Source: an uncultured virus (IMG/VR IMGVR_UViG_3300009164_000061) (Duplodnaviria > Heunggongvirae > Uroviricota > Caudoviricetes). Taken from it: 64,000 nucleotides of DNA. The notes beneath the pieces were generated by a model. That model saw nothing but the letters and a program-made list of their open reading frames with translations, did not search any database and was not told the DNA's origin. The stretch is from IMG/VR virus record IMGVR_UViG_3300009164_000061, positions 1 to 64,000 of that record; one strand, 5' to 3'. The translations under genes were made by a program, and so were the position numbers. Positions 1-64,000 of the stretch are shown here, in pieces; position 1 is the first letter of the stretch; each line of letters begins with the position of its first letter.

Positions 1-111
1 AGGAACAAGCGGTGCAACTGGAGCTAATGGATCAAGTGGAACCTCAGGAACAAGCGGTGCAACTGGAGCTAATGGATCAAGTGGAACCTCAGGAACAAGC
101 GGTGCAACTGG
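1..111 (+). repeat. 45-nt perfect tandem repeat (about 2.5 copies visible) coding GTSGATGANGSSGTS
   Basis: aggaacaagcggtgcaactggagctaatggatcaagtggaacctc at 1 and 46, partial copy at 91. Confidence 0.95.
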
Positions 112-640
112 TTCAAGTGGAACAAGCGGAGCTAACGGTTCTTCCGGTACATCAGGCGGTACTACTGGAACTATTACCTCAGGTACTACTGGAAGATTAG
201 CTTACTATTCTGGATCAACTACCTTAGCTGCAACAAATACGCACTATGATGCCACAAACGGCAGACTATCACTTGGTAATGGAGCCTCACCGACTTATAA
301 ATTTGAAGTAGCCGGTGATATTTATGCAACTGCTAATATTATTGCATATTCAGATCGATCAGTTAAAGATAATGTGAAGACCATCACTGGTGCTCTAGAT
401 AAGGTAACATCAATGAGAGGCGTTACATTCACCAGAAATGATCAAGAAGATACTACACGGGTTCATGCGGGTGTTATTGCACAGGAAATGGAAACAGTAT
501 TCCCAGAAGTTGTATTTGAAAATGCGAATGGTACCAAGGCAGTTGCCTATCCAGCACTAGTATCAGTCTTAATTGAGGCAATCAAGCAACAGCAACGCCA
601 AATCGATGACTTAAAGGATCAAATTAAAAAATTATTATAA
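2..640 (+). CDS. Tail fibre protein, C-terminal part (5'-truncated): collagen-like Gly-X-Y repeats plus peptidase S74-like intramolecular chaperone domain
   Basis: Frame 2 reads GTSGATGANGSSGTS... from base 2 and is in frame with the listed 374..640 ORF; SDRSVKDNV...GVIAQEMETVFPEVV...LIEAIKQQQRQI is typical of S74 chaperones. Confidence 0.85.
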   Translation, partial: GTSGATGANGSSGTSGTSGATGANGSSGTSGTSGATGSSGTSGANGSSGTSGGTTGTITSGTTGRLAYYSGSTTLAATNTHYDATNGRLSLGNGASPTYKFEVAGDIYATANIIAYSDRSVKDNVKTITGALDKVTSMRGVTFTRNDQEDTTRVHAGVIAQEMETVFPEVVFENANGTKAVAYPALVSVLIEAIKQQQRQIDDLKDQIKKLL

Positions 641-643
641 TCA

Positions 644-1330
644 ATGCCAAGCACAATAGTAGGAGCATCGAGTGGACAAATAAGTATCAGTGATCCGGCC
701 TCCGACCTAAGATCAATTATGGCAATGTTCACTCAAGTAAGTGGAGTTAATCCCAGTTCTGGGATTGAGGTTTACCCAAATCAAGTGGCTCTTCCTGATT
801 TTAATTGGAGGATAAGTGGCGGTACATATACTGGATATTATTACATCAACCGAAATGATCCACAAGGCTTAAGTTATTGGACTCAAGCAAATTACACAGG
901 CCCAATTGGATTTAATCAATTTTATAATTATTCACACTGGACTGATGAGCACTATTATGACGGAGAAGTCACAATTAATTCGCCTTTTAACTTATCGGTG
1001 TCATTATTTTTAGACGATGGAATCCAAGGTCCGTCGCTATATCAGAGTACTGTATTCGGTAATGGCCCTGGCCAAACCCTAACCGGCGGAGTCGCTATGT
1101 ATAATTATCAGCATACCAGTCCAAACGCAAACTTCATACATACAATTACACTAATGAATCTTGGACCTGGTCCAGTCTTTGCAAATCGGGTAGATATAAC
1201 AGACCTTGATACTGGTTACACGATTGCATCATTAGGAGGAGGAGTAATGCTAATGCCAGGTACACCAACTGATTTTACGTGTGGATTGCCATTTTTTCAA
1301 AGATATTATATTACACTCGATATTGCTTAA
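644..1330 (+). CDS. Hypothetical protein, probably tail-fibre associated
   Basis: 228-aa ORF, Gly/Tyr/Asn-rich, directly after the fibre gene. Confidence 0.6.
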   Translation: MPSTIVGASSGQISISDPASDLRSIMAMFTQVSGVNPSSGIEVYPNQVALPDFNWRISGGTYTGYYYINRNDPQGLSYWTQANYTGPIGFNQFYNYSHWTDEHYYDGEVTINSPFNLSVSLFLDDGIQGPSLYQSTVFGNGPGQTLTGGVAMYNYQHTSPNANFIHTITLMNLGPGPVFANRVDITDLDTGYTIASLGGGVMLMPGTPTDFTCGLPFFQRYYITLDIA

Positions 1331-1349
1331 AACAAAAATAAATAAAATC

Positions 1350-1589
1350 ATGACTACAAATATTCAAAACTATTCAGTACTTGGTAAAACTGCAACCAGT
1401 ATTAAATTTATACCCTTAACCTATGAATTGGGTTCAACCTCAGTTTCTGTGATTTATCAATTAATGGATAGCGGTAATGCCGTCATTTGCAATGGCTCAG
1501 TTAGATTAACTGATATATCTGATTGGGGTACAAATGACTCAGTCATTGTGACTAAAGTCTTAACTGCACTTGGCTTAACTGCTGCATAA
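1350..1589 (+). CDS. Small hypothetical protein (MTTNIQ...)
   Basis: ATG at 1350, preceded by ATAAATAA at 1338-1345. Confidence 0.6.
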   Translation: MTTNIQNYSVLGKTATSIKFIPLTYELGSTSVSVIYQLMDSGNAVICNGSVRLTDISDWGTNDSVIVTKVLTALGLTAA

Positions 1590-1654
1590 TTTTTTTAAGA
1601 TTACATAACCTTATTGCTAAACTTTAGTATAAAATAAAAAGTTTAGCAAACGGC

Positions 1655-4465
1655 ATGTCGATTAAAATTAAAGCGCACACCTCAATTATTGGGGAAACTG
1701 GATACAACTGTCATTCTAGAAATTTCTTTAAAGCCCTAAATTCTCTAGAAGACTTAAGAGTTGATGCCAGAAATTGGACAGTAGGTTCAACCTGGCAAGG
1801 TTATAATAATGATGAACCTCATAATGATGAGTACTATATTGATACTGAATTAAAAACAATCCTAACTCAGCAAACTCTACAGACCCCAAACGGTTCACAG
1901 GAGTTTCCGCTATACCGAAATTATCAAAATCCTGGAGAAACTGATATCCATATCGTCCTAAACGATGTTAATCATAAATATTTTGGTGATAAGTATGATG
2001 GCCCAAAAATTGCCTATAATGTTTGGGAAACTACTAAATATCCGGAAGATTTTTTTAATAAACTAAAAACATTTGATCAGGTTTGGGTTCCAAGCAGCTG
2101 GCAAAAAGAGTGCACCGTTGCTCAAGGTATCAGAGCCGATAAAGTAAAGGTTGTGCCTGAGGGAGTTGATACCCAAATGTTTAAACCCATTTCGCAAGAG
2201 ACCTCATTTCCGGAAGGTCGCCCATTCAAATTTGTGGTAGTTGGGCGTTGGGAATACCGCAAATCTACTAAAGAGATTATAAAAGCATTCATTGATACCT
2301 TTTCCGAAGATGAAAATGTTGAACTTATCTTAAATGTTGAAAATCCATTTGCAAATGATGGCTGTCTAAATACTCAAGAGCGTCTTGTCAAATTTAGCTT
2401 AGTACATAAAGGTATTAAGATACTTAATCATTTAAGCAAAGCAGAATACGTCAACCTATTACAAACTGCTGATGTATTTGTTTCTTGTGCTCGTAGTGAA
2501 GGTTGGAATCTTCCATTAATTGAGGCAATGGCATGCGGCACCCCATCAATCTATTCTGATTGGGGAGCTCAACTTGAATTTGCCGCAGGTAAAGGTTTAC
2601 CGGTAGCAACTCATGGAGAAGTTCCAGCAGGTGTTGCAAATGACGAATCCTGGAATCCAAATGCTCCAGGTAATTTTGTTGAGCCAAACTTCGAAGACCT
2701 TAAACTTAGGCTTAGAGAAGTTTATGATAATTATGAAATTTATAAAAAATCCGCGCTAATGGAATCAAAACAAATCAGAACCCAATTCACTTGGGAAAAT
2801 GCAGCAAAAATCGCACAAGATCACATCCAGGACCTCATTCAACCTGAGATAAATGAATACTCAACTGACTTTGCATGGGTGACCTGCGGTAACCTGGCCT
2901 ATATGCCGATCATTCAGAAATTAGCTGAATCTCTATTGGAATTCTCAAATCGTAAACTTATTGTTTATGGAATTGATTGTGATGTTCCATTTGACTATTT
3001 GCCAAATGTAATTGCCCGAAAATTAACAATTCCTTACTATTCAAACTATGATAAATGGTATTGGAAGCAATATGCGTGTCTTGCAGCATTTAACGAAAGT
3101 TTTGAAAATTTTGTCTGGCTAGACGGTGATATTATTGCAAACCATACAATTGATAAATTAGCAGATCATTTTGCAAATATTGAGAATTATCCATTAGCGG
3201 ATATTCATGTACAAGAAGATTTTATTGGATATTATACAAAACCGGACGGATCAAGAGGCCAGCAGCTATTTAATGAAAATTTATGCAAAGCCAAAGGTGT
3301 TAATCGTCTTGCGACTAAAGCCCATATTTGCATGTACTTATACAATCGAAATTGCGAATGGTGGTTTAATGAAATCTTAAATGTATATAAAGAAACTGAT
3401 CTTGCTGACTATCCAAGTTTACTGCAATGGAATGATGAAGGTATTGATAATTATCTAAGGTGCAAATACAGCTATAATAAGTTCTTACCAATTTCAAATT
3501 TTGATGTTTCTGAATGGGACGGTGATTTACTTGGAACAACTGGCAAAGCAATGGAACACTTTATTTCTTTTTGGAGAGATCAAGGCCCTAAGAATTTTGG
3601 AAAAGTATACGGTTGGCAGTTTATCCCAAAGAATAAAGATCAAATTCTGTACTTTCATGGCAATAAAAATCTAGGCTTTGCTCAAATTATGATTGACCAT
3701 ATTAAAGCTCAAAGAGACCAAAATTTCCATGATACTGAATATTTCTTTGTTGCTAAGGACGAAATTAAAAATTTAGGTTCAATCAAAAAAGTAGAAGGTG
3801 GTACAATGGATATTGCCTATAAATACGGATGGGATTATGCAATTTATCATGAAATTTATAACCTAACTGATTACGAACATCCACACCGCTCAGAAAATCC
3901 AGTTGTTAAAATTCAACCTGGCGATGTTGTTGTTGATCTTGGTGGAAATATTGGAATTTTTACTCGTTATGCATATCATATGGGAGCAAGTAAAATTGTA
4001 ACCTTTGAACCTGACCGTAGATATTTTGAGATCCTAAAACAAAATGCTCCAGCAAATGCAGTCCTATTTAATGCAGCAATTGGAGATCAATTAGGAACCC
4101 TAACCTTAACTGAAAGTTCTCACTTAGGCGGCTCTAACCTATGGCATCAAAAAGATCCAACTCTTACTCAATACGATGTTAATCTATACACATTAGACTA
4201 CATTTTAGATAACGGGCTAATTGACCGAATTGACTTCTTAAAGGTTGATATTGAAGGTTCTGAAATTATTGCACTAAAGGGTATCAGTGATGCTAACTTA
4301 TCTAAGATCCGAAATGTTGCAGTTGAATATCATCATGAGCACCTTAATTTTAATGATGAGCTACGCAATGAATTCATTGGCAGATTTAACCGATTAGGTT
4401 TTAATTCCTACCTATTATTTTGCGGCCCAAACAATGCACTACAATTAATTTATTTTTGGAAATAA
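1655..4465 (+). CDS. Multidomain enzyme: GT4 (GT-B) glycosyltransferase + GT-A-like domain + FkbM-family methyltransferase
   Basis: SEGWNLPLIEAMACG (GT4); VWLDGD (DxD motif); VVDLGGNIG...FEPD...LKVDIEGSE (FkbM). Confidence 0.85.
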   Translation: MSIKIKAHTSIIGETGYNCHSRNFFKALNSLEDLRVDARNWTVGSTWQGYNNDEPHNDEYYIDTELKTILTQQTLQTPNGSQEFPLYRNYQNPGETDIHIVLNDVNHKYFGDKYDGPKIAYNVWETTKYPEDFFNKLKTFDQVWVPSSWQKECTVAQGIRADKVKVVPEGVDTQMFKPISQETSFPEGRPFKFVVVGRWEYRKSTKEIIKAFIDTFSEDENVELILNVENPFANDGCLNTQERLVKFSLVHKGIKILNHLSKAEYVNLLQTADVFVSCARSEGWNLPLIEAMACGTPSIYSDWGAQLEFAAGKGLPVATHGEVPAGVANDESWNPNAPGNFVEPNFEDLKLRLREVYDNYEIYKKSALMESKQIRTQFTWENAAKIAQDHIQDLIQPEINEYSTDFAWVTCGNLAYMPIIQKLAESLLEFSNRKLIVYGIDCDVPFDYLPNVIARKLTIPYYSNYDKWYWKQYACLAAFNESFENFVWLDGDIIANHTIDKLADHFANIENYPLADIHVQEDFIGYYTKPDGSRGQQLFNENLCKAKGVNRLATKAHICMYLYNRNCEWWFNEILNVYKETDLADYPSLLQWNDEGIDNYLRCKYSYNKFLPISNFDVSEWDGDLLGTTGKAMEHFISFWRDQGPKNFGKVYGWQFIPKNKDQILYFHGNKNLGFAQIMIDHIKAQRDQNFHDTEYFFVAKDEIKNLGSIKKVEGGTMDIAYKYGWDYAIYHEIYNLTDYEHPHRSENPVVKIQPGDVVVDLGGNIGIFTRYAYHMGASKIVTFEPDRRYFEILKQNAPANAVLFNAAIGDQLGTLTLTESSHLGGSNLWHQKDPTLTQYDVNLYTLDYILDNGLIDRIDFLKVDIEGSEIIALKGISDANLSKIRNVAVEYHHEHLNFNDELRNEFIGRFNRLGFNSYLLFCGPNNALQLIYFWK

Positions 4466-4474
4466 CTAAACGGT

Positions 4475-5170
4475 ATGATAACGAACTTTAAGCGAGACCC
4501 TGAAATACTTAACTCAATTAGTCCAAAAAACTATTTAGAGAGTTACTTTATAAACAATGAAAAACGAAAAATTCATAAATGGTTTCACTATTTAGAAATC
4601 TATGAGGCTCACTTTAGTAAATTTAGAGATACTTCAGTAAATATCCTTGAGATTGGAATTGATAATGGCGGCTCTTTACAAATGTGGAAAGACTATTTTG
4701 GTAAAAACTGCAAGATTTATGGAATTGATATTCTTGAAAAATGTAAAGAGTATGAAGATGATCAAATTAACATAATTATTGGATCTCAAGAAGACCGTAA
4801 TTTTTGGAAAACCATAAAGGATACTTGTCCAAAATTTGATATTATAATAGATGATGGAGGTCATACTATGAATCAACAAGTAATTACTTACGAAGAAATG
4901 TTTCCATTTTTAAATGACAATGGTGTCTATTTATGCGAAGATGTGCATACCTCATATTGGCCTGGAGAATATGGTGGAAGTTATAAAGGAAATACCTTCA
5001 TTGAATATTCTAAAAATTTCATAGACTATTTACATGCATCATATTCATCAGCTATACCTAAAACCTATTCGGGAGATAATATCCACGGGATTCATTACTA
5101 CGATAGTATGATAGTAATTGAAAAACGAAAAAAGCCACAAATATTTCATACGGTTACTGGAAAAATATAA
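4475..5170 (+). CDS. Class I SAM-dependent methyltransferase (sugar O-methyltransferase-like)
   Basis: ILEIGIDNGGS, GIDI, FDIIIDDGGH, YLCEDVHTSYW. Confidence 0.85.
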   Translation: MITNFKRDPEILNSISPKNYLESYFINNEKRKIHKWFHYLEIYEAHFSKFRDTSVNILEIGIDNGGSLQMWKDYFGKNCKIYGIDILEKCKEYEDDQINIIIGSQEDRNFWKTIKDTCPKFDIIIDDGGHTMNQQVITYEEMFPFLNDNGVYLCEDVHTSYWPGEYGGSYKGNTFIEYSKNFIDYLHASYSSAIPKTYSGDNIHGIHYYDSMIVIEKRKKPQIFHTVTGKI

Positions 5171-5177
5171 ATTAACT

Positions 5178-5810
5178 ATGCAAAGATACGATATAATAAA
5201 TGAATTAATTCTAAAAAATGGGTTTACCAAATATTTAGAAATTGGAGTTAGAGAACCTAATGACTGCTTTAACTTAATTAATATTAATACAAAACATTCA
5301 GTTGATCCATGTTTTGAAGTTGATGCTCAAATCGACTATAAACAGACATCTGACCAATTCTTTAGGTCATTAAGAGATTCTGAATTAAATTTAGACCCTA
5401 ATTATAAATGGGATATTATTTTTATTGATGGCCTGCATGAATCTGACCAAGTTGAACGAGATATTGAAAATTCGCTAGCTCATCTTAGTCCAAATGGCTA
5501 TATTGTTTTACACGACTGTAATCCACCAACAATTCATCATGCTCGGGAAGATTTTTACGATCACTCTACTCCAGCTGAAGGTAATTGGAATGGAACCGTT
5601 TGGAAAGCAATATATAAGTATCGAGCAACCAGACCAGATCTTGAAATTTTTACAATTGATACAGATTGGGGCGTTGGTATTATTAAACACGGTTTTCAAG
5701 AATGTTGCGATTTTGACAATCCATACTATGAGTACAATAAATTTAACAATGAACGTGGCCTCTACTTAAACTTAATTAGTGTATACGAGTTTTTAAAAAA
5801 TAAATTATAA
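5178..5810 (+). CDS. Class I SAM-dependent methyltransferase (Methyltransf_24-like)
   Basis: YLEIGV, DIIFIDGLH, IVLHDCNP; start placed at ATG 5178. Confidence 0.8.
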   Translation: MQRYDIINELILKNGFTKYLEIGVREPNDCFNLININTKHSVDPCFEVDAQIDYKQTSDQFFRSLRDSELNLDPNYKWDIIFIDGLHESDQVERDIENSLAHLSPNGYIVLHDCNPPTIHHAREDFYDHSTPAEGNWNGTVWKAIYKYRATRPDLEIFTIDTDWGVGIIKHGFQECCDFDNPYYEYNKFNNERGLYLNLISVYEFLKNKL

Positions 5811-5813
5811 TAA

Positions 5814-8588
5814 ATGGCACATAAAGAACAGCAAGATTTTTGTAAAAAGATCAAATTAAATTTTCCAAAATACTTCCAAAATAAAAAAGTATTAGATATT
5901 GGATCGCTTGACATTAATGGAAATAACCGTTTTCTATTTGATAATTGTAACTATATTGGATTAGATGTTGGCGATGGTGCTAATGTTGATGTAATAGCCC
6001 CAGGCAATCTATATGATGCGCCATCTGACTATTTTGATGTAATTATTTCAACTGAAGTATTTGAACATGATCTATATTATGAAACTACTATTCAAAATAT
6101 AATTCGTATGTTAAAGCCAGGTGGAATGTTTATTTTTACTTGTGCATCAGGTCAACGTCCTGAACATGGAACTAGAAGACGTGGAGAAATGGATGCTCCT
6201 CTATTAATCCAACAATCAAGCGAATGGGCTGATTATTATAAAAATCTTGAAGCTGACGATTTTTTAAAAATTAATGGATTTGAAACCGCTTTTCCAGATG
6301 GAATATTTGAATACGGTTCATATGGTAGCTATAATCATGAATGGCAAAATCCAGACATGCAAAATATACATTCAGATATTTACTTCTTTGGGGTTAAAGG
6401 TGGAATTGCAAATGATATAAAATATTCAGCGGATAACAGACCTTCAATAATCAGACCGAATGAATATCCGGATGATATTTTTGTTGTTGACACTTGGCCA
6501 AATACTCCAGAAAAAGAATCAGACTTAATTGAATGTATTAAAAAGCTTAGAGAATTTTCAGGAATTCCGATTTTATTAGTTTCACATTATGCAATCAAAC
6601 CTGAAATTCAGAAATTAGTTGACTATTACATATACGATAAAGAAAATCCATTGCTATTAAATTCTGAATTTGGAGAATATGCAGTTGGTAGCGGAAGATG
6701 GTGCACATTTGGAAAAACTAGAGTAGATAATCAAATGGAATATCATCATGATTATGCAATTTGGAGATCAATGACTCATGCATTTAATTTCTGTAAGTAT
6801 CTAGGAAAGAAGATGATTCACTTTATGGAATACGATAATCTGCTTGATACTTTTCAATATCGCCAAGCTTTTTTGGAAAGAGCTCACCAGCATGATGCAG
6901 TAATTTATGAATACCACTCAGGTTCAGCAAAGGATACTCACCTAGCTAAATTTATGGCAACCTTTATTTTCTCAATTAAAACTGAGGTTGCTCTAAATAT
7001 TATAAATGAAGTAAAGACAAAAAAGGAATATTTCATGGGTCGCCCAAACGGTTGGCAGTTAGAAAGAGTATTCCTGCACTATTTAGAAAAACACGCAAAG
7101 GACATTTGGTTAACTAATTATATTGCAAATTCAAATGAATTAAATACTCAAGCCGTTTGGAATAGAGACGGTATCCTAAGAGATGACGCTAAATTTCAAA
7201 TTTATACAGCAGCAGACGATTTTAATAATTTATATGTGCAACTTGTTTCAGGATTTCATGATGAACCTGCAACCAAAGATTACCTACTTGAAATTAAATA
7301 CAATGGAACTGTACAATTTACGACTCTTAAAAAGGGAGACTTTCTACTTATTAAATTAGGCGAATATCGTAAAGGCTATACAGTAACTGTTAATTATTTA
7401 GGTAAATGTGCGTTCACTCAATTCTTAAGCGAGGATTTCCAAACTTTTGCAAAAATGAATCATGTAACAATTGATGGAGTTCAGCCACTGCCTACGGTAA
7501 ATCATAATTTAGTAGACGGTCCATTTGTTGAATTGAAAACTACAAGCCCAATGAAATATCAGGTAGAGTTTATTGATAATGAAACTGACAAATTAGTTTA
7601 TTCAACAAAATTAAGCGGCGGAACTTGGGCAAAAAGCTCAATCAAATATTTTAAAGATTGGAAAATTAAAGTTAAGGACCAAAGTGGAAATCCTGTAATA
7701 ATATTTAATACTGACCTAAAAGGTAAACGTGTCTATATTCCATTAGAGTCAAAAGCACTAGGTGATACCTTAGCATGGTTTCCATATGTTGAAGAATTTA
7801 GAAAGAAGCACGATTGTATTATGATCTGTTCAACTTTTTGGAATCAACTATTTAAAGATACTTATCCGAATATTGAATTCATTGAACCTGGCCAAATGGT
7901 AACTAATTTACATGCAATGTACCGACTTGGTTGGTTCCATAATGGAGATAATATTGACCGTGAAAAAAATCCTAGAGATTTTAAATTAGGTCCATTGCAA
8001 AGAACTGCAACCGATATTTTAGGATTAGACTATAAAGAGATTAAACCTCTAATAAATCACCCAACTGGTCCAGTAGTTAAGAAAAAAGTAGGCCTCGGAA
8101 TTCATAGTACTGCTCAAGCCAAATACTGGAATAATCCAACCGGCTGGCAAGAAGTTACAGATTGGTTAATTGCAAATTGTTATGAACCTGTAATTTTATC
8201 TAGAGAAGAAGATGGTTATATGGGAAATCGTAATCCGGTTGGAGCCTCTAAATTTGAAGCAGGTACAATTGACCGAGTAATTACTGAATTAACTGAATGC
8301 GCTGCTTTTATTGGAATCAGCAGTGGATTGACTTGGTTAGCTTGGGCAACAAATACTCCAAGTATTCAAATTTCCGGTTTTACTGAACCCTATAATGAAC
8401 CAGATGGCGGTATTATTAAATTAGCTGCACCTACTGGAGCTTGTTCAGGTTGCGCAAACCGATTAAGGCTTAATGCTGGTGATTGGAATTGGTGCCCAGA
8501 TCAAAAAGGTACACCTCGTCAATTTGAATGTTCAAAATTAATCACTGCTGATCAGGTAATTGAAAAGTTAAAGACAATTCTAATATAG
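5814..8588 (+). CDS. Methyltransferase fused to an Aah/TibC-like autotransporter O-heptosyltransferase (GT9-like)
   Basis: N-terminal VLDIGSLDING/STEVFEHD; C-terminal SKALGDTLAWFPYVEEF, STAQAKYWNNPTGW, FIGISSGLTWLAW and Cys cluster CSGC...WCP...FECSK. Confidence 0.8.
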   Translation: MAHKEQQDFCKKIKLNFPKYFQNKKVLDIGSLDINGNNRFLFDNCNYIGLDVGDGANVDVIAPGNLYDAPSDYFDVIISTEVFEHDLYYETTIQNIIRMLKPGGMFIFTCASGQRPEHGTRRRGEMDAPLLIQQSSEWADYYKNLEADDFLKINGFETAFPDGIFEYGSYGSYNHEWQNPDMQNIHSDIYFFGVKGGIANDIKYSADNRPSIIRPNEYPDDIFVVDTWPNTPEKESDLIECIKKLREFSGIPILLVSHYAIKPEIQKLVDYYIYDKENPLLLNSEFGEYAVGSGRWCTFGKTRVDNQMEYHHDYAIWRSMTHAFNFCKYLGKKMIHFMEYDNLLDTFQYRQAFLERAHQHDAVIYEYHSGSAKDTHLAKFMATFIFSIKTEVALNIINEVKTKKEYFMGRPNGWQLERVFLHYLEKHAKDIWLTNYIANSNELNTQAVWNRDGILRDDAKFQIYTAADDFNNLYVQLVSGFHDEPATKDYLLEIKYNGTVQFTTLKKGDFLLIKLGEYRKGYTVTVNYLGKCAFTQFLSEDFQTFAKMNHVTIDGVQPLPTVNHNLVDGPFVELKTTSPMKYQVEFIDNETDKLVYSTKLSGGTWAKSSIKYFKDWKIKVKDQSGNPVIIFNTDLKGKRVYIPLESKALGDTLAWFPYVEEFRKKHDCIMICSTFWNQLFKDTYPNIEFIEPGQMVTNLHAMYRLGWFHNGDNIDREKNPRDFKLGPLQRTATDILGLDYKEIKPLINHPTGPVVKKKVGLGIHSTAQAKYWNNPTGWQEVTDWLIANCYEPVILSREEDGYMGNRNPVGASKFEAGTIDRVITELTECAAFIGISSGLTWLAWATNTPSIQISGFTEPYNEPDGGIIKLAAPTGACSGCANRLRLNAGDWNWCPDQKGTPRQFECSKLITADQVIEKLKTILI

Positions 8589-8598
8589 ATAATTCTAT

Positions 8599-9216
8599 AT
8601 GATATTAAACGCTAGACAAAATTCATTTTTAATAAACCTACCAATGGACTTCTTTAATGGTGTTGTGCAACAAAAGTACAACAAATATTATAGAAGTCTA
8701 TTATTGCCATATAAGTCATTATCTGATTTTATGGCATCAACTATACAAACTGTGAATTTTCCAGGATTTTCTTCAACTTTGCCAACTCAGACCCGAACAC
8801 TTGGCAAGATTCAAGAATTGCAGAGTGCAAAACCAATAGCTGATCAATTTACGAGAGAACTTAAATTAACCTTTAAGTTAACTGATGCATATCTAAACTA
8901 TTTTATATTTTTAGATAATGCCTTAAATTATTTAGAACCGGCAAATGTTAATCCAGACAATCTTGGCAATAATTCATTAGGCCAAGCATTATCCGTAAAT
9001 CCAATTGCAAATGCAAATCATCCGTTTTTTCATCCAATCAGATTAACTCTCTTAAATAATGAAGGCTATGCAGTTTCATCTATTGTTTTTAATAGACCAA
9101 TGCTAAAGTCATTAAGTGAAATGAATCTATCATATTCATCAATAACTCCGCAGTTTACAACATTCACTGCCACTTTCCAATATTATAATTTTGACTTGGA
9201 ATTAGACTTTGATTAA
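8599..9216 (+). CDS. Tail tube terminator / tail completion protein (T4 gp3-like)
   Basis: QTVNFPG...LTFKL...IRLTLLNN...SLSEMNLSY...FTATFQY follows the gp3/tail-tube pattern. Confidence 0.55.
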   Translation: MILNARQNSFLINLPMDFFNGVVQQKYNKYYRSLLLPYKSLSDFMASTIQTVNFPGFSSTLPTQTRTLGKIQELQSAKPIADQFTRELKLTFKLTDAYLNYFIFLDNALNYLEPANVNPDNLGNNSLGQALSVNPIANANHPFFHPIRLTLLNNEGYAVSSIVFNRPMLKSLSEMNLSYSSITPQFTTFTATFQYYNFDLELDFD

Positions 9217-9226
9217 TTATGCAAGG

Positions 9227-10669
9227 TTATGCATTTTGATCAACAAATCCAAAACAAACATTACAATAGTATTCTGACGCAGTATAGACAAAACTTACAA
9301 TGCTTACAGTACCGTCTATTCGAATAATTGTATATCCCTCTTCTCCAATAAATTGAGTGTATTGAGTTCCATTAACTGCATTTTGAAAGGTTATACCCTG
9401 TGAAAAAATTGGAGTAAATGGCGCTGATACTTGAACCGGTACCTGTACACCAGGTTGACCTACACTTGCAAATGCAACCAATGGGTTTAGAACAGGTTGA
9501 CTAAACACTGCAGTAAAAGTTCCAGCAAATTGATTTAAAATTTGATTACCACTAAGCGGTACACCATATTGTTCAGGAAAAGTTGTTGCTGCAAACATAC
9601 CATTCGTTATTCCCATACCACCACCGCTTTGACTAACTGCAATTGTAATATTATTTTGGCCTATGCCTGTCGCAGAGGTTGATGTAACCGAATTAATTGT
9701 CATCCATTGAAATCCTGAACTACCGAAACTTGACCAATTATTCCAATAACCATTATCAGTTAACCACGTACTTGCAGCATTACCGCTTATAAAAACTTGG
9801 CCGCTTACGCTATTTGCAACTTCAATAAAACTGGCTTCAGTTAGTGAGGTTGATCTCTTAAATCCAACTGCAGCAGTTTCATCACCTAATAGTTTACAAT
9901 TTCTAGGCGTTCCATATGCTGCACTATTTTGTACTGTCATTGTGCCTTCGTAGCCTGGACATAATACTGGATAAAACGGACTGTTAATAATTTCAATACC
10001 ATTAGCATTAGTTTCTGGATCAGAGCTAATGTCATTATTCCAATAACCACCATTAACTCTCACCCACATCCCATTTACGTTATTATTAATAACAATATCA
10101 ATTATATCTCCAGTTGTCCAAGCGGATAATGATACTCCATTAACGATGTTTCCATTGTACCAAATGGTTCCATCACTACGATAACCTATACTTTGATCAT
10201 CATTACCTGGGAATGCACCGTAAGGGGTTGGGGTAACACCATTATAATTCATATTTGCAGTACCAATACCAATATAGTGACTATCTGGGAGAGTTGCAGG
10301 CGCTAATAAACTAACTAGAACGCTAAACATTACTTGGTCATTAGCCCCAATTAATTTAGTTCCTAATGTTGATTGTACGTATCCAAATAGTTGTTGGACG
10401 GTTTGATTACTGTTACTTAAACCTGCGCTATTACCTAAACGAGTTGGGTCTAAATAGAGATAGTCAGCTACTGGTGTTGGATGTAAATCATTAGGCTGCG
10501 AATAGGCAATAACGTAACCCAAGTCCTGATCTGGACCTTGCCACCATTGAACTCCACCTGGTGAAGTTGTATAATCTTGGTCGTCTACGCTAATTGCTAG
10601 ATCTCCAACTTGATCTGTTCCAGCAATTGGAGAACCTGTATTGTATGCAAATGATTTTGAGGTTGACAT
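9227..10669 (-). CDS. Hypothetical virion/adhesin-like protein, possible SPRY/concanavalin-like domain
   Basis: 480-aa beta-rich ORF; SIGYRSDGTIWYNG...WTTGDIIDIV...MWVRVNG resembles SPRY. Confidence 0.5.
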   Translation of the reverse strand: MSTSKSFAYNTGSPIAGTDQVGDLAISVDDQDYTTSPGGVQWWQGPDQDLGYVIAYSQPNDLHPTPVADYLYLDPTRLGNSAGLSNSNQTVQQLFGYVQSTLGTKLIGANDQVMFSVLVSLLAPATLPDSHYIGIGTANMNYNGVTPTPYGAFPGNDDQSIGYRSDGTIWYNGNIVNGVSLSAWTTGDIIDIVINNNVNGMWVRVNGGYWNNDISSDPETNANGIEIINSPFYPVLCPGYEGTMTVQNSAAYGTPRNCKLLGDETAAVGFKRSTSLTEASFIEVANSVSGQVFISGNAASTWLTDNGYWNNWSSFGSSGFQWMTINSVTSTSATGIGQNNITIAVSQSGGGMGITNGMFAATTFPEQYGVPLSGNQILNQFAGTFTAVFSQPVLNPLVAFASVGQPGVQVPVQVSAPFTPIFSQGITFQNAVNGTQYTQFIGEEGYTIIRIDGTVSIVSFVYTASEYYCNVCFGFVDQNA

Positions 10670-10689
10670 TTGTTTATTTTATTATTTTA

Positions 10690-11445
10690 TTAAGTATTTG
10701 GACTGTTTTGATCAACCCATTCAGTTTTAGTTAATTTATCACCACTTGGACCTTTACGATTAACTTCAAATCTTTCAATAACATTTGAACTTTTACGTTT
10801 AGAGGTATGCTCAAAACTCGGTAAGTATGTTTCAACGTCAACTGATAGAGTAACGTTTAGTTTATTATTATCAAGCATTGTAAACTTATAAGTCTTATCG
10901 GTTGTTGGATTATCTGGAAAATGAAATTGCGCAGGAATTCTTACTCCGTGATATTGAAAATACATTACACGGTTTGCATAAAAAATATGTAACATATTTT
11001 CAGCAATCTTAAATGCTTTATTTAAGTTATCGCAAATAATTTTAACATCAAATTTAATTGACATTGGAAAAGAAAATAGCTGAGCTGAATATCCAGTTAG
11101 GATATTTTGATCGTTTTCTCCTCGTTCAGGTTCAGTAAAACTACCCCTAACAAACCTATTTGTAATATCAGACGGTTTAACTTGGAAGCTTGAAAGAGTT
11201 ACAATTCCTCTTGGAATAATATCATAGGTTCCTTCTGCTGCTGGAATGCGACAATTATCAGGCAGTCCAATATAAAAATCCTTTAAGAAGCCTTCATCTG
11301 TTCCATAATTATAAAGAAACGGAACCTTAAAAGTTTCATTATGATCATTTCGTGCAATAGTAATCTCCATTTCTCCGTTTAACAAATCGAGCAAGGCAAT
11401 TGTTAAATTTCTTAGAAAAATATCGTCGGTGTTTAATGTTTTCAT
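10690..11445 (-). CDS. Tail sheath stabilizer / tail terminator (T4 gp15-like)
   Basis: IALLDLLN...KVPFLY...IPRGIVTL...PMSIKFDVKI...KIAENML. Confidence 0.65.
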   Translation of the reverse strand: MKTLNTDDIFLRNLTIALLDLLNGEMEITIARNDHNETFKVPFLYNYGTDEGFLKDFYIGLPDNCRIPAAEGTYDIIPRGIVTLSSFQVKPSDITNRFVRGSFTEPERGENDQNILTGYSAQLFSFPMSIKFDVKIICDNLNKAFKIAENMLHIFYANRVMYFQYHGVRIPAQFHFPDNPTTDKTYKFTMLDNNKLNVTLSVDVETYLPSFEHTSKRKSSNVIERFEVNRKGPSGDKLTKTEWVDQNSPNT

Positions 11446-11486
11446 CTGGTTTATTTATTTATGCCCAGACTCAACTCTTAGAAAAT

Positions 11487-11516
11487 AAAAAAGGTACCCA
11501 ATGCTGGATACCTTTT
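11487..11516 (-). terminator. Probable intrinsic terminator downstream of the tmRNA
   Basis: aaaaggtaccca-atgc-tggatacctttt hairpin with a T tract on the minus strand. Confidence 0.55.
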
Positions 11517-11522
11517 GTGGTG

Positions 11523-11886
11523 TGGAGATAGGCGGAATCGAACCGCCGTCCAAAAAACCTCTAATTAAACTTTCATTTACACGCTTAGTCCATTTTTCTA
11601 ATTGGACGAAATATCTTATTCTTTAACGACTTAAAGCTAAAGTCGGTAACGGTTCGACTTGGCCGCTACGCCATGCTGGTTTTGCAACTTTGGTTAGTCA
11701 AGCAGTTGCCGCTTGGTTACTTATGCAGCTAAAAGCTCTTCAGTAACAGGAGTGTTAACGCCTTGGTTAACTAGGCTCCAGAAAGTAGTGTTGCCACTTA
11801 TTGTTTGTAATACATTTTAACGAGTCTTAGCATCATCCTCGGCGTGCAAGCGTAACCGATAATTTCTGTCAAAACCGGTTATCCCC
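11523..11886 (-). ncRNA. ssrA: tmRNA
   Basis: Minus strand begins GGGGATAACCGGTTTTGACAG and ends GGACGGCGGTTCGATTCCGCCTATCTCCA; acceptor stem GGGGATA/TATCTCC has G3:U70; T-arm present; tag ORF 11795..11721 ends in LAA-stop; CCA not encoded after the discriminator. Confidence 0.95.
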
Positions 11887-11982
11887 ATATAATAGTTATT
11901 ATACCTAATTATTTATACAGGTGGTCTCTTTCATAAACGTTTTACTCTGCTGATAAATAACCTAAAAGAAGCTACTCCTTAA

Positions 11983-13677
11983 ATGGCAAACCTTACTAAA
12001 CAAAATACCAGTCTAAGGCTCTTTACTAGTTTAAATATACGAGTTAGAGATATTCTTAGCGAAACTATACAGTTCTTACAAACAAAGTTTAAACAGAGTC
12101 GTTCTGTATTTACTGCAGCTTCTCCATTTGGCCAGCTATTAATTGTTGTAGAAAACTTAAGTCAACTTATTTTTTATTATATTGAAGACTCAATTACTGA
12201 ACTAAATATAAATGAAGCAAGTCGAGTTTCGTCAATCTATTCGCTAGCTACTCTTGCTGGCCATAACCCAAGTAGAGCAATTGGTGCAACCGGTCAAATC
12301 CGAATTGTTAGAAAACCCAATATTACCCCACCTGCCACTAAAGTTGTGCTTAATAACCTATTTAGAGTTCGTTGTGAAAATAATGGACTTACCTATGCAA
12401 TTGAACTTACTCAAGAAGAAGTAAGACTTGCGCTAAGTGGTACTGAAACTACTGCAATTTTTAGTGTTCGACAAGGTCAAATTGAATCCCAAACCTTTAC
12501 CGCAAAGGGCATTGCATTTGAAAGTTATCAAATGGGAGCGCCGAATAATTTTTATATTGATAATTTTATCGTTAACGTGTATGTTAACGGAGAGAAATGG
12601 ACCAAATACGAATCACTATTAGATATTCCAAGAGGAGCAAAAGGATTTATTGCAAAAACTGGTATAACAAATGGATTGGACATCTATTTTGGTAATGGAT
12701 CATTTGGTAAAATTCCAACAACCGGTTCAACTATTGTTGTTGAATACTTAAATACTGACGGCTCTTCAGGTAATGTTAAAGTTGAGAATAACTCGCAAGT
12801 ATCATTTTCATTTGTTGATACTGGATTTTCTCCAATTGGAGAAGAGATTATAATGAGCGATTATTTTACAATTGTAACAATAAGTGCTCCAAATTTTGGA
12901 GTAGATCCAGAAGATCCTGCCTTAACTCGATTAATTGCACCACGTGCATCAAAAAGTTTTGCGCTAGTTAACTTAGATAATTATGAAGTCTTATTACAAA
13001 AAATGCAAATGTTTTCAACCATTAAAGTATTTTTAGACCAAGATGCAAATGGTAATATTTTGGATTCACGAATGATTAATCTTTTTTTGGTTCCGGATGT
13101 TACTCAAATGTTTAAAAATGGAACCGACTATTTTAATCTACCGGTTAGTAATTTTAAGTTAACTGATTTTCAAAAGAATGAGTTAATGAAATACGTTGAA
13201 AAATCTGGAACAAAAATGATTTCAACTGACCTAAAAATACTTGATCCAAAAATTACAAAATACGTAATTAATTTAAGTATTATTGCGTTTGATGATGTTT
13301 CTCAAGATATTGTTAAGTCAGATATTGCCGACGCTCTAGGTAAATACTTTATTAAATTGAAAAGACAAGATCGTGTTCCAAAGAGTGATTTAATTGCAGT
13401 AGTTGAAGCAATTAACGGAGTTGACTCAGTTAGTATTAATATGATTAGTGAGCTTGACGAACTTAATAAAACTGCAAATCCAGCAACTGATAAACTGATT
13501 GGACTAGATGATTTTAATGATATTATTATTGGACTAGACGAGTTTCCAGTAGTACGTGGAGGTTGGACTGATTCTCAAGGTAATAAGTATGCAGAAGGTT
13601 TATCTGAATCTGCACTAGGCGCACTAAATATTTCAATTAAAGCACAGGTAGCCCGTAAAAATATTGGAATTATATGA
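11983..13677 (+). CDS. Baseplate wedge protein (T4 gp6 / baseplate J-like)
   Basis: SIYSLATLAGHNP, IYFGNGSFGKIP...IVVEYL...GSSGN. Confidence 0.8.
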   Translation: MANLTKQNTSLRLFTSLNIRVRDILSETIQFLQTKFKQSRSVFTAASPFGQLLIVVENLSQLIFYYIEDSITELNINEASRVSSIYSLATLAGHNPSRAIGATGQIRIVRKPNITPPATKVVLNNLFRVRCENNGLTYAIELTQEEVRLALSGTETTAIFSVRQGQIESQTFTAKGIAFESYQMGAPNNFYIDNFIVNVYVNGEKWTKYESLLDIPRGAKGFIAKTGITNGLDIYFGNGSFGKIPTTGSTIVVEYLNTDGSSGNVKVENNSQVSFSFVDTGFSPIGEEIIMSDYFTIVTISAPNFGVDPEDPALTRLIAPRASKSFALVNLDNYEVLLQKMQMFSTIKVFLDQDANGNILDSRMINLFLVPDVTQMFKNGTDYFNLPVSNFKLTDFQKNELMKYVEKSGTKMISTDLKILDPKITKYVINLSIIAFDDVSQDIVKSDIADALGKYFIKLKRQDRVPKSDLIAVVEAINGVDSVSINMISELDELNKTANPATDKLIGLDDFNDIIIGLDEFPVVRGGWTDSQGNKYAEGLSESALGALNISIKAQVARKNIGII

Positions 13678-13919
13678 TAAGAAACTCTCTGTACCAAAAG
13701 GTGTATAATAGAAAAGACCGACGTCTTCATCTGGGTTATATGTATAAAGATAACTTAATGAAACGAGTCCTTTCAAATCAAATGTTTGGAGCAAACCCGA
13801 TATTAGATTCGTTTATTGCATATATTGAAGCTTACATTTACGAGCATATCGAAGCAGTTAAACAAATTAAAATATTCGCAAATCCTGCGCTAGATAAGAA
13901 TGAAAATCGACTAAACTAA
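13674..13919 (+). CDS. Hypothetical protein
   Basis: 81-aa ORF coupled to the upstream gene by an ATGA overlap. Confidence 0.6.
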   Translation: MIRNSLYQKVYNRKDRRLHLGYMYKDNLMKRVLSNQMFGANPILDSFIAYIEAYIYEHIEAVKQIKIFANPALDKNENRLN

Positions 13920-13922
13920 TGT

Positions 13923-14669
13923 ATGGCTGGACCAGTATTCTCAAAGGAAAAAAAGGCTCAAATTAAGGGAGAGCTTGAATCACTATTAAGCACCTATTCC
14001 GGTGGACCTAATCAGGAAGACAATAATATTGATGAGCAGCTTGCTGAAATTGCAGCCGCTCCACCATTAGATTTTATTGAAATGAACTCAGTCTTTGAAA
14101 GGCAGGCTAAAAATATTACTGACTCTCTTCTATCGTTCTATGTAGATCTTGGTGTATTAGACCAGCACGAATACATTAAACAAAAACAGATGCTTGATAA
14201 TTCAAGTATTCAAAATATATTCTTTCAGTTAAAAACCATCCGCATGGCAATTGAAAAAATAACTGAAGAAATTAATCAAGGAAATACTCATCCTAGATTA
14301 TTTGAAGTATTTGGACAACTTCAGGATAAATTAACAGCTGTTGTAAAAACTCAAGCAAATTACATGCTATTCCTAGAGGATACTTATAAAAAGGTAAATC
14401 AAGATATAGCTCAAAAAGATTCAGGCGGAGCCGGACCTCAAGCAAGAGCAATACCTCAAAGCTCAAGCGATTACTACATCACGGCTGGAACTAAAAATTT
14501 AATAAAAGAAATTGACGCCCTTGAAATAGAAGAAGATACTTCTGACTCTAGGCACTTAACTCACCCAGGTCGAAAGGCTGAAGTTATGATAGAACGTGGA
14601 GTATCCAATGTTATTATTACGGAAGATAGCGATATCGACTATATGGATGACGTCAATTCATTAATATGA
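13923..14669 (+). CDS. Hypothetical helical protein, candidate terminase small subunit
   Basis: Overlaps the large terminase start; HPRLFEVFGQL resembles the T4 gp16 pattern. Confidence 0.5.
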   Translation: MAGPVFSKEKKAQIKGELESLLSTYSGGPNQEDNNIDEQLAEIAAAPPLDFIEMNSVFERQAKNITDSLLSFYVDLGVLDQHEYIKQKQMLDNSSIQNIFFQLKTIRMAIEKITEEINQGNTHPRLFEVFGQLQDKLTAVVKTQANYMLFLEDTYKKVNQDIAQKDSGGAGPQARAIPQSSSDYYITAGTKNLIKEIDALEIEEDTSDSRHLTHPGRKAEVMIERGVSNVIITEDSDIDYMDDVNSLI

Positions 14670-16636
14670 AAGATTTTATAGCAAATAGCGGAAGTAGAAC
14701 TCAGATGAAGCTTTCCGACCTTGACCAGGAAAATAGTGCGATTTGGACAACCGTTAAGGTACAACAGTTACTTGATGATTTTGAAAATGGCGTGATTGAT
14801 ATTAAAACAATCAAAAATTCCCCATTTAAAGATAATGATCCAGTTTGGAAAAAGGCAAATATTGTATTTGAATATACTCCAGAAGAGCTTGAAGAAATCC
14901 GAAAATGTAAAGCCGACCCAGTTTACTTTGCCGGTAAATATGCTCAAGTAATGCAGGAGCAAGGTATTGAGCAAATCATCTTACGTGACTATCAAGAAGA
15001 AATTATCCGATCATTTAAGAATAATCGATTTAATTGCTTAATGGCAAGTCGTCAAATTGGAAAGACCGTAATGTCTGGCGTATTTATTGCCTGGTACTTA
15101 ATATTCCATACTGATAAAAACGTATTGGCTGTAGCAAATATTGCATCAACCACTAAAGAGGTTCTAGATAAAATTAAATCAGTACTTGAAAATCTACCGT
15201 TCTTCCTAAAACCTGGCTGTATTTCAAATAATGTAATGTCAATGAAATTTGACAATGGTTGCCGATTAATTGGTCGTACTACCACTAAAAATACAGGTAT
15301 TGGTTTTACAATTCACGTACTCTACATTGATGAGTTTGCTCATATTAACCCATCCTATCTTGATTTCTTTTATCGAGCAATTTATCCTACAATTTCAGCC
15401 TCATCCAATTCAAAGATTATAATAACTTCAACACCAAATGGTATGAACCGATTCTATGATATTTACATGGATGCAATGAACGGTAATAATACATACGTTC
15501 CGTTACGAGTAGATTGGTGGCAAGTTCCAGGTAGAGATGATGAATGGAAGCAGGCAACCATTGCAAACTTAGGATCAGAAGAAGACTTTAATCAGGAATA
15601 TGGGCTACAATTCTTTTCATCAGATAAGTTGCTATTACCATCAAAGGATCTTAAGAAAATATTTAATTTACGCACATCATATATCACCCCAGAATGGGCT
15701 CAAAGCCCAGAGCATTTAGTACTATTAGACGGCTTTACCGTTCACCCAAACCTTGCCAAATTAACACCAGACGATATTAAAAACGATGGTAATAACTATA
15801 TTTTTGCAATTGACACGGCTGACGGATTGGGTAGAGATTATTCAGTAATTAATATCTTTAAGTTAGCAGCACTTCCGTTAAAAATGCTAGATCAAGTAAA
15901 AGACTTTATTAAAAATGAAGGTGATATTTTTACGCTGGTGCAAGTTGCAACTTTTAGGTCAAACAAAAAAGATATTAACGAATATTGTAATACTTTAGAA
16001 CATTTGTTGTATAATATCTTTAATCCTGAAAAAGTTAAACTTTTAATTGAGCTTAACCATAAAGGCGAATGGGTAATGGATAAGCTAACACAAAACGAGG
16101 ATTTTTGGCCAGGTCAAGTAATTCACTCAAAGCACACAACCACTTCAATAAATTGGAAACCTGGGTTAAAGATGACAGAGACAAATAAGACTAAATATTG
16201 TGAGCGCTTTAAATATCTAGCTGCAGTAAATAAAATTTTACCAAATGAACATAAAACAGTTCATGAGCTTGGTGCATTTGGCCGATCCAGCAATGGTAAT
16301 TACCGAAGTCAAAGTGGCAATGACGATTTAGCAATTACGTGTGTTGAAACGGCAGCATTCTTTGAATCACCAAACTTTTGGGAATTAGTAAATGACGAAC
16401 TTGATAGACTACCTAAAGATTATTTGTCAAAAGTATATTCATTATATTTAGGCGAAGCTTATCTTGGAAATTCTTCAGGTTACGATCACTCAGCCTTAAG
16501 AGAATTAAATACAACGGCTGAGGTTAAAAAACCTGGCAAAATGGTTAATGTATTTGATGAAATGACAATAGACCAAATAAAAAGAACGCGTGATGCATTC
16601 TACGGAAATAATTCAAAGTCAGGCTATGAAACATGA
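14666..16636 (+). CDS. terL: Terminase large subunit (T4 gp17-like)
   Basis: LRDYQ, ASRQIGKT (Walker A), LYIDEFAH (Walker B), ITSTPNG, FAIDTADGLGRDYS, NDDL. Confidence 0.95.
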   Translation: MKDFIANSGSRTQMKLSDLDQENSAIWTTVKVQQLLDDFENGVIDIKTIKNSPFKDNDPVWKKANIVFEYTPEELEEIRKCKADPVYFAGKYAQVMQEQGIEQIILRDYQEEIIRSFKNNRFNCLMASRQIGKTVMSGVFIAWYLIFHTDKNVLAVANIASTTKEVLDKIKSVLENLPFFLKPGCISNNVMSMKFDNGCRLIGRTTTKNTGIGFTIHVLYIDEFAHINPSYLDFFYRAIYPTISASSNSKIIITSTPNGMNRFYDIYMDAMNGNNTYVPLRVDWWQVPGRDDEWKQATIANLGSEEDFNQEYGLQFFSSDKLLLPSKDLKKIFNLRTSYITPEWAQSPEHLVLLDGFTVHPNLAKLTPDDIKNDGNNYIFAIDTADGLGRDYSVINIFKLAALPLKMLDQVKDFIKNEGDIFTLVQVATFRSNKKDINEYCNTLEHLLYNIFNPEKVKLLIELNHKGEWVMDKLTQNEDFWPGQVIHSKHTTTSINWKPGLKMTETNKTKYCERFKYLAAVNKILPNEHKTVHELGAFGRSSNGNYRSQSGNDDLAITCVETAAFFESPNFWELVNDELDRLPKDYLSKVYSLYLGEAYLGNSSGYDHSALRELNTTAEVKKPGKMVNVFDEMTIDQIKRTRDAFYGNNSKSGYET

Positions 16637-16931
16637 TGATTTTTTAAAATTCGACTATGGCACTAACAAAAAACAAATTTTTGATATAGTAGTTGCCCAA
16701 ATAGAGTTAGCCTTTTCTGAAAAGAGGGCCCATATCTATATTAAAAAACTGAAAATCGTCGATGAAGAATTAGACGTTATTGCTGACCGTAAAGATTGGC
16801 CGGACTGCTTGACTAAAGCACTTGCATTTTACAAGCAAATTGAAGATTACGAATCTTGTTCAAAATGTCAAAAATTATTGGATAAGATTAATATTAAAAC
16901 AAAAAAAAGAATCACTAAATCTAATGGCTGA
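16626..16931 (+). CDS. Hypothetical protein
   Basis: ATG at 16626; C-terminal EDYESCSKCQ. Confidence 0.6.
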   Translation: MKHDDFLKFDYGTNKKQIFDIVVAQIELAFSEKRAHIYIKKLKIVDEELDVIADRKDWPDCLTKALAFYKQIEDYESCSKCQKLLDKINIKTKKRITKSNG

Positions 16932-17646
16932 AAAACTACAATCAAAAAGAAAGGCTCAATCGTTTAAACCTGAATTAACTGAAAAAGAGTTAAGGCAAAT
17001 TAATTTAAAACCTTCGCAGTCCGATTATTTACAAAAGATCATGTCTAGTGACATCACTTTGTGTTATGGACCAGCAGGTACAAGTAAAACTTTTACTGCA
17101 TGCTTAGCTGCACTCAAACTTTACCTAGGTGGAAAAATTAAAAAAATTATCTTATCTAAACCAATTCAGGAGTCTGGAGAGAAGCTTGGATTCTTGCCGG
17201 GAGAAATAAAGGATAAAATTGATCCATTTATGGAAAGTTATCGATCTAATTTGGTAAAATTATTAAATGATCCTAATAATGTTGGTTGGTTAGAAGCAAC
17301 TGGAATTATTGAATTTAGGCCTCTTGCCTATATGAGAGGTGCAACATTTGATAATTGTTTAATGATTTTAGATGAAGCTCAAAATGCTGATTTTAAACAG
17401 TTAATGCTATTCATTACTAGGATGGGTAAAGATTCTAAGGTATTAATATGTGGAGACGTAAGCCAATATGATATAGCAAAGAGTAAAGTAGCTTTACCTG
17501 ATTTTATTGAATTGCTTAGCGGAATCAATGGGTTAAGTGTGCATACATTTAAAGACGAAGATATTGTGAGAAATAAAATACTAATTCAGATAACCGAAAG
17601 ATATGATAAATGGAAATCTGCAAACCCCAATAAATACACCAACTAA
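16924..17646 (+). CDS. phoH: PhoH-family ATPase
   Basis: GPAGTSKT, LGFLPG, PLAYMRGATF, ILDEAQN, GDVSQYD, DIVRN. Confidence 0.92.
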   Translation: MAEKLQSKRKAQSFKPELTEKELRQINLKPSQSDYLQKIMSSDITLCYGPAGTSKTFTACLAALKLYLGGKIKKIILSKPIQESGEKLGFLPGEIKDKIDPFMESYRSNLVKLLNDPNNVGWLEATGIIEFRPLAYMRGATFDNCLMILDEAQNADFKQLMLFITRMGKDSKVLICGDVSQYDIAKSKVALPDFIELLSGINGLSVHTFKDEDIVRNKILIQITERYDKWKSANPNKYTN

Positions 17647-17655
17647 ACTAATTAA

Positions 17656-18282
17656 ATGAGCGCATACGATCTACTGAATAAGCAATTAAACGACGAAATG
17701 CAAAGCCTGGCTGAAATTATTAAGTCAGGTAAATACACAGAAAAAGATCGGAACCGACTAGCCTCAATTATGTATCCAAAGTTAAAATATTTTATTTGGA
17801 AATTTTTTAATGATTCGGATGAAACTGATGAGGTGTTACACAACACCCTTTTTAAAATATTTAAAGGAATTGCGTCTTATAGCGATAACTATCGATTTAC
17901 GACCTGGATTTACACAATTGCAAAAAATGAAGCACTACTTCATCAGCATAAATTAAAACAACAATATGCAACAAGCCTAGATAATTTAACAAAACCTTTA
18001 AATATATTAGATGATTCAGCCTATACTTTTGAAAAAGAAGTGTACTTCGATGATTTATATAATATGACTAGATTTGAAATTAATGCTTTGCCTGAATGTA
18101 TTGAAAAATCAATATTAATTGATAAGGAATTGCATCATATGCGAGGTAATGAGATTGCTGAGAAATACGAAATGAATTTGAATACGGTTAAAACCAAAAT
18201 CAGAAAAGCTCGTAAAATGTTAAAAGAGGCTGTGTTAACTAAAAACCCACACATGGTCGATAAACTCGAAGAATATTTTTAA
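17656..18282 (+). CDS. RNA polymerase sigma-70 factor, ECF type
   Basis: Region 2 FTTWIYTIAKN; region 4 EIAEKYEMNLNTVKTKIRKARKML. Confidence 0.88.
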   Translation: MSAYDLLNKQLNDEMQSLAEIIKSGKYTEKDRNRLASIMYPKLKYFIWKFFNDSDETDEVLHNTLFKIFKGIASYSDNYRFTTWIYTIAKNEALLHQHKLKQQYATSLDNLTKPLNILDDSAYTFEKEVYFDDLYNMTRFEINALPECIEKSILIDKELHHMRGNEIAEKYEMNLNTVKTKIRKARKMLKEAVLTKNPHMVDKLEEYF

Positions 18283-18284
18283 TT

Positions 18285-18791
18285 ATGAAACTACTTAACT
18301 ATTTAAACCCAGTTGATGCATTTAGGTCAGCTAAATTAATTGCAAAAGACATCAGCAATTATCTTTTTTATAGAAAGAAAATAACTGAGCTGGAAGAGTC
18401 AGGTTTTATTAAAGGCTTTAAAATGAGAGCTGATTTACTCAAGCGTGTATATTATGTTATTAACTTGGAGCCAGAAACCCTATTGGCAACTGGCGATTTA
18501 ATTGATCTTGAAAAAAGTAGAGTATTTGACTCAGTTGCTAAATTTCAAAATAAATTTGCAGACCTAAATCTTACTGAAATAGTTGATATTTCAACCAAAC
18601 GGATTAAATCTGCTGATTATTATGCCTATTTAGTTTGGGTAAAGTGTAAAGTTTTCTCAGAAAGATCAGATTTCTTTAGAGTTATCGTGTTTGGTGCTGC
18701 TTTATATTATGCAATTAGCACCGGGCTATGGGTTTATCACAATAATGCTGATGTGCAACTGTGGATAACAAATAAACTAACTACCAAGTAA
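18285..18791 (+). CDS. Hypothetical membrane protein
   Basis: C-terminal hydrophobic segment. Confidence 0.6.
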   Translation: MKLLNYLNPVDAFRSAKLIAKDISNYLFYRKKITELEESGFIKGFKMRADLLKRVYYVINLEPETLLATGDLIDLEKSRVFDSVAKFQNKFADLNLTEIVDISTKRIKSADYYAYLVWVKCKVFSERSDFFRVIVFGAALYYAISTGLWVYHNNADVQLWITNKLTTK

Positions 18792-18819
18792 ATAAATAAC
18801 CAAAAAAGATATTTTAACC

Positions 18820-19110
18820 ATGAATTTTATTAAACTTCATTTTGAAAAATTTATATTGGCATTTATGCTAATAGTGTTTGTTCAACAATGTAATAATTCC
18901 AGTAGACTTTCTAAAATTGAAAAACAGGAAAAAATTACAAATTCTCAACTAGATTCAATTTGTACTACTAAAGAGCTTAATAAGTACCTCGAAATTGAAG
19001 GATTAAAAGCTGAAAAACGCATGATCCAATCGACTGATCGTAAAATCCTTGATGTTAATCGTCAATCTGAAATTGATTCAGAAATTAAAAAATTAGAATC
19101 TGCTAAATAA
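18820..19110 (+). CDS. Hypothetical membrane-anchored coiled-coil protein (possible lipoprotein/spanin-like)
   Basis: N-terminal hydrophobic stretch followed by QQC. Confidence 0.5.
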   Translation: MNFIKLHFEKFILAFMLIVFVQQCNNSSRLSKIEKQEKITNSQLDSICTTKELNKYLEIEGLKAEKRMIQSTDRKILDVNRQSEIDSEIKKLESAK

Positions 19111-19883
19111 TGAGCAAGAAGGCAGTTAGTTATTTTATAATAGGTACGTTTGTTACGTTATACTTGCTAGTTTCAATAATTTCAACAATTCACGTTATTG
19201 ATTTCTTTAGCATGTCTAATCCTAAGTGGCTAGCAATAAGTCTAGCAATTGCATTTGAGGTTGGAGCAGCAGCGTCACTTGCCTCAATTATTACCCTTGA
19301 TAAAATGAATAAGGGTATTGTTTGGGGACTTTTCATACTATTGACTGCAATGCAGGCAATGGGAAATATGTATTACGCATACGTTCATTTAACCAATTTC
19401 CAAGGTTGGATAGAATTATTTGGACTAGTTGAGGAAGAGCTAATTTATCAAAAACGAGTTCTGTCTATTGTAAGCGGCGCAATTTTACCAATTGTTGCAC
19501 TTGGATTTATTAAATCATTAGTTGACTATATTAAACCTGATAATAAAGTAGGTGAGATTGTTAATCCTCAAATTACTGATGCCGTTACTCAAGTAGCTAA
19601 AGAAACTCCAGCTATTATAGCTGAACAGCCGGTTGAAACTACTACTCAACCAGCTGAACCGTCATATCTTTCTAAAATCAGTATTGAAATGCCGGATGTT
19701 AAACCAGCTGAAATTAATGAACCTGACCTAAATGAGGTTTCTAAAACTGCAGTTGATGTTCAAGAAATTGCGGAAGAACCTAAGGTAGATAATAATATAC
19801 AAAGAGAACGAAAAATAGACAAAGAATTAGCTAGAGGGAGTAATCCAGGTTCTGGTAAAATAATGTTTAACGATCGTCCTTAA
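19110..19883 (+). CDS. Hypothetical protein with about 4 TM helices and an acidic tail
   Basis: Four hydrophobic segments in the first 140 aa. Confidence 0.65.
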   Translation: MSKKAVSYFIIGTFVTLYLLVSIISTIHVIDFFSMSNPKWLAISLAIAFEVGAAASLASIITLDKMNKGIVWGLFILLTAMQAMGNMYYAYVHLTNFQGWIELFGLVEEELIYQKRVLSIVSGAILPIVALGFIKSLVDYIKPDNKVGEIVNPQITDAVTQVAKETPAIIAEQPVETTTQPAEPSYLSKISIEMPDVKPAEINEPDLNEVSKTAVDVQEIAEEPKVDNNIQRERKIDKELARGSNPGSGKIMFNDRP

Positions 19884-19898
19884 AAAAGTCTACTATGA

Positions 19899-20618
19899 AT
19901 GGCCTATATTAATTTTCAAGATGATCCAATTGCAAAAAGATTTAATAATTCTTTTGCGAATCTATGTGCAGGTGACCCAACTAAAAAGGTCTTAAAGTTA
20001 TTAGACAAATGTTTTAATATCTACAATAAAGGGCAGTCTGAAGCAAGCTTATGTAATCTAAAGGACTTTCTTTATCCAGTTGATAGTTATCAAGTAATTA
20101 ACTTTGAAGTTTGCGCAGGCGATACTTTATCAGTGTTTGATAATGATTTAGGGAATCAAATTAGCTCAGTTATTCCAGGGGATCCAGACCCAGCTCATCC
20201 AGGCGATTTTATTTCAGTTGACCTAGACTATCCATTTGGGTTAAACACCGAGCGTATTCCTCATGCTGGTACCAATTTATCTCCAGAATATTATATTTTA
20301 ACAAACGATAAAACCTATAGCCGAGGCTGTCTATTGTATATCGAGTATCCAAAGACTGATAAAATGGGAGAAACTGTTCTTCCAGCAAACATGTCAAGTA
20401 ACATATTATTAGGAGCTTTTAATAATGGCGCAATCAGCGATATTACTTTACCGGTTTCTCAATTCTTTTCTCATTTCAGTAACCCTGAGACACTTAACGC
20501 AAATAACCTAATAAATAAGATAGAGATAACTAATCCTAATCCTAATTTCAGTATTAAGGTATCAGGTTTAATAGTCTATGTAAAAAGCAATAACGATCCA
20601 AACAATTGTGCTTGCTAA
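19899..20618 (+). CDS. Hypothetical protein
   Basis: 239-aa ORF. Confidence 0.6.
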   Translation: MAYINFQDDPIAKRFNNSFANLCAGDPTKKVLKLLDKCFNIYNKGQSEASLCNLKDFLYPVDSYQVINFEVCAGDTLSVFDNDLGNQISSVIPGDPDPAHPGDFISVDLDYPFGLNTERIPHAGTNLSPEYYILTNDKTYSRGCLLYIEYPKTDKMGETVLPANMSSNILLGAFNNGAISDITLPVSQFFSHFSNPETLNANNLINKIEITNPNPNFSIKVSGLIVYVKSNNDPNNCAC

Positions 20619-20633
20619 AAATATTAAAACCAA

Positions 20634-20966
20634 ATGAATAATACTATTGCTAAAATTTTAAAAACCCACACAGATGCAGATAATGGAACTGATTATACGC
20701 CAGTCTTTGTTAATCAAAGTTCTAGAAATATTACTGATTTAGATACTGGAGTAGGCTATTATACTGATACATTTTTTGGAATTCATAATCCAGGCAGTTC
20801 AGCAATTTCGGTAAATGTAAAAACTGCGGCCCAGGGAATAACTGGAGATGGAGTAGATATTAGACTTAATGCCGGTGATACATTCTATTCAGTAATTTCA
20901 AAAATAACAGTCGATAGTGGAGTTACAGTAGTACTACTTGCAATTCCTTCTACTTTTAGCAGATAA
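20634..20966 (+). CDS. Hypothetical protein
   Basis: 110-aa ORF. Confidence 0.6.
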   Translation: MNNTIAKILKTHTDADNGTDYTPVFVNQSSRNITDLDTGVGYYTDTFFGIHNPGSSAISVNVKTAAQGITGDGVDIRLNAGDTFYSVISKITVDSGVTVVLLAIPSTFSR

Positions 20967-21418
20967 TGGTACCAGTATTAACCTTCGGTCAAAGACAACA
21001 AGCAATGAAAGGCCTGCCTTTTTACGGAAGAGGTGACTTTAGCTTTGTGTCAAATCGTAGCGGTTTTACAAACGGTATATCAGTTCATCTATTACCTCTA
21101 TCCGATCTATCATTACCTCAACAAATTGAAGTTGATGATTTTGACCAAGAAATAAAGAAGCTTAATAACTTATTTAAAAAAGGTTCACGCATTGGAGGAG
21201 TAGTTGTTAACTCAACCTTTAAAAATGCCAAAGGTAATCCAGATAGTATTATTGGAAAATTCGATAGTTTTAAAATCGATACTAAGCACAAAACAATTAG
21301 GGCTTTCATTAGAGATACTAATTCAATGAAATTAGTTGAGGTTTATCCAGAGACTCTATCTAAACTGAATGAGTCCAATTCACATCTAGCAAAAACCTTT
21401 CTAGAGTTTTTGATATAA
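20966..21418 (+). CDS. Hypothetical protein with a C-terminal CTS-like tag
   Basis: Ends KLNESNSHLAKTFLEFLI. Confidence 0.6.
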   Translation: MVPVLTFGQRQQAMKGLPFYGRGDFSFVSNRSGFTNGISVHLLPLSDLSLPQQIEVDDFDQEIKKLNNLFKKGSRIGGVVVNSTFKNAKGNPDSIIGKFDSFKIDTKHKTIRAFIRDTNSMKLVEVYPETLSKLNESNSHLAKTFLEFLI

Positions 21419-21438
21419 TTTAATAAACAAAGTATTTA

Positions 21439-22467
21439 ATGGCAGAAGACACTAACACTCCGATTGTGGAGGATGAAGCATTGGCCTTTTTAGAAAAGGA
21501 AGATGCAAAGTACGGCAAAAATACAAATGGACAAATCAATTCTAAACCAGTTGAACCAGGTTCTTCAATAAACAGTTTAGGTCAAGCAATTTCACTTCAA
21601 CCTATTTCAACTGTTTCTGGCGCAAACGATAATTATTGGAAAAATATTCCATTAGAGAATTTGCCATCGAAGGGTATGTTCTATGCAGACGGTTCAGAAT
21701 TAACAATTAGAGCAGCAACTGTTTCTGAAATCAGACAATGGTCTACTATTGATGAGTCTGACGTATTGGACATTGATGATAAATTAAATTTTATTATTGA
21801 AAAGTGTACCAGATTTAAAATTAAAGGTGGTCAATCTTGGTTAACTTGGAGAGATATTGTTGAAGTCGATCGTCTCTATATTATTTTTATAATCCATGAA
21901 ATTACTTTTCCTGAAGGACAAAATGAACTTTCCACAAAAATGGAGTGTACTCAAACCTGTTCTGAAGACGGCGGTTGGTCAGATGATGTTAAAGTTAAGA
22001 GTACTATGTTACAGTTATTTGAAATGCCTGAAGAAATTAACCAATGGTATTCTGCGCAATATCGCTGTTTTGAAGTAGTTTCTCCAAAATTAAATGAGAC
22101 TTTTTATTTGTATATGCCAACCCTTGGTGTAATTGAAAGACTTCGTAAACGAATTTCTGAAGCTAAAGCCCAGGGTAAAACAATCGATAAGTCATTTATT
22201 AAAATTGCGCCTTATCTTGTACAGGATTGGTCTAAATTTGGTCAACCTGAATATGCATCAATTCAATCTGAAACCTTTGGCTGGCACCTTAACAAATTTA
22301 CATTTGTTACTAAGTTTGCTGAACTAATGCAAGGTTCAAGAGAAAGTGCCCTAACTACTGTCTGCCCTAAATGTGGATCAATATTATCCAGTTCAATTTT
22401 TTCGTCAGACAGCTTCACGATCAAAGATCTTTTCCTTATTTCAGGTAGACTTAATGAACTTATTTGA
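21439..22467 (+). CDS. Baseplate hub assembly / tail assembly chaperone (T4 gp26-like)
   Basis: LPSKGMFY, IRAATVSE, DRLYIIFII, C-terminal CPKCG. Confidence 0.65.
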   Translation: MAEDTNTPIVEDEALAFLEKEDAKYGKNTNGQINSKPVEPGSSINSLGQAISLQPISTVSGANDNYWKNIPLENLPSKGMFYADGSELTIRAATVSEIRQWSTIDESDVLDIDDKLNFIIEKCTRFKIKGGQSWLTWRDIVEVDRLYIIFIIHEITFPEGQNELSTKMECTQTCSEDGGWSDDVKVKSTMLQLFEMPEEINQWYSAQYRCFEVVSPKLNETFYLYMPTLGVIERLRKRISEAKAQGKTIDKSFIKIAPYLVQDWSKFGQPEYASIQSETFGWHLNKFTFVTKFAELMQGSRESALTTVCPKCGSILSSSIFSSDSFTIKDLFLISGRLNELI

Positions 22468-22624
22468 GACTAACCGTCTCTTGGCCGTGAAGCTGAACCA
22501 ATCGATCAACGAACTTTATTCATTACCATTATATGAATATTTAAGTTACGTTAAATTTTTAGTAAATGAATCTGGTGAAAATAACCAGCAAACTTTTGAA
22601 ATTCAGACTGGACTTGATGATTAA
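22454..22624 (+). CDS. Small tail/baseplate assembly protein
   Basis: LAVKLNQSINELYSLPLYEY resembles short chaperones that follow gp26-like genes. Confidence 0.5.
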   Translation: MNLFETNRLLAVKLNQSINELYSLPLYEYLSYVKFLVNESGENNQQTFEIQTGLDD

Positions 22625-22674
22625 CTCTCTCAAGTCCTTCTTTTTTTAATAAATAACCAAAAGGATTAATTATT

Positions 22675-23832
22675 TTGGAAAACTACAAAGATATTGACTA
22701 TTCTGGTACTGATTCTGCATCCAATGCAGTTAGTAATGGTTTTGTTTTGGAAATAGCTGCTCTTTCTAAGAACGATAAGCTAAGAATACCAATTAGTGAA
22801 ATTACGTTAAATGCTGAAGTATTAAGAAAGGCTACTGACTATCAAGTTGAACCAGTAATTAAATCAACTCAAATTGAACAGCCTTCTCTAAAACCAGTAG
22901 ATGAGCCTAAATTAACCTCGCCTCAACCCCTTAGCTCAATTGCTGCAACTACTGGAAAAGTTACAGACTCAGCAATTGCTCCAGCTATCCAAATACCTGG
23001 GCAACCTGCGTCAATTACAAATACTGCAATTACTAACAATATTACTAATGCTAAATCAGAGTCGGCTGATAATTCAAATAATATAGTAAATTTAACAAAG
23101 GTGTTAAAGGACTCTATTTTAGAAAAGACCGCTAGCTCAACTTCTGTATCTGATTCTACCAGTAAAATGCTTGAGACTCTGATGGGTGTACCCAACTCAG
23201 TAAGCAAAGATGAAATACCTGCAATTAATCAGAACTCAAAGATTTTAACTTCGGTAAATAAAATAAAGGAATCAATTAATTCTAAGATTTCAAATATCCT
23301 TAAATCGACAGTAGATAATCAATCAACCTCAACTAAAGAAGATGAGCAGACCAAGATAAATGAGTCAATGCTAAATACTTTACTGGGAATACCTTCCACT
23401 TCTGAAAAAAATACAATCACTGATAAAACTACAACTACTGAAACTAATACCAAGAATTCAGTTAATGTAAAATCAAATAAGTTAGTTGAATCAGCGAGTG
23501 TAAAGAAATTATTGGAACCTGATAAAACATTAGAAAATAGTGTAGGTAAACTATCAAAAGATTTACCAGCTGCGGTAAATAACCTAAGTTCATCAGTTAC
23601 CTCGATGAATCCCCAAACAAGTTCATCAAGCTCAGTTACTAATGAAGGTACTAAAATTGATCAAAGTTCAAAGACTGTAATTAATCAAATGGCTGGACAA
23701 ACCAACCAACCGGAACAAATTTCTCAACCCAAGAACTTAGCTCAATCTCCACAAAGTAGCGATTTTTATATACAGGGAATTTATGCGGCTCTTATGTCTG
23801 GCAAAATCAAAGTAAAACTTGAATATCAATAA
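22675..23832 (+). CDS. Ser/Thr/Asn-rich low-complexity protein
   Basis: 385-aa ORF with TTG start after ATAAATAA. Confidence 0.6.
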   Translation: MENYKDIDYSGTDSASNAVSNGFVLEIAALSKNDKLRIPISEITLNAEVLRKATDYQVEPVIKSTQIEQPSLKPVDEPKLTSPQPLSSIAATTGKVTDSAIAPAIQIPGQPASITNTAITNNITNAKSESADNSNNIVNLTKVLKDSILEKTASSTSVSDSTSKMLETLMGVPNSVSKDEIPAINQNSKILTSVNKIKESINSKISNILKSTVDNQSTSTKEDEQTKINESMLNTLLGIPSTSEKNTITDKTTTTETNTKNSVNVKSNKLVESASVKKLLEPDKTLENSVGKLSKDLPAAVNNLSSSVTSMNPQTSSSSSVTNEGTKIDQSSKTVINQMAGQTNQPEQISQPKNLAQSPQSSDFYIQGIYAALMSGKIKVKLEYQ

Positions 23833-24062
23833 TGGAATATTTAACTGAAATAAAAGAAATCGTAACTGAATACGATAAAATAAATGCCGGCTTATCTGAA
23901 TTAGAGAAAATGGCAAATCTATTAGAGGTTAGAAAGAACGAGTTAATACATGCACTAGACTCTAACCGACTAAAGGAGAAAGCCCTAATAGATAAAATAG
24001 TAGAGGAAACTGGCAAAGCCCCTGATTATTATAAAATTATGCTGAACTTGAATGAACATTAG
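23832..24062 (+). CDS. Hypothetical coiled-coil protein
   Basis: 76-aa ORF, translationally coupled. Confidence 0.6.
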   Translation: MEYLTEIKEIVTEYDKINAGLSELEKMANLLEVRKNELIHALDSNRLKEKALIDKIVEETGKAPDYYKIMLNLNEH

Positions 24063-24684
24063 GAACTTACTTAAGCTTGACTTTAAAACATTAGCGATAA
24101 TTGTATTAATTATCATTATTATATTAATGAGAGCATGTGATGGTACTGGGGTTAAATCAGTAGATATAATTAAAGTGGATGGTAAAAAATACGAATTACT
24201 TAAGCATACAATTGATACTGTATACATACCAAAGGATACAATAGTTTATAAAAAGGGTAAAGATATTTACCATGAAAAACCCGTATACATTAAACTTCCT
24301 CTATCAATTGATACGATTGCCGTGCTTAATGACTACTATTCAAAAAAGGTTTATATTGATACATTACGGTTAGCAGATTCATTAGGCTACATTATAGTTA
24401 ATGATACCGTTTCTCAAAATTCAGTATTGGGAAGAATGTGGAAGGCCCAAGTAAATAAAATCAAAATTAAGGAAACTGTAATAGTTAAAGAACTTCCTAA
24501 AAATCAAGTATATATTGGTTTGAGTGGAGGTTTTGATAAAATAAATGTAGTTAATTTTATTGGCCCATCAATATTATTAAAAACAAAAAGTGATAAAATA
24601 TACAGCATAGGAGTTGGCTACTCTGCTAGTAAAACACTCTCAATTCAAGGAAGTATTTACTGGAAAATTAAGCTAAAGAAATAA
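24052..24684 (+). CDS. Membrane-anchored protein (possible lysis/spanin-like)
   Basis: N-terminal TM, DTVY/DTIV repeats, C-terminal amphipathic beta strands ending YWKI. Confidence 0.5.
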   Translation: MNIRNLLKLDFKTLAIIVLIIIIILMRACDGTGVKSVDIIKVDGKKYELLKHTIDTVYIPKDTIVYKKGKDIYHEKPVYIKLPLSIDTIAVLNDYYSKKVYIDTLRLADSLGYIIVNDTVSQNSVLGRMWKAQVNKIKIKETVIVKELPKNQVYIGLSGGFDKINVVNFIGPSILLKTKSDKIYSIGVGYSASKTLSIQGSIYWKIKLKK

Positions 24685-24696
24685 CAATTAAAAACA

Positions 24697-26640
24697 ATGA
24701 CTTCTAGATTTGTAACCCTATCTGACTATTGCATATTAGAGTTTATGATGACTCCGCTTGGGGATCCTTCTCCTAATATCGTTAATTCTGATTACTATTT
24801 TGTTAAGAATAATAATGTAGATCTCTATCAGATTTATAATACAGATGCAGATGCAGCAGCTACTAAAAATGCTAGAGGTTCAAGTGTTGTACCAATTGGA
24901 GAATCTAGATTTGTTAAAGTTGACCTAACATCAAATCCAATATATACTGCATACGATCCAAATATTATAGAATCTAGCGTATCTCCAAGTTTATCAAGTG
25001 CGCTAGTTATGGACACTATGCGATTCCATTTTGCTTCTGGATTTAATTTTACAGAGGTTGAAAATATTGTAGTTGGCGCAAGAGTAAAACTAAATAATTT
25101 AAAACAACTCCAAACAGCAAATGTTTTAATTAATGCCGAATCATATCAAGAGCTTTTAACCTTCAACACTAGACCTCTATTTTTAGCAAATACTATTTAT
25201 GATAAGTATGTTGATATTAAAGTTCCAAACTCTGCCTATCTAGATGCTGACTTCGCTCAATTCGGAATAGATTCATTTGAATCGGTTGTAACTGAAGGAA
25301 CTGGTTTAATTGCAGGTTCTCCAATTACCGTATCTCTAGCTGAAGTAAGTTATGAACCGTATTATGCAGATAACGGCGAAATTTATAATTTATATCGAGT
25401 TGTTTCTTATTTTGAAGGTTCAGTTCCTCAAACTAACGAATTTGATAGTTTAGGCGCAGTTATTCAAGAAGCAACAGACGGCGACTATATTGAATTTTTT
25501 GCAACATGGAATGGAGCATTTCCGGATCAATTAATTTCAACTCTCGATTCTCAAGGTTCAGGAAATGATTGGATCTTTGTACACCAACTTCAAGTATACG
25601 AGCAAATTGGCGGTAATGTAGTACCTTCTGGTAATTTTCTAGTATATCAAGAAGAGAATTTTGATGTACCTTTAAGTTATAGGCCTATTTTAAAAGAAGC
25701 CGGCTTTGCCGTATCCATGTCAATTGACTATACTCTTAGGCTCTTAAATAAAAATACTGGAGATCAAGTTATTCGAACTGGCTCTATGAGCTTGTTTAAT
25801 CCTAATAAGTACGGTAAACACTTGGCAAAACTTCAATTAGCTGAAGCTCCCCAATCATTAAAGGTATACAACAAAATTGTTCAAAAAAGTATTGATATTA
25901 CTAACTTATTTACTGGTAAAAAATTAGCACCAGTAGCGGCAGCCGGCGCTGCACCAGGTACTATTACCTATATTGATAGACCTGTGCAAGTAGCCGTTCC
26001 AACTTTTTATAAACAGGCAAATATCCGAATAAGTCAAAAGAATGCACTATTAAGAGCAACCGACGGTTCAGCTGAATTAATTTATGGACAAGGCGAATTA
26101 ATTATACCAATAGACCCAACTGATAATTTTATAAAGATTGGGGTATATGAAGAGAACGTTTTGAACCCAGGCACTCAAACTCCAGCTAATCTAAATAATA
26201 ATTCAAAGTTTGTCCTTAATTTCGGGTCAGATGCAAAATATTCATATTCGTCATTAGTTGACCCAGCATTTGAAAACCCTAGCCAAGGTCAAATTGCATT
26301 TAGAATACCTAAGGATCAAGCTAGAAAGATTTTGGACCTAACTGACCAAATGATGTATATATCATTAATTGCAGAAGATGGTACCGAAACTCTTTTATAT
26401 ACTGGTAAATGGTTACCATCTAGCGACTATGCAAATATTTTAAAAGCTACAGAGGCTGCAAAAAATGCACTACTTAATGATCCAGCAATAACAATTGCTG
26501 GTTTAAATACAACCATTCAAACCTTAATATCTGAAAATGATAATTTAAGAGCACGATTGGCGTCCGGTATAAAAATAGCAGCTGATAGCCCAATGCGAGA
26601 GGACCGCGTTCAAAATATAAATCTGATAGCTGGTATATAA
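24697..26640 (+). CDS. Hypothetical structural protein
   Basis: 647-aa ORF in a late gene block. Confidence 0.65.
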   Translation: MTSRFVTLSDYCILEFMMTPLGDPSPNIVNSDYYFVKNNNVDLYQIYNTDADAAATKNARGSSVVPIGESRFVKVDLTSNPIYTAYDPNIIESSVSPSLSSALVMDTMRFHFASGFNFTEVENIVVGARVKLNNLKQLQTANVLINAESYQELLTFNTRPLFLANTIYDKYVDIKVPNSAYLDADFAQFGIDSFESVVTEGTGLIAGSPITVSLAEVSYEPYYADNGEIYNLYRVVSYFEGSVPQTNEFDSLGAVIQEATDGDYIEFFATWNGAFPDQLISTLDSQGSGNDWIFVHQLQVYEQIGGNVVPSGNFLVYQEENFDVPLSYRPILKEAGFAVSMSIDYTLRLLNKNTGDQVIRTGSMSLFNPNKYGKHLAKLQLAEAPQSLKVYNKIVQKSIDITNLFTGKKLAPVAAAGAAPGTITYIDRPVQVAVPTFYKQANIRISQKNALLRATDGSAELIYGQGELIIPIDPTDNFIKIGVYEENVLNPGTQTPANLNNNSKFVLNFGSDAKYSYSSLVDPAFENPSQGQIAFRIPKDQARKILDLTDQMMYISLIAEDGTETLLYTGKWLPSSDYANILKATEAAKNALLNDPAITIAGLNTTIQTLISENDNLRARLASGIKIAADSPMREDRVQNINLIAGI

Positions 26641-26687
26641 AGTATCAACCGATATTCGTAAATTTCATTAAATTAAACCGAGTTAAG

Positions 26688-26744
26688 ATAAATAACTGTA
26701 CAAGTACCAGATAAATAAATTTAGCAACAAAAGCTGATAAATAA
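26688..26744 (+). promoter_or_regulatory. Three tandem GATAAATAA late-promoter-like motifs
   Basis: ATAAATAA at 26688, 26711 and 26737, upstream of ATG 26765. Confidence 0.6.
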
Positions 26745-26764
26745 TAAAAAAGACAAACGTTTCA

Positions 26765-28303
26765 ATGAACGGTCTCATACAAGAACTAACTAACGAGCTC
26801 AAAAATAATTCGAGCATAAGCTCTAATATCGCCGCAAAGGTCGTATTAGAATCAATTAATAACTCATTACTTTTGGGAGTTTCTCCTGATCAAATTTTAG
26901 AAAATTCTCTAAACACATTAGAGCAATTTGCTAATGAACTAGTAAACGAAAATCTTAAAGAAGTAGTTGCTAAATTCAAAAAGATGGCGGACAAACCAAC
27001 TAAGCGTCTTCAAAATATGGCTAGCGAAGCAGGTCTTTCTTTAAAACTTAAAGCTTTAAAGGAAAGCGAAATTTATGCAGATCCTGTAGTTAAACACACA
27101 GTTGCTCGACTAGAAGAAGCAGTTGCATCAATGCCAGAATATAGAGCACTAACCTTCTTTTTTAATGGGTTATCTAAATTCTCTTATGATAAGACAGTTT
27201 CAACTATTTTAGAATCTCTTATTGAATACGTAAATACTAATTCGGTAAAACTTGAAATCTTAAACTCAATTTATGAAATGCGAGTTACTGGTGCAATTCT
27301 TTATAAGGACGCATGTGCTTTACTAGAAGAGGCTCTACTTGAAAATATTGAAACTGCTGATTCATTAAAAATGAAATTGCGTTCACACTCTCAATTGCCG
27401 GTAGTTAATCAATTGATTAACAAAATTAGCATGTTAGAGTCAAAAACTACTGGCGGCTTTAATTTAGGAATTGGCAATAGTGATTCACAAGTAAAACCAA
27501 TTATTGCACCATTCTATAAAATTAGCGAAAGCGATGCAATCGTTTTTGTTGATAACAAATTTATCAAAGTATCTGAAGATTCAGATCCATCTCAAATGGC
27601 AGCTGAAGAAGTTAAAGAATTTCCAGAGTTTTTTGAAACTTGTGAAGCTTTTGCAACTTTAAATTTTAAAGAACACAGCACTGAACTAGTGGCTAAATGT
27701 AGAAATTTAACCGTATCATTTGGTATTAATGAAAACGGTACTCTAAATTTAAAAATCAATAACTCAATTATTGAAAATATTAACAATATTAAATTGTCTG
27801 AGATTTTCTTAATGGAAACAATTGAAACCCGTAATGCTCTTTCTAAATTGTTTAATAATTTAGATCTAGTTGTTAATCTTGAGTTTGGAAAAACCATTAT
27901 TAATGAAAGACTTGGAAGAGATTCAATTGTTCTTAACTTAGGTGAAGATATTTTTGTATTTGAAAAACTTGGAGAAACCAGAATTGTTAAGAAAATGAAA
28001 GGTTTAACTTTCCATAGCTATGTTATGGAGAACTTTAAATACGATATTAGCGAAATGTACTCAATTGAATTAGAAGAGAGAGACGCTAATATTAAAGCAT
28101 TTGATATTGAAAAGAAAACAATTGAAGAAAATCTTGCTAAATTAGAAGCATCTATTTCTCAAATTGAAGAAGCTCTATCTGACTCTAGCCTTACTGCTGA
28201 ATATCAAGAAAAATTAACTGAACTTAAAGTATCTATCGAGAAAAACGTAAATGCTCTTAAAAGTCAGTATATTGTAGTTGATCAATCCAAAAAAAAAGCT
28301 TAA
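26765..28303 (+). CDS. Helical/coiled-coil protein, possibly a prohead core/scaffold component
   Basis: 512 aa, Glu/Lys/Leu-rich, many [LI]xE sites, triple late promoter. Confidence 0.55.
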   Translation: MNGLIQELTNELKNNSSISSNIAAKVVLESINNSLLLGVSPDQILENSLNTLEQFANELVNENLKEVVAKFKKMADKPTKRLQNMASEAGLSLKLKALKESEIYADPVVKHTVARLEEAVASMPEYRALTFFFNGLSKFSYDKTVSTILESLIEYVNTNSVKLEILNSIYEMRVTGAILYKDACALLEEALLENIETADSLKMKLRSHSQLPVVNQLINKISMLESKTTGGFNLGIGNSDSQVKPIIAPFYKISESDAIVFVDNKFIKVSEDSDPSQMAAEEVKEFPEFFETCEAFATLNFKEHSTELVAKCRNLTVSFGINENGTLNLKINNSIIENINNIKLSEIFLMETIETRNALSKLFNNLDLVVNLEFGKTIINERLGRDSIVLNLGEDIFVFEKLGETRIVKKMKGLTFHSYVMENFKYDISEMYSIELEERDANIKAFDIEKKTIEENLAKLEASISQIEEALSDSSLTAEYQEKLTELKVSIEKNVNALKSQYIVVDQSKKKA

Positions 28304-28593
28304 GTGAGTCGGAAGATATTACTTTAGTTTCAGCTACTTCTTCTAAATACATAACTGGCCAAGAGGTCATGTTAAAATCAGGTCATACTGCCAAAATTAT
28401 TGGAGTTGATCCTATTACTAAAACTTATAAGATTATGGGCTCTGATAATAAAGTCCAATCAGTCAAATCTGATGAGATTGAAAAGGCTGAGCCTAGTCGA
28501 TATGACAATTATCAAACTGCTGGCCCTAATCCTGAAAATCCAGACGAACTTTTAATTAAACAAAAAGACGTTAACGTAGACCAAAGCTTATAA
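28297..28593 (+). CDS. -1 frame extension of the 26765 protein (includes listed ORF 28369..28593), SH3/KOW-like
   Basis: The -1 frame is open from the A9 run (28289-28297) through ATG 28369 to 28593. Confidence 0.55.
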   Translation, partial: SLSESEDITLVSATSSKYITGQEVMLKSGHTAKIIGVDPITKTYKIMGSDNKVQSVKSDEIEKAEPSRYDNYQTAGPNPENPDELLIKQKDVNVDQSL

Positions 28594-28628
28594 ACTGTAG
28601 TATAATTAGTCTAAATAAACATTTATAA

Positions 28629-29441
28629 ATGGCAGACGTATTATGCTCGATTGAAGAGGCTCGACAAAATGGAACCCTTCAGGTTTTTGAAAAGAAAACC
28701 AAATATCACGATTATCAATTTTTGGTTAGGTCTGAGGAAGAGATCAAATTTAATGTATCACAAAATATTTCAACTAAACCTACGGGTGGTGAATATTTTA
28801 AACCTCTATTCATACCGCACTATGCGCAAAATGGAGGTCCATTAAATCTTGAAGATCTAAATCATGAAGATACTTGGTTAGACGCAGGAGGCCATATTGG
28901 TATTTTTGCAACTCGTTTACTAACTCAATTTCCAAAAGTAAAGAAAGTCTATTCATATGAACCTTTCCATAATAACGTGGAGTTCCTAGAACAAAATGTT
29001 CAAATGAATGGCGTTCAAGATCGTTGTGAAATTATTGAAAAGGCAATTGTTGCAGACGATTCGTCTGAAGTAGAATTTTACCTATCTCAAGACTCTGGAA
29101 AGCACAGTGTGCATCACATTAGAGGTCGTCAGGTTACGACTGTACCTGCTGAGAATATAAACACTATTATTAAAGAAAAGGGTATCACAGCCATCAAGAT
29201 GGACATTGAAGGATTAGAATACGATATGATTAAGGCACTAAACCAAGAAAGCCTAGATCAAATCAGACTTTTTATTGTTGAATACCATTTTCATTATAGT
29301 TGGTTATTGGAAAATCGCTCAGCTAAATTTACTGAAATCCTTGATATTTTTAGAGCAAACTTTGGGCAATTATTTGTTAATCCACGTACAATAAATGGAA
29401 AGCATTTTATTACTCATTTTGCCGGCTTTAAAAATGTGTAA
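28629..29441 (+). CDS. FkbM-family methyltransferase
   Basis: WLDAGGHIGIF, SYEP, IKMDIEGLE, VEYH. Confidence 0.85.
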   Translation: MADVLCSIEEARQNGTLQVFEKKTKYHDYQFLVRSEEEIKFNVSQNISTKPTGGEYFKPLFIPHYAQNGGPLNLEDLNHEDTWLDAGGHIGIFATRLLTQFPKVKKVYSYEPFHNNVEFLEQNVQMNGVQDRCEIIEKAIVADDSSEVEFYLSQDSGKHSVHHIRGRQVTTVPAENINTIIKEKGITAIKMDIEGLEYDMIKALNQESLDQIRLFIVEYHFHYSWLLENRSAKFTEILDIFRANFGQLFVNPRTINGKHFITHFAGFKNV

Positions 29442-29861
29442 ATGAGCCCATTTGAATTACTTCAAGAGATTTATCATGGTGACCCATGGAAATCTCAAGT
29501 TTGTTGCATTCTCTTAAATTGTACTAGACGAGTACAAGTGGACGGAATTAGATCTGAACTCTTCGATAAGTATCCAACGGCGGCAATGATGTCGCAGGCA
29601 GATCCTCAAGAATTAGCAGAACTACTTCGTCCACTTGGTTTTTATAATCGTCGAGCCAAATCATTAATCCGATTTAGCACTGAATGGATTGATCGCGATT
29701 GGAAACATCCTAGGGAACTATATGGAATTGGTCAATATGCTGCAGATTCTTGGGATATTTTTTACAATAATAGACTTGACATAGAACCAAATGACGGAGT
29801 TCTAGTAAAATACGTATTATGGAAAAGAAAAAAGCACTCTATGCATATTTTGGCGAACTAG
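29442..29861 (+). CDS. HhH-GPD DNA glycosylase, MBD4 catalytic-domain-like
   Basis: DPWK...CILLNCT, LRPLGFYNRRA, LYGIGQYAADSWDIF. Confidence 0.8.
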   Translation: MSPFELLQEIYHGDPWKSQVCCILLNCTRRVQVDGIRSELFDKYPTAAMMSQADPQELAELLRPLGFYNRRAKSLIRFSTEWIDRDWKHPRELYGIGQYAADSWDIFYNNRLDIEPNDGVLVKYVLWKRKKHSMHILAN

Positions 29862-30883
29862 GAATATTTAATGAAAATATTCCAGGACACACATTTTATC
29901 AATTAGGTTTATTAGATGAATTGGCTAATCAATATGAAATTGATAAATTTGATTTTGTAAATTATTTAGATACTGGAATGGTTAATCTCGCAAGTCGACC
30001 TAGCTTCCCAGACGATCAATTGGGCAAAGTATTTAATCAATTTGCAGATAAATTAATTGATAACTATAGATTACATCAATCCACAGTATTTGAGGCTATT
30101 AAAAATAAAGAATATTCAAAATTATTTTTAAAAGCTCGATTCCGTAATCTTTCCACACTTGAAAAGAAATTAAAGGATGCAGCTTATTTTGAAACCATTA
30201 TCTATATTGCGCTAGAGTCAGGTTATGAAGCAGCAGATATTGTTATATTAGATACAGATCTTTCATTATCACATGCGTTTCTTGTTAAATTAAATGAATT
30301 AGGCATTTCTATAGAGATTCCATCAATTACAATTCCAGGTTGTAGTAAAGGCTTTATGAATGCATGTTTAGACGTACACCAAGCCCATGCAAATAAAGTT
30401 TTAAATCATTTAATATATTATGGAAACCTATCATTTGATAATTACAAAGAAGGTCATTCCAAGAATCCAATAATTAATGACATTATTTCTGCAATTGATA
30501 GTACCTGTAAATTTGATGGAAGTTCATTTAATATGACAGTTGCGGCAAAGAGTACCTCAACGCTAGAAAGCTGGATTGATACAATGAACCGGGTTGCTCT
30601 TTGCCCAAGAGGAAATCGTGAAGCAATCTGGGTAGACATGCAAATGTCTCAAGTTTCAATAAATGTAAGCAAAGATCTCTATCTAAAAGAAAAGTTCATT
30701 CCAGCTAGAGTTTATGAATCTGTTATATTTGGAACAATTCCAGTTTCGTATAAAGATCCAAGATTTCATCCAGCCATGTCGTTTGATACAGTTGATGATT
30801 TCTTTGAGATTTGTAAATTTCTATCAGATTGTTCAACTGGTGACTATTTTAAAATATTACGCCAGATTGCGGATTCACTTTAA
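29819..30883 (+). CDS. GT-B glycosyltransferase resembling T4 DNA beta-glucosyltransferase
   Basis: ILDTDLSL, LIYYGN and KFIPARVYES parallel BGT LFTDIRL, VIYGGS and NFITLRVWET (recalled from memory); similar length. Confidence 0.55.
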   Translation: MEKKKALYAYFGELGIFNENIPGHTFYQLGLLDELANQYEIDKFDFVNYLDTGMVNLASRPSFPDDQLGKVFNQFADKLIDNYRLHQSTVFEAIKNKEYSKLFLKARFRNLSTLEKKLKDAAYFETIIYIALESGYEAADIVILDTDLSLSHAFLVKLNELGISIEIPSITIPGCSKGFMNACLDVHQAHANKVLNHLIYYGNLSFDNYKEGHSKNPIINDIISAIDSTCKFDGSSFNMTVAAKSTSTLESWIDTMNRVALCPRGNREAIWVDMQMSQVSINVSKDLYLKEKFIPARVYESVIFGTIPVSYKDPRFHPAMSFDTVDDFFEICKFLSDCSTGDYFKILRQIADSL

Positions 30884-30929
30884 TACCCGATCACTCGAAT
30901 AAATAATAAGAAATTACCATTACTACCTA

Positions 30930-33305
30930 ATGAGATATGTAATTTCAGCAGACCAGTACTTTAATCACGGAGCTGAACCAGTTAATGAAAAACTGATTCA
31001 ATATTTTGAGAGTATTCCTGAGTCTTTTTGGACTGCCCTAGATGCAGTTGACTTTAGCAAATTAAGTAAACCTAGAACGCCTAACCATTCAGAAGAAGAA
31101 ATCTTTGAGCATCAAGTTTTTTTACTTGAAAATTTTGAAGATATTAACGATATTATCAAAAAGGAGGACTTTTTGGTTAGACAGGGATACGATACAATTA
31201 AGCTTCGACTTAATGAATCATACCTACATACTGTCCAATTAATTAACGAAGGCGTAATGAGTTCAGTTATGAACTTTGTAAAAGCCCTAGTTGCGGATCC
31301 GGATCCAACCGAAATGGGTCTAAATATTCTAAGATTAGTACTAGATGTAATTGGAATTGTTCCATTTACTTGGGCTGGATTTCCAATTGATGTAGTTGCA
31401 AATATCTTATCAGCTATCATTTCTTTATATAAGGGCGAATATGTATCAATGATACTTAGCGTAATCGCAGCAATCGATGTTACTAAAACTTCAAATTTCT
31501 TAAAAACTATTAAATTTTTACCTAAGCCGGTTCTTGGTCTACTTGAAAAATTAACCAAAATTCTATGCAGGACTGGAAGTTCGGCAACTGAAGTTGGGCC
31601 AGCAGTTCTTGCACTAAAGAACGGAATTAGAACGCTAGGCGATAAGAGTATTTCTGGAATAATTGCTTCGTTACTTAAAGGAGTTGCTAACTTTTTTGGA
31701 ACAGTTGCAGTTGGCGTACTTAAATTTGTTACTAATTTTATAAAAACAGTATTTAATTTAGTTCCAATTGTTGGAAAATACGGAGTAAAAGCTGTACAGG
31801 CATTTGAAAGACTTGGACTTGAAGCTCAACTTAAGATATTTGGTCGTAATTTTGAAACGGCTGCGAAGTTGTTAGGTGAAGAAACTACTAAAAAGGAAAT
31901 TGCAAAAGGCGCTGATAAATTAGCAGATACCGTAGTTTCTAAAAAGGGAGTTGAATATGCTGCAACTAGTCCACAAGGAAAGGCTATTCTTAATTCAACT
32001 GCCTATAAAGATTTTGATCCAGCTGTAATTACGGCTTATGCAAAAGAAGGAGGGTATTCAGCTGATTTACTAAAGGCTGTTGAACAAGATAAAAAATTCA
32101 TGGCCTCAATTGCAGGTCAACCTGAATCTCTACAACAAGTAGCAAAAGCGGCAAAGGTTGAAAATGAATTAATTGGCGCATCAGTTGATGCAATTGATCA
32201 AATTGTTAAAAAGGATCCAAAATTAGCAGAATATTTTGCAAATAAGTATGGATGGAAACCTAGTGGCGAATATATTACTCAACTTGCAAAAGACGCAAAG
32301 GCTGATGATATTCGCAAAGTATTTAAAACAATGCTGACTGATCCAGCGGTTGCTAAAAATTTATCAAAAGCTGAGGTTAGAGCATTTACTCCATGGGCAA
32401 CAAAACCTGAAATTTTTATTCAAGGTGTTAAAAACTTTGATGATACTGTTTATGTATTAGCTAAACTAACTAAAGCAGGCGGCGCGCTTGCAACTAGAGG
32501 AATATTTCTAAAAAGGCTACTTAATTTTATTTCAAGACTTGCATACCAGCGCTATGGAAGCCTGGAGTGTATTAAGCAAATGGCAACTAGTTCAGCGACT
32601 AAGTTGGCAGGTTCGGCATTATCGCCAGCTCTAAATGAAGAGGATTCAGTATCTACTGGAGATTCTACAGTAGATGCAAATAATGCAGCTGCAAATCAAG
32701 CGGCTTCCGCTCAAGCTGAATTTATTAATCCAGAAAAAACCGCCGCTTCTTCTGAAGTAGAAGCAGTAATTAAGAAAAACGATGAGATCGTAAAGACTGC
32801 AACCGCCAAGGCTGGTAAAACCGATTGTAATTTAATAACTGACGTAGTTAAAGCAACGGTCGGCGCCCATTGTGCTAATTTCCCAGGTTCAACTGCTCTA
32901 CTTGGAGGTACTGCGAATATGGCAAATGATCCAAAAGCCGCAGCCGAGTTTGAAAAGAAAAGTACTGAATATACTAAACAAATTTTAAGATCAATGGGAT
33001 TAGACGATTCAATTGATGCTCAACATGCACTAAATTCTCAAGATCTTCCAACTAGAGCAGCCTTTGCTGATGTATTTGATTTTGAAACAGGTATGGTTAG
33101 TTTAAATATGGAAGATACTTCAAGAGTACATGATAGTTTGCAACAATTAGTTAAGGACGGTACTGTTACTCAAGAAGAAGCAGACGCTGCTGAAAAAATC
33201 GCAATTGAATCAATAAAAAATGCAAATCCTCCTGAATTAAAATTGACTCAAAGTAAATCAACTAATGAAGGTTTATTTAGGACTAAAACTTTTAATTTTG
33301 CATAA
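30930..33305 (+). CDS. Large putative internal virion (ejected) protein with hydrophobic helical hairpin
   Basis: Late motif at 30899; VNE/LNE/INE sites; LDVIGIVP...DVVANILSA. Confidence 0.55.
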   Translation: MRYVISADQYFNHGAEPVNEKLIQYFESIPESFWTALDAVDFSKLSKPRTPNHSEEEIFEHQVFLLENFEDINDIIKKEDFLVRQGYDTIKLRLNESYLHTVQLINEGVMSSVMNFVKALVADPDPTEMGLNILRLVLDVIGIVPFTWAGFPIDVVANILSAIISLYKGEYVSMILSVIAAIDVTKTSNFLKTIKFLPKPVLGLLEKLTKILCRTGSSATEVGPAVLALKNGIRTLGDKSISGIIASLLKGVANFFGTVAVGVLKFVTNFIKTVFNLVPIVGKYGVKAVQAFERLGLEAQLKIFGRNFETAAKLLGEETTKKEIAKGADKLADTVVSKKGVEYAATSPQGKAILNSTAYKDFDPAVITAYAKEGGYSADLLKAVEQDKKFMASIAGQPESLQQVAKAAKVENELIGASVDAIDQIVKKDPKLAEYFANKYGWKPSGEYITQLAKDAKADDIRKVFKTMLTDPAVAKNLSKAEVRAFTPWATKPEIFIQGVKNFDDTVYVLAKLTKAGGALATRGIFLKRLLNFISRLAYQRYGSLECIKQMATSSATKLAGSALSPALNEEDSVSTGDSTVDANNAAANQAASAQAEFINPEKTAASSEVEAVIKKNDEIVKTATAKAGKTDCNLITDVVKATVGAHCANFPGSTALLGGTANMANDPKAAAEFEKKSTEYTKQILRSMGLDDSIDAQHALNSQDLPTRAAFADVFDFETGMVSLNMEDTSRVHDSLQQLVKDGTVTQEEADAAEKIAIESIKNANPPELKLTQSKSTNEGLFRTKTFNFA

Positions 33306-33332
33306 TAAATAACTAAAAATAAGTAAACACAA

Positions 33333-34445
33333 ATGACCCTTGTTAAAACATTTGAAGAATTTAAAAAACCGTCAGTAATTGATGAAGCTCGTGAAGTTAC
33401 AAAGATTTCTACTGCTAAACCAGAGGCTGGCGAGTTAAAAAGATGGGATATAGTATTACGTAGTGGAAAAGAAGGATCAGTTGACGAAGCCAATCCATCT
33501 AATACAATATTACGTGAACTGGCCCAAGACCCAGATTTTAAAAATTGGTGGAATGCCCCAGCTGATGAAACTAAAGATGGAATTAAAATCCCAAATCATA
33601 ATTTATTGGCTATTATTGATTTAGGCGTTCAAAATAAAACTAATTTAATTGGACAAACTGTTTTTAAAGCACAGGTTGCCTTTTTACCTTACGCGACAGA
33701 TCAAATCGAAGGATCTGGCGGAATGTGGGTTGCATACGATGTTACAAAAGTTCCACATAGAGCAAGTGTTGCAGTTGAAGGCTCAGCGGTTGAACTTGCT
33801 GCTTGGAATAAAACAGATTTGCCTAATTTAAGAGTTATTAATGATAATAAAAGAATAATGGCGCTAGGTAAAAATGGAAAACCTATAGAATCAAATTTAG
33901 TTAGCCCATCATATGTTGAAAAAAATGCTGCACAGACTAGCTCAGCGAATGTGGCAACCGTACCGGGTTCAACAACTGCTACAACTCCAAGTTCAACTAG
34001 CTCTACAACTCCAGGTTCAACAACCACGCCAAGTTCAACTAGCGCTACGGCTAACACCTCAGCTGGATTAAAAGCAACCCAAACTTTTGACCAAAAAATT
34101 CAAGATCTACAGAAAAAAATTATTGCTAGTGGAAATGCCGAAGCAGCCAAAGCAATTAATGATAAGGGCGGAGCTATTGGTAAATACGGAAGTGGAACAG
34201 CTAAAGCAATTGCAATTTTAGTTGGTACTCCAAATACTCCAATTACTGAAATTACTCCAGAAATAGCTGCTAAATTAGATGCAGCCCTAAAGAATGTAAC
34301 TCCTGAACAAATTGCTGCAGTTAAAGCGCCTGCTGCAGTTAAAGCGCCAGCTGCTAATCAAGCAAAAACTGCAAATTCAGTAGCTACAAATAAAGTTGCA
34401 CCTGCAACCACGGTAACCACTAAAAAGGGCAACTTAACATTTTAA
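33333..34445 (+). CDS. Putative internal virion protein, possible peptidoglycan-binding-like C-terminal domain
   Basis: MTLVKTFEEF...IDE tag; Thr/Ser linker; IQDLQKKI...GKYGSGTAKAI. Confidence 0.55.
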   Translation: MTLVKTFEEFKKPSVIDEAREVTKISTAKPEAGELKRWDIVLRSGKEGSVDEANPSNTILRELAQDPDFKNWWNAPADETKDGIKIPNHNLLAIIDLGVQNKTNLIGQTVFKAQVAFLPYATDQIEGSGGMWVAYDVTKVPHRASVAVEGSAVELAAWNKTDLPNLRVINDNKRIMALGKNGKPIESNLVSPSYVEKNAAQTSSANVATVPGSTTATTPSSTSSTTPGSTTTPSSTSATANTSAGLKATQTFDQKIQDLQKKIIASGNAEAAKAINDKGGAIGKYGSGTAKAIAILVGTPNTPITEITPEIAAKLDAALKNVTPEQIAAVKAPAAVKAPAANQAKTANSVATNKVAPATTVTTKKGNLTF

Positions 34446-34460
34446 AAATAAAATCTATTT

Positions 34461-35459
34461 ATGAATATTTTAAATTACGCGAGAGGCTTAGAGCTATCAA
34501 CCTATAATAAAATCAACGAGTCTGCAATTTTAGAAGCAGATGCTAATCCAACCAAAGCCCTTGAGCAAATAAAAAGCGGAAAGGCCGGAGGCACATATGC
34601 AGCTCAATGGAATCAAGTTCAAACTGCGGTTGTTGCTGGCCATGAAGCTGACCAACCTACCGGAAAGGTAATGGTTAAACACGATAATGGTGCTGATATG
34701 GTTACAGTTAATTGGAAAATTACAAACGGTAAAGTTGATCTTTCAGTAGACGGTGCAGCAGTTGCCGCAACCGGTCAAATGGTTAATATTGAAAAGCTTT
34801 CAACATACGACCCAAAGGGTAAGATGAATGAATTTATTGCTGCACTAATTACCGTATCTATTGAAAAATTTGGAAAGACTTGGGATAAAGCTCACATGGA
34901 TTGGGTTAATGCTCAAATCAATAAGTGTAAAGCATTGGGTGGATTTTATGGTAGAATTGGCGATTATGCAACTAGCCCATGTTTAGTCGGAGATGGAGAC
35001 ATTTTTACACCATGGATAAATCCGTTAAGTGGAGGTGATCGCCCAACCCAAATCGATGCAATTGGAAAGGTTAATAAAATTGCAGGATCTGCCGCAACTG
35101 ATGCTCAAGTTAATATGATACTTCAAGTAATTAATTTAAAGACTCAAGAATCAATAATCAGCCAGACTGATGAAAAGGCAATTCATGGACTTTACATGTT
35201 AATTTCCCCAAAATATACAATAGGCCAGTTGCAACGAATGTATGATGCAATTGCCGGAGCTTCATCTGGCGGGATATTTTATACCCTGAAAAGCAGCGGC
35301 GCAACCAACAATATTTCGGTAACTGATAAAGCAAAATTTGCTCAATGGTGCATTGGAGTTAGAGGAAATCAGCACAGTGCAGATATGCTTGCGGAATACC
35401 GCTTTGACATAGCCTCATACACTGCTAGTTTAGCTGCAATTAAAACATCTTTAGTATAA
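34461..35459 (+). CDS. Putative internal virion protein
   Basis: N-terminal ...YNKINESAILEA. Confidence 0.55.
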   Translation: MNILNYARGLELSTYNKINESAILEADANPTKALEQIKSGKAGGTYAAQWNQVQTAVVAGHEADQPTGKVMVKHDNGADMVTVNWKITNGKVDLSVDGAAVAATGQMVNIEKLSTYDPKGKMNEFIAALITVSIEKFGKTWDKAHMDWVNAQINKCKALGGFYGRIGDYATSPCLVGDGDIFTPWINPLSGGDRPTQIDAIGKVNKIAGSAATDAQVNMILQVINLKTQESIISQTDEKAIHGLYMLISPKYTIGQLQRMYDAIAGASSGGIFYTLKSSGATNNISVTDKAKFAQWCIGVRGNQHSADMLAEYRFDIASYTASLAAIKTSLV

Positions 35460-35466
35460 TAGTCCC

Positions 35467-35652
35467 ATGCTAATTATAAATGTAAAAGAAAATGGAACTT
35501 TAGACAGGGCTCTTAAAGTTTTAAAACGCAAATTTGAAAAAACTGGTACGGTGAAGCAATTACGTTCACGAAAGGAATTTATAAAACCAAGTATAAAACG
35601 TAGAGAAGAGATTCGTAATGCGGAATACCGTCAATCTCTAAACAATGATTAA
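35467..35652 (+). CDS. rpsU: Ribosomal protein bS21, Bacteroidota type
   Basis: MLIINVKENGTLDRALKVLKRKFEKTG...RKEFIKPSIKRR...AEY. Confidence 0.93.
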   Translation: MLIINVKENGTLDRALKVLKRKFEKTGTVKQLRSRKEFIKPSIKRREEIRNAEYRQSLNND

Positions 35653-36112
35653 AACATTTTCTAATTTCTTGGCAGAAAAAAAGAAATATTCAGATGCGGC
35701 TGGTGTAGCTATTCTTTATCAAAAAAAGATTCTACTAGTTCATCCAACCAATGGCAGTTGGACCAAACCAATTATGGGAATTCCAAAAGGCAAAATTGAA
35801 GTTGGAGAAGAAATTCTTGATGCTGCGCTTAGAGAACTTCTTGAAGAAACTGGAATTAGGCTCTCACCTGATAAATTAGAGCCGGCTGTTGAAACTGTTC
35901 AGGTTTTTGATAAGGCCGGCGACTATAAAAACTCACTTCATTATTTTATTTGTAGAATCTCAGAGCTTTCTGAAATTGGACTAGATGGATTGACTATTCC
36001 AAAGAGTCAATTACAGCCAGAAGAAATAGACTGGGCCGGCTTTATTGATGTTAAAGACGCCTATTCAAAGGTATCTAGAGCACAATTAATAATTTTAGAT
36101 AGAATTTCCTAA
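35645..36112 (+). CDS. NUDIX hydrolase with CTS-like N-terminus
   Basis: Nudix box GKIEVGEEILDAALRELLEETGI; starts MIKTFSNFLAE. Confidence 0.88.
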   Translation: MIKTFSNFLAEKKKYSDAAGVAILYQKKILLVHPTNGSWTKPIMGIPKGKIEVGEEILDAALRELLEETGIRLSPDKLEPAVETVQVFDKAGDYKNSLHYFICRISELSEIGLDGLTIPKSQLQPEEIDWAGFIDVKDAYSKVSRAQLIILDRIS

Positions 36113-36163
36113 AACTCCTTCACCATTTTTAGTAAAATAGCTAAACAACAAATTTTATATAAA

Positions 36164-36724
36164 ATGGAAAATCAACACGAATTAATTACTGATGAACTAG
36201 TAATGGACGAAGCTACCGTAGCTATCGAAGAACCTCAAATGGAAATGGCACCAGACATGGTAATGGAAGAGCCAACTCAAGAACCCCAAGCTGAAATGTC
36301 AGAATTAGACATGTTAATCAACAAAAGAACTGGATTTTTCCAAGTTAATTTGGACATTAAAGATTTAAAATGGATTAAAAATTCATGTAATGACGGTAAA
36401 TTTGGATTCACTGGCCCAAATGAAGCGTTTATGATTATGAATTGTTTCATGGGATTCTCTTCTGCTATTGCACGTCTTGAACAAGAAGACAAAGACTCGG
36501 AATCAGCTGGAGTTCAAATCCAAGCTTCTGCAGTTGAAGCGGCAGCCATCCTTATTAATAAATTCGAAGGTTCAAGTTTAGAATCAGCTCAACGAATTTT
36601 TAGAATTGCGATTGCACTTAACACTCCAGTAATGGAAATGAAGCAGCTTGATCAAATCATTAACCAAATTAAATTGGAAAATGCAAAGCAGGACGAACTT
36701 ACTAAGCAAGAACCTCAAGCCTAA
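36164..36724 (+). CDS. Acidic hypothetical protein
   Basis: 186-aa ORF with Glu/Met-rich N-terminus. Confidence 0.6.
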   Translation: MENQHELITDELVMDEATVAIEEPQMEMAPDMVMEEPTQEPQAEMSELDMLINKRTGFFQVNLDIKDLKWIKNSCNDGKFGFTGPNEAFMIMNCFMGFSSAIARLEQEDKDSESAGVQIQASAVEAAAILINKFEGSSLESAQRIFRIAIALNTPVMEMKQLDQIINQIKLENAKQDELTKQEPQA

Positions 36725-36743
36725 TTTTTTTAAATTTTTATTA

Positions 36744-36767
36744 AAAGCCGCGTCAGCGGCTTTTTTT
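36744..36767 (+). terminator. Intrinsic terminator
   Basis: aaaagccgc-gtca-gcggcttttttt. Confidence 0.85.
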
Positions 36768-36785
36768 GTTTAGTATAATAACCGT

Positions 36786-38075
36786 ATGACAAACCAAGAT
36801 TTTAAATTAGTTGCACAATTCATTGACGAAATGAAAGCGACTTCTTCAACAAACGATAAGAAAGAGATACTTAAACGTTACGATACTCCAGTATTACGTA
36901 AGCTGTTTGAATACGTCTATTCTCCATTTAAACAGTATTATGTTACTTCAGATAATTTAAAGAAACGTCAGGATCTTAGTTTTGATAACTATGATGATCT
37001 ATTTGATTTACTTAATGATCTGGATGCAAGGCTAATCACAGGTCACAATGCTATTCAAGTAGTTAATGGTTTTATTGCTAAAAATCAGGAGTTCGCGGAG
37101 GTCATCTATGATGTGATAGACCGAAACTTAAAGACTAGAGCAACTACTACCTTAATTAATTCAGTAATGCCAGGTACAGTACCTACATTTGATGTTGCCC
37201 TAGCTGAGAAGTTTGATGGTAATGAAAAAAAGGTAAACTTTGAGTCTGGAGAATGGTGGGCAAGTCGTAAGCTTGATGGAGTTCGTTGTATTACCGTAAT
37301 TGACGAACATGGCGAACCTAAGTTTTATTCACGAGCTGGCAACGAATTTTTAACGCTTTCAATCTTGGCTCAAGATATTAAGAGGCTTGGATTAAAGAAT
37401 AAAGTATTGGATGGAGAAGTTTGCGTTATGAAACCTGGCGGACTTGAAGATTTCCAGGGGGTTATCAAAGAAATTGGTAGAAAAAACCATACTATACAGA
37501 ATCCAAAATATTATGTGTTTGATTTTTTAGAATCATCTGAATTTTGGAATCAAGCCGGAGACGTTTCTCTTTCAGCCCGACTAATCATCTTAAATGCAAT
37601 TGTAACTGGCCTAACCTATGCTGAACCATTACCCCAATTTCAAATAAAATCAATTGAGGAATTTGAAAAGATTGTGGCTGATGCAACTGAAATGGGTTAT
37701 GAAGGTGTAATGATGCGTAAGGATATTGGATACGAAGGCAAGCGCTCAAAGAATCTACTTAAGGTTAAAAAGATGCATGATGCAGAATATGTAGTAATCG
37801 ATCTTGAATCTGACGTAAATCGTATTATTGATATGGGTAAAGAAGTTGAAGAGCTTATGCTAAAAGCCGTAATTGTAGAACACAAAGGTAATACAGTTAG
37901 AGTAGGTTCAGGCTTTAATCTTGAACAAAGACGACACTATCACGAAAACCCAAATGAAATTTTAGGTAAAACAATTACTGTACAATTCTTTGAAGAAACT
38001 ACTGATCAACATGGTGCTCACTCACTAAGATTTCCAGTATTTAAAGCAGTTCACGGTCAAAAGAGAGAATTTTAA
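36786..38075 (+). CDS. ATP-dependent DNA ligase
   Basis: KLDGVR, LDGEV, FDFL, EGVMMR, LLKVK, VGSGF, LRFPVF. Confidence 0.95.
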   Translation: MTNQDFKLVAQFIDEMKATSSTNDKKEILKRYDTPVLRKLFEYVYSPFKQYYVTSDNLKKRQDLSFDNYDDLFDLLNDLDARLITGHNAIQVVNGFIAKNQEFAEVIYDVIDRNLKTRATTTLINSVMPGTVPTFDVALAEKFDGNEKKVNFESGEWWASRKLDGVRCITVIDEHGEPKFYSRAGNEFLTLSILAQDIKRLGLKNKVLDGEVCVMKPGGLEDFQGVIKEIGRKNHTIQNPKYYVFDFLESSEFWNQAGDVSLSARLIILNAIVTGLTYAEPLPQFQIKSIEEFEKIVADATEMGYEGVMMRKDIGYEGKRSKNLLKVKKMHDAEYVVIDLESDVNRIIDMGKEVEELMLKAVIVEHKGNTVRVGSGFNLEQRRHYHENPNEILGKTITVQFFEETTDQHGAHSLRFPVFKAVHGQKREF

Positions 38076-38083
38076 TTTAATAT

Positions 38084-38563
38084 ATGAGCAAACGAATAAT
38101 TTTAGTCGGCAAAGCCGCAAGCGGAAAGGATTTCCTTCGCAAAAAATTTGAAGATCGCGGGTTTAAATACGCAATCAGTTACACAACAAGACCTCCAAGA
38201 GAAGGTGAGGTACATGGAAAAGATTATTTTTTCATGACCCGGCCGCAGGCTCAAGACATGATTGACACCGATCAATTTTACGAATGGGTTGCGTTTAATA
38301 ACTGGATATACGGAACAACCGTTGACCAATTTGAACAAGACGATCTTTTTATTATGACCCCGTCTGGTTTAGCCCATTTATCTGATGATGCACGTAAAGA
38401 GTCACTTGTAATCTTTTTTGATATAGATGAAGAGATTAGACGGCAGCGTATGATTAGCCGTAATATGCCAGGAGATTCAGTTGAACGTCGACTTGAAGCA
38501 GACCGCAAAGATTTTGAAAATTTTACTAACTACGATATAAAAATAACTAATCACGATTTCTAA
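38084..38563 (+). CDS. Guanylate kinase-like NMP kinase
   Basis: GKAASGKD, YTTRPPREGEVHGKDYFF, YGT. Confidence 0.85.
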   Translation: MSKRIILVGKAASGKDFLRKKFEDRGFKYAISYTTRPPREGEVHGKDYFFMTRPQAQDMIDTDQFYEWVAFNNWIYGTTVDQFEQDDLFIMTPSGLAHLSDDARKESLVIFFDIDEEIRRQRMISRNMPGDSVERRLEADRKDFENFTNYDIKITNHDF

Positions 38564-38564
38564 T

Positions 38565-38984
38565 ATGGCATTTGAATTAACAGGGGTAATTATCGAAATA
38601 TTCCCAGCACAGACATTTAACAAAGGCTTTCGCAAAAGAGAGTTTGTAATTGAATCAGGGGACAAGTACCCACAAAAAATAATATTTGGATTAGTCCAAG
38701 ATAAATGCGATATGATCGATTCATACGGCATCGGAGACACTGTCTCTATTTCGTTTGACGTAAAAGGTAGAGACTGGACTGATAAGTCTGGTCAAACCAA
38801 ATACTTCAACAGTCTTGAAGCTTACCGAATTAGTGGTCAGCAACGCGCATCCACTAAAAGTAAAAAAGTTGAAGAAGAGGACGAAGATGATGAAATCTTC
38901 CGCAGTCTTGGAATTGACACAGGTCCTAAAAAATCAGCCGCTCCAGCTAATCCATTTAGTGATGATAGCGATTTACCATTTTAA
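38565..38984 (+). CDS. DUF3127-like OB-fold single-stranded DNA-binding protein
   Basis: FRKREFVI...YPQKI...GRDW...YFNSLEAYRI; acidic tail ending DDSDLPF. Confidence 0.8.
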   Translation: MAFELTGVIIEIFPAQTFNKGFRKREFVIESGDKYPQKIIFGLVQDKCDMIDSYGIGDTVSISFDVKGRDWTDKSGQTKYFNSLEAYRISGQQRASTKSKKVEEEDEDDEIFRSLGIDTGPKKSAAPANPFSDDSDLPF

Positions 38985-38995
38985 TCCATATACAT

Positions 38996-39622
38996 ATGAA
39001 ATATATTTCAATTGATATTGAGACGACTGGCCTTAACCCAGAGTCTTGTCAAATTCTTCAAATCGGTGCAGTGATTGAAGACACTCAAAAGCCTGTACCT
39101 TACGATCAGCTACCTAAGTTTCAGTGTATCATTGAACATGAAGCTTATGCTGGAAGTTCATTTGCGCTTTCATTAAATTCATGGATCTTAAAAATTCTTG
39201 GCGGTCTTGAGAATAAAACCAAGGAAGAGCGTTTGGCCTATCGAAAAGAGCATAATATTTTACCTGCCGGGCTTGTTGCCAAATCTTTTCAAATGTGGTT
39301 AATCTCAAACGGATTTCCATGTGAAGCGACTGGTGGTGTAAAGATTAATGTTGCCGGTAAAAACTTTGCAAGTTTTGATAAAGTATTTCTACAGAAACTT
39401 CCAAACTGGATGAGTTCAATTCAAATGAGGCAACGTATCCTGGATCCAGCTATTCTATTAATGGACTGGCACACTGACGAGAGTTTACCAAATTTACAGA
39501 CATGTATGGATCGATGCGAGCTATCTGGAGAAGTAACCCATGATGCTTTGCAGGATGCATTAGATGTAGTTAGAGTCATCAGGTCAGTTACGAATGGTTA
39601 CCAATCACCCAACAAATTTTAA
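38996..39622 (+). CDS. DEDDh 3'-5' exonuclease
   Basis: SIDIETTGL, NFASFD, HDALQDA. Confidence 0.88.
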   Translation: MKYISIDIETTGLNPESCQILQIGAVIEDTQKPVPYDQLPKFQCIIEHEAYAGSSFALSLNSWILKILGGLENKTKEERLAYRKEHNILPAGLVAKSFQMWLISNGFPCEATGGVKINVAGKNFASFDKVFLQKLPNWMSSIQMRQRILDPAILLMDWHTDESLPNLQTCMDRCELSGEVTHDALQDALDVVRVIRSVTNGYQSPNKF

Positions 39623-39631
39623 TTAACTAGG

Positions 39632-39910
39632 ATGAATATTTTAAAACTAAAGGAGTGTCTATTACTATTTGCTATTCAGCTTGTGCTATATGGAATTCTA
39701 TGTATAAATTTTAGAGCAGTTGCTGAAACTCAATATCACTTAGCAGCAGTTAGTGATTTTACAATAGCTTCACTAAACTTTTTTGTAATCCGAAAAATTG
39801 CAAAGAGCGAAGATTCACTACACCAATGGTTTGGTTATGTTGCCGGCTCAGTAGCAGGTTCGTATTTAGGTATTTGGCTATCGGTTCAGCTTGCCAATAC
39901 AATTTTGTAG
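39632..39910 (+). CDS. Small membrane protein
   Basis: About three hydrophobic segments. Confidence 0.6.
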   Translation: MNILKLKECLLLFAIQLVLYGILCINFRAVAETQYHLAAVSDFTIASLNFFVIRKIAKSEDSLHQWFGYVAGSVAGSYLGIWLSVQLANTIL

Positions 39911-39922
39911 TATAATAACTAC

Positions 39923-40897
39923 ATGAAAGATACTAACGTCCGTTTGGGTTATTGTTGCATTAACTTGTCATTAGCCGACCAAAAAATTACAGCCAATCGA
40001 GGTATGATCCGTAAAACCTTTCAGGAAAAGGGCCTTGAATATTGTGCCGAGCTTGCACATCAAAATATAAAAGATGTTCTAAAAATTCTGGAATGGAATT
40101 TAGCCAATGGCATTTATGTGTACAGAATGTCAAGCGATATTTTTCCATGGATGTCAGAATATGAAATTCAAATGCTGCCACATTTTCCTGAAATTTTATC
40201 AGACATGCAAGAGATTGGCAAGTTTGCAGTTGCAAATAATATCAGGGTATCAATGCACCCAGGCCAGTTCGATGTCTTGCCTTCTCCTAGAGCCGATGTT
40301 GTTGCAAAAACCGTAAAGGATCTGGATCAGCACTGCGAAATTATGGATCTTATGAAGTTGCCAACCAATGTAGGTTTCCCAATCAATATTCATATTGGCG
40401 GTACTTATGGCGATAAAACGGCAGCAGCTAAACGTTTTTGCGAGAATTTTCAACTACTTAAACCAAATACCAAAGCCAGGCTGGTTGTAGAAAATGACGA
40501 TAAGGCTACTCAATATTCAGTAGTCGATCTATATCAATTGGTGTATCTTGAAATAGGTACTCCTATTACTTTTGATTTTCATCATCACCGGTTTAATACT
40601 AGTGATCTTACTGAAGAGGCTGCGCTTAAGCTGGCTGCTACCACTTGGCACGGCCATACTCCGCTTACTCATTATTCAAGTAGTAAAAAAACATTCGAGG
40701 ATCCAAGCGTAATTGCGAGGTCTCATGCTGATTACATTTATGAGCAAATAAATAATTATGGTCAGGCAATAGATATTGAAATTGAGGCAAAGGCCAAAGA
40801 CTTAGCTGTACTTAAGTATCGCGAAGGTTTTAGCTCTTTACTTGAAAGCTATTTAGAGTTTGACGATAAGAGACTATTTGAAAAAATCGAAGCATAA
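39923..40897 (+). CDS. uvsE: UV damage endonuclease (UVDE)
   Basis: RLGYCC, YRMSSDIFP, SMHPGQF, VENDD, FDFHHH, HAD, EAKAKD. Confidence 0.93.
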   Translation: MKDTNVRLGYCCINLSLADQKITANRGMIRKTFQEKGLEYCAELAHQNIKDVLKILEWNLANGIYVYRMSSDIFPWMSEYEIQMLPHFPEILSDMQEIGKFAVANNIRVSMHPGQFDVLPSPRADVVAKTVKDLDQHCEIMDLMKLPTNVGFPINIHIGGTYGDKTAAAKRFCENFQLLKPNTKARLVVENDDKATQYSVVDLYQLVYLEIGTPITFDFHHHRFNTSDLTEEAALKLAATTWHGHTPLTHYSSSKKTFEDPSVIARSHADYIYEQINNYGQAIDIEIEAKAKDLAVLKYREGFSSLLESYLEFDDKRLFEKIEA

Positions 40898-41157
40898 TGG
40901 CTGACGAAACAACTCAAGGCTGTGGTTGCAGCAATAACCAACCAGTTCCACAAACTACTGTGCTTAGTAGAATCATGAATAAAGTATTTGTGAATGATAC
41001 AGAAAAAGACCGTCGAATGGCAATTTGTAAAGAGTGTCCGCATTTTGGCGAGATCCTAACCCAGTGCGGTATATGTGGCTGTTTCTTAGAGGCCAAGACC
41101 AGACTGGTAGGCTTTCATTGCGCACTAGATCAAATTGGCGAGGAACCTAAGTGGTAA
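40897..41157 (+). CDS. Cys-rich metal-binding protein
   Basis: RMAICKECPHF...CGICGCFL...C...KW. Confidence 0.65.
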   Translation: MADETTQGCGCSNNQPVPQTTVLSRIMNKVFVNDTEKDRRMAICKECPHFGEILTQCGICGCFLEAKTRLVGFHCALDQIGEEPKW

Positions 41158-41233
41158 TAAATAAATTTGAAATTTTAGAAATTTCCTGGCGAACTTAAGT
41201 TAGTGAGCTTGAAAAAATAGACACATATGGACG

Positions 41234-41458
41234 GTGATAGTCGAAACACGAAGAAGAACCCTATTTGGGAATCTATCAACCTGGAGCATGATGCTTGCCC
41301 TATTTTTCAATCCATTTGGCTTCGATATTGTCCAATTTTGGCTAATCGAAGCAACTGGCAGCTTGTGGCGAGCCAATTTCGTTATGTACTGTATTGCGGC
41401 AGTATTCTTTGGATCCTCTATCTACTTTCGTTGGCGTTATAAAAAACTATCTGTATGA
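41234..41458 (+). CDS. Small membrane protein
   Basis: Two hydrophobic segments (LALFFNPFGFD); start uncertain. Confidence 0.5.
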   Translation: MIVETRRRTLFGNLSTWSMMLALFFNPFGFDIVQFWLIEATGSLWRANFVMYCIAAVFFGSSIYFRWRYKKLSV

Positions 41459-41682
41459 GAGACTGTTTATCCCTAATCAATACTACCCTAACCAAAGATG
41501 GAATTGACCATCAAGTTAAAGACATCAGCGTTAGTTGCCTAAATCATACCTATATTACAGTCCACTGTAGTCAAACTGACTGCCGTGTTAATTATAAATT
41601 CACAGATTTTCAGTCCTTCTTAAACGACAATGGATTCTCATTAAGAGAATCCATTGCTAAAGAATATCAGTTTAAAGATTAG
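41455..41682 (+). CDS. Hypothetical protein
   Basis: 75-aa ORF overlapping the upstream stop. Confidence 0.45.
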   Translation: MRDCLSLINTTLTKDGIDHQVKDISVSCLNHTYITVHCSQTDCRVNYKFTDFQSFLNDNGFSLRESIAKEYQFKD

Positions 41683-42764
41683 ATTCCGTAAATCGTAGAA
41701 ATTGCTGCATAGTTTGCAGTTGCAAGGTTAGGAACGTCACTTATTGCTTGTCCCGCATTCCCGTATTCATAAGCTTTAAATCCATAAACTCGAGTAGTTG
41801 TTGCATGGGTTAGAGCAATAGCAGATTCACATAAACACAAACTTGGAACCGATCTTGAAGCTAAGCCTGAGCCGCTTACCGCTGGCATTCCCATATCTAC
41901 ACCATTTATCCAAAGTTTGGCGTCGTTTGGATCTTCTGCGCCAGCTGGAACATATGCAACCATATGAAATATTCCAGCGTTTTGTAGTGGTGCTAAATTA
42001 CGAAATTCCATATTAGTATTACCGGATTTTACAGTAATTTTTAGGTTGTCCACTATAATTGAAATACTATCGTTTAGCGTGCCTACTAAATAGTGGCCAT
42101 TTAAGTCTCGATCTTGATAGAATACTCCCTCTACTACTAGAGATCCATTGAAGTTATTACCAGTGGCATTTCTAAGATTTGGTGTTTCTAATCTACCGTT
42201 ATTACCGCCTGTCTCAAAATAACCTACGAAACTTCCAGCACTTGGAGCAACAAATGCACCGTCAACTGCTCCAAAATTATTGTTACTAATTAAATCATAA
42301 ACCGCAATATCAGTTCCTGGATAACTTGCTAGGAATCCTAATTCAATATTTGCCGCACATTCAGGAGGTAGTAAATATTCAGGATATTTTGTGTTAACTA
42401 ACATGTATTGATAAGTACCAATTAGCCAGGCAATAGCTGTTGCATAATCTGCAAATAATTCGTAATTATTTGCTGATCTTTCAGGTAAACGACTAATTAG
42501 TTCAGTAATATTTGCTTGAGATTGACCACTAATCCAATGAATTGAAGGTACCGCAGCTGCTTGAGTATCAACTCCGCGGCTATACGTGTCAGTATAGATT
42601 ACCGTGTTTATTCCTGGGTTAATACCTGCCCGCCAGTTGTTGTTTATTAGAGTAGTGTAGTCTTTACGAACTGTACCTAATGAAACTGGGCCGAAACTAA
42701 CGGCATCTCTATTTGGTCGATTTAATCCATTGTAACATACTGGATTGGTGTAGCTTACTGCCAT
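41679..42764 (-). CDS. Hypothetical virion protein, possible LamG/concanavalin-like domain
   Basis: FHMVAYV...AKLWINGV; late motif at 42787-42794. Confidence 0.55.
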   Translation of the reverse strand: MAVSYTNPVCYNGLNRPNRDAVSFGPVSLGTVRKDYTTLINNNWRAGINPGINTVIYTDTYSRGVDTQAAAVPSIHWISGQSQANITELISRLPERSANNYELFADYATAIAWLIGTYQYMLVNTKYPEYLLPPECAANIELGFLASYPGTDIAVYDLISNNNFGAVDGAFVAPSAGSFVGYFETGGNNGRLETPNLRNATGNNFNGSLVVEGVFYQDRDLNGHYLVGTLNDSISIIVDNLKITVKSGNTNMEFRNLAPLQNAGIFHMVAYVPAGAEDPNDAKLWINGVDMGMPAVSGSGLASRSVPSLCLCESAIALTHATTTRVYGFKAYEYGNAGQAISDVPNLATANYAAISTIYGI

Positions 42765-42879
42765 AATGTATAAAAATTATTTTAGGTTATTTATTTGGCT
42801 ACTTTTAAAATTTTTTCAAAAACTTTTTGGCCAGACTAGATATAATAAATAGACTTTACAATAATCGTTCTTTAATTTA

Positions 42880-43295
42880 CGTTGGAAAAACCTAGTAGGA
42901 AGTCATGATCCTGTTAGGAGTATGTGCCAGAACAACCTGATTGTAAAACAGGTAATGGTTTAGATTAGGAGGATGCTCCGCAAGGGCTGGATGAAACCAG
43001 CAGATCAAACGATCAACTTGAACCAGTTAACCACTGGAATCTAAGGTTTTGATATACATATTCGGTATTTTGCAATCGGCATACGGGTATAAAATAGTCC
43101 CGTTAAATGGCTGAATAATCCTTTGCTAGGTGGGATAAAGCACTCGTACTGTTGTGGTTAACACGATAGTGATTCAAGCGGATCCAACTTGCTTTGAGTC
43201 GACTCTGACAGGAGTGTACGAAGGTTGTCGTTATAACGCAAGCTCAGCATCAAATTGGAGGTAAACCCTACCCCTCTCATACGTTTTTTCCGACG
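42880..43295 (+). ncRNA. Unidentified large structured non-coding RNA (~415 nt)
   Basis: No listed ORF; terminal helix cgttggaaaaa/tttttccgacg; many nested helices; TATAAT and boxA-like motif upstream; terminator downstream. Confidence 0.75.
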
Positions 43296-43300
43296 ATACC

Positions 43301-43333
43301 AAGGCTAGCCGTAAAAAAGCTAGCCTTTTTTTT
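43301..43333 (+). terminator. Intrinsic terminator closing the ncRNA unit
   Basis: aaggctagc-cgtaaaaaa-gctagcctt followed by a T tract. Confidence 0.88.
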
Positions 43334-43358
43334 GTTTACAGAGTATAATAATATTACT

Positions 43359-43583
43359 ATGGGATTTAACAAATATTTTGTACCTGAACCAGCCGAAGTT
43401 GCTAGACAGGTAAAATTAAACGGGCCGACTCAATTTATTAATCGTAAAATTGATGCAGTAATTGGCAATTCAACCAGTATAGATATGATGGATCATATTT
43501 ACGAAAAGTCAAAAACTGGCCAGACTGACAATCAAATCTTGAAAAGTCTAGTCGAAAAATTTCCGGTATATTTTAATGCCTAG
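43359..43583 (+). CDS. Hypothetical protein (MGFNKYF...)
   Basis: ATG at 43359 after GAGTATAAT. Confidence 0.6.
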   Translation: MGFNKYFVPEPAEVARQVKLNGPTQFINRKIDAVIGNSTSIDMMDHIYEKSKTGQTDNQILKSLVEKFPVYFNA

Positions 43584-43866
43584 TCCAGCCAGAGCAAAAG
43601 AAGTCTGCTTAATAACAGCTGTCACTGGAGAAGCCCAAACTCATCTATGCGTTATTGGTACGTTTAGGGGAGCCTATAAAATTGCACTGTTTGAAGCTGC
43701 AATTTCTTTTCCAAATTTAACAGAACGCGCTGCCCAGACCCTAATGAATCAAACTGGCTCAGTTAAACTTTGGGATACCAAAAAGTTTGCATATGAAGAA
43801 GAGGCCAGGTGGTCGCCAATTGGAAAGATAATTTCAGTCTGTAAAGTTCCAGTAAAACATACATAA
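43576..43866 (+). CDS. Hypothetical protein
   Basis: 96-aa ORF ending at a bidirectional terminator. Confidence 0.5.
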   Translation: MPSPARAKEVCLITAVTGEAQTHLCVIGTFRGAYKIALFEAAISFPNLTERAAQTLMNQTGSVKLWDTKKFAYEEEARWSPIGKIISVCKVPVKHT

Positions 43867-43893
43867 AAAAAGAGAGCAATTGCTCTCTTTTTT
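43865..43893. terminator. Bidirectional intrinsic terminator
   Basis: aaaaaagagagc-aatt-gctctctttttt between convergent genes. Confidence 0.85.
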
Positions 43894-43909
43894 ATTTAAG
43901 TAAGTTAGG

Positions 43910-44107
43910 TTATTCGATTAGGCCTAGAATCTTTGATTCTTGAACCGCTTCTAATTGACATGGGGAAATTCCTTCACCAAATCTTTTTAATAATTTTTCT
44001 TCGGCTTCTCCAATTGAAGTTGCTTCAACCAAGTACTGTTCACGAATTTTTTTCGTTTTGCCGTTGTCGTCTTCCGACTCAAATCTTAATTTTGCTAGAT
44101 AATACAT
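43910..44107 (-). CDS. DUF4494-like protein (Bacteroidota family)
   Basis: NGKTKKIREQYLVEATSIGEAE. Confidence 0.7.
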   Translation of the reverse strand: MYYLAKLRFESEDDNGKTKKIREQYLVEATSIGEAEEKLLKRFGEGISPCQLEAVQESKILGLIE

Positions 44108-44143
44108 ATTGCTTTTAAATTTATGTTATGTTATACTAGTAAA

Positions 44144-44710
44144 TTATCGAGTAGTTTTACGAGGGTTTAAAGATTGAGGCATTTTACCAGTTTCCATATT
44201 AGTATCTTTTTTAGAACCATTTAACACTCCATTGTCTGGAATATTATTTGTCTTTGCAAATACCTTTTTCTTATTCATAGACTCTTCAGTTTTCTGTGCA
44301 GATTTTAAAGCACCTGGAGCTGGATAACCTTTTTCTCCTGGCTTTGCAGGTTTTTCTCCACGCTTTCTTTTTGCATTAATATTATCCCATAAACCTTTTT
44401 TCTTTTCGGAAATTTCTAGGCTTGCTAATAGTGCATCAGACTCGTCTGCAAAACTTTGAGCAATATCTTCTCCAAATTCGTCATAAATTTTTGTAATAAG
44501 ATCATTTTGTAAATCTTTAATTCGGCTTGCCGTTTCATACTTATTGGAGTGTTGATCAATTTCAACTGGCTCATTTGTATAGTTACTAGCTAATTCAATT
44601 AGATCTTTTGAAATATTATGGTAAAAAGAATCCGATTTTGTATTTGGTGCTTGGTGGAATTCATCGTAACTCTCTTCAAAGCTTTCAAATAGTGCAATGT
44701 AATTTTTCAT
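44144..44710 (-). CDS. Putative internal virion protein
   Basis: MKNYIALFESFEE tag; ISE followed by KKKGLWDNINAKRKRGEKPAKPG module. Confidence 0.6.
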   Translation of the reverse strand: MKNYIALFESFEESYDEFHQAPNTKSDSFYHNISKDLIELASNYTNEPVEIDQHSNKYETASRIKDLQNDLITKIYDEFGEDIAQSFADESDALLASLEISEKKKGLWDNINAKRKRGEKPAKPGEKGYPAPGALKSAQKTEESMNKKKVFAKTNNIPDNGVLNGSKKDTNMETGKMPQSLNPRKTTR

Positions 44711-44746
44711 TTGTTTTTGGTATAATTTTATAAACTTATTTATCTA

Positions 44747-45553
44747 ATGCCAGAAGGTCCGGAATGCAGACGAGTTTACGAGGGAATCTCGGAAATCGCT
44801 AAAACAAAAACAATTAGTCAATTTGAGGTGCTAGGTGGCCGTTTCCTAAAAAGGGCTCCCGATCTTAACGTTAAAACATCGGTGCCAGTCCGTGTGACCG
44901 GCGGTGGAGTTAAGGGCAAATTCATCTGGCTGGAATTTAGTGACGAGACATGCCTCTGGATAACACTGGGAATGAGCGGGTACTGGTCAACTGGCCTTAA
45001 GCCTCATAGCCATTTCCGAATAGGTTTTGAGGATGGTACGTCTCTGTATTTTGTTGATCAGCGCCGATTCGGTACCTTAAAGTTCACACTGAAGTCAGAG
45101 CTTTCAAAAAAATTGGAGAGCCTTGGGCTTGACATGTTAAACGATCAAACTTCCAGCATGTATGATTTTGTTAGAAAGGTTGAACTGCCTAAAGTTCAGA
45201 AAAAAACTGTTGCAGAAGCACTAATGAATCAGTCCTTGTTTGCTGGCATTGGTAATTATATTAAATGTGAAATGCTCTATCGCTCTAAAATATCTCCATA
45301 TCGATTGGTGCAAGATTTAACACAAGATGAGATCTGTCAATTATGGAATTGGGGTAAATTAATAATGAAAGCTTCATACGATCAAGGCGGAGCAAGTATC
45401 AGAAATTATCGCCAAGTAAATGGAGAAGCTGGCGACTTTACCTTTGAGTTTGAAGTCTATGCTCAAAAACAGGATCCATTAGGCAATGTAGTGGTTAGGG
45501 AAGAAACACCAGACGGTCGCACAACACATTGGGTTCCAAGTCTACAATCATAG
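44747..45553 (+). CDS. Fpg/Nei-family DNA glycosylase/AP lyase, zincless-finger type
   Basis: MPEGPE, KGKFIW, LGMSG, DQRRFG, H2TH AGIGNYIKCE; C-terminal GRTTHWVP without a Cys4 finger. Confidence 0.9.
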   Translation: MPEGPECRRVYEGISEIAKTKTISQFEVLGGRFLKRAPDLNVKTSVPVRVTGGGVKGKFIWLEFSDETCLWITLGMSGYWSTGLKPHSHFRIGFEDGTSLYFVDQRRFGTLKFTLKSELSKKLESLGLDMLNDQTSSMYDFVRKVELPKVQKKTVAEALMNQSLFAGIGNYIKCEMLYRSKISPYRLVQDLTQDEICQLWNWGKLIMKASYDQGGASIRNYRQVNGEAGDFTFEFEVYAQKQDPLGNVVVREETPDGRTTHWVPSLQS

Positions 45554-45565
45554 TATAATAAAAAC

Positions 45566-45919
45566 ATGAAAGATATTATTGACTTAGGCAATCTAGTATT
45601 TAATCAGCTAGTAAAATCACATGGGGAACTTGAAGAGTCTAGGACCCTGTTTCTTTATGGAATCACAGTTGGTTCAGATTGGCAAGTATTGGGTTCAGTA
45701 AAGGTCGTAATAATTGACCAAACTGGAGTATCAATTAATTTTGAAGATCCTGTAATTACTGAGGTAAACAGTCAATGGAAACAAATAATTACAAATCGCC
45801 AAGGAGTTAAAGCAGCAGCTGAAATTTCAAAAATAAAATCAAATAATAAACAATTTAAGGACGGGGAAACCTATGAATTTTGGCAAAACGAAGGTCCTTG
45901 GAGAGAAATAAATTTTTAA
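45566..45919 (+). CDS. Hypothetical protein
   Basis: 117-aa ORF with TAGTATAAT-N6-ATG. Confidence 0.6.
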   Translation: MKDIIDLGNLVFNQLVKSHGELEESRTLFLYGITVGSDWQVLGSVKVVIIDQTGVSINFEDPVITEVNSQWKQIITNRQGVKAAAEISKIKSNNKQFKDGETYEFWQNEGPWREINF

Positions 45920-45921
45920 CT

Positions 45922-46068
45922 ATGAACAAAGAAGAAGCAAAAGACCTATTAATCAAAGTATTATACAGTCAAGTAATGGACTTATCAATGATGTCTAAAA
46001 TTGAATTAGGTGATGACGTAATCGCTGAAATTAAACGACTTAACCAAATTATTAATGAACCGTTTTAA
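45922..46068 (+). CDS. Small hypothetical protein (MNKEEAK...)
   Basis: ATG at 45922, fills the gap before thyA. Confidence 0.5.
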   Translation: MNKEEAKDLLIKVLYSQVMDLSMMSKIELGDDVIAEIKRLNQIINEPF

Positions 46069-46070
46069 TT

Positions 46071-47369
46071 ATGAATAGTTTAGATAAACAATATCAAGCA
46101 CTACTCCAAGATATTTTAGATAATGGAGTAACCAAATCTGACAGAACAGGAACTGGTACGATTTCGGTATTTGGAAGACAAATCAGACACAAAATGTCAG
46201 AAGGATTTCCTTTACTTACAACTAAGAAGATGCCATTTAAAACTATTGTAACTGAATTGTTATGGTTCCTACGTGGCGATACTAATATCAAGTTCTTAGT
46301 TGATAACGGATGTCATATTTGGGATGGTGATGCATATAAGAATTATGAAAAGACCGTTAAGCTATCAATTGATAAAGCTACTGACGAGGGTATACTTAAA
46401 GAGGCAACTGATTACAATATTCTAAGTAAAGAAGGATTTATTGAACGTATTAAAACAGATGATGAGTTTGCTAAGAAGTGGGGGGAGTTAGGTTCAATTT
46501 ACGGTAAGCAATGGAGAAAATGGAACAAAGTAAATTTTGATAACATGATAGTAGATTACAGTGGAGACAATACTGGATATACCTTACATGAACCTATAGA
46601 CCAAATAGCAAACCTAATCAACGACCTTAAAACAAATCCAGACTCAAGACGATTGATGGTTAGTGCTTGGAATGTGGGTGAATTAAACCAAATGGTTCTC
46701 CCACCTTGTCATTATGGATTTCAAGTTTATACGAGAGAGTTGAGTTGGGAAGAAAGAGAAGACTATGGTTATAAGATAAATATAGATGGAATATTAACAA
46801 AAGAATGGGCTGACAAGTTACGTTTACCGACAAGAGCAATCTCTTTAATGTGGAATCAACGTTCAGTAGATACGTTTTTAGGTTTACCATTCAATATTGC
46901 TTCTTATGGATTGTTATTGGAAATCATTGCTACTTCAGTTAATATGGTACCTGACGAATTGATAGGAAATTTAGGTGATACTCATTTATATTCAAATCAT
47001 ATTGAACAAGCAAAAGAACAAATTGGAAGAAAATATGACCATGAAGAACGGGGGTCTATGTTGAAAGATGCAATGGGACCGGTCGCGTACCAGTCAGCGG
47101 TTGCTGAACTAATGCCATTCGGCGGAGGTCTTTCTGAATATTATGATATTTATAAGATTCCATATTATAGTAGAGTACCGTTTGAATTACCTTCTTTAAA
47201 TATTAATACTGAGTTTTGGGCTAGAGAAACTGAAGATGGCCCAATAGAGGCAATCTCAATATTTAATAATTTCACTGATGATAATTTTTGTAAGTGTTTA
47301 TTGGAGGAAGATATTCAATTAGGCAATTATCAATCACATCAATCAATTAAAGCGCCTTTATCCAATTAA
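46071..47369 (+). CDS. thyA: Thymidylate synthase with insertions
   Basis: DRTGTGT, FPLLTTKK, ELLWFL, YGKQWR, SRR, LPPCH, QRSVDTFLGLPFN, GDTHLY. Confidence 0.95.
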   Translation: MNSLDKQYQALLQDILDNGVTKSDRTGTGTISVFGRQIRHKMSEGFPLLTTKKMPFKTIVTELLWFLRGDTNIKFLVDNGCHIWDGDAYKNYEKTVKLSIDKATDEGILKEATDYNILSKEGFIERIKTDDEFAKKWGELGSIYGKQWRKWNKVNFDNMIVDYSGDNTGYTLHEPIDQIANLINDLKTNPDSRRLMVSAWNVGELNQMVLPPCHYGFQVYTRELSWEEREDYGYKINIDGILTKEWADKLRLPTRAISLMWNQRSVDTFLGLPFNIASYGLLLEIIATSVNMVPDELIGNLGDTHLYSNHIEQAKEQIGRKYDHEERGSMLKDAMGPVAYQSAVAELMPFGGGLSEYYDIYKIPYYSRVPFELPSLNINTEFWARETEDGPIEAISIFNNFTDDNFCKCLLEEDIQLGNYQSHQSIKAPLSN

Positions 47370-47372
47370 GAT

Positions 47373-47720
47373 ATGGAAATTAGAAAAATAACATATAAGG
47401 AAGTTGATCATGAATTCAGCGAACTTAAGCCTGATCTATTAGACGAATATGCAACTTATTATGGGTGCTTTATTAAAGATGAATTGGTTGGAGTAGTTTC
47501 ATATGTTGAACACGCTGCTGTAATTTATCTTTGTCATGCATACGTTAAAGAAGAACACAGAAGTCAGGGTATCTATAAATTATTGTGGAACTATAGAGAC
47601 TCTAAAATAAAAGAATCAGATAAATCTATTTATGCACACTGTAATGTTGATAGTTTAAAATATTTTATCAACAACGGATATGCAATTGAAAAGGCCCTAT
47701 TTAAAGTAGTTAAATTATGA
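47373..47720 (+). CDS. GNAT acetyltransferase
   Basis: YVKEEHRSQGIYKLL (motif A), YFINNGY. Confidence 0.8.
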   Translation: MEIRKITYKEVDHEFSELKPDLLDEYATYYGCFIKDELVGVVSYVEHAAVIYLCHAYVKEEHRSQGIYKLLWNYRDSKIKESDKSIYAHCNVDSLKYFINNGYAIEKALFKVVKL

Positions 47721-47923
47721 AGAAAGTATTAAGAATTGAACCGTATTGTTATAAAACATGGTCACCAGTCTTTAAGCAAATTGGCTTAATTTCCCCGTAT
47801 ATTACATATAATCCAGAAGGTCACTTTATTGAATCTGGAGTTAGCTCTTGGCTATTAATAGTAAGTTTTAATATACTCATTTGGGATTTTGGATTCAGGA
47901 TCTATTATGATCTTGAATATTAG
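47717..47923 (+). CDS. Small hypothetical protein
   Basis: 68-aa ORF with ATGA overlap. Confidence 0.45.
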   Translation: MKKVLRIEPYCYKTWSPVFKQIGLISPYITYNPEGHFIESGVSSWLLIVSFNILIWDFGFRIYYDLEY

Positions 47924-49254
47924 GCAGTTTCAGTTGAGTCTAATGAACTTGCAAAAGCTTTTGCTTTTTGTAAACCTGCTGAAACTACTGCTCCATTTAA
48001 CGAAGTTCCCCAACCTGCATTTGCTCTAATATAGTCAGTAACTGCTGAATCTAAATCCGAATAGTTATTTGGATTTTTACCGTGTCTCTTAAATGAATCT
48101 ATGAAATACAGGATTGCAAATTCTGCTGCAACTTCAGGTTTTTCAAGAAGTTCAGGATTTTTAACAATATTAATATTACCTAAAGACTGATTTGAACTAT
48201 TATAAATCTTTTGTAAGTTTTCGTAATTTCCTTTAAATGTTATTCCGTTAAAACCTCTTCCTCTGTATTTTTCTCCATCTCCGGATTCAGTATTACCGTT
48301 CATTCCTCCATACACAGCTTCCCAAAATTTACTGTCAAAGCCAGCTTTACCCAATTGTCTCCAACCTTCAATTTCTTCATCTGCGTATTTTGAAATTCTG
48401 GCTCCAAATACCTCTTTCATTCTTGCAATTGGCGTACTAAAATAGGAAGTTTCACTACCTCCTTTTGCTGACTCTTTTGAAATTACTCCTAAAATTGCTT
48501 TACGTGCAAATTCATTAGTTATTCCATTTTTGTCCATTGATTTTTCTAATGCAACCATATTTTCTTTTGGAAAGCCTCCTTCCGCTTTAAAATTAGTACC
48601 CTTACCTGCAGTCAATGAAGTTGAATATTTGTCTAAATCAGCTTGAGAAAAATTCTTTTCTTTTAATTTTGTAATAAGTCTCTTAATTAAGTCTGAGTCA
48701 ATTACAATACCGCTGCTAGATAAATTACTAGCGGTTGCTTCTGCGCCAGTCAACCCAGTAACTTCAATTGGGTCATCCGTCTTTACATTAGACGTTCTTG
48801 AATTTTCTGGACGAGTTCCATAAGACAGGTGAAAGTGTCCAGCAGTTGCGGCCTTAGTTGGATTAGAGTATTCATCAATGTAACTGAAACCTGGAGTACC
48901 ATCAGATACTCGGTTTAACACAGAAATCATTTTACTACGAGAGTCTTCTGTATTTGGAGTAACTACAAGATCGACCGCTTGACCTTTTGTATGTCTACTA
49001 ACATAAGATAAATTGTGATGAAATGCATCATTTCCACTAGTTACTTTAACTTGGATATTAGGCGCAATCTTTTTAAATTCAGATAATACTACTTCAGCTA
49101 TTTTTTGAATATCATCTGTAATATCTCCACCGCTACTAAGCTCTTTTGATTTTTCAGCATACCCTAGATCGGAAAGTTTATCTCTTAATTCGTCAGCATT
49201 TGATGCTTCAGTTAGTGTATTTTTAAAGTCAGTATATGATTTAATTTTGATCAT
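47920..49254 (-). CDS. Two-domain peptidoglycan hydrolase: M15-like Zn peptidase + GH19-like glycoside hydrolase, CTS-tagged
   Basis: SRHTKGQAVD...HFHLS; KES...GDGEKYRGRGFNGITFKGNY; starts MIKIKSYTDF...LTE. Confidence 0.8.
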   Translation of the reverse strand: MIKIKSYTDFKNTLTEASNADELRDKLSDLGYAEKSKELSSGGDITDDIQKIAEVVLSEFKKIAPNIQVKVTSGNDAFHHNLSYVSRHTKGQAVDLVVTPNTEDSRSKMISVLNRVSDGTPGFSYIDEYSNPTKAATAGHFHLSYGTRPENSRTSNVKTDDPIEVTGLTGAEATASNLSSSGIVIDSDLIKRLITKLKEKNFSQADLDKYSTSLTAGKGTNFKAEGGFPKENMVALEKSMDKNGITNEFARKAILGVISKESAKGGSETSYFSTPIARMKEVFGARISKYADEEIEGWRQLGKAGFDSKFWEAVYGGMNGNTESGDGEKYRGRGFNGITFKGNYENLQKIYNSSNQSLGNINIVKNPELLEKPEVAAEFAILYFIDSFKRHGKNPNNYSDLDSAVTDYIRANAGWGTSLNGAVVSAGLQKAKAFASSLDSTETA

Positions 49255-49619
49255 TATATTCCCTGATCTTTTTTAGTATCCTCATTAAATTTCTTTATTG
49301 CATTGGCTGTTTCTGGTCCAAAATAACCGTCTACTCCAAATTTCGGAAGTGGATAACCTAAGAAAATTAGGGCAGTTTGAATATTTTCAACCATCTTTGA
49401 ATACTGCATTTCTCCTAATTTTTGAACCGGTACAGCCTTATTTGCTCCTGCGAAGTCTTCAAGGGTTTTATAAAATTCAGAAATTTTATCGTCAATTAAA
49501 TCCTGATTATCGGTATTGCCCTGCTTCTTGACTGTGCCTTCTTCGCTTTTACCAGTTAGCCAGTCTAAGAAACCGCCTTCATTAAGATTTGAATTAAATT
49601 CTGTAAATGTCTTAATCAT
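49254..49619 (-). CDS. Peptidoglycan-binding (PG_binding_1-like) protein, CTS-tagged
   Basis: IQTALIFLGY...VDGYFGPETANAIKKF; starts MIKTFTEFNSNLNE. Confidence 0.8.
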   Translation of the reverse strand: MIKTFTEFNSNLNEGGFLDWLTGKSEEGTVKKQGNTDNQDLIDDKISEFYKTLEDFAGANKAVPVQKLGEMQYSKMVENIQTALIFLGYPLPKFGVDGYFGPETANAIKKFNEDTKKDQGI

Positions 49620-49668
49620 GTTAAACTTTAAATGTTTATTGTGTAATAGATACTAAATTATTTATCTA

Positions 49669-50421
49669 ATGTCTGAATCAATTAAACGAGTTGTGCTGAA
49701 TGGATTTCGATACTATCAAGTATCTGACTCAACTGGAATACTTGGAACTTTCCCAAGTGTAACCTCTGTACTTGGAGATACCTCTGATAAATCTGGACTT
49801 GATGCTTGGAGAAACCGTATAGGTCACCAAAAAGCTGATCAAATCGGCCAAGATGCAGCTAACCGAGGAACTGTGATGCACCGGTTATGCGAAATTTATC
49901 TTAATCTGCCGCAGTCGATGTCTGCAAAAGACAGACTTGAGGACACTTTGTCCTTGGCCAGAATAGATGATGAAATTGATCAATTTGATAATCGGGCAAA
50001 AATTGTGGGAGGCATGCTCTTCTATAATTTTATAAAATCAAATTCATTTGACGAAATTAAACGAGTAATTGCTCAAGAGCGATTCTTATGGACGGCTAGA
50101 GATGGTGGATTTGCTGGCACAGTTGATAATGTTTCTGAATTAATAACTGGCGACCATGCAATTGTAGATTTTAAGACCGCTCGTAAACCCAAGGAAGAAA
50201 AATGGATTGAAGATTATAAGCACCAAGTCGCAGCATATTCGGTTGCAGTTTGGGACCGTATGCAGGTTAAGACAGTTACTTGTAGAATTTGGATTTCAAA
50301 CGAATTAAACTTAGCTCCACAACACTTTAGAATGGACTCTAGTGAAATGAGAGAATACTATTTTAAATTCAGAGAAAGATTGGCAGAGTTCTATCGAAAG
50401 AATCCGCCAATTGTGATTTAG
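49669..50421 (+). CDS. PD-(D/E)XK exonuclease
   Basis: FPSVTSVL, RGTVMH, AGTVD, IVDFKT, QVAAY. Confidence 0.85.
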   Translation: MSESIKRVVLNGFRYYQVSDSTGILGTFPSVTSVLGDTSDKSGLDAWRNRIGHQKADQIGQDAANRGTVMHRLCEIYLNLPQSMSAKDRLEDTLSLARIDDEIDQFDNRAKIVGGMLFYNFIKSNSFDEIKRVIAQERFLWTARDGGFAGTVDNVSELITGDHAIVDFKTARKPKEEKWIEDYKHQVAAYSVAVWDRMQVKTVTCRIWISNELNLAPQHFRMDSSEMREYYFKFRERLAEFYRKNPPIVI

Positions 50422-52382
50422 ACAATCTCAGTCCTGTCAGTTATCTTTCTTAAAAGATCTAATCTAACTGGAGTAGGTCTTTCAGCTCCACCAAATGTTC
50501 GTAAGTAAATAAACGGCTGATTTGCAGTATTTCTGGTTGTATAATCGCATTTAGATAAAATACCCCAATTGTTTTGGTGATTTGCGATATAGTAGTGATC
50601 TCCAGCTCTTGCCATTAATTTATCCTGTTCTGTAACTGGTTCAAGGCCTAGTGCAATTAATCCCATTCCAACAAATGGACCTTCAACCATTTTACCAGTA
50701 ACTACATTAACTAGCATAATATTACGCGGATTACTTATTAATTCCTGCGGGCTTTCAACTGACCTTGTTGCTCTGCCTAGTCTTTCAATCGCGACAAATA
50801 CTGGAACTCCAGCGGCTCCTCTAAGAGAGGCCTGTTGAGGTTCTGCTAGAACTACAAATTTTGCAAAATTACCAGTTCTGATTTTCTTAAGCAAGTCAAG
50901 ATTCGCCAAGGTTTGGCGATTATTAACAGCCTGTTTTAATTCAGCTCCAGTAAAATCAAGTTTACCAAATAGGGCTTTGTCTGCAGTTCTGGCCAAATTT
51001 TGAGAACGATCTCTTTCAATACGTTCTCTTTCTGCTTGAGCTTCCGCATCTCGACGCTGTTGAACTACTTCAGGGCTTAATCTATTAAGAATAAAGAGTT
51101 TACCGGCTGGGGTTAGGTTAACTCTATCTAGATCAGGAATATTTTCAATATTTACTTTAACCCATTGTGATTTATCAGTAGTTGTCCGAGTGTCATTTGC
51201 ATCACCTGGGGTACGTTCGCCAGCTTCAATTCGAATAACATCTGATATACCAGCAGCAATATAAGTCCCGTTGCGTACATCAACTACTTGCCTAATTGGT
51301 AAGCTATCGTAGCCTGCATCATACAGGTAGCTTTTAACTACAATAAAGTCGCCAACTTGCCATTCTGCATCTGGGTCTGCGCCGAATTGTCTAATACGAG
51401 AAGCAAGGCGTTGTCGAGTTTCAGCCTCTTCACGAGTTCTACGCTCTCTATCTTCGATTGCTTGGCGCTCTGCTCTTTCTCTGTCAAGACGCTGCACTTC
51501 TGATCTAGCTGCATTAATTGAGCTAAATCTCTCATTTGATATACGGCCGTCTCGACCTAATGACGCTAAGTACTCATCATCTAACTTTGTTAAAAAAGTA
51601 TCAGGTAGAATTGAAAGAAGTTCATCGTCAATATCAAATCTGTCCGGTTTTGTGTTATTAAATCCGATTTGGCGTTCAATAAATCTCTCAGCTACATCAA
51701 TTTTTGATTGAGTACTTATTCCTTTATCCATTGCCATCCAACTTCCTGGACCAATTATTGCTAGCGCATCATCAACTGATGGCGTTCCATCTGGATTTGC
51801 TTTATAGTCCAACAATGATCCCCAAGCTTTGTCTTTTTCAGTAGTTCCGCTTGAATTTGATGAAATATAACCTGCATATTTTAATAGTGTTCTGTACAAT
51901 TTGTAACCTAAGCCTGTACCTCTAAGAGCTGGTCTAATTCCGTCATTTGGGAAATGGCTGCGTTGAAATGAGCTAGGCTCTTCAGTTCTAAGATAAACAG
52001 CCGTACCTGATGGATATACGTCTCTCCATTTACCAAAATCCTCTTTCATTCGGCCTTCATCAATTTGCTTGAGTTCCTTGAGTAAATCAACAATAGGTTG
52101 TGGAAATCTTGGATAATAATCTCTGGTATTACTAGGCTTTTCCATTGTAATCTCAATTCTAGGAACCTGTTTTAGTGCACGAGTTAAATCTGCTGCAACT
52201 TCTGAGTAACTTCTACGAACTGGCTGATTTGCAAGCTGTTGTCTACGAGTAACTGTTTCCTGTCTAGCTCTACCAATATGACTTCCAGCTAATCGCTCAG
52301 GGCGTTTAACCCCCATTTCATCAACTAGCCCACCCTGATTAATATTCGATTCATTAATTGCTTCTATAAAAGACTTTGCCAT
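50418..52382 (-). CDS. Large putative internal virion protein with a GNAT-like motif
   Basis: MAKSFIEAINE tag; IRPALRGTGLGYKLY; late motif at 52407. Confidence 0.55.
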   Translation of the reverse strand: MAKSFIEAINESNINQGGLVDEMGVKRPERLAGSHIGRARQETVTRRQQLANQPVRRSYSEVAADLTRALKQVPRIEITMEKPSNTRDYYPRFPQPIVDLLKELKQIDEGRMKEDFGKWRDVYPSGTAVYLRTEEPSSFQRSHFPNDGIRPALRGTGLGYKLYRTLLKYAGYISSNSSGTTEKDKAWGSLLDYKANPDGTPSVDDALAIIGPGSWMAMDKGISTQSKIDVAERFIERQIGFNNTKPDRFDIDDELLSILPDTFLTKLDDEYLASLGRDGRISNERFSSINAARSEVQRLDRERAERQAIEDRERRTREEAETRQRLASRIRQFGADPDAEWQVGDFIVVKSYLYDAGYDSLPIRQVVDVRNGTYIAAGISDVIRIEAGERTPGDANDTRTTTDKSQWVKVNIENIPDLDRVNLTPAGKLFILNRLSPEVVQQRRDAEAQAERERIERDRSQNLARTADKALFGKLDFTGAELKQAVNNRQTLANLDLLKKIRTGNFAKFVVLAEPQQASLRGAAGVPVFVAIERLGRATRSVESPQELISNPRNIMLVNVVTGKMVEGPFVGMGLIALGLEPVTEQDKLMARAGDHYYIANHQNNWGILSKCDYTTRNTANQPFIYLRTFGGAERPTPVRLDLLRKITDRTEIV

Positions 52383-52465
52383 AATTATATAAAAAATACT
52401 TTTTAGTTATTTATTCTTGAATCCGGTTAGATAACCATAGTAGAATACTTAAAAAGATCTAGATC

Positions 52466-53191
52466 ATGCAGAAACTCACATTTACTAAACAAGCTATCCT
52501 AATTTCATTTTGGGATGAAACTTCTGAAAAATGGATAGACCGAAATATGGCTGATACAAGTTTACCTATCACGTGGTACTTACCGTACGACGTTCATATA
52601 GAAAAAAATGTTAAGCTAAAGGACATAATTAATAATTTAACTCCATATGCTGAACAATTAAATTTTGTGTTTCTTGCATATCTTAATGGCGTTCAAGTTG
52701 AAGACCTATTTACTGAATTATTAAGTCGACCGGCTGAACCGCATGATCTTAAAATAGACGCGATTTGCCTATTATGGATGGGTCAAGTAAAACCAGTGCC
52801 GGATGTTGATGACTCAAAAATATACACATTTCCAGCACTACTTGCCCTGGAGATGATTGACGAAGAAGATGATGGTGCAGAAGATGAGTTGCACAGCATT
52901 TACGATATAACAATTGACCAATTGCTAAATACCCAAATTGTTATTGATGATTTTTTGGAATATTATGATGATGACTCCCGTAATGATGATGCAATATTTA
53001 GTGGAATAACTGATTGGACTTTCTTTGATTTTATGAGAACTGTATTAAGCGAACTTGTTCTTTATAGCTTTACCACTGATATAATTAAAAAGTCTGACTT
53101 AACCGCTAATCCAATCGGCCCAGCTGAACTATTTGATCATCTTGATAAACTGGATAAATTTTTCAAGGATGAACCAACTGATTTAGATTAA
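52466..53191 (+). CDS. Highly acidic hypothetical protein
   Basis: 241 aa, Asp/Glu-rich. Confidence 0.6.
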   Translation: MQKLTFTKQAILISFWDETSEKWIDRNMADTSLPITWYLPYDVHIEKNVKLKDIINNLTPYAEQLNFVFLAYLNGVQVEDLFTELLSRPAEPHDLKIDAICLLWMGQVKPVPDVDDSKIYTFPALLALEMIDEEDDGAEDELHSIYDITIDQLLNTQIVIDDFLEYYDDDSRNDDAIFSGITDWTFFDFMRTVLSELVLYSFTTDIIKKSDLTANPIGPAELFDHLDKLDKFFKDEPTDLD

Positions 53192-53248
53192 TGGTAATAT
53201 AACATGCGGTTGAAAGCCTCTAAGCTTTTATGGTATATTATATTAAGT

Positions 53249-54256
53249 ATGAGATCAAAGAAAATAAAAACTTTTTATACGCCAAAACAGGTTTTGGAAA
53301 ATGACAAGACTTCTAATTATAGCAAGTCTCCATTAAAACCTAAACTTCTTTTGGCATATTTAAAACAGAAAAAACTTCTTGGAAATTTTTCAATAACTGA
53401 TGATTTTAGGCCATTTACTAAAACTGATTTTAGAATGGCTCATCATAAAAGTTATGTGGACGATTTTTTTAATGGGACAGGTTTGTGCAATTCAAATTCA
53501 TTAGCCTGGTCAAAACAGTTTGCTGAATCAATTAGATACACAAATTCATCCCTATACTCAGCAATCAGGAATTCAATAGTTAATCCAAACCAGGTTAGTT
53601 TCAGTCCAACTAGTGGATTCCACCATGCTAGGCCAAGCGGCGGAAGCGGTTTTTGTACATTTAGTGGTCAAGTAATTGCATCACTTAAAATCTATAATGA
53701 ATTTGCGTTTAGTGGAGCCTATCTTGATTTAGACGGTCATTTTGGAAATTCAATTGAAGACAGTCGTGCATTTTGTAAAAACTTAAATAAAGCAGTTCCA
53801 TTAGATTTTAATATTAATCCACAGGGTTATGATTCAGATTACTTAGCCGATCTTGCAAAATGGTTAGAGCGATTAAAACATGCTATCCTTACCGATAAAA
53901 TTCAATATGTAGTTTGGTGTCATGGTGCAGATTCACATGCAGATGATAATTTAGGAAGGCAATGTGATACTGACCACTGGATTGCATGTTCAACTCTTTT
54001 TTGGAAATGGGTAAAAGAAATGGATAGATTATTAGGAAGACCATTACCTATATCATGTGCTCTATTTGGTGGATATCGCGAAGATGACTATAATTCAGTC
54101 TTAAGTTTACATACCAGCGATTTTGTTGAGTGCCTTAAAGAATTACTTGAGGTCGACGTTAAATATACTATAGAGGTAAGTCCTCGTCGAAAAATTGAGT
54201 ATGAAGATGGTGCGAGATTATATAGAAAACGAAGAACTATGGATCAAGAAGTATAA
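53249..54256 (+). CDS. Histone deacetylase / Zn-dependent deacylase family protein
   Basis: SGFHHA, SGFCTF, DLDGHFGN, GADSH, GGY; start placed at ATG 53249. Confidence 0.88.
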   Translation: MRSKKIKTFYTPKQVLENDKTSNYSKSPLKPKLLLAYLKQKKLLGNFSITDDFRPFTKTDFRMAHHKSYVDDFFNGTGLCNSNSLAWSKQFAESIRYTNSSLYSAIRNSIVNPNQVSFSPTSGFHHARPSGGSGFCTFSGQVIASLKIYNEFAFSGAYLDLDGHFGNSIEDSRAFCKNLNKAVPLDFNINPQGYDSDYLADLAKWLERLKHAILTDKIQYVVWCHGADSHADDNLGRQCDTDHWIACSTLFWKWVKEMDRLLGRPLPISCALFGGYREDDYNSVLSLHTSDFVECLKELLEVDVKYTIEVSPRRKIEYEDGARLYRKRRTMDQEV

Positions 54257-54410
54257 AGATATTGACCGTAAAGGTGTTACCTCAAGCTATTGGAAGGAGG
54301 TTCTTGCCGTTATTGGATATTTAGAATATAAAGAAAATTATGAGGGTTGCCAAGAACTTTGGGAATACTATAAGGAAATAACAAATGGTCGACAAGACGA
54401 TATCGACTAA
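54195..54410 (+). CDS. Small hypothetical protein
   Basis: ORF preceding a terminator; exact start uncertain. Confidence 0.5.
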   Translation: MSMKMVRDYIENEELWIKKYKDIDRKGVTSSYWKEVLAVIGYLEYKENYEGCQELWEYYKEITNGRQDDID

Positions 54411-54412
54411 GC

Positions 54413-54442
54413 AAAAAAATAGCCCTATTAGGGCTATTTTTT
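54413..54442. terminator. Bidirectional intrinsic terminator
   Basis: aaaaaaatagccc-tatta-gggctatttttt. Confidence 0.85.
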
Positions 54443-54458
54443 GTTAAGTTAACTTTAA

Positions 54459-54776
54459 TTATGAATTAAGTTGTTCTGGCGAAGTTGAGTCAGCCGGTGC
54501 CTCTACTAAATCTGTTGCTGCTGGTTTTTTACCATTCATAACGTTTTTAACACCAAGTAGAGTGGCTCCAATTAAGGTAAATGTTATTGCTTGTGTAATA
54601 ACATCAATTGACTTAGTAATCCATAGTTTGTCAATGCAGCCTAATAGAAAGCATAAGCCCCCAATAAAGATAATATAAAGACCAGCAACTGACGTACCTG
54701 ACGTTTTGCCATTATCATTTGATGTCATTTCACCAAATGAAAAACGTTTAACATCTCCGATTTTCGAAATTTTCAT
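54459..54776 (-). CDS. Two-TM membrane protein (holin-like)
   Basis: Two hydrophobic helices with charged termini. Confidence 0.5.
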   Translation of the reverse strand: MKISKIGDVKRFSFGEMTSNDNGKTSGTSVAGLYIIFIGGLCFLLGCIDKLWITKSIDVITQAITFTLIGATLLGVKNVMNGKKPAATDLVEAPADSTSPEQLNS

Positions 54777-54792
54777 TTTATTTTATATTTTT

Positions 54793-55596
54793 TTAGTTGA
54801 CGTAATTATTAAGAATTGTCTCAAGATCGTCAGTCTTTTCAAGAGTAGAGGAAGGCTCGTTATAATATAGTTCATACCGATCTTCTAAAAGGTCAGCTGC
54901 ATTTATTTCATTTTTTAGTTTAAGCAGTCTAATACCAAACCAGTCAGCTTCCATTTCTTGACGTTCATCGTATTGATTTGCTCTATCGTATTTAGAGGCA
55001 GAGTGATCCAATTCAAAATGCGCTATTTCGTGAGCCTCAATTGCAAGTATGTGATCACTTGTTAAGTTTTGACTCTCAATTATTACTCCGTCAATATAGA
55101 TAGTTTTTGAGGAAAGATCTGCAAATGCAATTCCTAAATAGTTAAAAATCTTTGCACAATCTTTATATAGAGAATCCTCTGGCCAAAGGGCTATAACCGT
55201 CCAGTCTAGATCAAGTTTACTTTTCCAGGCAGTAGGCTCTGCTCCTTCTGATAAATTATAGCGTTTCATCTTTGAAGCGCGTTGACCGGTTAGGTCTCTC
55301 CATAACTCTCGTACATCAGGTTGAGCTAGAGTATCCGCCTGTACCATTGAATAAAATTGATTATCTGAGTTCTGCATCATTGCGAACCATTCTTCTAGCG
55401 TTGGTTTCTTAGGTAGTGCGGCTATTCTAGGCTTTAACCTACGGAACATTGGAAACAGTTCAGTTTCATATTTGTCACCAGTATGAGGGTTTCTACCAAA
55501 TTTACGATTAATACCAAGATCGCCTAATTGCTTAAGAGGTCTTGGATGCTCGATATTTTCAGATACCCATGTATTAAAGTTTACAATCGTTGCCAT
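54793..55596 (-). CDS. CTS-tagged protein with a C-terminal HExxH metallopeptidase-like domain
   Basis: AHEIAHF...EMEADWFG; starts MATIVNFNTWVSE. Confidence 0.7.
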   Translation of the reverse strand: MATIVNFNTWVSENIEHPRPLKQLGDLGINRKFGRNPHTGDKYETELFPMFRRLKPRIAALPKKPTLEEWFAMMQNSDNQFYSMVQADTLAQPDVRELWRDLTGQRASKMKRYNLSEGAEPTAWKSKLDLDWTVIALWPEDSLYKDCAKIFNYLGIAFADLSSKTIYIDGVIIESQNLTSDHILAIEAHEIAHFELDHSASKYDRANQYDERQEMEADWFGIRLLKLKNEINAADLLEDRYELYYNEPSSTLEKTDDLETILNNYVN

Positions 55597-55602
55597 TCTG
55601 TT

Positions 55603-55629
55603 TTATTTATCCCTAGCGTAGATAAATAA
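55603..55629. promoter_or_regulatory. Divergent pair of ATAAATAA late-promoter motifs
   Basis: ttatttat at 55603-55610 (minus) and ataaataa at 55622-55629 (plus) between divergent genes. Confidence 0.65.
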
Positions 55630-55646
55630 TAAGAAAATCAATAACA

Positions 55647-56090
55647 ATGATTCATAAATATCAACAATGGATTGAAGAATCTGAAAAAGTTGAAGCAAAC
55701 GAACAGGTGCCAACCGCTACTCCAGAAGTACCTGCAGCAACGGATGCAGCAGCTTTGCCGGTTACAACTGAAACGCCAGCCGCAACTACTCCAGAAATTC
55801 CATCTGAGCCAGAAATCGTATCAGCTGAGTCTGAAATTGAAGAATATCAAAATTTAGATAAAGCGCGCAGAGAAGCAATTAAAGCATTTAAAGAAAAACA
55901 GGGAGAATTCTTGGAAATTCCAGAAGACATTCGTAAAAACCCAGTTGAAGAAGCTGATAAAACAAAAGTTGAAGAGCTAAAGACCTCTTTAATTGAGCTT
56001 AATAAAACAATGAAAGCTGCAATTACTGCTTGGAATAAATTTAACTCAATGGCTCTTGGTATTGAAGATGATGAAGACGTTGAACCATAA
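55647..56090 (+). CDS. Putative internal virion protein
   Basis: MIHKYQQWIEE tag; Pro/Thr/Ala linker. Confidence 0.6.
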   Translation: MIHKYQQWIEESEKVEANEQVPTATPEVPAATDAAALPVTTETPAATTPEIPSEPEIVSAESEIEEYQNLDKARREAIKAFKEKQGEFLEIPEDIRKNPVEEADKTKVEELKTSLIELNKTMKAAITAWNKFNSMALGIEDDEDVEP

Positions 56091-56105
56091 AATAACTATC
56101 TAACT

Positions 56106-56357
56106 ATGTCAATTATAAAGAATTTTAACGATTTTCTTAACGAAAGCTGGCATCCATATGATGCATACGAAACTGGCAAATCAAATTGTTGCGGTGCACC
56201 AATCATGCAAGGCGGAATTTGCTCAGACTGTAAAGAACATCGTGAACCTGAAGAAGAGGAAGAATATTCAGAAGATCAAATGACCGATCATGAATTTGAA
56301 CCTCGGAATCATGACGCTGAACCGGGCAGCGGGCTACCTAATGTTGAAGGATTTTAA
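56106..56357 (+). CDS. Small Zn-ribbon protein, CTS-tagged
   Basis: MSIIKNFNDFLNE; SNCCGAP...ICSDCKEH. Confidence 0.65.
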   Translation: MSIIKNFNDFLNESWHPYDAYETGKSNCCGAPIMQGGICSDCKEHREPEEEEEYSEDQMTDHEFEPRNHDAEPGSGLPNVEGF

Positions 56358-57145
56358 TGCAGTACTTATTAGAATATAGCGATTGGACAAACAATCGAGA
56401 ACGTGAACTTAATGAAGATTGGGAATGGGACGATTTAGCTCATCTTGGAGTTGATGTGATTAGTGCAATATCAGATACTGTAGTTCCAGGATCAGGCAGT
56501 GTTATTGATATAATTCATGCTATTTCCTATTCAATTCAGGCAAGTTTTGCAAATACTGAAGCTGAAAAGGTTTCTTTAAATATGCAAGGTTTAATAACTC
56601 TAGCCTCAGTTGTGGCAATTAGTGGAGCTCAAGCACTGGCAGTTGCACTAAAGGCTGAAATTAAAATTGTAATGGCTGCATTTACTGAGGGTCTATCTAA
56701 TCCAACTGCTTTTAAATTAGCAAAAGCTGCTGCTCCCGAAGTTTCAGCTAAACTTAAAACTCTGCTTGGAATGGTTAGCGATATTGCCAAATGGGTTGGT
56801 CAAAAAATTCGAGAATTTAAAAATTCAGAATTAGGCGCATGGGTTATAAGTAAATTCGGCTCAATTGAAATAGCTCTTACTAAGATAAGTACCTTAATAA
56901 CTCAGGGTATTCCAGCCTCAATTAATAAATTTCTACAATTTTTAGCAAAACTTAATCCGTTAAAATTAGGTGCGCATGGATCAACTGGTGAAACTGGAGA
57001 ACTTGTATTAAAAGCCGCTGCTAAAAATTATGCAACCGCTAAAGCAACCAATACTACAATTGCTGCAATTACGAATACAACAAATCAAACTAAAAAAGAG
57101 GTTGCCAGTCTTACTAAGAAACCTCAAGTCAAACCTAGCACATAA
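56357..57145 (+). CDS. Putative internal virion protein with hydrophobic helical hairpin
   Basis: MQYLLEYSDW...LNE; HLGVDVISAI...PGSGSVIDIIHA. Confidence 0.55.
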   Translation: MQYLLEYSDWTNNRERELNEDWEWDDLAHLGVDVISAISDTVVPGSGSVIDIIHAISYSIQASFANTEAEKVSLNMQGLITLASVVAISGAQALAVALKAEIKIVMAAFTEGLSNPTAFKLAKAAAPEVSAKLKTLLGMVSDIAKWVGQKIREFKNSELGAWVISKFGSIEIALTKISTLITQGIPASINKFLQFLAKLNPLKLGAHGSTGETGELVLKAAAKNYATAKATNTTIAAITNTTNQTKKEVASLTKKPQVKPST

Positions 57146-57870
57146 TGAATCAATTAAAATCATTATATACTTATTTAAAAAACAAAAAAATTGTTTTTTT
57201 AACTACCTCAAATAGATGGGAAGGCGAGAAAGAATTACCAAAATCTTCTATTATTGCAGATGAATTGGCTACTAGACTTGATAATTGTCAAGTTATTAAT
57301 GTTTCCAAACTAAAAATATTTTCATGTGAGGGAAACGTTTCAAATAAAAAAGGAAACGGCTGCGGAGTTAAAGCGGCTAACCTAGTTGACGGTAAAAAGA
57401 ATCCAACTGGAAATATCAGATGTTGGGCATCAGTTAATAATAAGTCAGATGAAATGTATAAAGTTGCCAATGCAATCTTTGAATCAGATATAATTATATT
57501 TTTTGGGTCAATTCGTTGGGGCAAAATGAATGCAGTATACACTCAATTAATTGAAAGATTGACTTGGTTAGAAAATCGACATACGAGTTTAGGAGAATCT
57601 AATTTATTAAAAGATAAAGAGGCTGGAATAATTGCAATTGGCCATAACTGGAATGGAAAGGAAGCTGTTAATCTAGAAAAACAAGTTCTTAAATTTTTTG
57701 GATTTAAGACTCCTGATATTTTAACATTTAATTGGCAATGGACCAATGATAAGTACAACGAACTTTTGTCGGGTTATAAAAGAGACTTTCCAGACTTCTT
57801 AAAAGAATTTAAGTTTAGCGAAGCTTTGTATGAGGCAGTTATGAGGTTTAAAGGTTGGATCAGACTATAA
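57145..57870 (+). CDS. Flavodoxin-fold protein (FMN reductase / iron-sulfur flavoprotein-like)
   Basis: FLTTSNR...KSS, CEGNVS...C...CW, DEM...SDIIIFFGSIRWG...LIERL. Confidence 0.75.
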   Translation: MNQLKSLYTYLKNKKIVFLTTSNRWEGEKELPKSSIIADELATRLDNCQVINVSKLKIFSCEGNVSNKKGNGCGVKAANLVDGKKNPTGNIRCWASVNNKSDEMYKVANAIFESDIIIFFGSIRWGKMNAVYTQLIERLTWLENRHTSLGESNLLKDKEAGIIAIGHNWNGKEAVNLEKQVLKFFGFKTPDILTFNWQWTNDKYNELLSGYKRDFPDFLKEFKFSEALYEAVMRFKGWIRL

Positions 57871-57886
57871 AATCTTAATAAACACT

Positions 57887-57911
57887 AAAAGCTGGAAATT
57901 CCGGCTTTTTT
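57887..57911 (+). terminator. Intrinsic terminator
   Basis: aaaagctggaa-a-ttccggctttttt inverted repeat. Confidence 0.7.
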
Positions 57912-58002
57912 AATGTGATCTGAGACGGCCTAGAATTTAAGTTAGGTTACTATTAGCTAGGATATTAAAAGATGGCCAATGTGATCTGGTGAGTGATCTA
58001 TA

Positions 58003-58701
58003 TTACTTAACGGTAAAGGTATATCCGGTTAATTTCTCAATCTTAGCTTTTGTAACTTTCCAATGATCTAGTCCAACTGGTTTGTCTGGGGTATTATTAA
58101 AAATATAATATTCCCAAACCTTGGTCTTTTTAACAAATAAAACCTTCCAACATTTAAGAGGTACTGAGGTTGAGCCTATTTTTTTAGCTTCACCAGTCGA
58201 GCCACACCAAACCATTACTGAATCGTATTGTATGGCAAGGTCTCTAGTTTTCATCTCAAGTTTCTTCCAGTCTCCAGCATTTAACGAATGGTACTGTGGA
58301 GCCATATTCGAGAAATAAAAACACTCAGTTTGCAATTCAGTACTACATTGATTGTCTGCGGCTGGGCACATATGACCTCGATCAGTACCTGAACCCACAT
58401 AATCATCCATTAAGTCCGTTTCATCTGGCAATAATGGGTCCGGTGCAAATTGATCCTTACGTGGAACTTTAGTAGTTGGACACTCTAATCTGGCTTTAGT
58501 ATCCCACCATTCAACCTTTAATGGATAGTGTAGGGTTTTACTATAATAGGCAGTGTAACCTTTGTGCTCTAACTTGATTGAACTAGGCACTAACTTAATT
58601 AAACTAGGTTCTAATTTAATTGTTGCAGGGTCTTTAATAAAGCCAGTACATAGCAGTAGAGCAAGTACTACAGCTACTGATAAAAATTTAAAAGTTTTCA
58701 T
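58003..58701 (-). CDS. Secreted DNA/RNA non-specific endonuclease (NucA/EndG family)
   Basis: DRGHMCPAAD, FYFSNMAPQ...LNAGDWKKLE; N-terminal signal peptide. Confidence 0.9.
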   Translation of the reverse strand: MKTFKFLSVAVVLALLLCTGFIKDPATIKLEPSLIKLVPSSIKLEHKGYTAYYSKTLHYPLKVEWWDTKARLECPTTKVPRKDQFAPDPLLPDETDLMDDYVGSGTDRGHMCPAADNQCSTELQTECFYFSNMAPQYHSLNAGDWKKLEMKTRDLAIQYDSVMVWCGSTGEAKKIGSTSVPLKCWKVLFVKKTKVWEYYIFNNTPDKPVGLDHWKVTKAKIEKLTGYTFTVK

Positions 58702-58778
58702 ATTTTTTATTTATTATGGAAAGTTTATTAGGTTTAATAGTATAATATATTTAACAAACACTATAAACCTATCAAGTT

Positions 58779-59150
58779 ATGAAAAAATTAATCTTCGCAA
58801 TCATTTTCGCTGTAAGCTTTCAGGTTGCAAACGCCCAAACTAATTCAACTGAACAAGATCGTCAAGCCGTTGCCTTTCTTAAAGACCGTTGCTTAACTTT
58901 CAATCAAGGTCAAGTTCCAATCAAGATCAATAACCCAAAGGAGTTAATGGACTCTTTAGACAATAAGAAAATAAACTACAGTTATACAACTTACACTTTT
59001 GCAGGCAATCAAATTAATGATGAAACTTGCATGGGAGGTAGCAGTGATGCAAAGGTTGGAAAAACTGCAATTCCTTTTGTGAAGTACTACATTTACACTA
59101 AAGGCGGCTTAACCTATATTGAATTAGTAGACGGTAACTCTTACTTTTAA
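58779..59150 (+). CDS. Secreted/periplasmic hypothetical protein
   Basis: Signal peptide MKKLIFAIIFAVSFQVANA followed by Q (Bacteroidota-style Gln at +1). Confidence 0.7.
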   Translation: MKKLIFAIIFAVSFQVANAQTNSTEQDRQAVAFLKDRCLTFNQGQVPIKINNPKELMDSLDNKKINYSYTTYTFAGNQINDETCMGGSSDAKVGKTAIPFVKYYIYTKGGLTYIELVDGNSYF

Positions 59151-59167
59151 ACTTCTCAACCCTAACC

Positions 59168-59198
59168 AAAAAGGGACTCATTAGAGTCCCTTTTTTTT
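59168..59198. terminator. Bidirectional intrinsic terminator
   Basis: aaaaagggactc-atta-gagtcccttttttt. Confidence 0.88.
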
Positions 59199-59221
59199 AT
59201 GTGTGAGTGTTTGTTAGTTTA

Positions 59222-60394
59222 TTAACCTCGGCCTACTTGACCTTCTCCCTGCTTTTTACCACCAGTTCCGCCGCCAGCTGGAACATTTGGGGCTCCTGTC
59301 CAAGTTTGAACACTTTGAACTCTATCAAACCATTCATTAAGATTATAGGCGCTAGCTTTAGACAGAAGTCCATTTTTAATAATATCAGTATATCCTGCAA
59401 AAACTGCAGCTCCGTCATTTCCAAATTCAACTGGAGATTTGGTTGGAGAAACTGCCTCTGCTATTTTGGTGAATACTGCGGTTAATCGTTTTACACCTTC
59501 AGGTAAAAGCTTGAATTTTTGAGACTTCTCGTTGTACGAAATCAATATTTTAAAATCGGCAGAGCTTAATCCTGTCCAGGCAGCACCAACATCCGGAATT
59601 GGATTATTGACTAACATACGTTTACCTTTAACGAAGTTAGCCGCACCATTCGCAATTGCGGTAGTTGCAGCAGCTGAGTCCTTTCCATTAACGTATCTTG
59701 TAAAATAGTCACCTGCTACTGGGTCATTTTTTGCAATATGATCCGGCACTCCAAGCGCATTTAATAGATTAATTGAAATAGCTGCAGCAATCATATTTGA
59801 AATTGAGCCTAATTGGCCAGGTTTTGCCCAATAATAACTAAAACCTCTTGCGTCAGCTTCAGCTACTGGATTGCCTAATGTAAATTTAAGCACAAAGTTT
59901 TGACAATTACCAAGATAAAATTTAAAACGAGTAACCATATCGGCTTGGGAATTTGCAAATCTAACGAGTGCAAGCATTCCATTATTTGAAGCAGTTATTG
60001 TGATTGGTCCAGTTAGGTCAGCCTTTTTAAGAAAGATTGTACCTGTTTCAAGTAGTTTTCGACCGTTGATCTCTAACATATCGTCTCCAGGTTTTGCAGT
60101 CTTTTGAGTTGAATCTAAATTAATTGTGATTCGAGTTTTGGCCTCAGCTCCACCAAATTTACTACCGTCCGTATCAATAAATCTTAATGATGCAATGTTT
60201 TGCATTGTTAATGTATAGACAATATCCTTTTTTATTCCAATATTTGCAGCTAATTGATCAGTAATATTTGATGCACTAGTTGAGGACGAAATGAATGCTA
60301 TACCATCAACTGCTGGAGCAGTAGTAGATAAAGGAGAAGCTTCAGTTGCCTCGTTTATCCAACTGGCATAGCTTTTAATTAATTGATTTTTCAT
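59222..60394 (-). CDS. Putative internal virion protein
   Basis: MKNQLIKSYASWINE tag; late motif at 60424. Confidence 0.6.
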   Translation of the reverse strand: MKNQLIKSYASWINEATEASPLSTTAPAVDGIAFISSSTSASNITDQLAANIGIKKDIVYTLTMQNIASLRFIDTDGSKFGGAEAKTRITINLDSTQKTAKPGDDMLEINGRKLLETGTIFLKKADLTGPITITASNNGMLALVRFANSQADMVTRFKFYLGNCQNFVLKFTLGNPVAEADARGFSYYWAKPGQLGSISNMIAAAISINLLNALGVPDHIAKNDPVAGDYFTRYVNGKDSAAATTAIANGAANFVKGKRMLVNNPIPDVGAAWTGLSSADFKILISYNEKSQKFKLLPEGVKRLTAVFTKIAEAVSPTKSPVEFGNDGAAVFAGYTDIIKNGLLSKASAYNLNEWFDRVQSVQTWTGAPNVPAGGGTGGKKQGEGQVGRG

Positions 60395-60459
60395 TATATT
60401 ATAGAGTAATTATTTTCTAGGTATTATTTATCTTTTGTACTATTTGATATTTCAGGGTT

Positions 60460-60801
60460 TTAAAGTACATCAGCCACTATGATAAATTCAATCCAACCTA
60501 AGTCATTTCCGCTTATGTCAGATAGACTTTCAGTATACCTATCCCATTCAGCTAAATCTTCCAAATTATCAAGGTCTATCCATTTATCCATATACTGATT
60601 GGTTTTGTTCTTTAGTACCCGAATTGCAGCATTAACTTCAGGATCACCGCCCCATTCATCAATCATTTTATCTAAACGGTTGTCAAAAGGTTCTTTGTCA
60701 GCTAAACCTAGATCCCTTAACTGGTTAAGATCATCATCTGGATCCAGATTAGCCTCAGATTCCTGGAGTATAAATTGATTAAATGGTTTAATTTGTCCCA
60801 T
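60460..60801 (-). CDS. Putative internal virion protein (acidic)
   Basis: MGQIKPFNQFILQE tag; late motif at 60821. Confidence 0.6.
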   Translation of the reverse strand: MGQIKPFNQFILQESEANLDPDDDLNQLRDLGLADKEPFDNRLDKMIDEWGGDPEVNAAIRVLKNKTNQYMDKWIDLDNLEDLAEWDRYTESLSDISGNDLGWIEFIIVADVL

Positions 60802-60903
60802 TTTTAAAGAGATATTTTGATTATTTATCTAGAGTCGACCAAATTTAAAAAAGGTTGGTACTATAAACTCAAGTAATAATTTTTTAAATTAAACCAAAAA
60901 AAG

Positions 60904-61212
60904 ATGAAAACGTCAAAGACAACATCAAAGTCTGCTACTAAGGTTGCAGCAAAGTCAGTATCAACTCCAGTAGTTGCAACTGTTTCACGTAGTACTAATA
61001 GCCGTAAAGGTGCTAGCTACAAAAAATTATCAATTCCACAAAAATTGGAAATCATCACTAGCCGCAAGCGTCGTGGAGATAACCAGGTAATTGCTGCTGA
61101 ATTGAATGTGACCCCTACTTACGTAAGTGGAGTAGTAAACGGCCGTCACCAAAACACTAAAATTGTGAATCGTATGTACGATAAAGTACGCGGTCGCAAG
61201 GTAGTTGCATAA
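60904..61212 (+). CDS. Basic HTH DNA-binding protein with a Lys/Ser/Thr-rich tail
   Basis: GDNQVIAAELNVTPTYVSGVVNG. Confidence 0.65.
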   Translation: MKTSKTTSKSATKVAAKSVSTPVVATVSRSTNSRKGASYKKLSIPQKLEIITSRKRRGDNQVIAAELNVTPTYVSGVVNGRHQNTKIVNRMYDKVRGRKVVA

Positions 61213-61232
61213 GTTTAGTAACTCACAACAGC

Positions 61233-61523
61233 CTAAAGGGAATCAGTTAATGGTTCCCTTTTTTTTGTGATTTGAACAGTTAGATCACCAGTGCCTTGTA
61301 GCAATCGGTGCCATTCGCCTTTTGGAATAAGGACTGGGCTGGTTAGCACTCTAGGCAAACAGTTCTCAAATTGAATGAGCCAGTCAGTTTGGCCTAGCGA
61401 TTCAACCACTCGATCTTCATCATCACGGTGCCAAGTAAGTTCTTCCCGATCAAGCTCGGCACTGAATTTTCGGACTGAGATTTCACCAGTAATTTGGGTT
61501 TCTTGAAATGGAAGTTGCATCAT
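61233..61523 (-). CDS. Cupin-like protein
   Basis: WHRDDEDR...IPKGEWHRL. Confidence 0.65.
   Translation of the reverse strand: MMQLPFQETQITGEISVRKFSAELDREELTWHRDDEDRVVESLGQTDWLIQFENCLPRVLTSPVLIPKGEWHRLLQGTGDLTVQITKKREPLTDSL
61235..61266 (+). terminator. Intrinsic terminator overlapping the convergent gene end
   Basis: aaagggaatca-gttaa-tggttccctttttttt. Confidence 0.7.
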
Positions 61524-61526
61524 TTA

Positions 61527-61814
61527 TTACTTTTTACCAAGTTGGCGTTTTACTTCAGCTCTAACGCTTTCCATCTTTTTTGCATAAGTTGGATTCTTTT
61601 TACGGTTAAACACAATTTGCTGATTAATACTGCCTGTAATTTTTTGCATGTTCCTTTTTCTGGTTCTGATTAACCAGCTGGCCAAGGCCTTGACCCCAAG
61701 CGTCTTGAATTTACCATTTGCATCAGGTGCACCAGAGTCATGCCAGTCCGGCGAGCCCTTTGGTTTTTTGGCTTCAGTAATTAAAAAATCGTTATAATAT
61801 AATACGTGTTGCAT
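61527..61814 (-). CDS. Basic putative internal virion protein
   Basis: MQHVLYYNDFLITE tag. Confidence 0.6.
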   Translation of the reverse strand: MQHVLYYNDFLITEAKKPKGSPDWHDSGAPDANGKFKTLGVKALASWLIRTRKRNMQKITGSINQQIVFNRKKNPTYAKKMESVRAEVKRQLGKK

Positions 61815-61823
61815 CGTTGTAGA

Positions 61824-62342
61824 CTACTTTTTCTTTGATTTTCTGACCCTTTGTGCCAGATCCTTGTCGGCCTTGCCCCAAGTTCCACTTGACTTTGTAA
61901 CAAATGAATTTACTCTGGCATGGGCCCAGGCAACCTGGCTCTGACCTGGACGATGACCCGTTTTCCAGGCAGCCATACCTCGATTAAACACCTGTTTAAG
62001 AATACCAAACGGCATGCCGTATTTTTTGGCTTTTGCTTTTAGTGAAGTATCTGCTGAACTTGATTCATTAATCTCTGCCCATTCCCCAAATCTCCAAACT
62101 TGGGTCTCATTCATTTCACGGTTTACCTCCTTGGTAAACGGGCTCTTGACCTTTGAGCCTTTGAATTTGCCAGATTTATCTAGATCACCGGGCATTGGTT
62201 TATAGGCTGATGAGTCTGAATCGCTCATCTCGGCTTGACGCTTCATTTGAGACTCTTTCTTCGCCTTTTGTTTTGAGTCTAGACCTTTAAAATATGGACC
62301 TGACTTGCTGGTCACTTTTTTCTCGTTAAGATTCATCTTCAT
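61824..62342 (-). CDS. Basic putative internal virion protein
   Basis: LNE/MNE/INE sites; LKQVFNRGMAAWKTGHRPG...WAHARVNSF module. Confidence 0.6.
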   Translation of the reverse strand: MKMNLNEKKVTSKSGPYFKGLDSKQKAKKESQMKRQAEMSDSDSSAYKPMPGDLDKSGKFKGSKVKSPFTKEVNREMNETQVWRFGEWAEINESSSADTSLKAKAKKYGMPFGILKQVFNRGMAAWKTGHRPGQSQVAWAHARVNSFVTKSSGTWGKADKDLAQRVRKSKKK

Positions 62343-62350
62343 TCTTTTTT

Positions 62351-62935
62351 TTACCAGAAACCTGGGTAAGTTTTACCGCCCCAAAGATGGGCATAACGGT
62401 TAATACGGCAAGCCCAGTAACCTGCACTCATGCGGTCCGTTTTAAGATGGCACTGGTGGCGGGCTGCAAAGCTTTTACGAGCAGCCGGATTGCTTACTTT
62501 TGCAGTAAGCCCGCCGTGAACATCGCCAAATGCAATTTTCTTGACTTTACCAGTGGCCGGATTCTTTACATAGACATGGTACTTCTTGGCTCCGCCGCGT
62601 TGAGGTTTACCAAGTTCAACGGTTTTACCCTGATACTCGGCCTCAAAAATTGGAAAGTCAAGTAGCACAGTCTGGCCCTCAAATTGGGCAACTCGACCAA
62701 GATCAGTATCCCTAAATAGTTCTCGATCAACTCCGGATAATTCAATCTCTCCAGCCTGCCAAACCCTGCGAGCCTCAACAATTAAGCGCTGATGGGCAAG
62801 ACTACCGGGTCTAAAAATAGATTCGCAAACCGAGAGGCCAGCGGTTAGGTGGTACTGTAGGGATTCTTGTAGTACCTCAGCTTCAGCTGTTTCAGTATAG
62901 GCTTCAGTTATCCAAGCCTGGAATGGTTTCAACAT
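62351..62935 (-). CDS. Putative internal virion protein with a basic C-terminal domain
   Basis: Start placed at MLKPFQAWITE (62935); KKYHVYVK...RKSFAARHQC...YWAC. Confidence 0.6.
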   Translation of the reverse strand: MLKPFQAWITEAYTETAEAEVLQESLQYHLTAGLSVCESIFRPGSLAHQRLIVEARRVWQAGEIELSGVDRELFRDTDLGRVAQFEGQTVLLDFPIFEAEYQGKTVELGKPQRGGAKKYHVYVKNPATGKVKKIAFGDVHGGLTAKVSNPAARKSFAARHQCHLKTDRMSAGYWACRINRYAHLWGGKTYPGFW

Positions 62936-63009
62936 TTTCTTTTTTTCTTTTTTCTCGGCCACGCCCAAGGGGGTAACCGTGGCGGTGCAGGCACGCCCAA
63001 TTTTATCCG

Positions 63010-63384
63010 CTAAAATCGCCATCGGGTTTCCAGTGTCCAATAAATTTGGTTTTCAGTAAATCCCATCTCTGCCATGCGTTTTGCAAAGGGTTCAAATACT
63101 ACACCTAGCAGATCGGGTCTAAACCGCTTAAGCGTTGCTGCAACTGCTTTTGCTCGGCGAACCAATTTTGCCCTGTCCGTAATTAGTTTAGACATTGATA
63201 CCGATTTACTTACTGGGTTTGCGGAGTCTATTAGGTTTCTGGCACGTAACCAGTCCTTGTCTTCTGGGTAATGCGCGTCAATTTGGCGGTCGGGTGTTGC
63301 AGCCGCTAGGCCAAGTTCGGCCATATCAGCATATTCCTGATATAGATTTTCAAAAATGTGGAATGGTTTAATATACTGTTTCAT
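63010..63384 (-). CDS. Putative internal virion protein
   Basis: MKQYIKPFHIFE tag. Confidence 0.6.
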   Translation of the reverse strand: MKQYIKPFHIFENLYQEYADMAELGLAAATPDRQIDAHYPEDKDWLRARNLIDSANPVSKSVSMSKLITDRAKLVRRAKAVAATLKRFRPDLLGVVFEPFAKRMAEMGFTENQIYWTLETRWRF

Positions 63385-63388
63385 TTGA

Positions 63389-63850
63389 TTATAGTTTATT
63401 TAATTGAGGTAGAGTTTCGCCGGTTTCCACGAGGTACCAGGTATTGCGGTTAACAACGTGCAATACCTCAGCTCCGTGTCGACGCGATTCAGTAAGAAGA
63501 TAATCCAGGATTAATTTTTCATTTTTACGACTGGCCTCAAAATCAATGGTTGAGCCGTATGCTCTGGTGTCTAGCCCTTTGACCCGTGCAATCTGGTCTG
63601 ACCAAGTATCCCATTCCGGGTCCATGGGAGAAGGCCAATCCCCAAAAAATGCCCAGTTAATAAAGGATTTACCAGTATCTATCCCAATCTCTAGGATACC
63701 GTATTTAATGGTTGCCTCGATTAGTTTAAGACCGTTGGCAAGGCCTAATTGATAGAGCTCAAGTTGATCAATAATCCGTTGAGCCTCATCGGAAAGCCCA
63801 ATAGACTCATTTAGTGCAAAATTATGAAATTGACTAATATACTTCTTCAT
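63389..63850 (-). CDS. Putative internal virion protein
   Basis: MKKYISQFHNFALNE tag; late motif at 63855. Confidence 0.6.
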   Translation of the reverse strand: MKKYISQFHNFALNESIGLSDEAQRIIDQLELYQLGLANGLKLIEATIKYGILEIGIDTGKSFINWAFFGDWPSPMDPEWDTWSDQIARVKGLDTRAYGSTIDFEASRKNEKLILDYLLTESRRHGAEVLHVVNRNTWYLVETGETLPQLNKL

Positions 63851-64000
63851 GAGGTTATTTATAGGAGCCTGTTCCGCGGATTTATTTAATTTATTAGCCT
63901 ATTAGGTAGACCCCAACCCGGGGGAGAATTTGCTCCAGGTAGAGTGTGACCTCCCAAATGAGCCCAGGAAACCGCCTCCGGGCCTGGGGAGAATCTTGAA

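Follow-up and report, generated by a model that had tools for sequence, protein, structure and literature searches.

Two manA-type cores very likely share one P1 helix in a structured RNA gene of an uncultured freshwater virus

Introduction

What fills a gap between protein-coding genes in a phage genome, when the gap looks neither empty nor familiar? The window analyzed here, a stretch of 64,000 nucleotides, covers positions 1-64,000 of a virus record of 78,376 bp whose CheckV completeness is 29%. Its phage genes include a T4-type large terminase, a baseplate wedge protein, DNA ligase, ThyA, UvdE and Fpg. The nearest relatives of the terminase (29-37% identity) belong to huge uncultured phages, Sphingomonas phage PAU and Tenacibaculum jumbo phages, and in the protein comparison the enzyme is not nearest to those of cyanomyoviruses or T4-like cyanophages. 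A tmRNA gene at 11520-11886 is the sole gathering-level Rfam match of the window.

An initial annotation, made from the letters alone, singled out a gap without a listed ORF and read it as an unidentified, highly structured non-coding RNA transcribed as its own unit, either a novel large phage RNA conceptually like ROOL/GOLLD or a very divergent ribozyme; covariation among homologs and metatranscriptome coverage were proposed as checks. The gap itself is real, as no ORF of at least 60 aa lies between 42765 and 43331 and mechanical ORFs there reach only 31-40 aa. The element of about 416 nt at 42880-43295 on the plus strand is a structured non-coding RNA gene and a unit of its own, as the annotation held. 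Its identity is another matter.

Identity of the RNA

The Rfam family RF01745, the manA motif, matches the gap twice on the plus strand, each time over the full model (positions 1-192 of 192). Core 1 is matched at 42893-43113 in a search with an E-value threshold (45.9 bits, E 3.9e-12) and at 42906-43108 in a separate search with alignment (44.5 bits, E 4.2e-10). Core 2 is matched at 43082-43285 (34.9 bits, E 7.4e-9 to 9.1e-8). The Rfam gathering score for RF01745 is 55.2 bits, and neither half is annotated automatically because this value lies above both matches. The same search applied to 14 control genomes matched none of them. Queries of 42700-43450 at E values up to 10 returned no RNase P, tRNA, tmRNA, SRP, 6S, ROOL or GOLLD and no ribozyme family. 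The initial annotation was thus right in finding no match to tRNA, tmRNA, SRP or 6S RNA, whereas the faint echo of RNase P that it heard is not borne out and nothing supports a divergent ribozyme.

Relatives carry the same tandem pair, mostly at higher scores. Two genomes of 252,618 and 253,137 bp (93-94% complete) score 50.5+44.9 and 50.1+40.2 bits, the 44.9 being core 2 of the relative G006, and in both the pair is the sole manA match at E <= 0.01. A distant 87-kb record, L093, scores 52.2+37.2 bits, the 52.2 being the best score of any relative, and a 128-kb record has the pair too. Because the genomes of about 253 kb and the L093 record all carry it, the two-core layout is conserved at one copy per genome.

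The internal loop of core 2 (Table 1) is the exact manA signature around the P2 hairpin. Core 1 has a variant, reading CAGAACAA/UAAUG where the exact signature would be CUGAAUAA/UAAAG. The exact core-2 signature retrieves 24 metagenome loci, in which the hairpin between the signature halves covaries. Twenty of these were submitted to Rfam and ARAGORN (L037, L045, L049 and L050 were omitted as apparent duplicates), and 10 score as manA. The cut-off is likewise missed by marine single-core loci that carry the exact core signature (53.1, 52.7 and 47.8 bits), and six of the 18 loci returned by a scan with the core-1 pattern are chance hits in coding DNA. The Rfam cut-off passes over divergent and fused manA forms. 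Neither core has a P1 of its own: of the P1 columns of the model, core 1 retains none and core 2 only 3 nt. A blastn search with the RNA and with a marine manA-like RNA found no match among 50,697 phage records, and no description of a fused or tandem manA was found in the literature searched.

Taken together, the RNA is very likely a two-core manA-type RNA, with the cores side by side within one P1. The fused double-core form is a variant of known manA rather than an unidentified or new class, so that the novelty claimed for it gives way to two tandem full-length matches (E 4e-12 and 7e-9), although both are sub-gathering.

Fold and covariation

The plus strand of 42866-43335 folds at -138.5 kcal/mol (z -3.33), a value that none of 100 shuffles equals, in agreement with the description of the RNA as highly structured; the minus strand of the same stretch has a z of -2.16, with 4 of 100 shuffles as good. 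Model alignments, the helices of the initial annotation and the minimum-energy fold were combined into one structure, whose pairs were counted on MAFFT alignments.

Table 1. Features of the RNA gene and its flanks in window coordinates
Feature	Position	Strand	Description
361-aa ORF	41679-42764	-	5' flank of the RNA gap
Promoter-like region	42841-42865	+	putative; TATAAT 42841-46; TACAAT/AATAAT 42857-65
5' leader motif	42866-42879	+	(A/C)GUUCUU(U/A)AA; CGTTCTTTAA at 42866-75; 'boxA-like' element of the initial annotation
Closing stem S0	42880-90/43285-95	+	11 bp; in the minimum-energy fold; pair probabilities 0.5-1.0
Hairpin H0	42891-42918	+	9-bp stem 42891-99/42910-18; 10-nt loop AAGUCAUGA(G/U); place of the manA 5' hairpin
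P1	42920-24/43278-82	+	GUAUG/CAUAC; one helix round both cores; paired in 6/6 types
Core 1	42927-43103	+	internal loop CC-AGAACAA...UAAU-GG with P2; junction M; Hd; He
Four-way junction M (core 1)	42960-66/43038-44	+	hairpins Ha, Hb (Hb1, Hb2), Hc
Terminal hairpin He (core 1)	43083-87/43099-103	+	
Linker	43104-43109	+	UAAAUG, between the cores
Core 2	43110-43277	+	internal loop GC-UGAAUAA...UAAA-GC with P2'; junction M'; Hd' region; He'
Four-way junction M' (core 2)	43144-49/43216-21	+	Ha', Hb', Hc'
Terminal hairpin He' (core 2)	43257-61/43273-77	+	
Intrinsic terminator	43301-43333	+	stem 43301-09/43319-27; loop 9 nt; T8
orf74 (74-aa ORF)	43359-43583	+	3' flank of the RNA gap

The fold is supported by covariation. 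Its 22 helices comprise 119 pairs. Across six sequence types, 96.9% of cells are paired and 33 of the 119 pairs (50 cells) show compensatory change on both sides; at least one such pair occurs in 14 of the 22 helices. The covariation score is 0.289, versus 0.142 in shuffles, and none of 500 shuffles reaches any of five measures, although the set consists of six related sequences, most of the signal comes from L093, and relatedness alone can beat column shuffles. Slid controls are 37-44% paired and have two to seven pairs changed on both sides. The four closest types by themselves contribute six pairs changed on both sides, and adding L059 brings this to 14 of 113. The helices supported in this way are the helices of the manA model, and the layout follows the manA order (5' hairpin, P1, core, P1) with the core duplicated and an extra closing stem added.

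This closing stem, S0, is the pairing of the two ends proposed at the outset. Four of its 11 pairs are changed on both sides and 98.4% of its cells are paired; in L093 it reads CGUUCGGUAGA/UCUACUGAGCG, with all 11 positions paired. The adjacent H0 stem is rewritten in every lineage, with 7 of 9 pairs compensatory across the six types, while its loop is invariant in all six except for the last base. A long-range helix of 42891-900 with 43119-30, suggested by the initial annotation, is displaced by this local pairing.

P1 in L093 carries one change from A-U to a G.U wobble and one compensatory change from U-A to C-G. A local 3-bp P1' at 43107-09/43278-80, in which the AUG of the linker pairs with CAU, is a possible alternative that the long-range P1 replaces. 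The minimum-energy fold also offers core 1 a P1 of its own, AGUAUGUG/UACAUAUU; this candidate was rejected, as L093 has AGUGCGUG there, which lacks a partner, and forms an inner hairpin instead.

Compensatory changes within core 1 fall in M, Ha, Hb, Hb1, Hb2 and Hc, with weak support for the outer Hd stem. Those of core 2 fall in P2', M', Hb', Hc' and He', and Hd' (43226-40) is unsupported and not kept in L093. Most of the nested helices read from the letters therefore survive: acctg/caggt, acggg/cccgt, and tagatt/aatcta enclosing gctgg/ccagc, gatc/gatc and ccagt/actgg all hold, as does tcgtac/gtacga enclosing tgttgtg/cacgata, gattcaa/ttgagtc and actc/gagt, and most of these helices have compensatory changes. 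One further helix, tgtgcc/ggcata, clashes with the pairing of the manA model and never varies. The suggested pseudoknot ggtggg/cctacc fails, losing one pair in L046 and L059 and four of six in L093, where a shorter UAGG/CCUA version is broken as well. All six types do keep a different pairing, of 6 bp, that joins the core-1 P2 loop to the Hd internal loop (42941-46/43070-75) and varies from U.G to C-G and from U-A to U.G; such a contact may form within one molecule, as a pseudoknot, or between molecules. When mixed manA-like RNAs are aligned with MAFFT and folded with RNAalifold, the P2 region alone is recovered.

Leader, promoter and terminator

The TATAAT and the leader motif named in the initial annotation are both present in the sequence (Table 1). 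The GTTCTT of the leader is invariant in all six types, including L093, which is 68.6% identical overall, and the motif at 42866-75 may resemble boxA. A promoter scanner reports a weak site only, TAGATA-17-AATAAT, matching at 9 of 12 positions. The conserved GTTC of L046 and L093 is preceded by TATAAT/TATATT at a distance of 10 nt, which the lineage of the window does not share. A shared phage promoter motif, TATAATAWT, was considered and discarded for want of enrichment, with 12 occurrences in the window versus 6.8 expected and 6 of 100 shuffles reaching 12.

The strong terminator described at the outset is confirmed. Partition-function calculations, a thermodynamic prediction, give it a probability of 0.76-1.0 and pair its 5' arm with its own 3' arm alone. 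A consensus scanner missed it because the loop is 9 nt long. L046 and L059 have GGUUAGC/GCUAACC at this place, and in L093 another hairpin, with T7 behind it, takes over. Transcription would begin in the promoter-like region and stop at the terminator, with the RNA then cut back to the closing stem.

Relatives and genomic setting

Relatives were sought through the neighboring proteins, a 19-mer of the RNA and the two core-signature patterns. The element occurs on 12 viral contigs, which represent six sequence types: the window as reference, L017 (95.0% identity to the window), L013 (94.2%), L046 with its cut copies L071 and L065 (91.5%), L059 (86.8%) and L093 (68.6% over 398 nt).

The RNA is conserved much more strongly than the neighboring genes. 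In G006 and G007 it is 86.8-91.5% identical to that of the window, whereas orf74 is 54-57% and orf75up 31-35% identical at the protein level. The whole of core 2 with the terminator (43064-43340) is 100% identical in three lineages whose 361-aa neighbor is 58-66% identical. This neighbor has no match in Pfam or PHROGs; Atlas structure hits with TM scores of 0.5-0.6 provide a lead that it is probably a LamG/ConA-type jellyroll protein.

Five of the six types have the RNA upstream of orf74 on the same strand, with the terminator between the two. G006 and G007 carry it directly between orf75up and orf74 and lack the 361-aa ORF, which makes this ORF a later insertion in the lineage of the window; a single 1.64-kb cassette of ORF and RNA was discarded on the same evidence. 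A relative with 78-82% DNA identity, L018, has orf75up adjoining orf74 and no RNA, which implies that the RNA is dispensable in that lineage. L093 presents the opposite case: its RNA lies among unrelated genes, without orf74, with its own terminator on the 3' side, and the next same-strand ORF of at least 60 aa begins about 480 nt downstream. The eight more distant orf74-bearing loci L018-L025 gave no manA match, nor did the four records behind L018, L019, L022 and L024, which says little as these are fragments only 4-11% complete.

Presence in RNA libraries

In an index search, 24 metatranscriptome runs belonging to 21 studies proved to contain 0.26-0.41 of the sampled words of 42700-43500. 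Their habitats are lake, freshwater and estuary, with one marine. Four of these runs, from four studies, were mapped as assembled contigs on 42000-44200. The RNA is present in these libraries without its flanks. All seven contig pieces from the four runs lie within 42918-43305, at contig depths of 3.6-25.9, although strand, level and true ends cannot be read from assembled contigs and DNA may be present in an RNA library. The other 24 of the 30 bins, both flanking genes included, have no contig cover, and no contig in the four runs bridges the RNA into orf74; as assembly may favor a conserved region of co-occurring strains over the sequence beside it, missing flank cover and contig ends are weak hints. 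The coverage proposed as a check thus agrees with the conserved leader and the terminator in pointing to a transcription unit of its own.

The contigs also sample the diversity of the RNA. One has an H0 of the L046 type, one represents a type with a 14-nt deletion, and in one the He hairpin is followed by another core 2, similar to that of L093. The match of one contig stops at 43291 and gives way to adapter-like letters, presumably an Illumina adapter, and a contig from another study ends at 43292. The mature 3' end is probably near 43291-92, though contig ends give only a weak hint of this.

Mode of action

As a whole, the evidence is best explained by a stand-alone double-core manA-type structural RNA that is transcribed, acts in trans and self-assembles, an account that we consider reasonably probable. 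Its parts differ in strength. That the RNA stands alone and acts in trans is likely: it would work as a structural RNA and not as a 5'-UTR switch. An independent and strongly conserved gene, together with library contigs that lack the flanking genes, argues for a trans-acting structural RNA over a leader.

Self-assembly is suggested by the family. In vitro, and from RNA only, single-core manA RNAs assemble into octamers, decamers and a T=1 cage of 60 molecules, according to the accessible text of a July 2026 preprint (10.64898/2026.07.01.735769), which describes assemblies built of pentamers through the loop-loop contacts L5-L7', L8-L9', L3-L8' and L6-P6'. The comparison with ROOL/GOLLD made in the initial annotation is apt in this respect, as manA RNAs form RNA-only decamers and the 60-mer cage. 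The same accessible text makes no mention of tandem forms, tRNA context or in vivo data. By analogy, self-assembly is a tentative candidate for the mode of action of the double-core RNA, at somewhat less than an even chance. Each molecule would then enter a higher-order assembly as one protomer with two covalently joined cores, and the invariant loops that could be offered for RNA-RNA contacts are AAGUCAUGAG of H0, GAUG, UAACC and GACA.

The H0 loop AAGUCAUGAG holds a self-complementary UCAUGA. A palindromic GGAUCC loop was rejected as a self-kissing site, as it is not kept in L093; two 6-nt palindromes in about 66 loop windows are near the chance expectation of about one. A possible split L5/L7 pairing of GUGGUU at 43154-59 with AACCAC at 43029-34 keeps four core pairs in all six types; the GUG of 43154-59 is also part of the 7-bp Ha' stem, which is backed by three one-sided changes in L093.

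A bolder and unlikely extension is that the RNA might be the natural two-subunit protomer of an RNA-only shell or ring that giant freshwater phages make in infected cells, with specialized cores and the H0 loop linking protomers. Duplication might have let the cores specialize, core 1 keeping the UAACCA loop and core 2 the GUGGU element, which in a single-core manA would sit in one molecule and form the L5-L7' contact, if the loop numbering guessed from the accessible part of the preprint is right; the invariant, self-complementary H0 loop would link one protomer to the next. Were this so, a hetero-domain subunit of an RNA cage would be at hand for the first time, and manA assemblies would be biological rather than test-tube objects.

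Alternative explanations

The alternative that survives best, though we hold it to be unlikely, keeps the RNA in trans and drops the assembly. The double-core RNA would bind a protein or small ligand as a monomer, serving as a sponge, decoy or sensor in infection. Identity, covariation and expression evidence fit this equally well, and an invariant H0 loop on a freely covarying stem has the look of a protein- or RNA-recognition loop. The available text of Weinberg et al. 2010 (PMC2864571) rates manA as a riboswitch candidate, that is, a ligand binder, and the accessible text of the preprint leaves aside whether the cages matter in vivo, a term with no occurrences there (10.64898/2026.07.01.735769). 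Against a monomer, it has no known partner, near-total conservation of 340 nt, stems included, goes beyond the need of one binding loop, and self-assembly is the sole experimentally known property of manA in that same text.

Less probable still is a tandem riboswitch acting in cis, with two aptamers and one terminator platform that allow read-through into orf74 (43359-43583). The glycine riboswitch has two aptamers with one expression platform, an arrangement that this RNA recalls, and in five of the six types it does lie 5' of orf74 on the same strand with a terminator between. The accessible text of the original description proposes manA as a cis-regulatory riboswitch candidate in 5' UTRs (PMC2864571). 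However, the terminator stands apart from the fold: it forms at a probability of about 1, has no alternative partner, and no antiterminator is evident. A riboswitch is unlikely because the terminator lacks a competing fold and because L018 keeps orf74 without the RNA. It is also unlikely because the RNA exists without orf74 in L093, where the flanks are unrelated and the closest same-strand ORF is the distant one noted above. No RNA-library contig reaches from the RNA into orf74, a weak point as it concerns contigs only. The surroundings of other manA-like RNAs tell in the same direction. Five of the 20 loci with the exact core-2 signature have same-strand tRNA genes within about 500 nt (ARAGORN), which makes a riboswitch unlikely, and in L057 the manA-like RNA (337-501) exactly fills the space that separates tRNA-Arg (266-337) from tRNA-Pro (505-576).

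Finally, a large RNA of a new class unrelated to manA, or else a divergent ribozyme, with chance or convergent manA matches, might be read into the two sub-gathering scores, the variant CAGAACAA/UAAUG of core 1 and the lack of an own P1 in either core, but is very improbable given two independent full-length matches on one strand, none in the 14 control genomes, relatives at 52.2 and 44.9 bits, the 24 loci with a covarying hairpin that the exact core-2 signature retrieves (10 of 20 scoring as manA), covarying helices that coincide with those of the manA model, and no ribozyme family match at E values up to 10.

Comparison with known systems

The manA motif has been known since 2010 as a possible riboswitch, in the available text of its description (Weinberg et al. 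2010, PMC2864571), and is routinely annotated in cyanophages, as the accessible part of a later report indicates (PMC9964418). An orphan motif since 2010, manA appears here in jumbo phages of about 253 kb as an independent gene under very strong conservation. The fused two-core form provides a defined object for testing RNA assemblies in infected cells and changes of contacts after duplication.

The resemblance to manA (RF01745) extends through the whole core: a 2-bp clamp closes round an internal loop rich in A, (C)UGAAUAA / UAAAG, and the P2 hairpin and a four-way junction bearing three hairpins follow. An AGG joiner then leads to one more hairpin and to a terminal hairpin whose loop is of the GGUA...CC type. 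Both also have a 5' hairpin before P1 and a phage as carrier. Unlike manA, the RNA of the window has two cores on one P1 and an extra 11-bp closing stem round the 5' hairpin, scores below the gathering cut-off and has the variant CAGAACAA/UAAUG in the signature of core 1. Whereas manA is classed as 'Cis-reg' in Rfam, this RNA lies outside a 5' UTR, with its own non-competing terminator before orf74, and its phage is a freshwater virus of about 253 kb and no T4-like cyanophage.

The glycine riboswitch similarly places two homologous folded domains on one transcript, followed by one terminator. It differs in that the terminator of the RNA described here is non-competing, orf74 is kept without the RNA in L018, and there is no known ligand.

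ROOL, GOLLD, raiA and OLE are set apart by the absence of any match to these families in Rfam at E values up to 10, and by the smaller size of the window RNA (416 nt) and its build from a block of manA cores. Like the ROOL, GOLLD, raiA and OLE-type multimers described in the accessible text of 10.1101/2024.12.08.627333, it is a large, ornate and highly conserved phage-borne non-coding RNA, and, like the ROOL/GOLLD-type multimers, the manA family is also reported, in the text available, to form symmetric RNA-only assemblies.

Additional double-core and manA-like RNAs

In one metatranscriptome contig (run X9, record 7), aligned at window 43065-43103, He, the core-1 terminal hairpin, is joined to another version of core 2, which starts CUUGUGGCUGAAUAAUUUUC and is similar to that of L093, the most distant double-core locus. 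RNA libraries therefore contain one further type of double-core RNA, the seventh.

Among the 20 metagenome loci bearing the exact core-2 signature, half (L036, L038, L040, L041, L043, L047, and L051-L054) do not match manA at E <= 0.1. All ten have the exact GCUGAAUAAUCC...GGGAUAAAGC signature together with a covarying hairpin, and they may represent additional divergent manA-like classes. At L054 the signature may instead be a chance occurrence, because a long ORF on the opposite strand spans the site.

Single-core manA-like RNAs lie within or adjoin same-strand phage-type tRNA arrays at five loci (L057, L040, L044, L055, and L058). In L057 the RNA occupies precisely the interval that separates tRNA-Arg from tRNA-Pro, and in L058 a tmRNA-like fragment (50.9 bits) is flanked by tRNA-Thr and the manA-like RNA. 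The phage under study has a full-length tmRNA gene of its own, for which ARAGORN predicts the tag peptide GNTTFWSLVNQGVNTPVTEELLAA.

Coordinates of RNA and protein features
Feature	Location	Strand	Description
Single-core manA-like RNA with tRNA array	L057:266-875	-	
tmRNA gene, full-length	window 11520-11886	-	RF00023, 113.7 bits
Protein >900 aa, first	window 1655-4465	+	glycosyltransferase and FkbM-type methyltransferase domains together
Protein >900 aa, second	window 5814-8588	+	SAM-methyltransferase domains at N-terminal part
361-aa ORF	window 41679-42764	-	

Protein-coding genes

In the second of the two proteins exceeding 900 residues, the Pfam matches are confined to SAM-methyltransferase domains inside the first ~120 residues and the PHROGs match covers residues 1-169; the remainder matches nothing in either database.

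TATAAT lies ~10 nt upstream of the start of orf74, the 74-aa ORF downstream of the RNA terminator, and no Shine-Dalgarno sequence is evident before it (window 43344-43361). The arrangement is retained in L046, which carries the double-core RNA, and in L018 (2985-3003), a relative without it. These features suggest that the orf74 mRNA may be leaderless or have an unusually short leader.

The 361-aa ORF is just 58-66% identical among close relatives and is missing from the corresponding site in two related ~253-kb genomes (G006 and G007); it is thus a lineage-specific insertion between orf75up, the neighboring ORF, and the RNA. Neither Pfam nor PHROGs gives a match for this ORF; its predicted structure, an Atlas model, resembles LamG/ConA-like jellyroll proteins.
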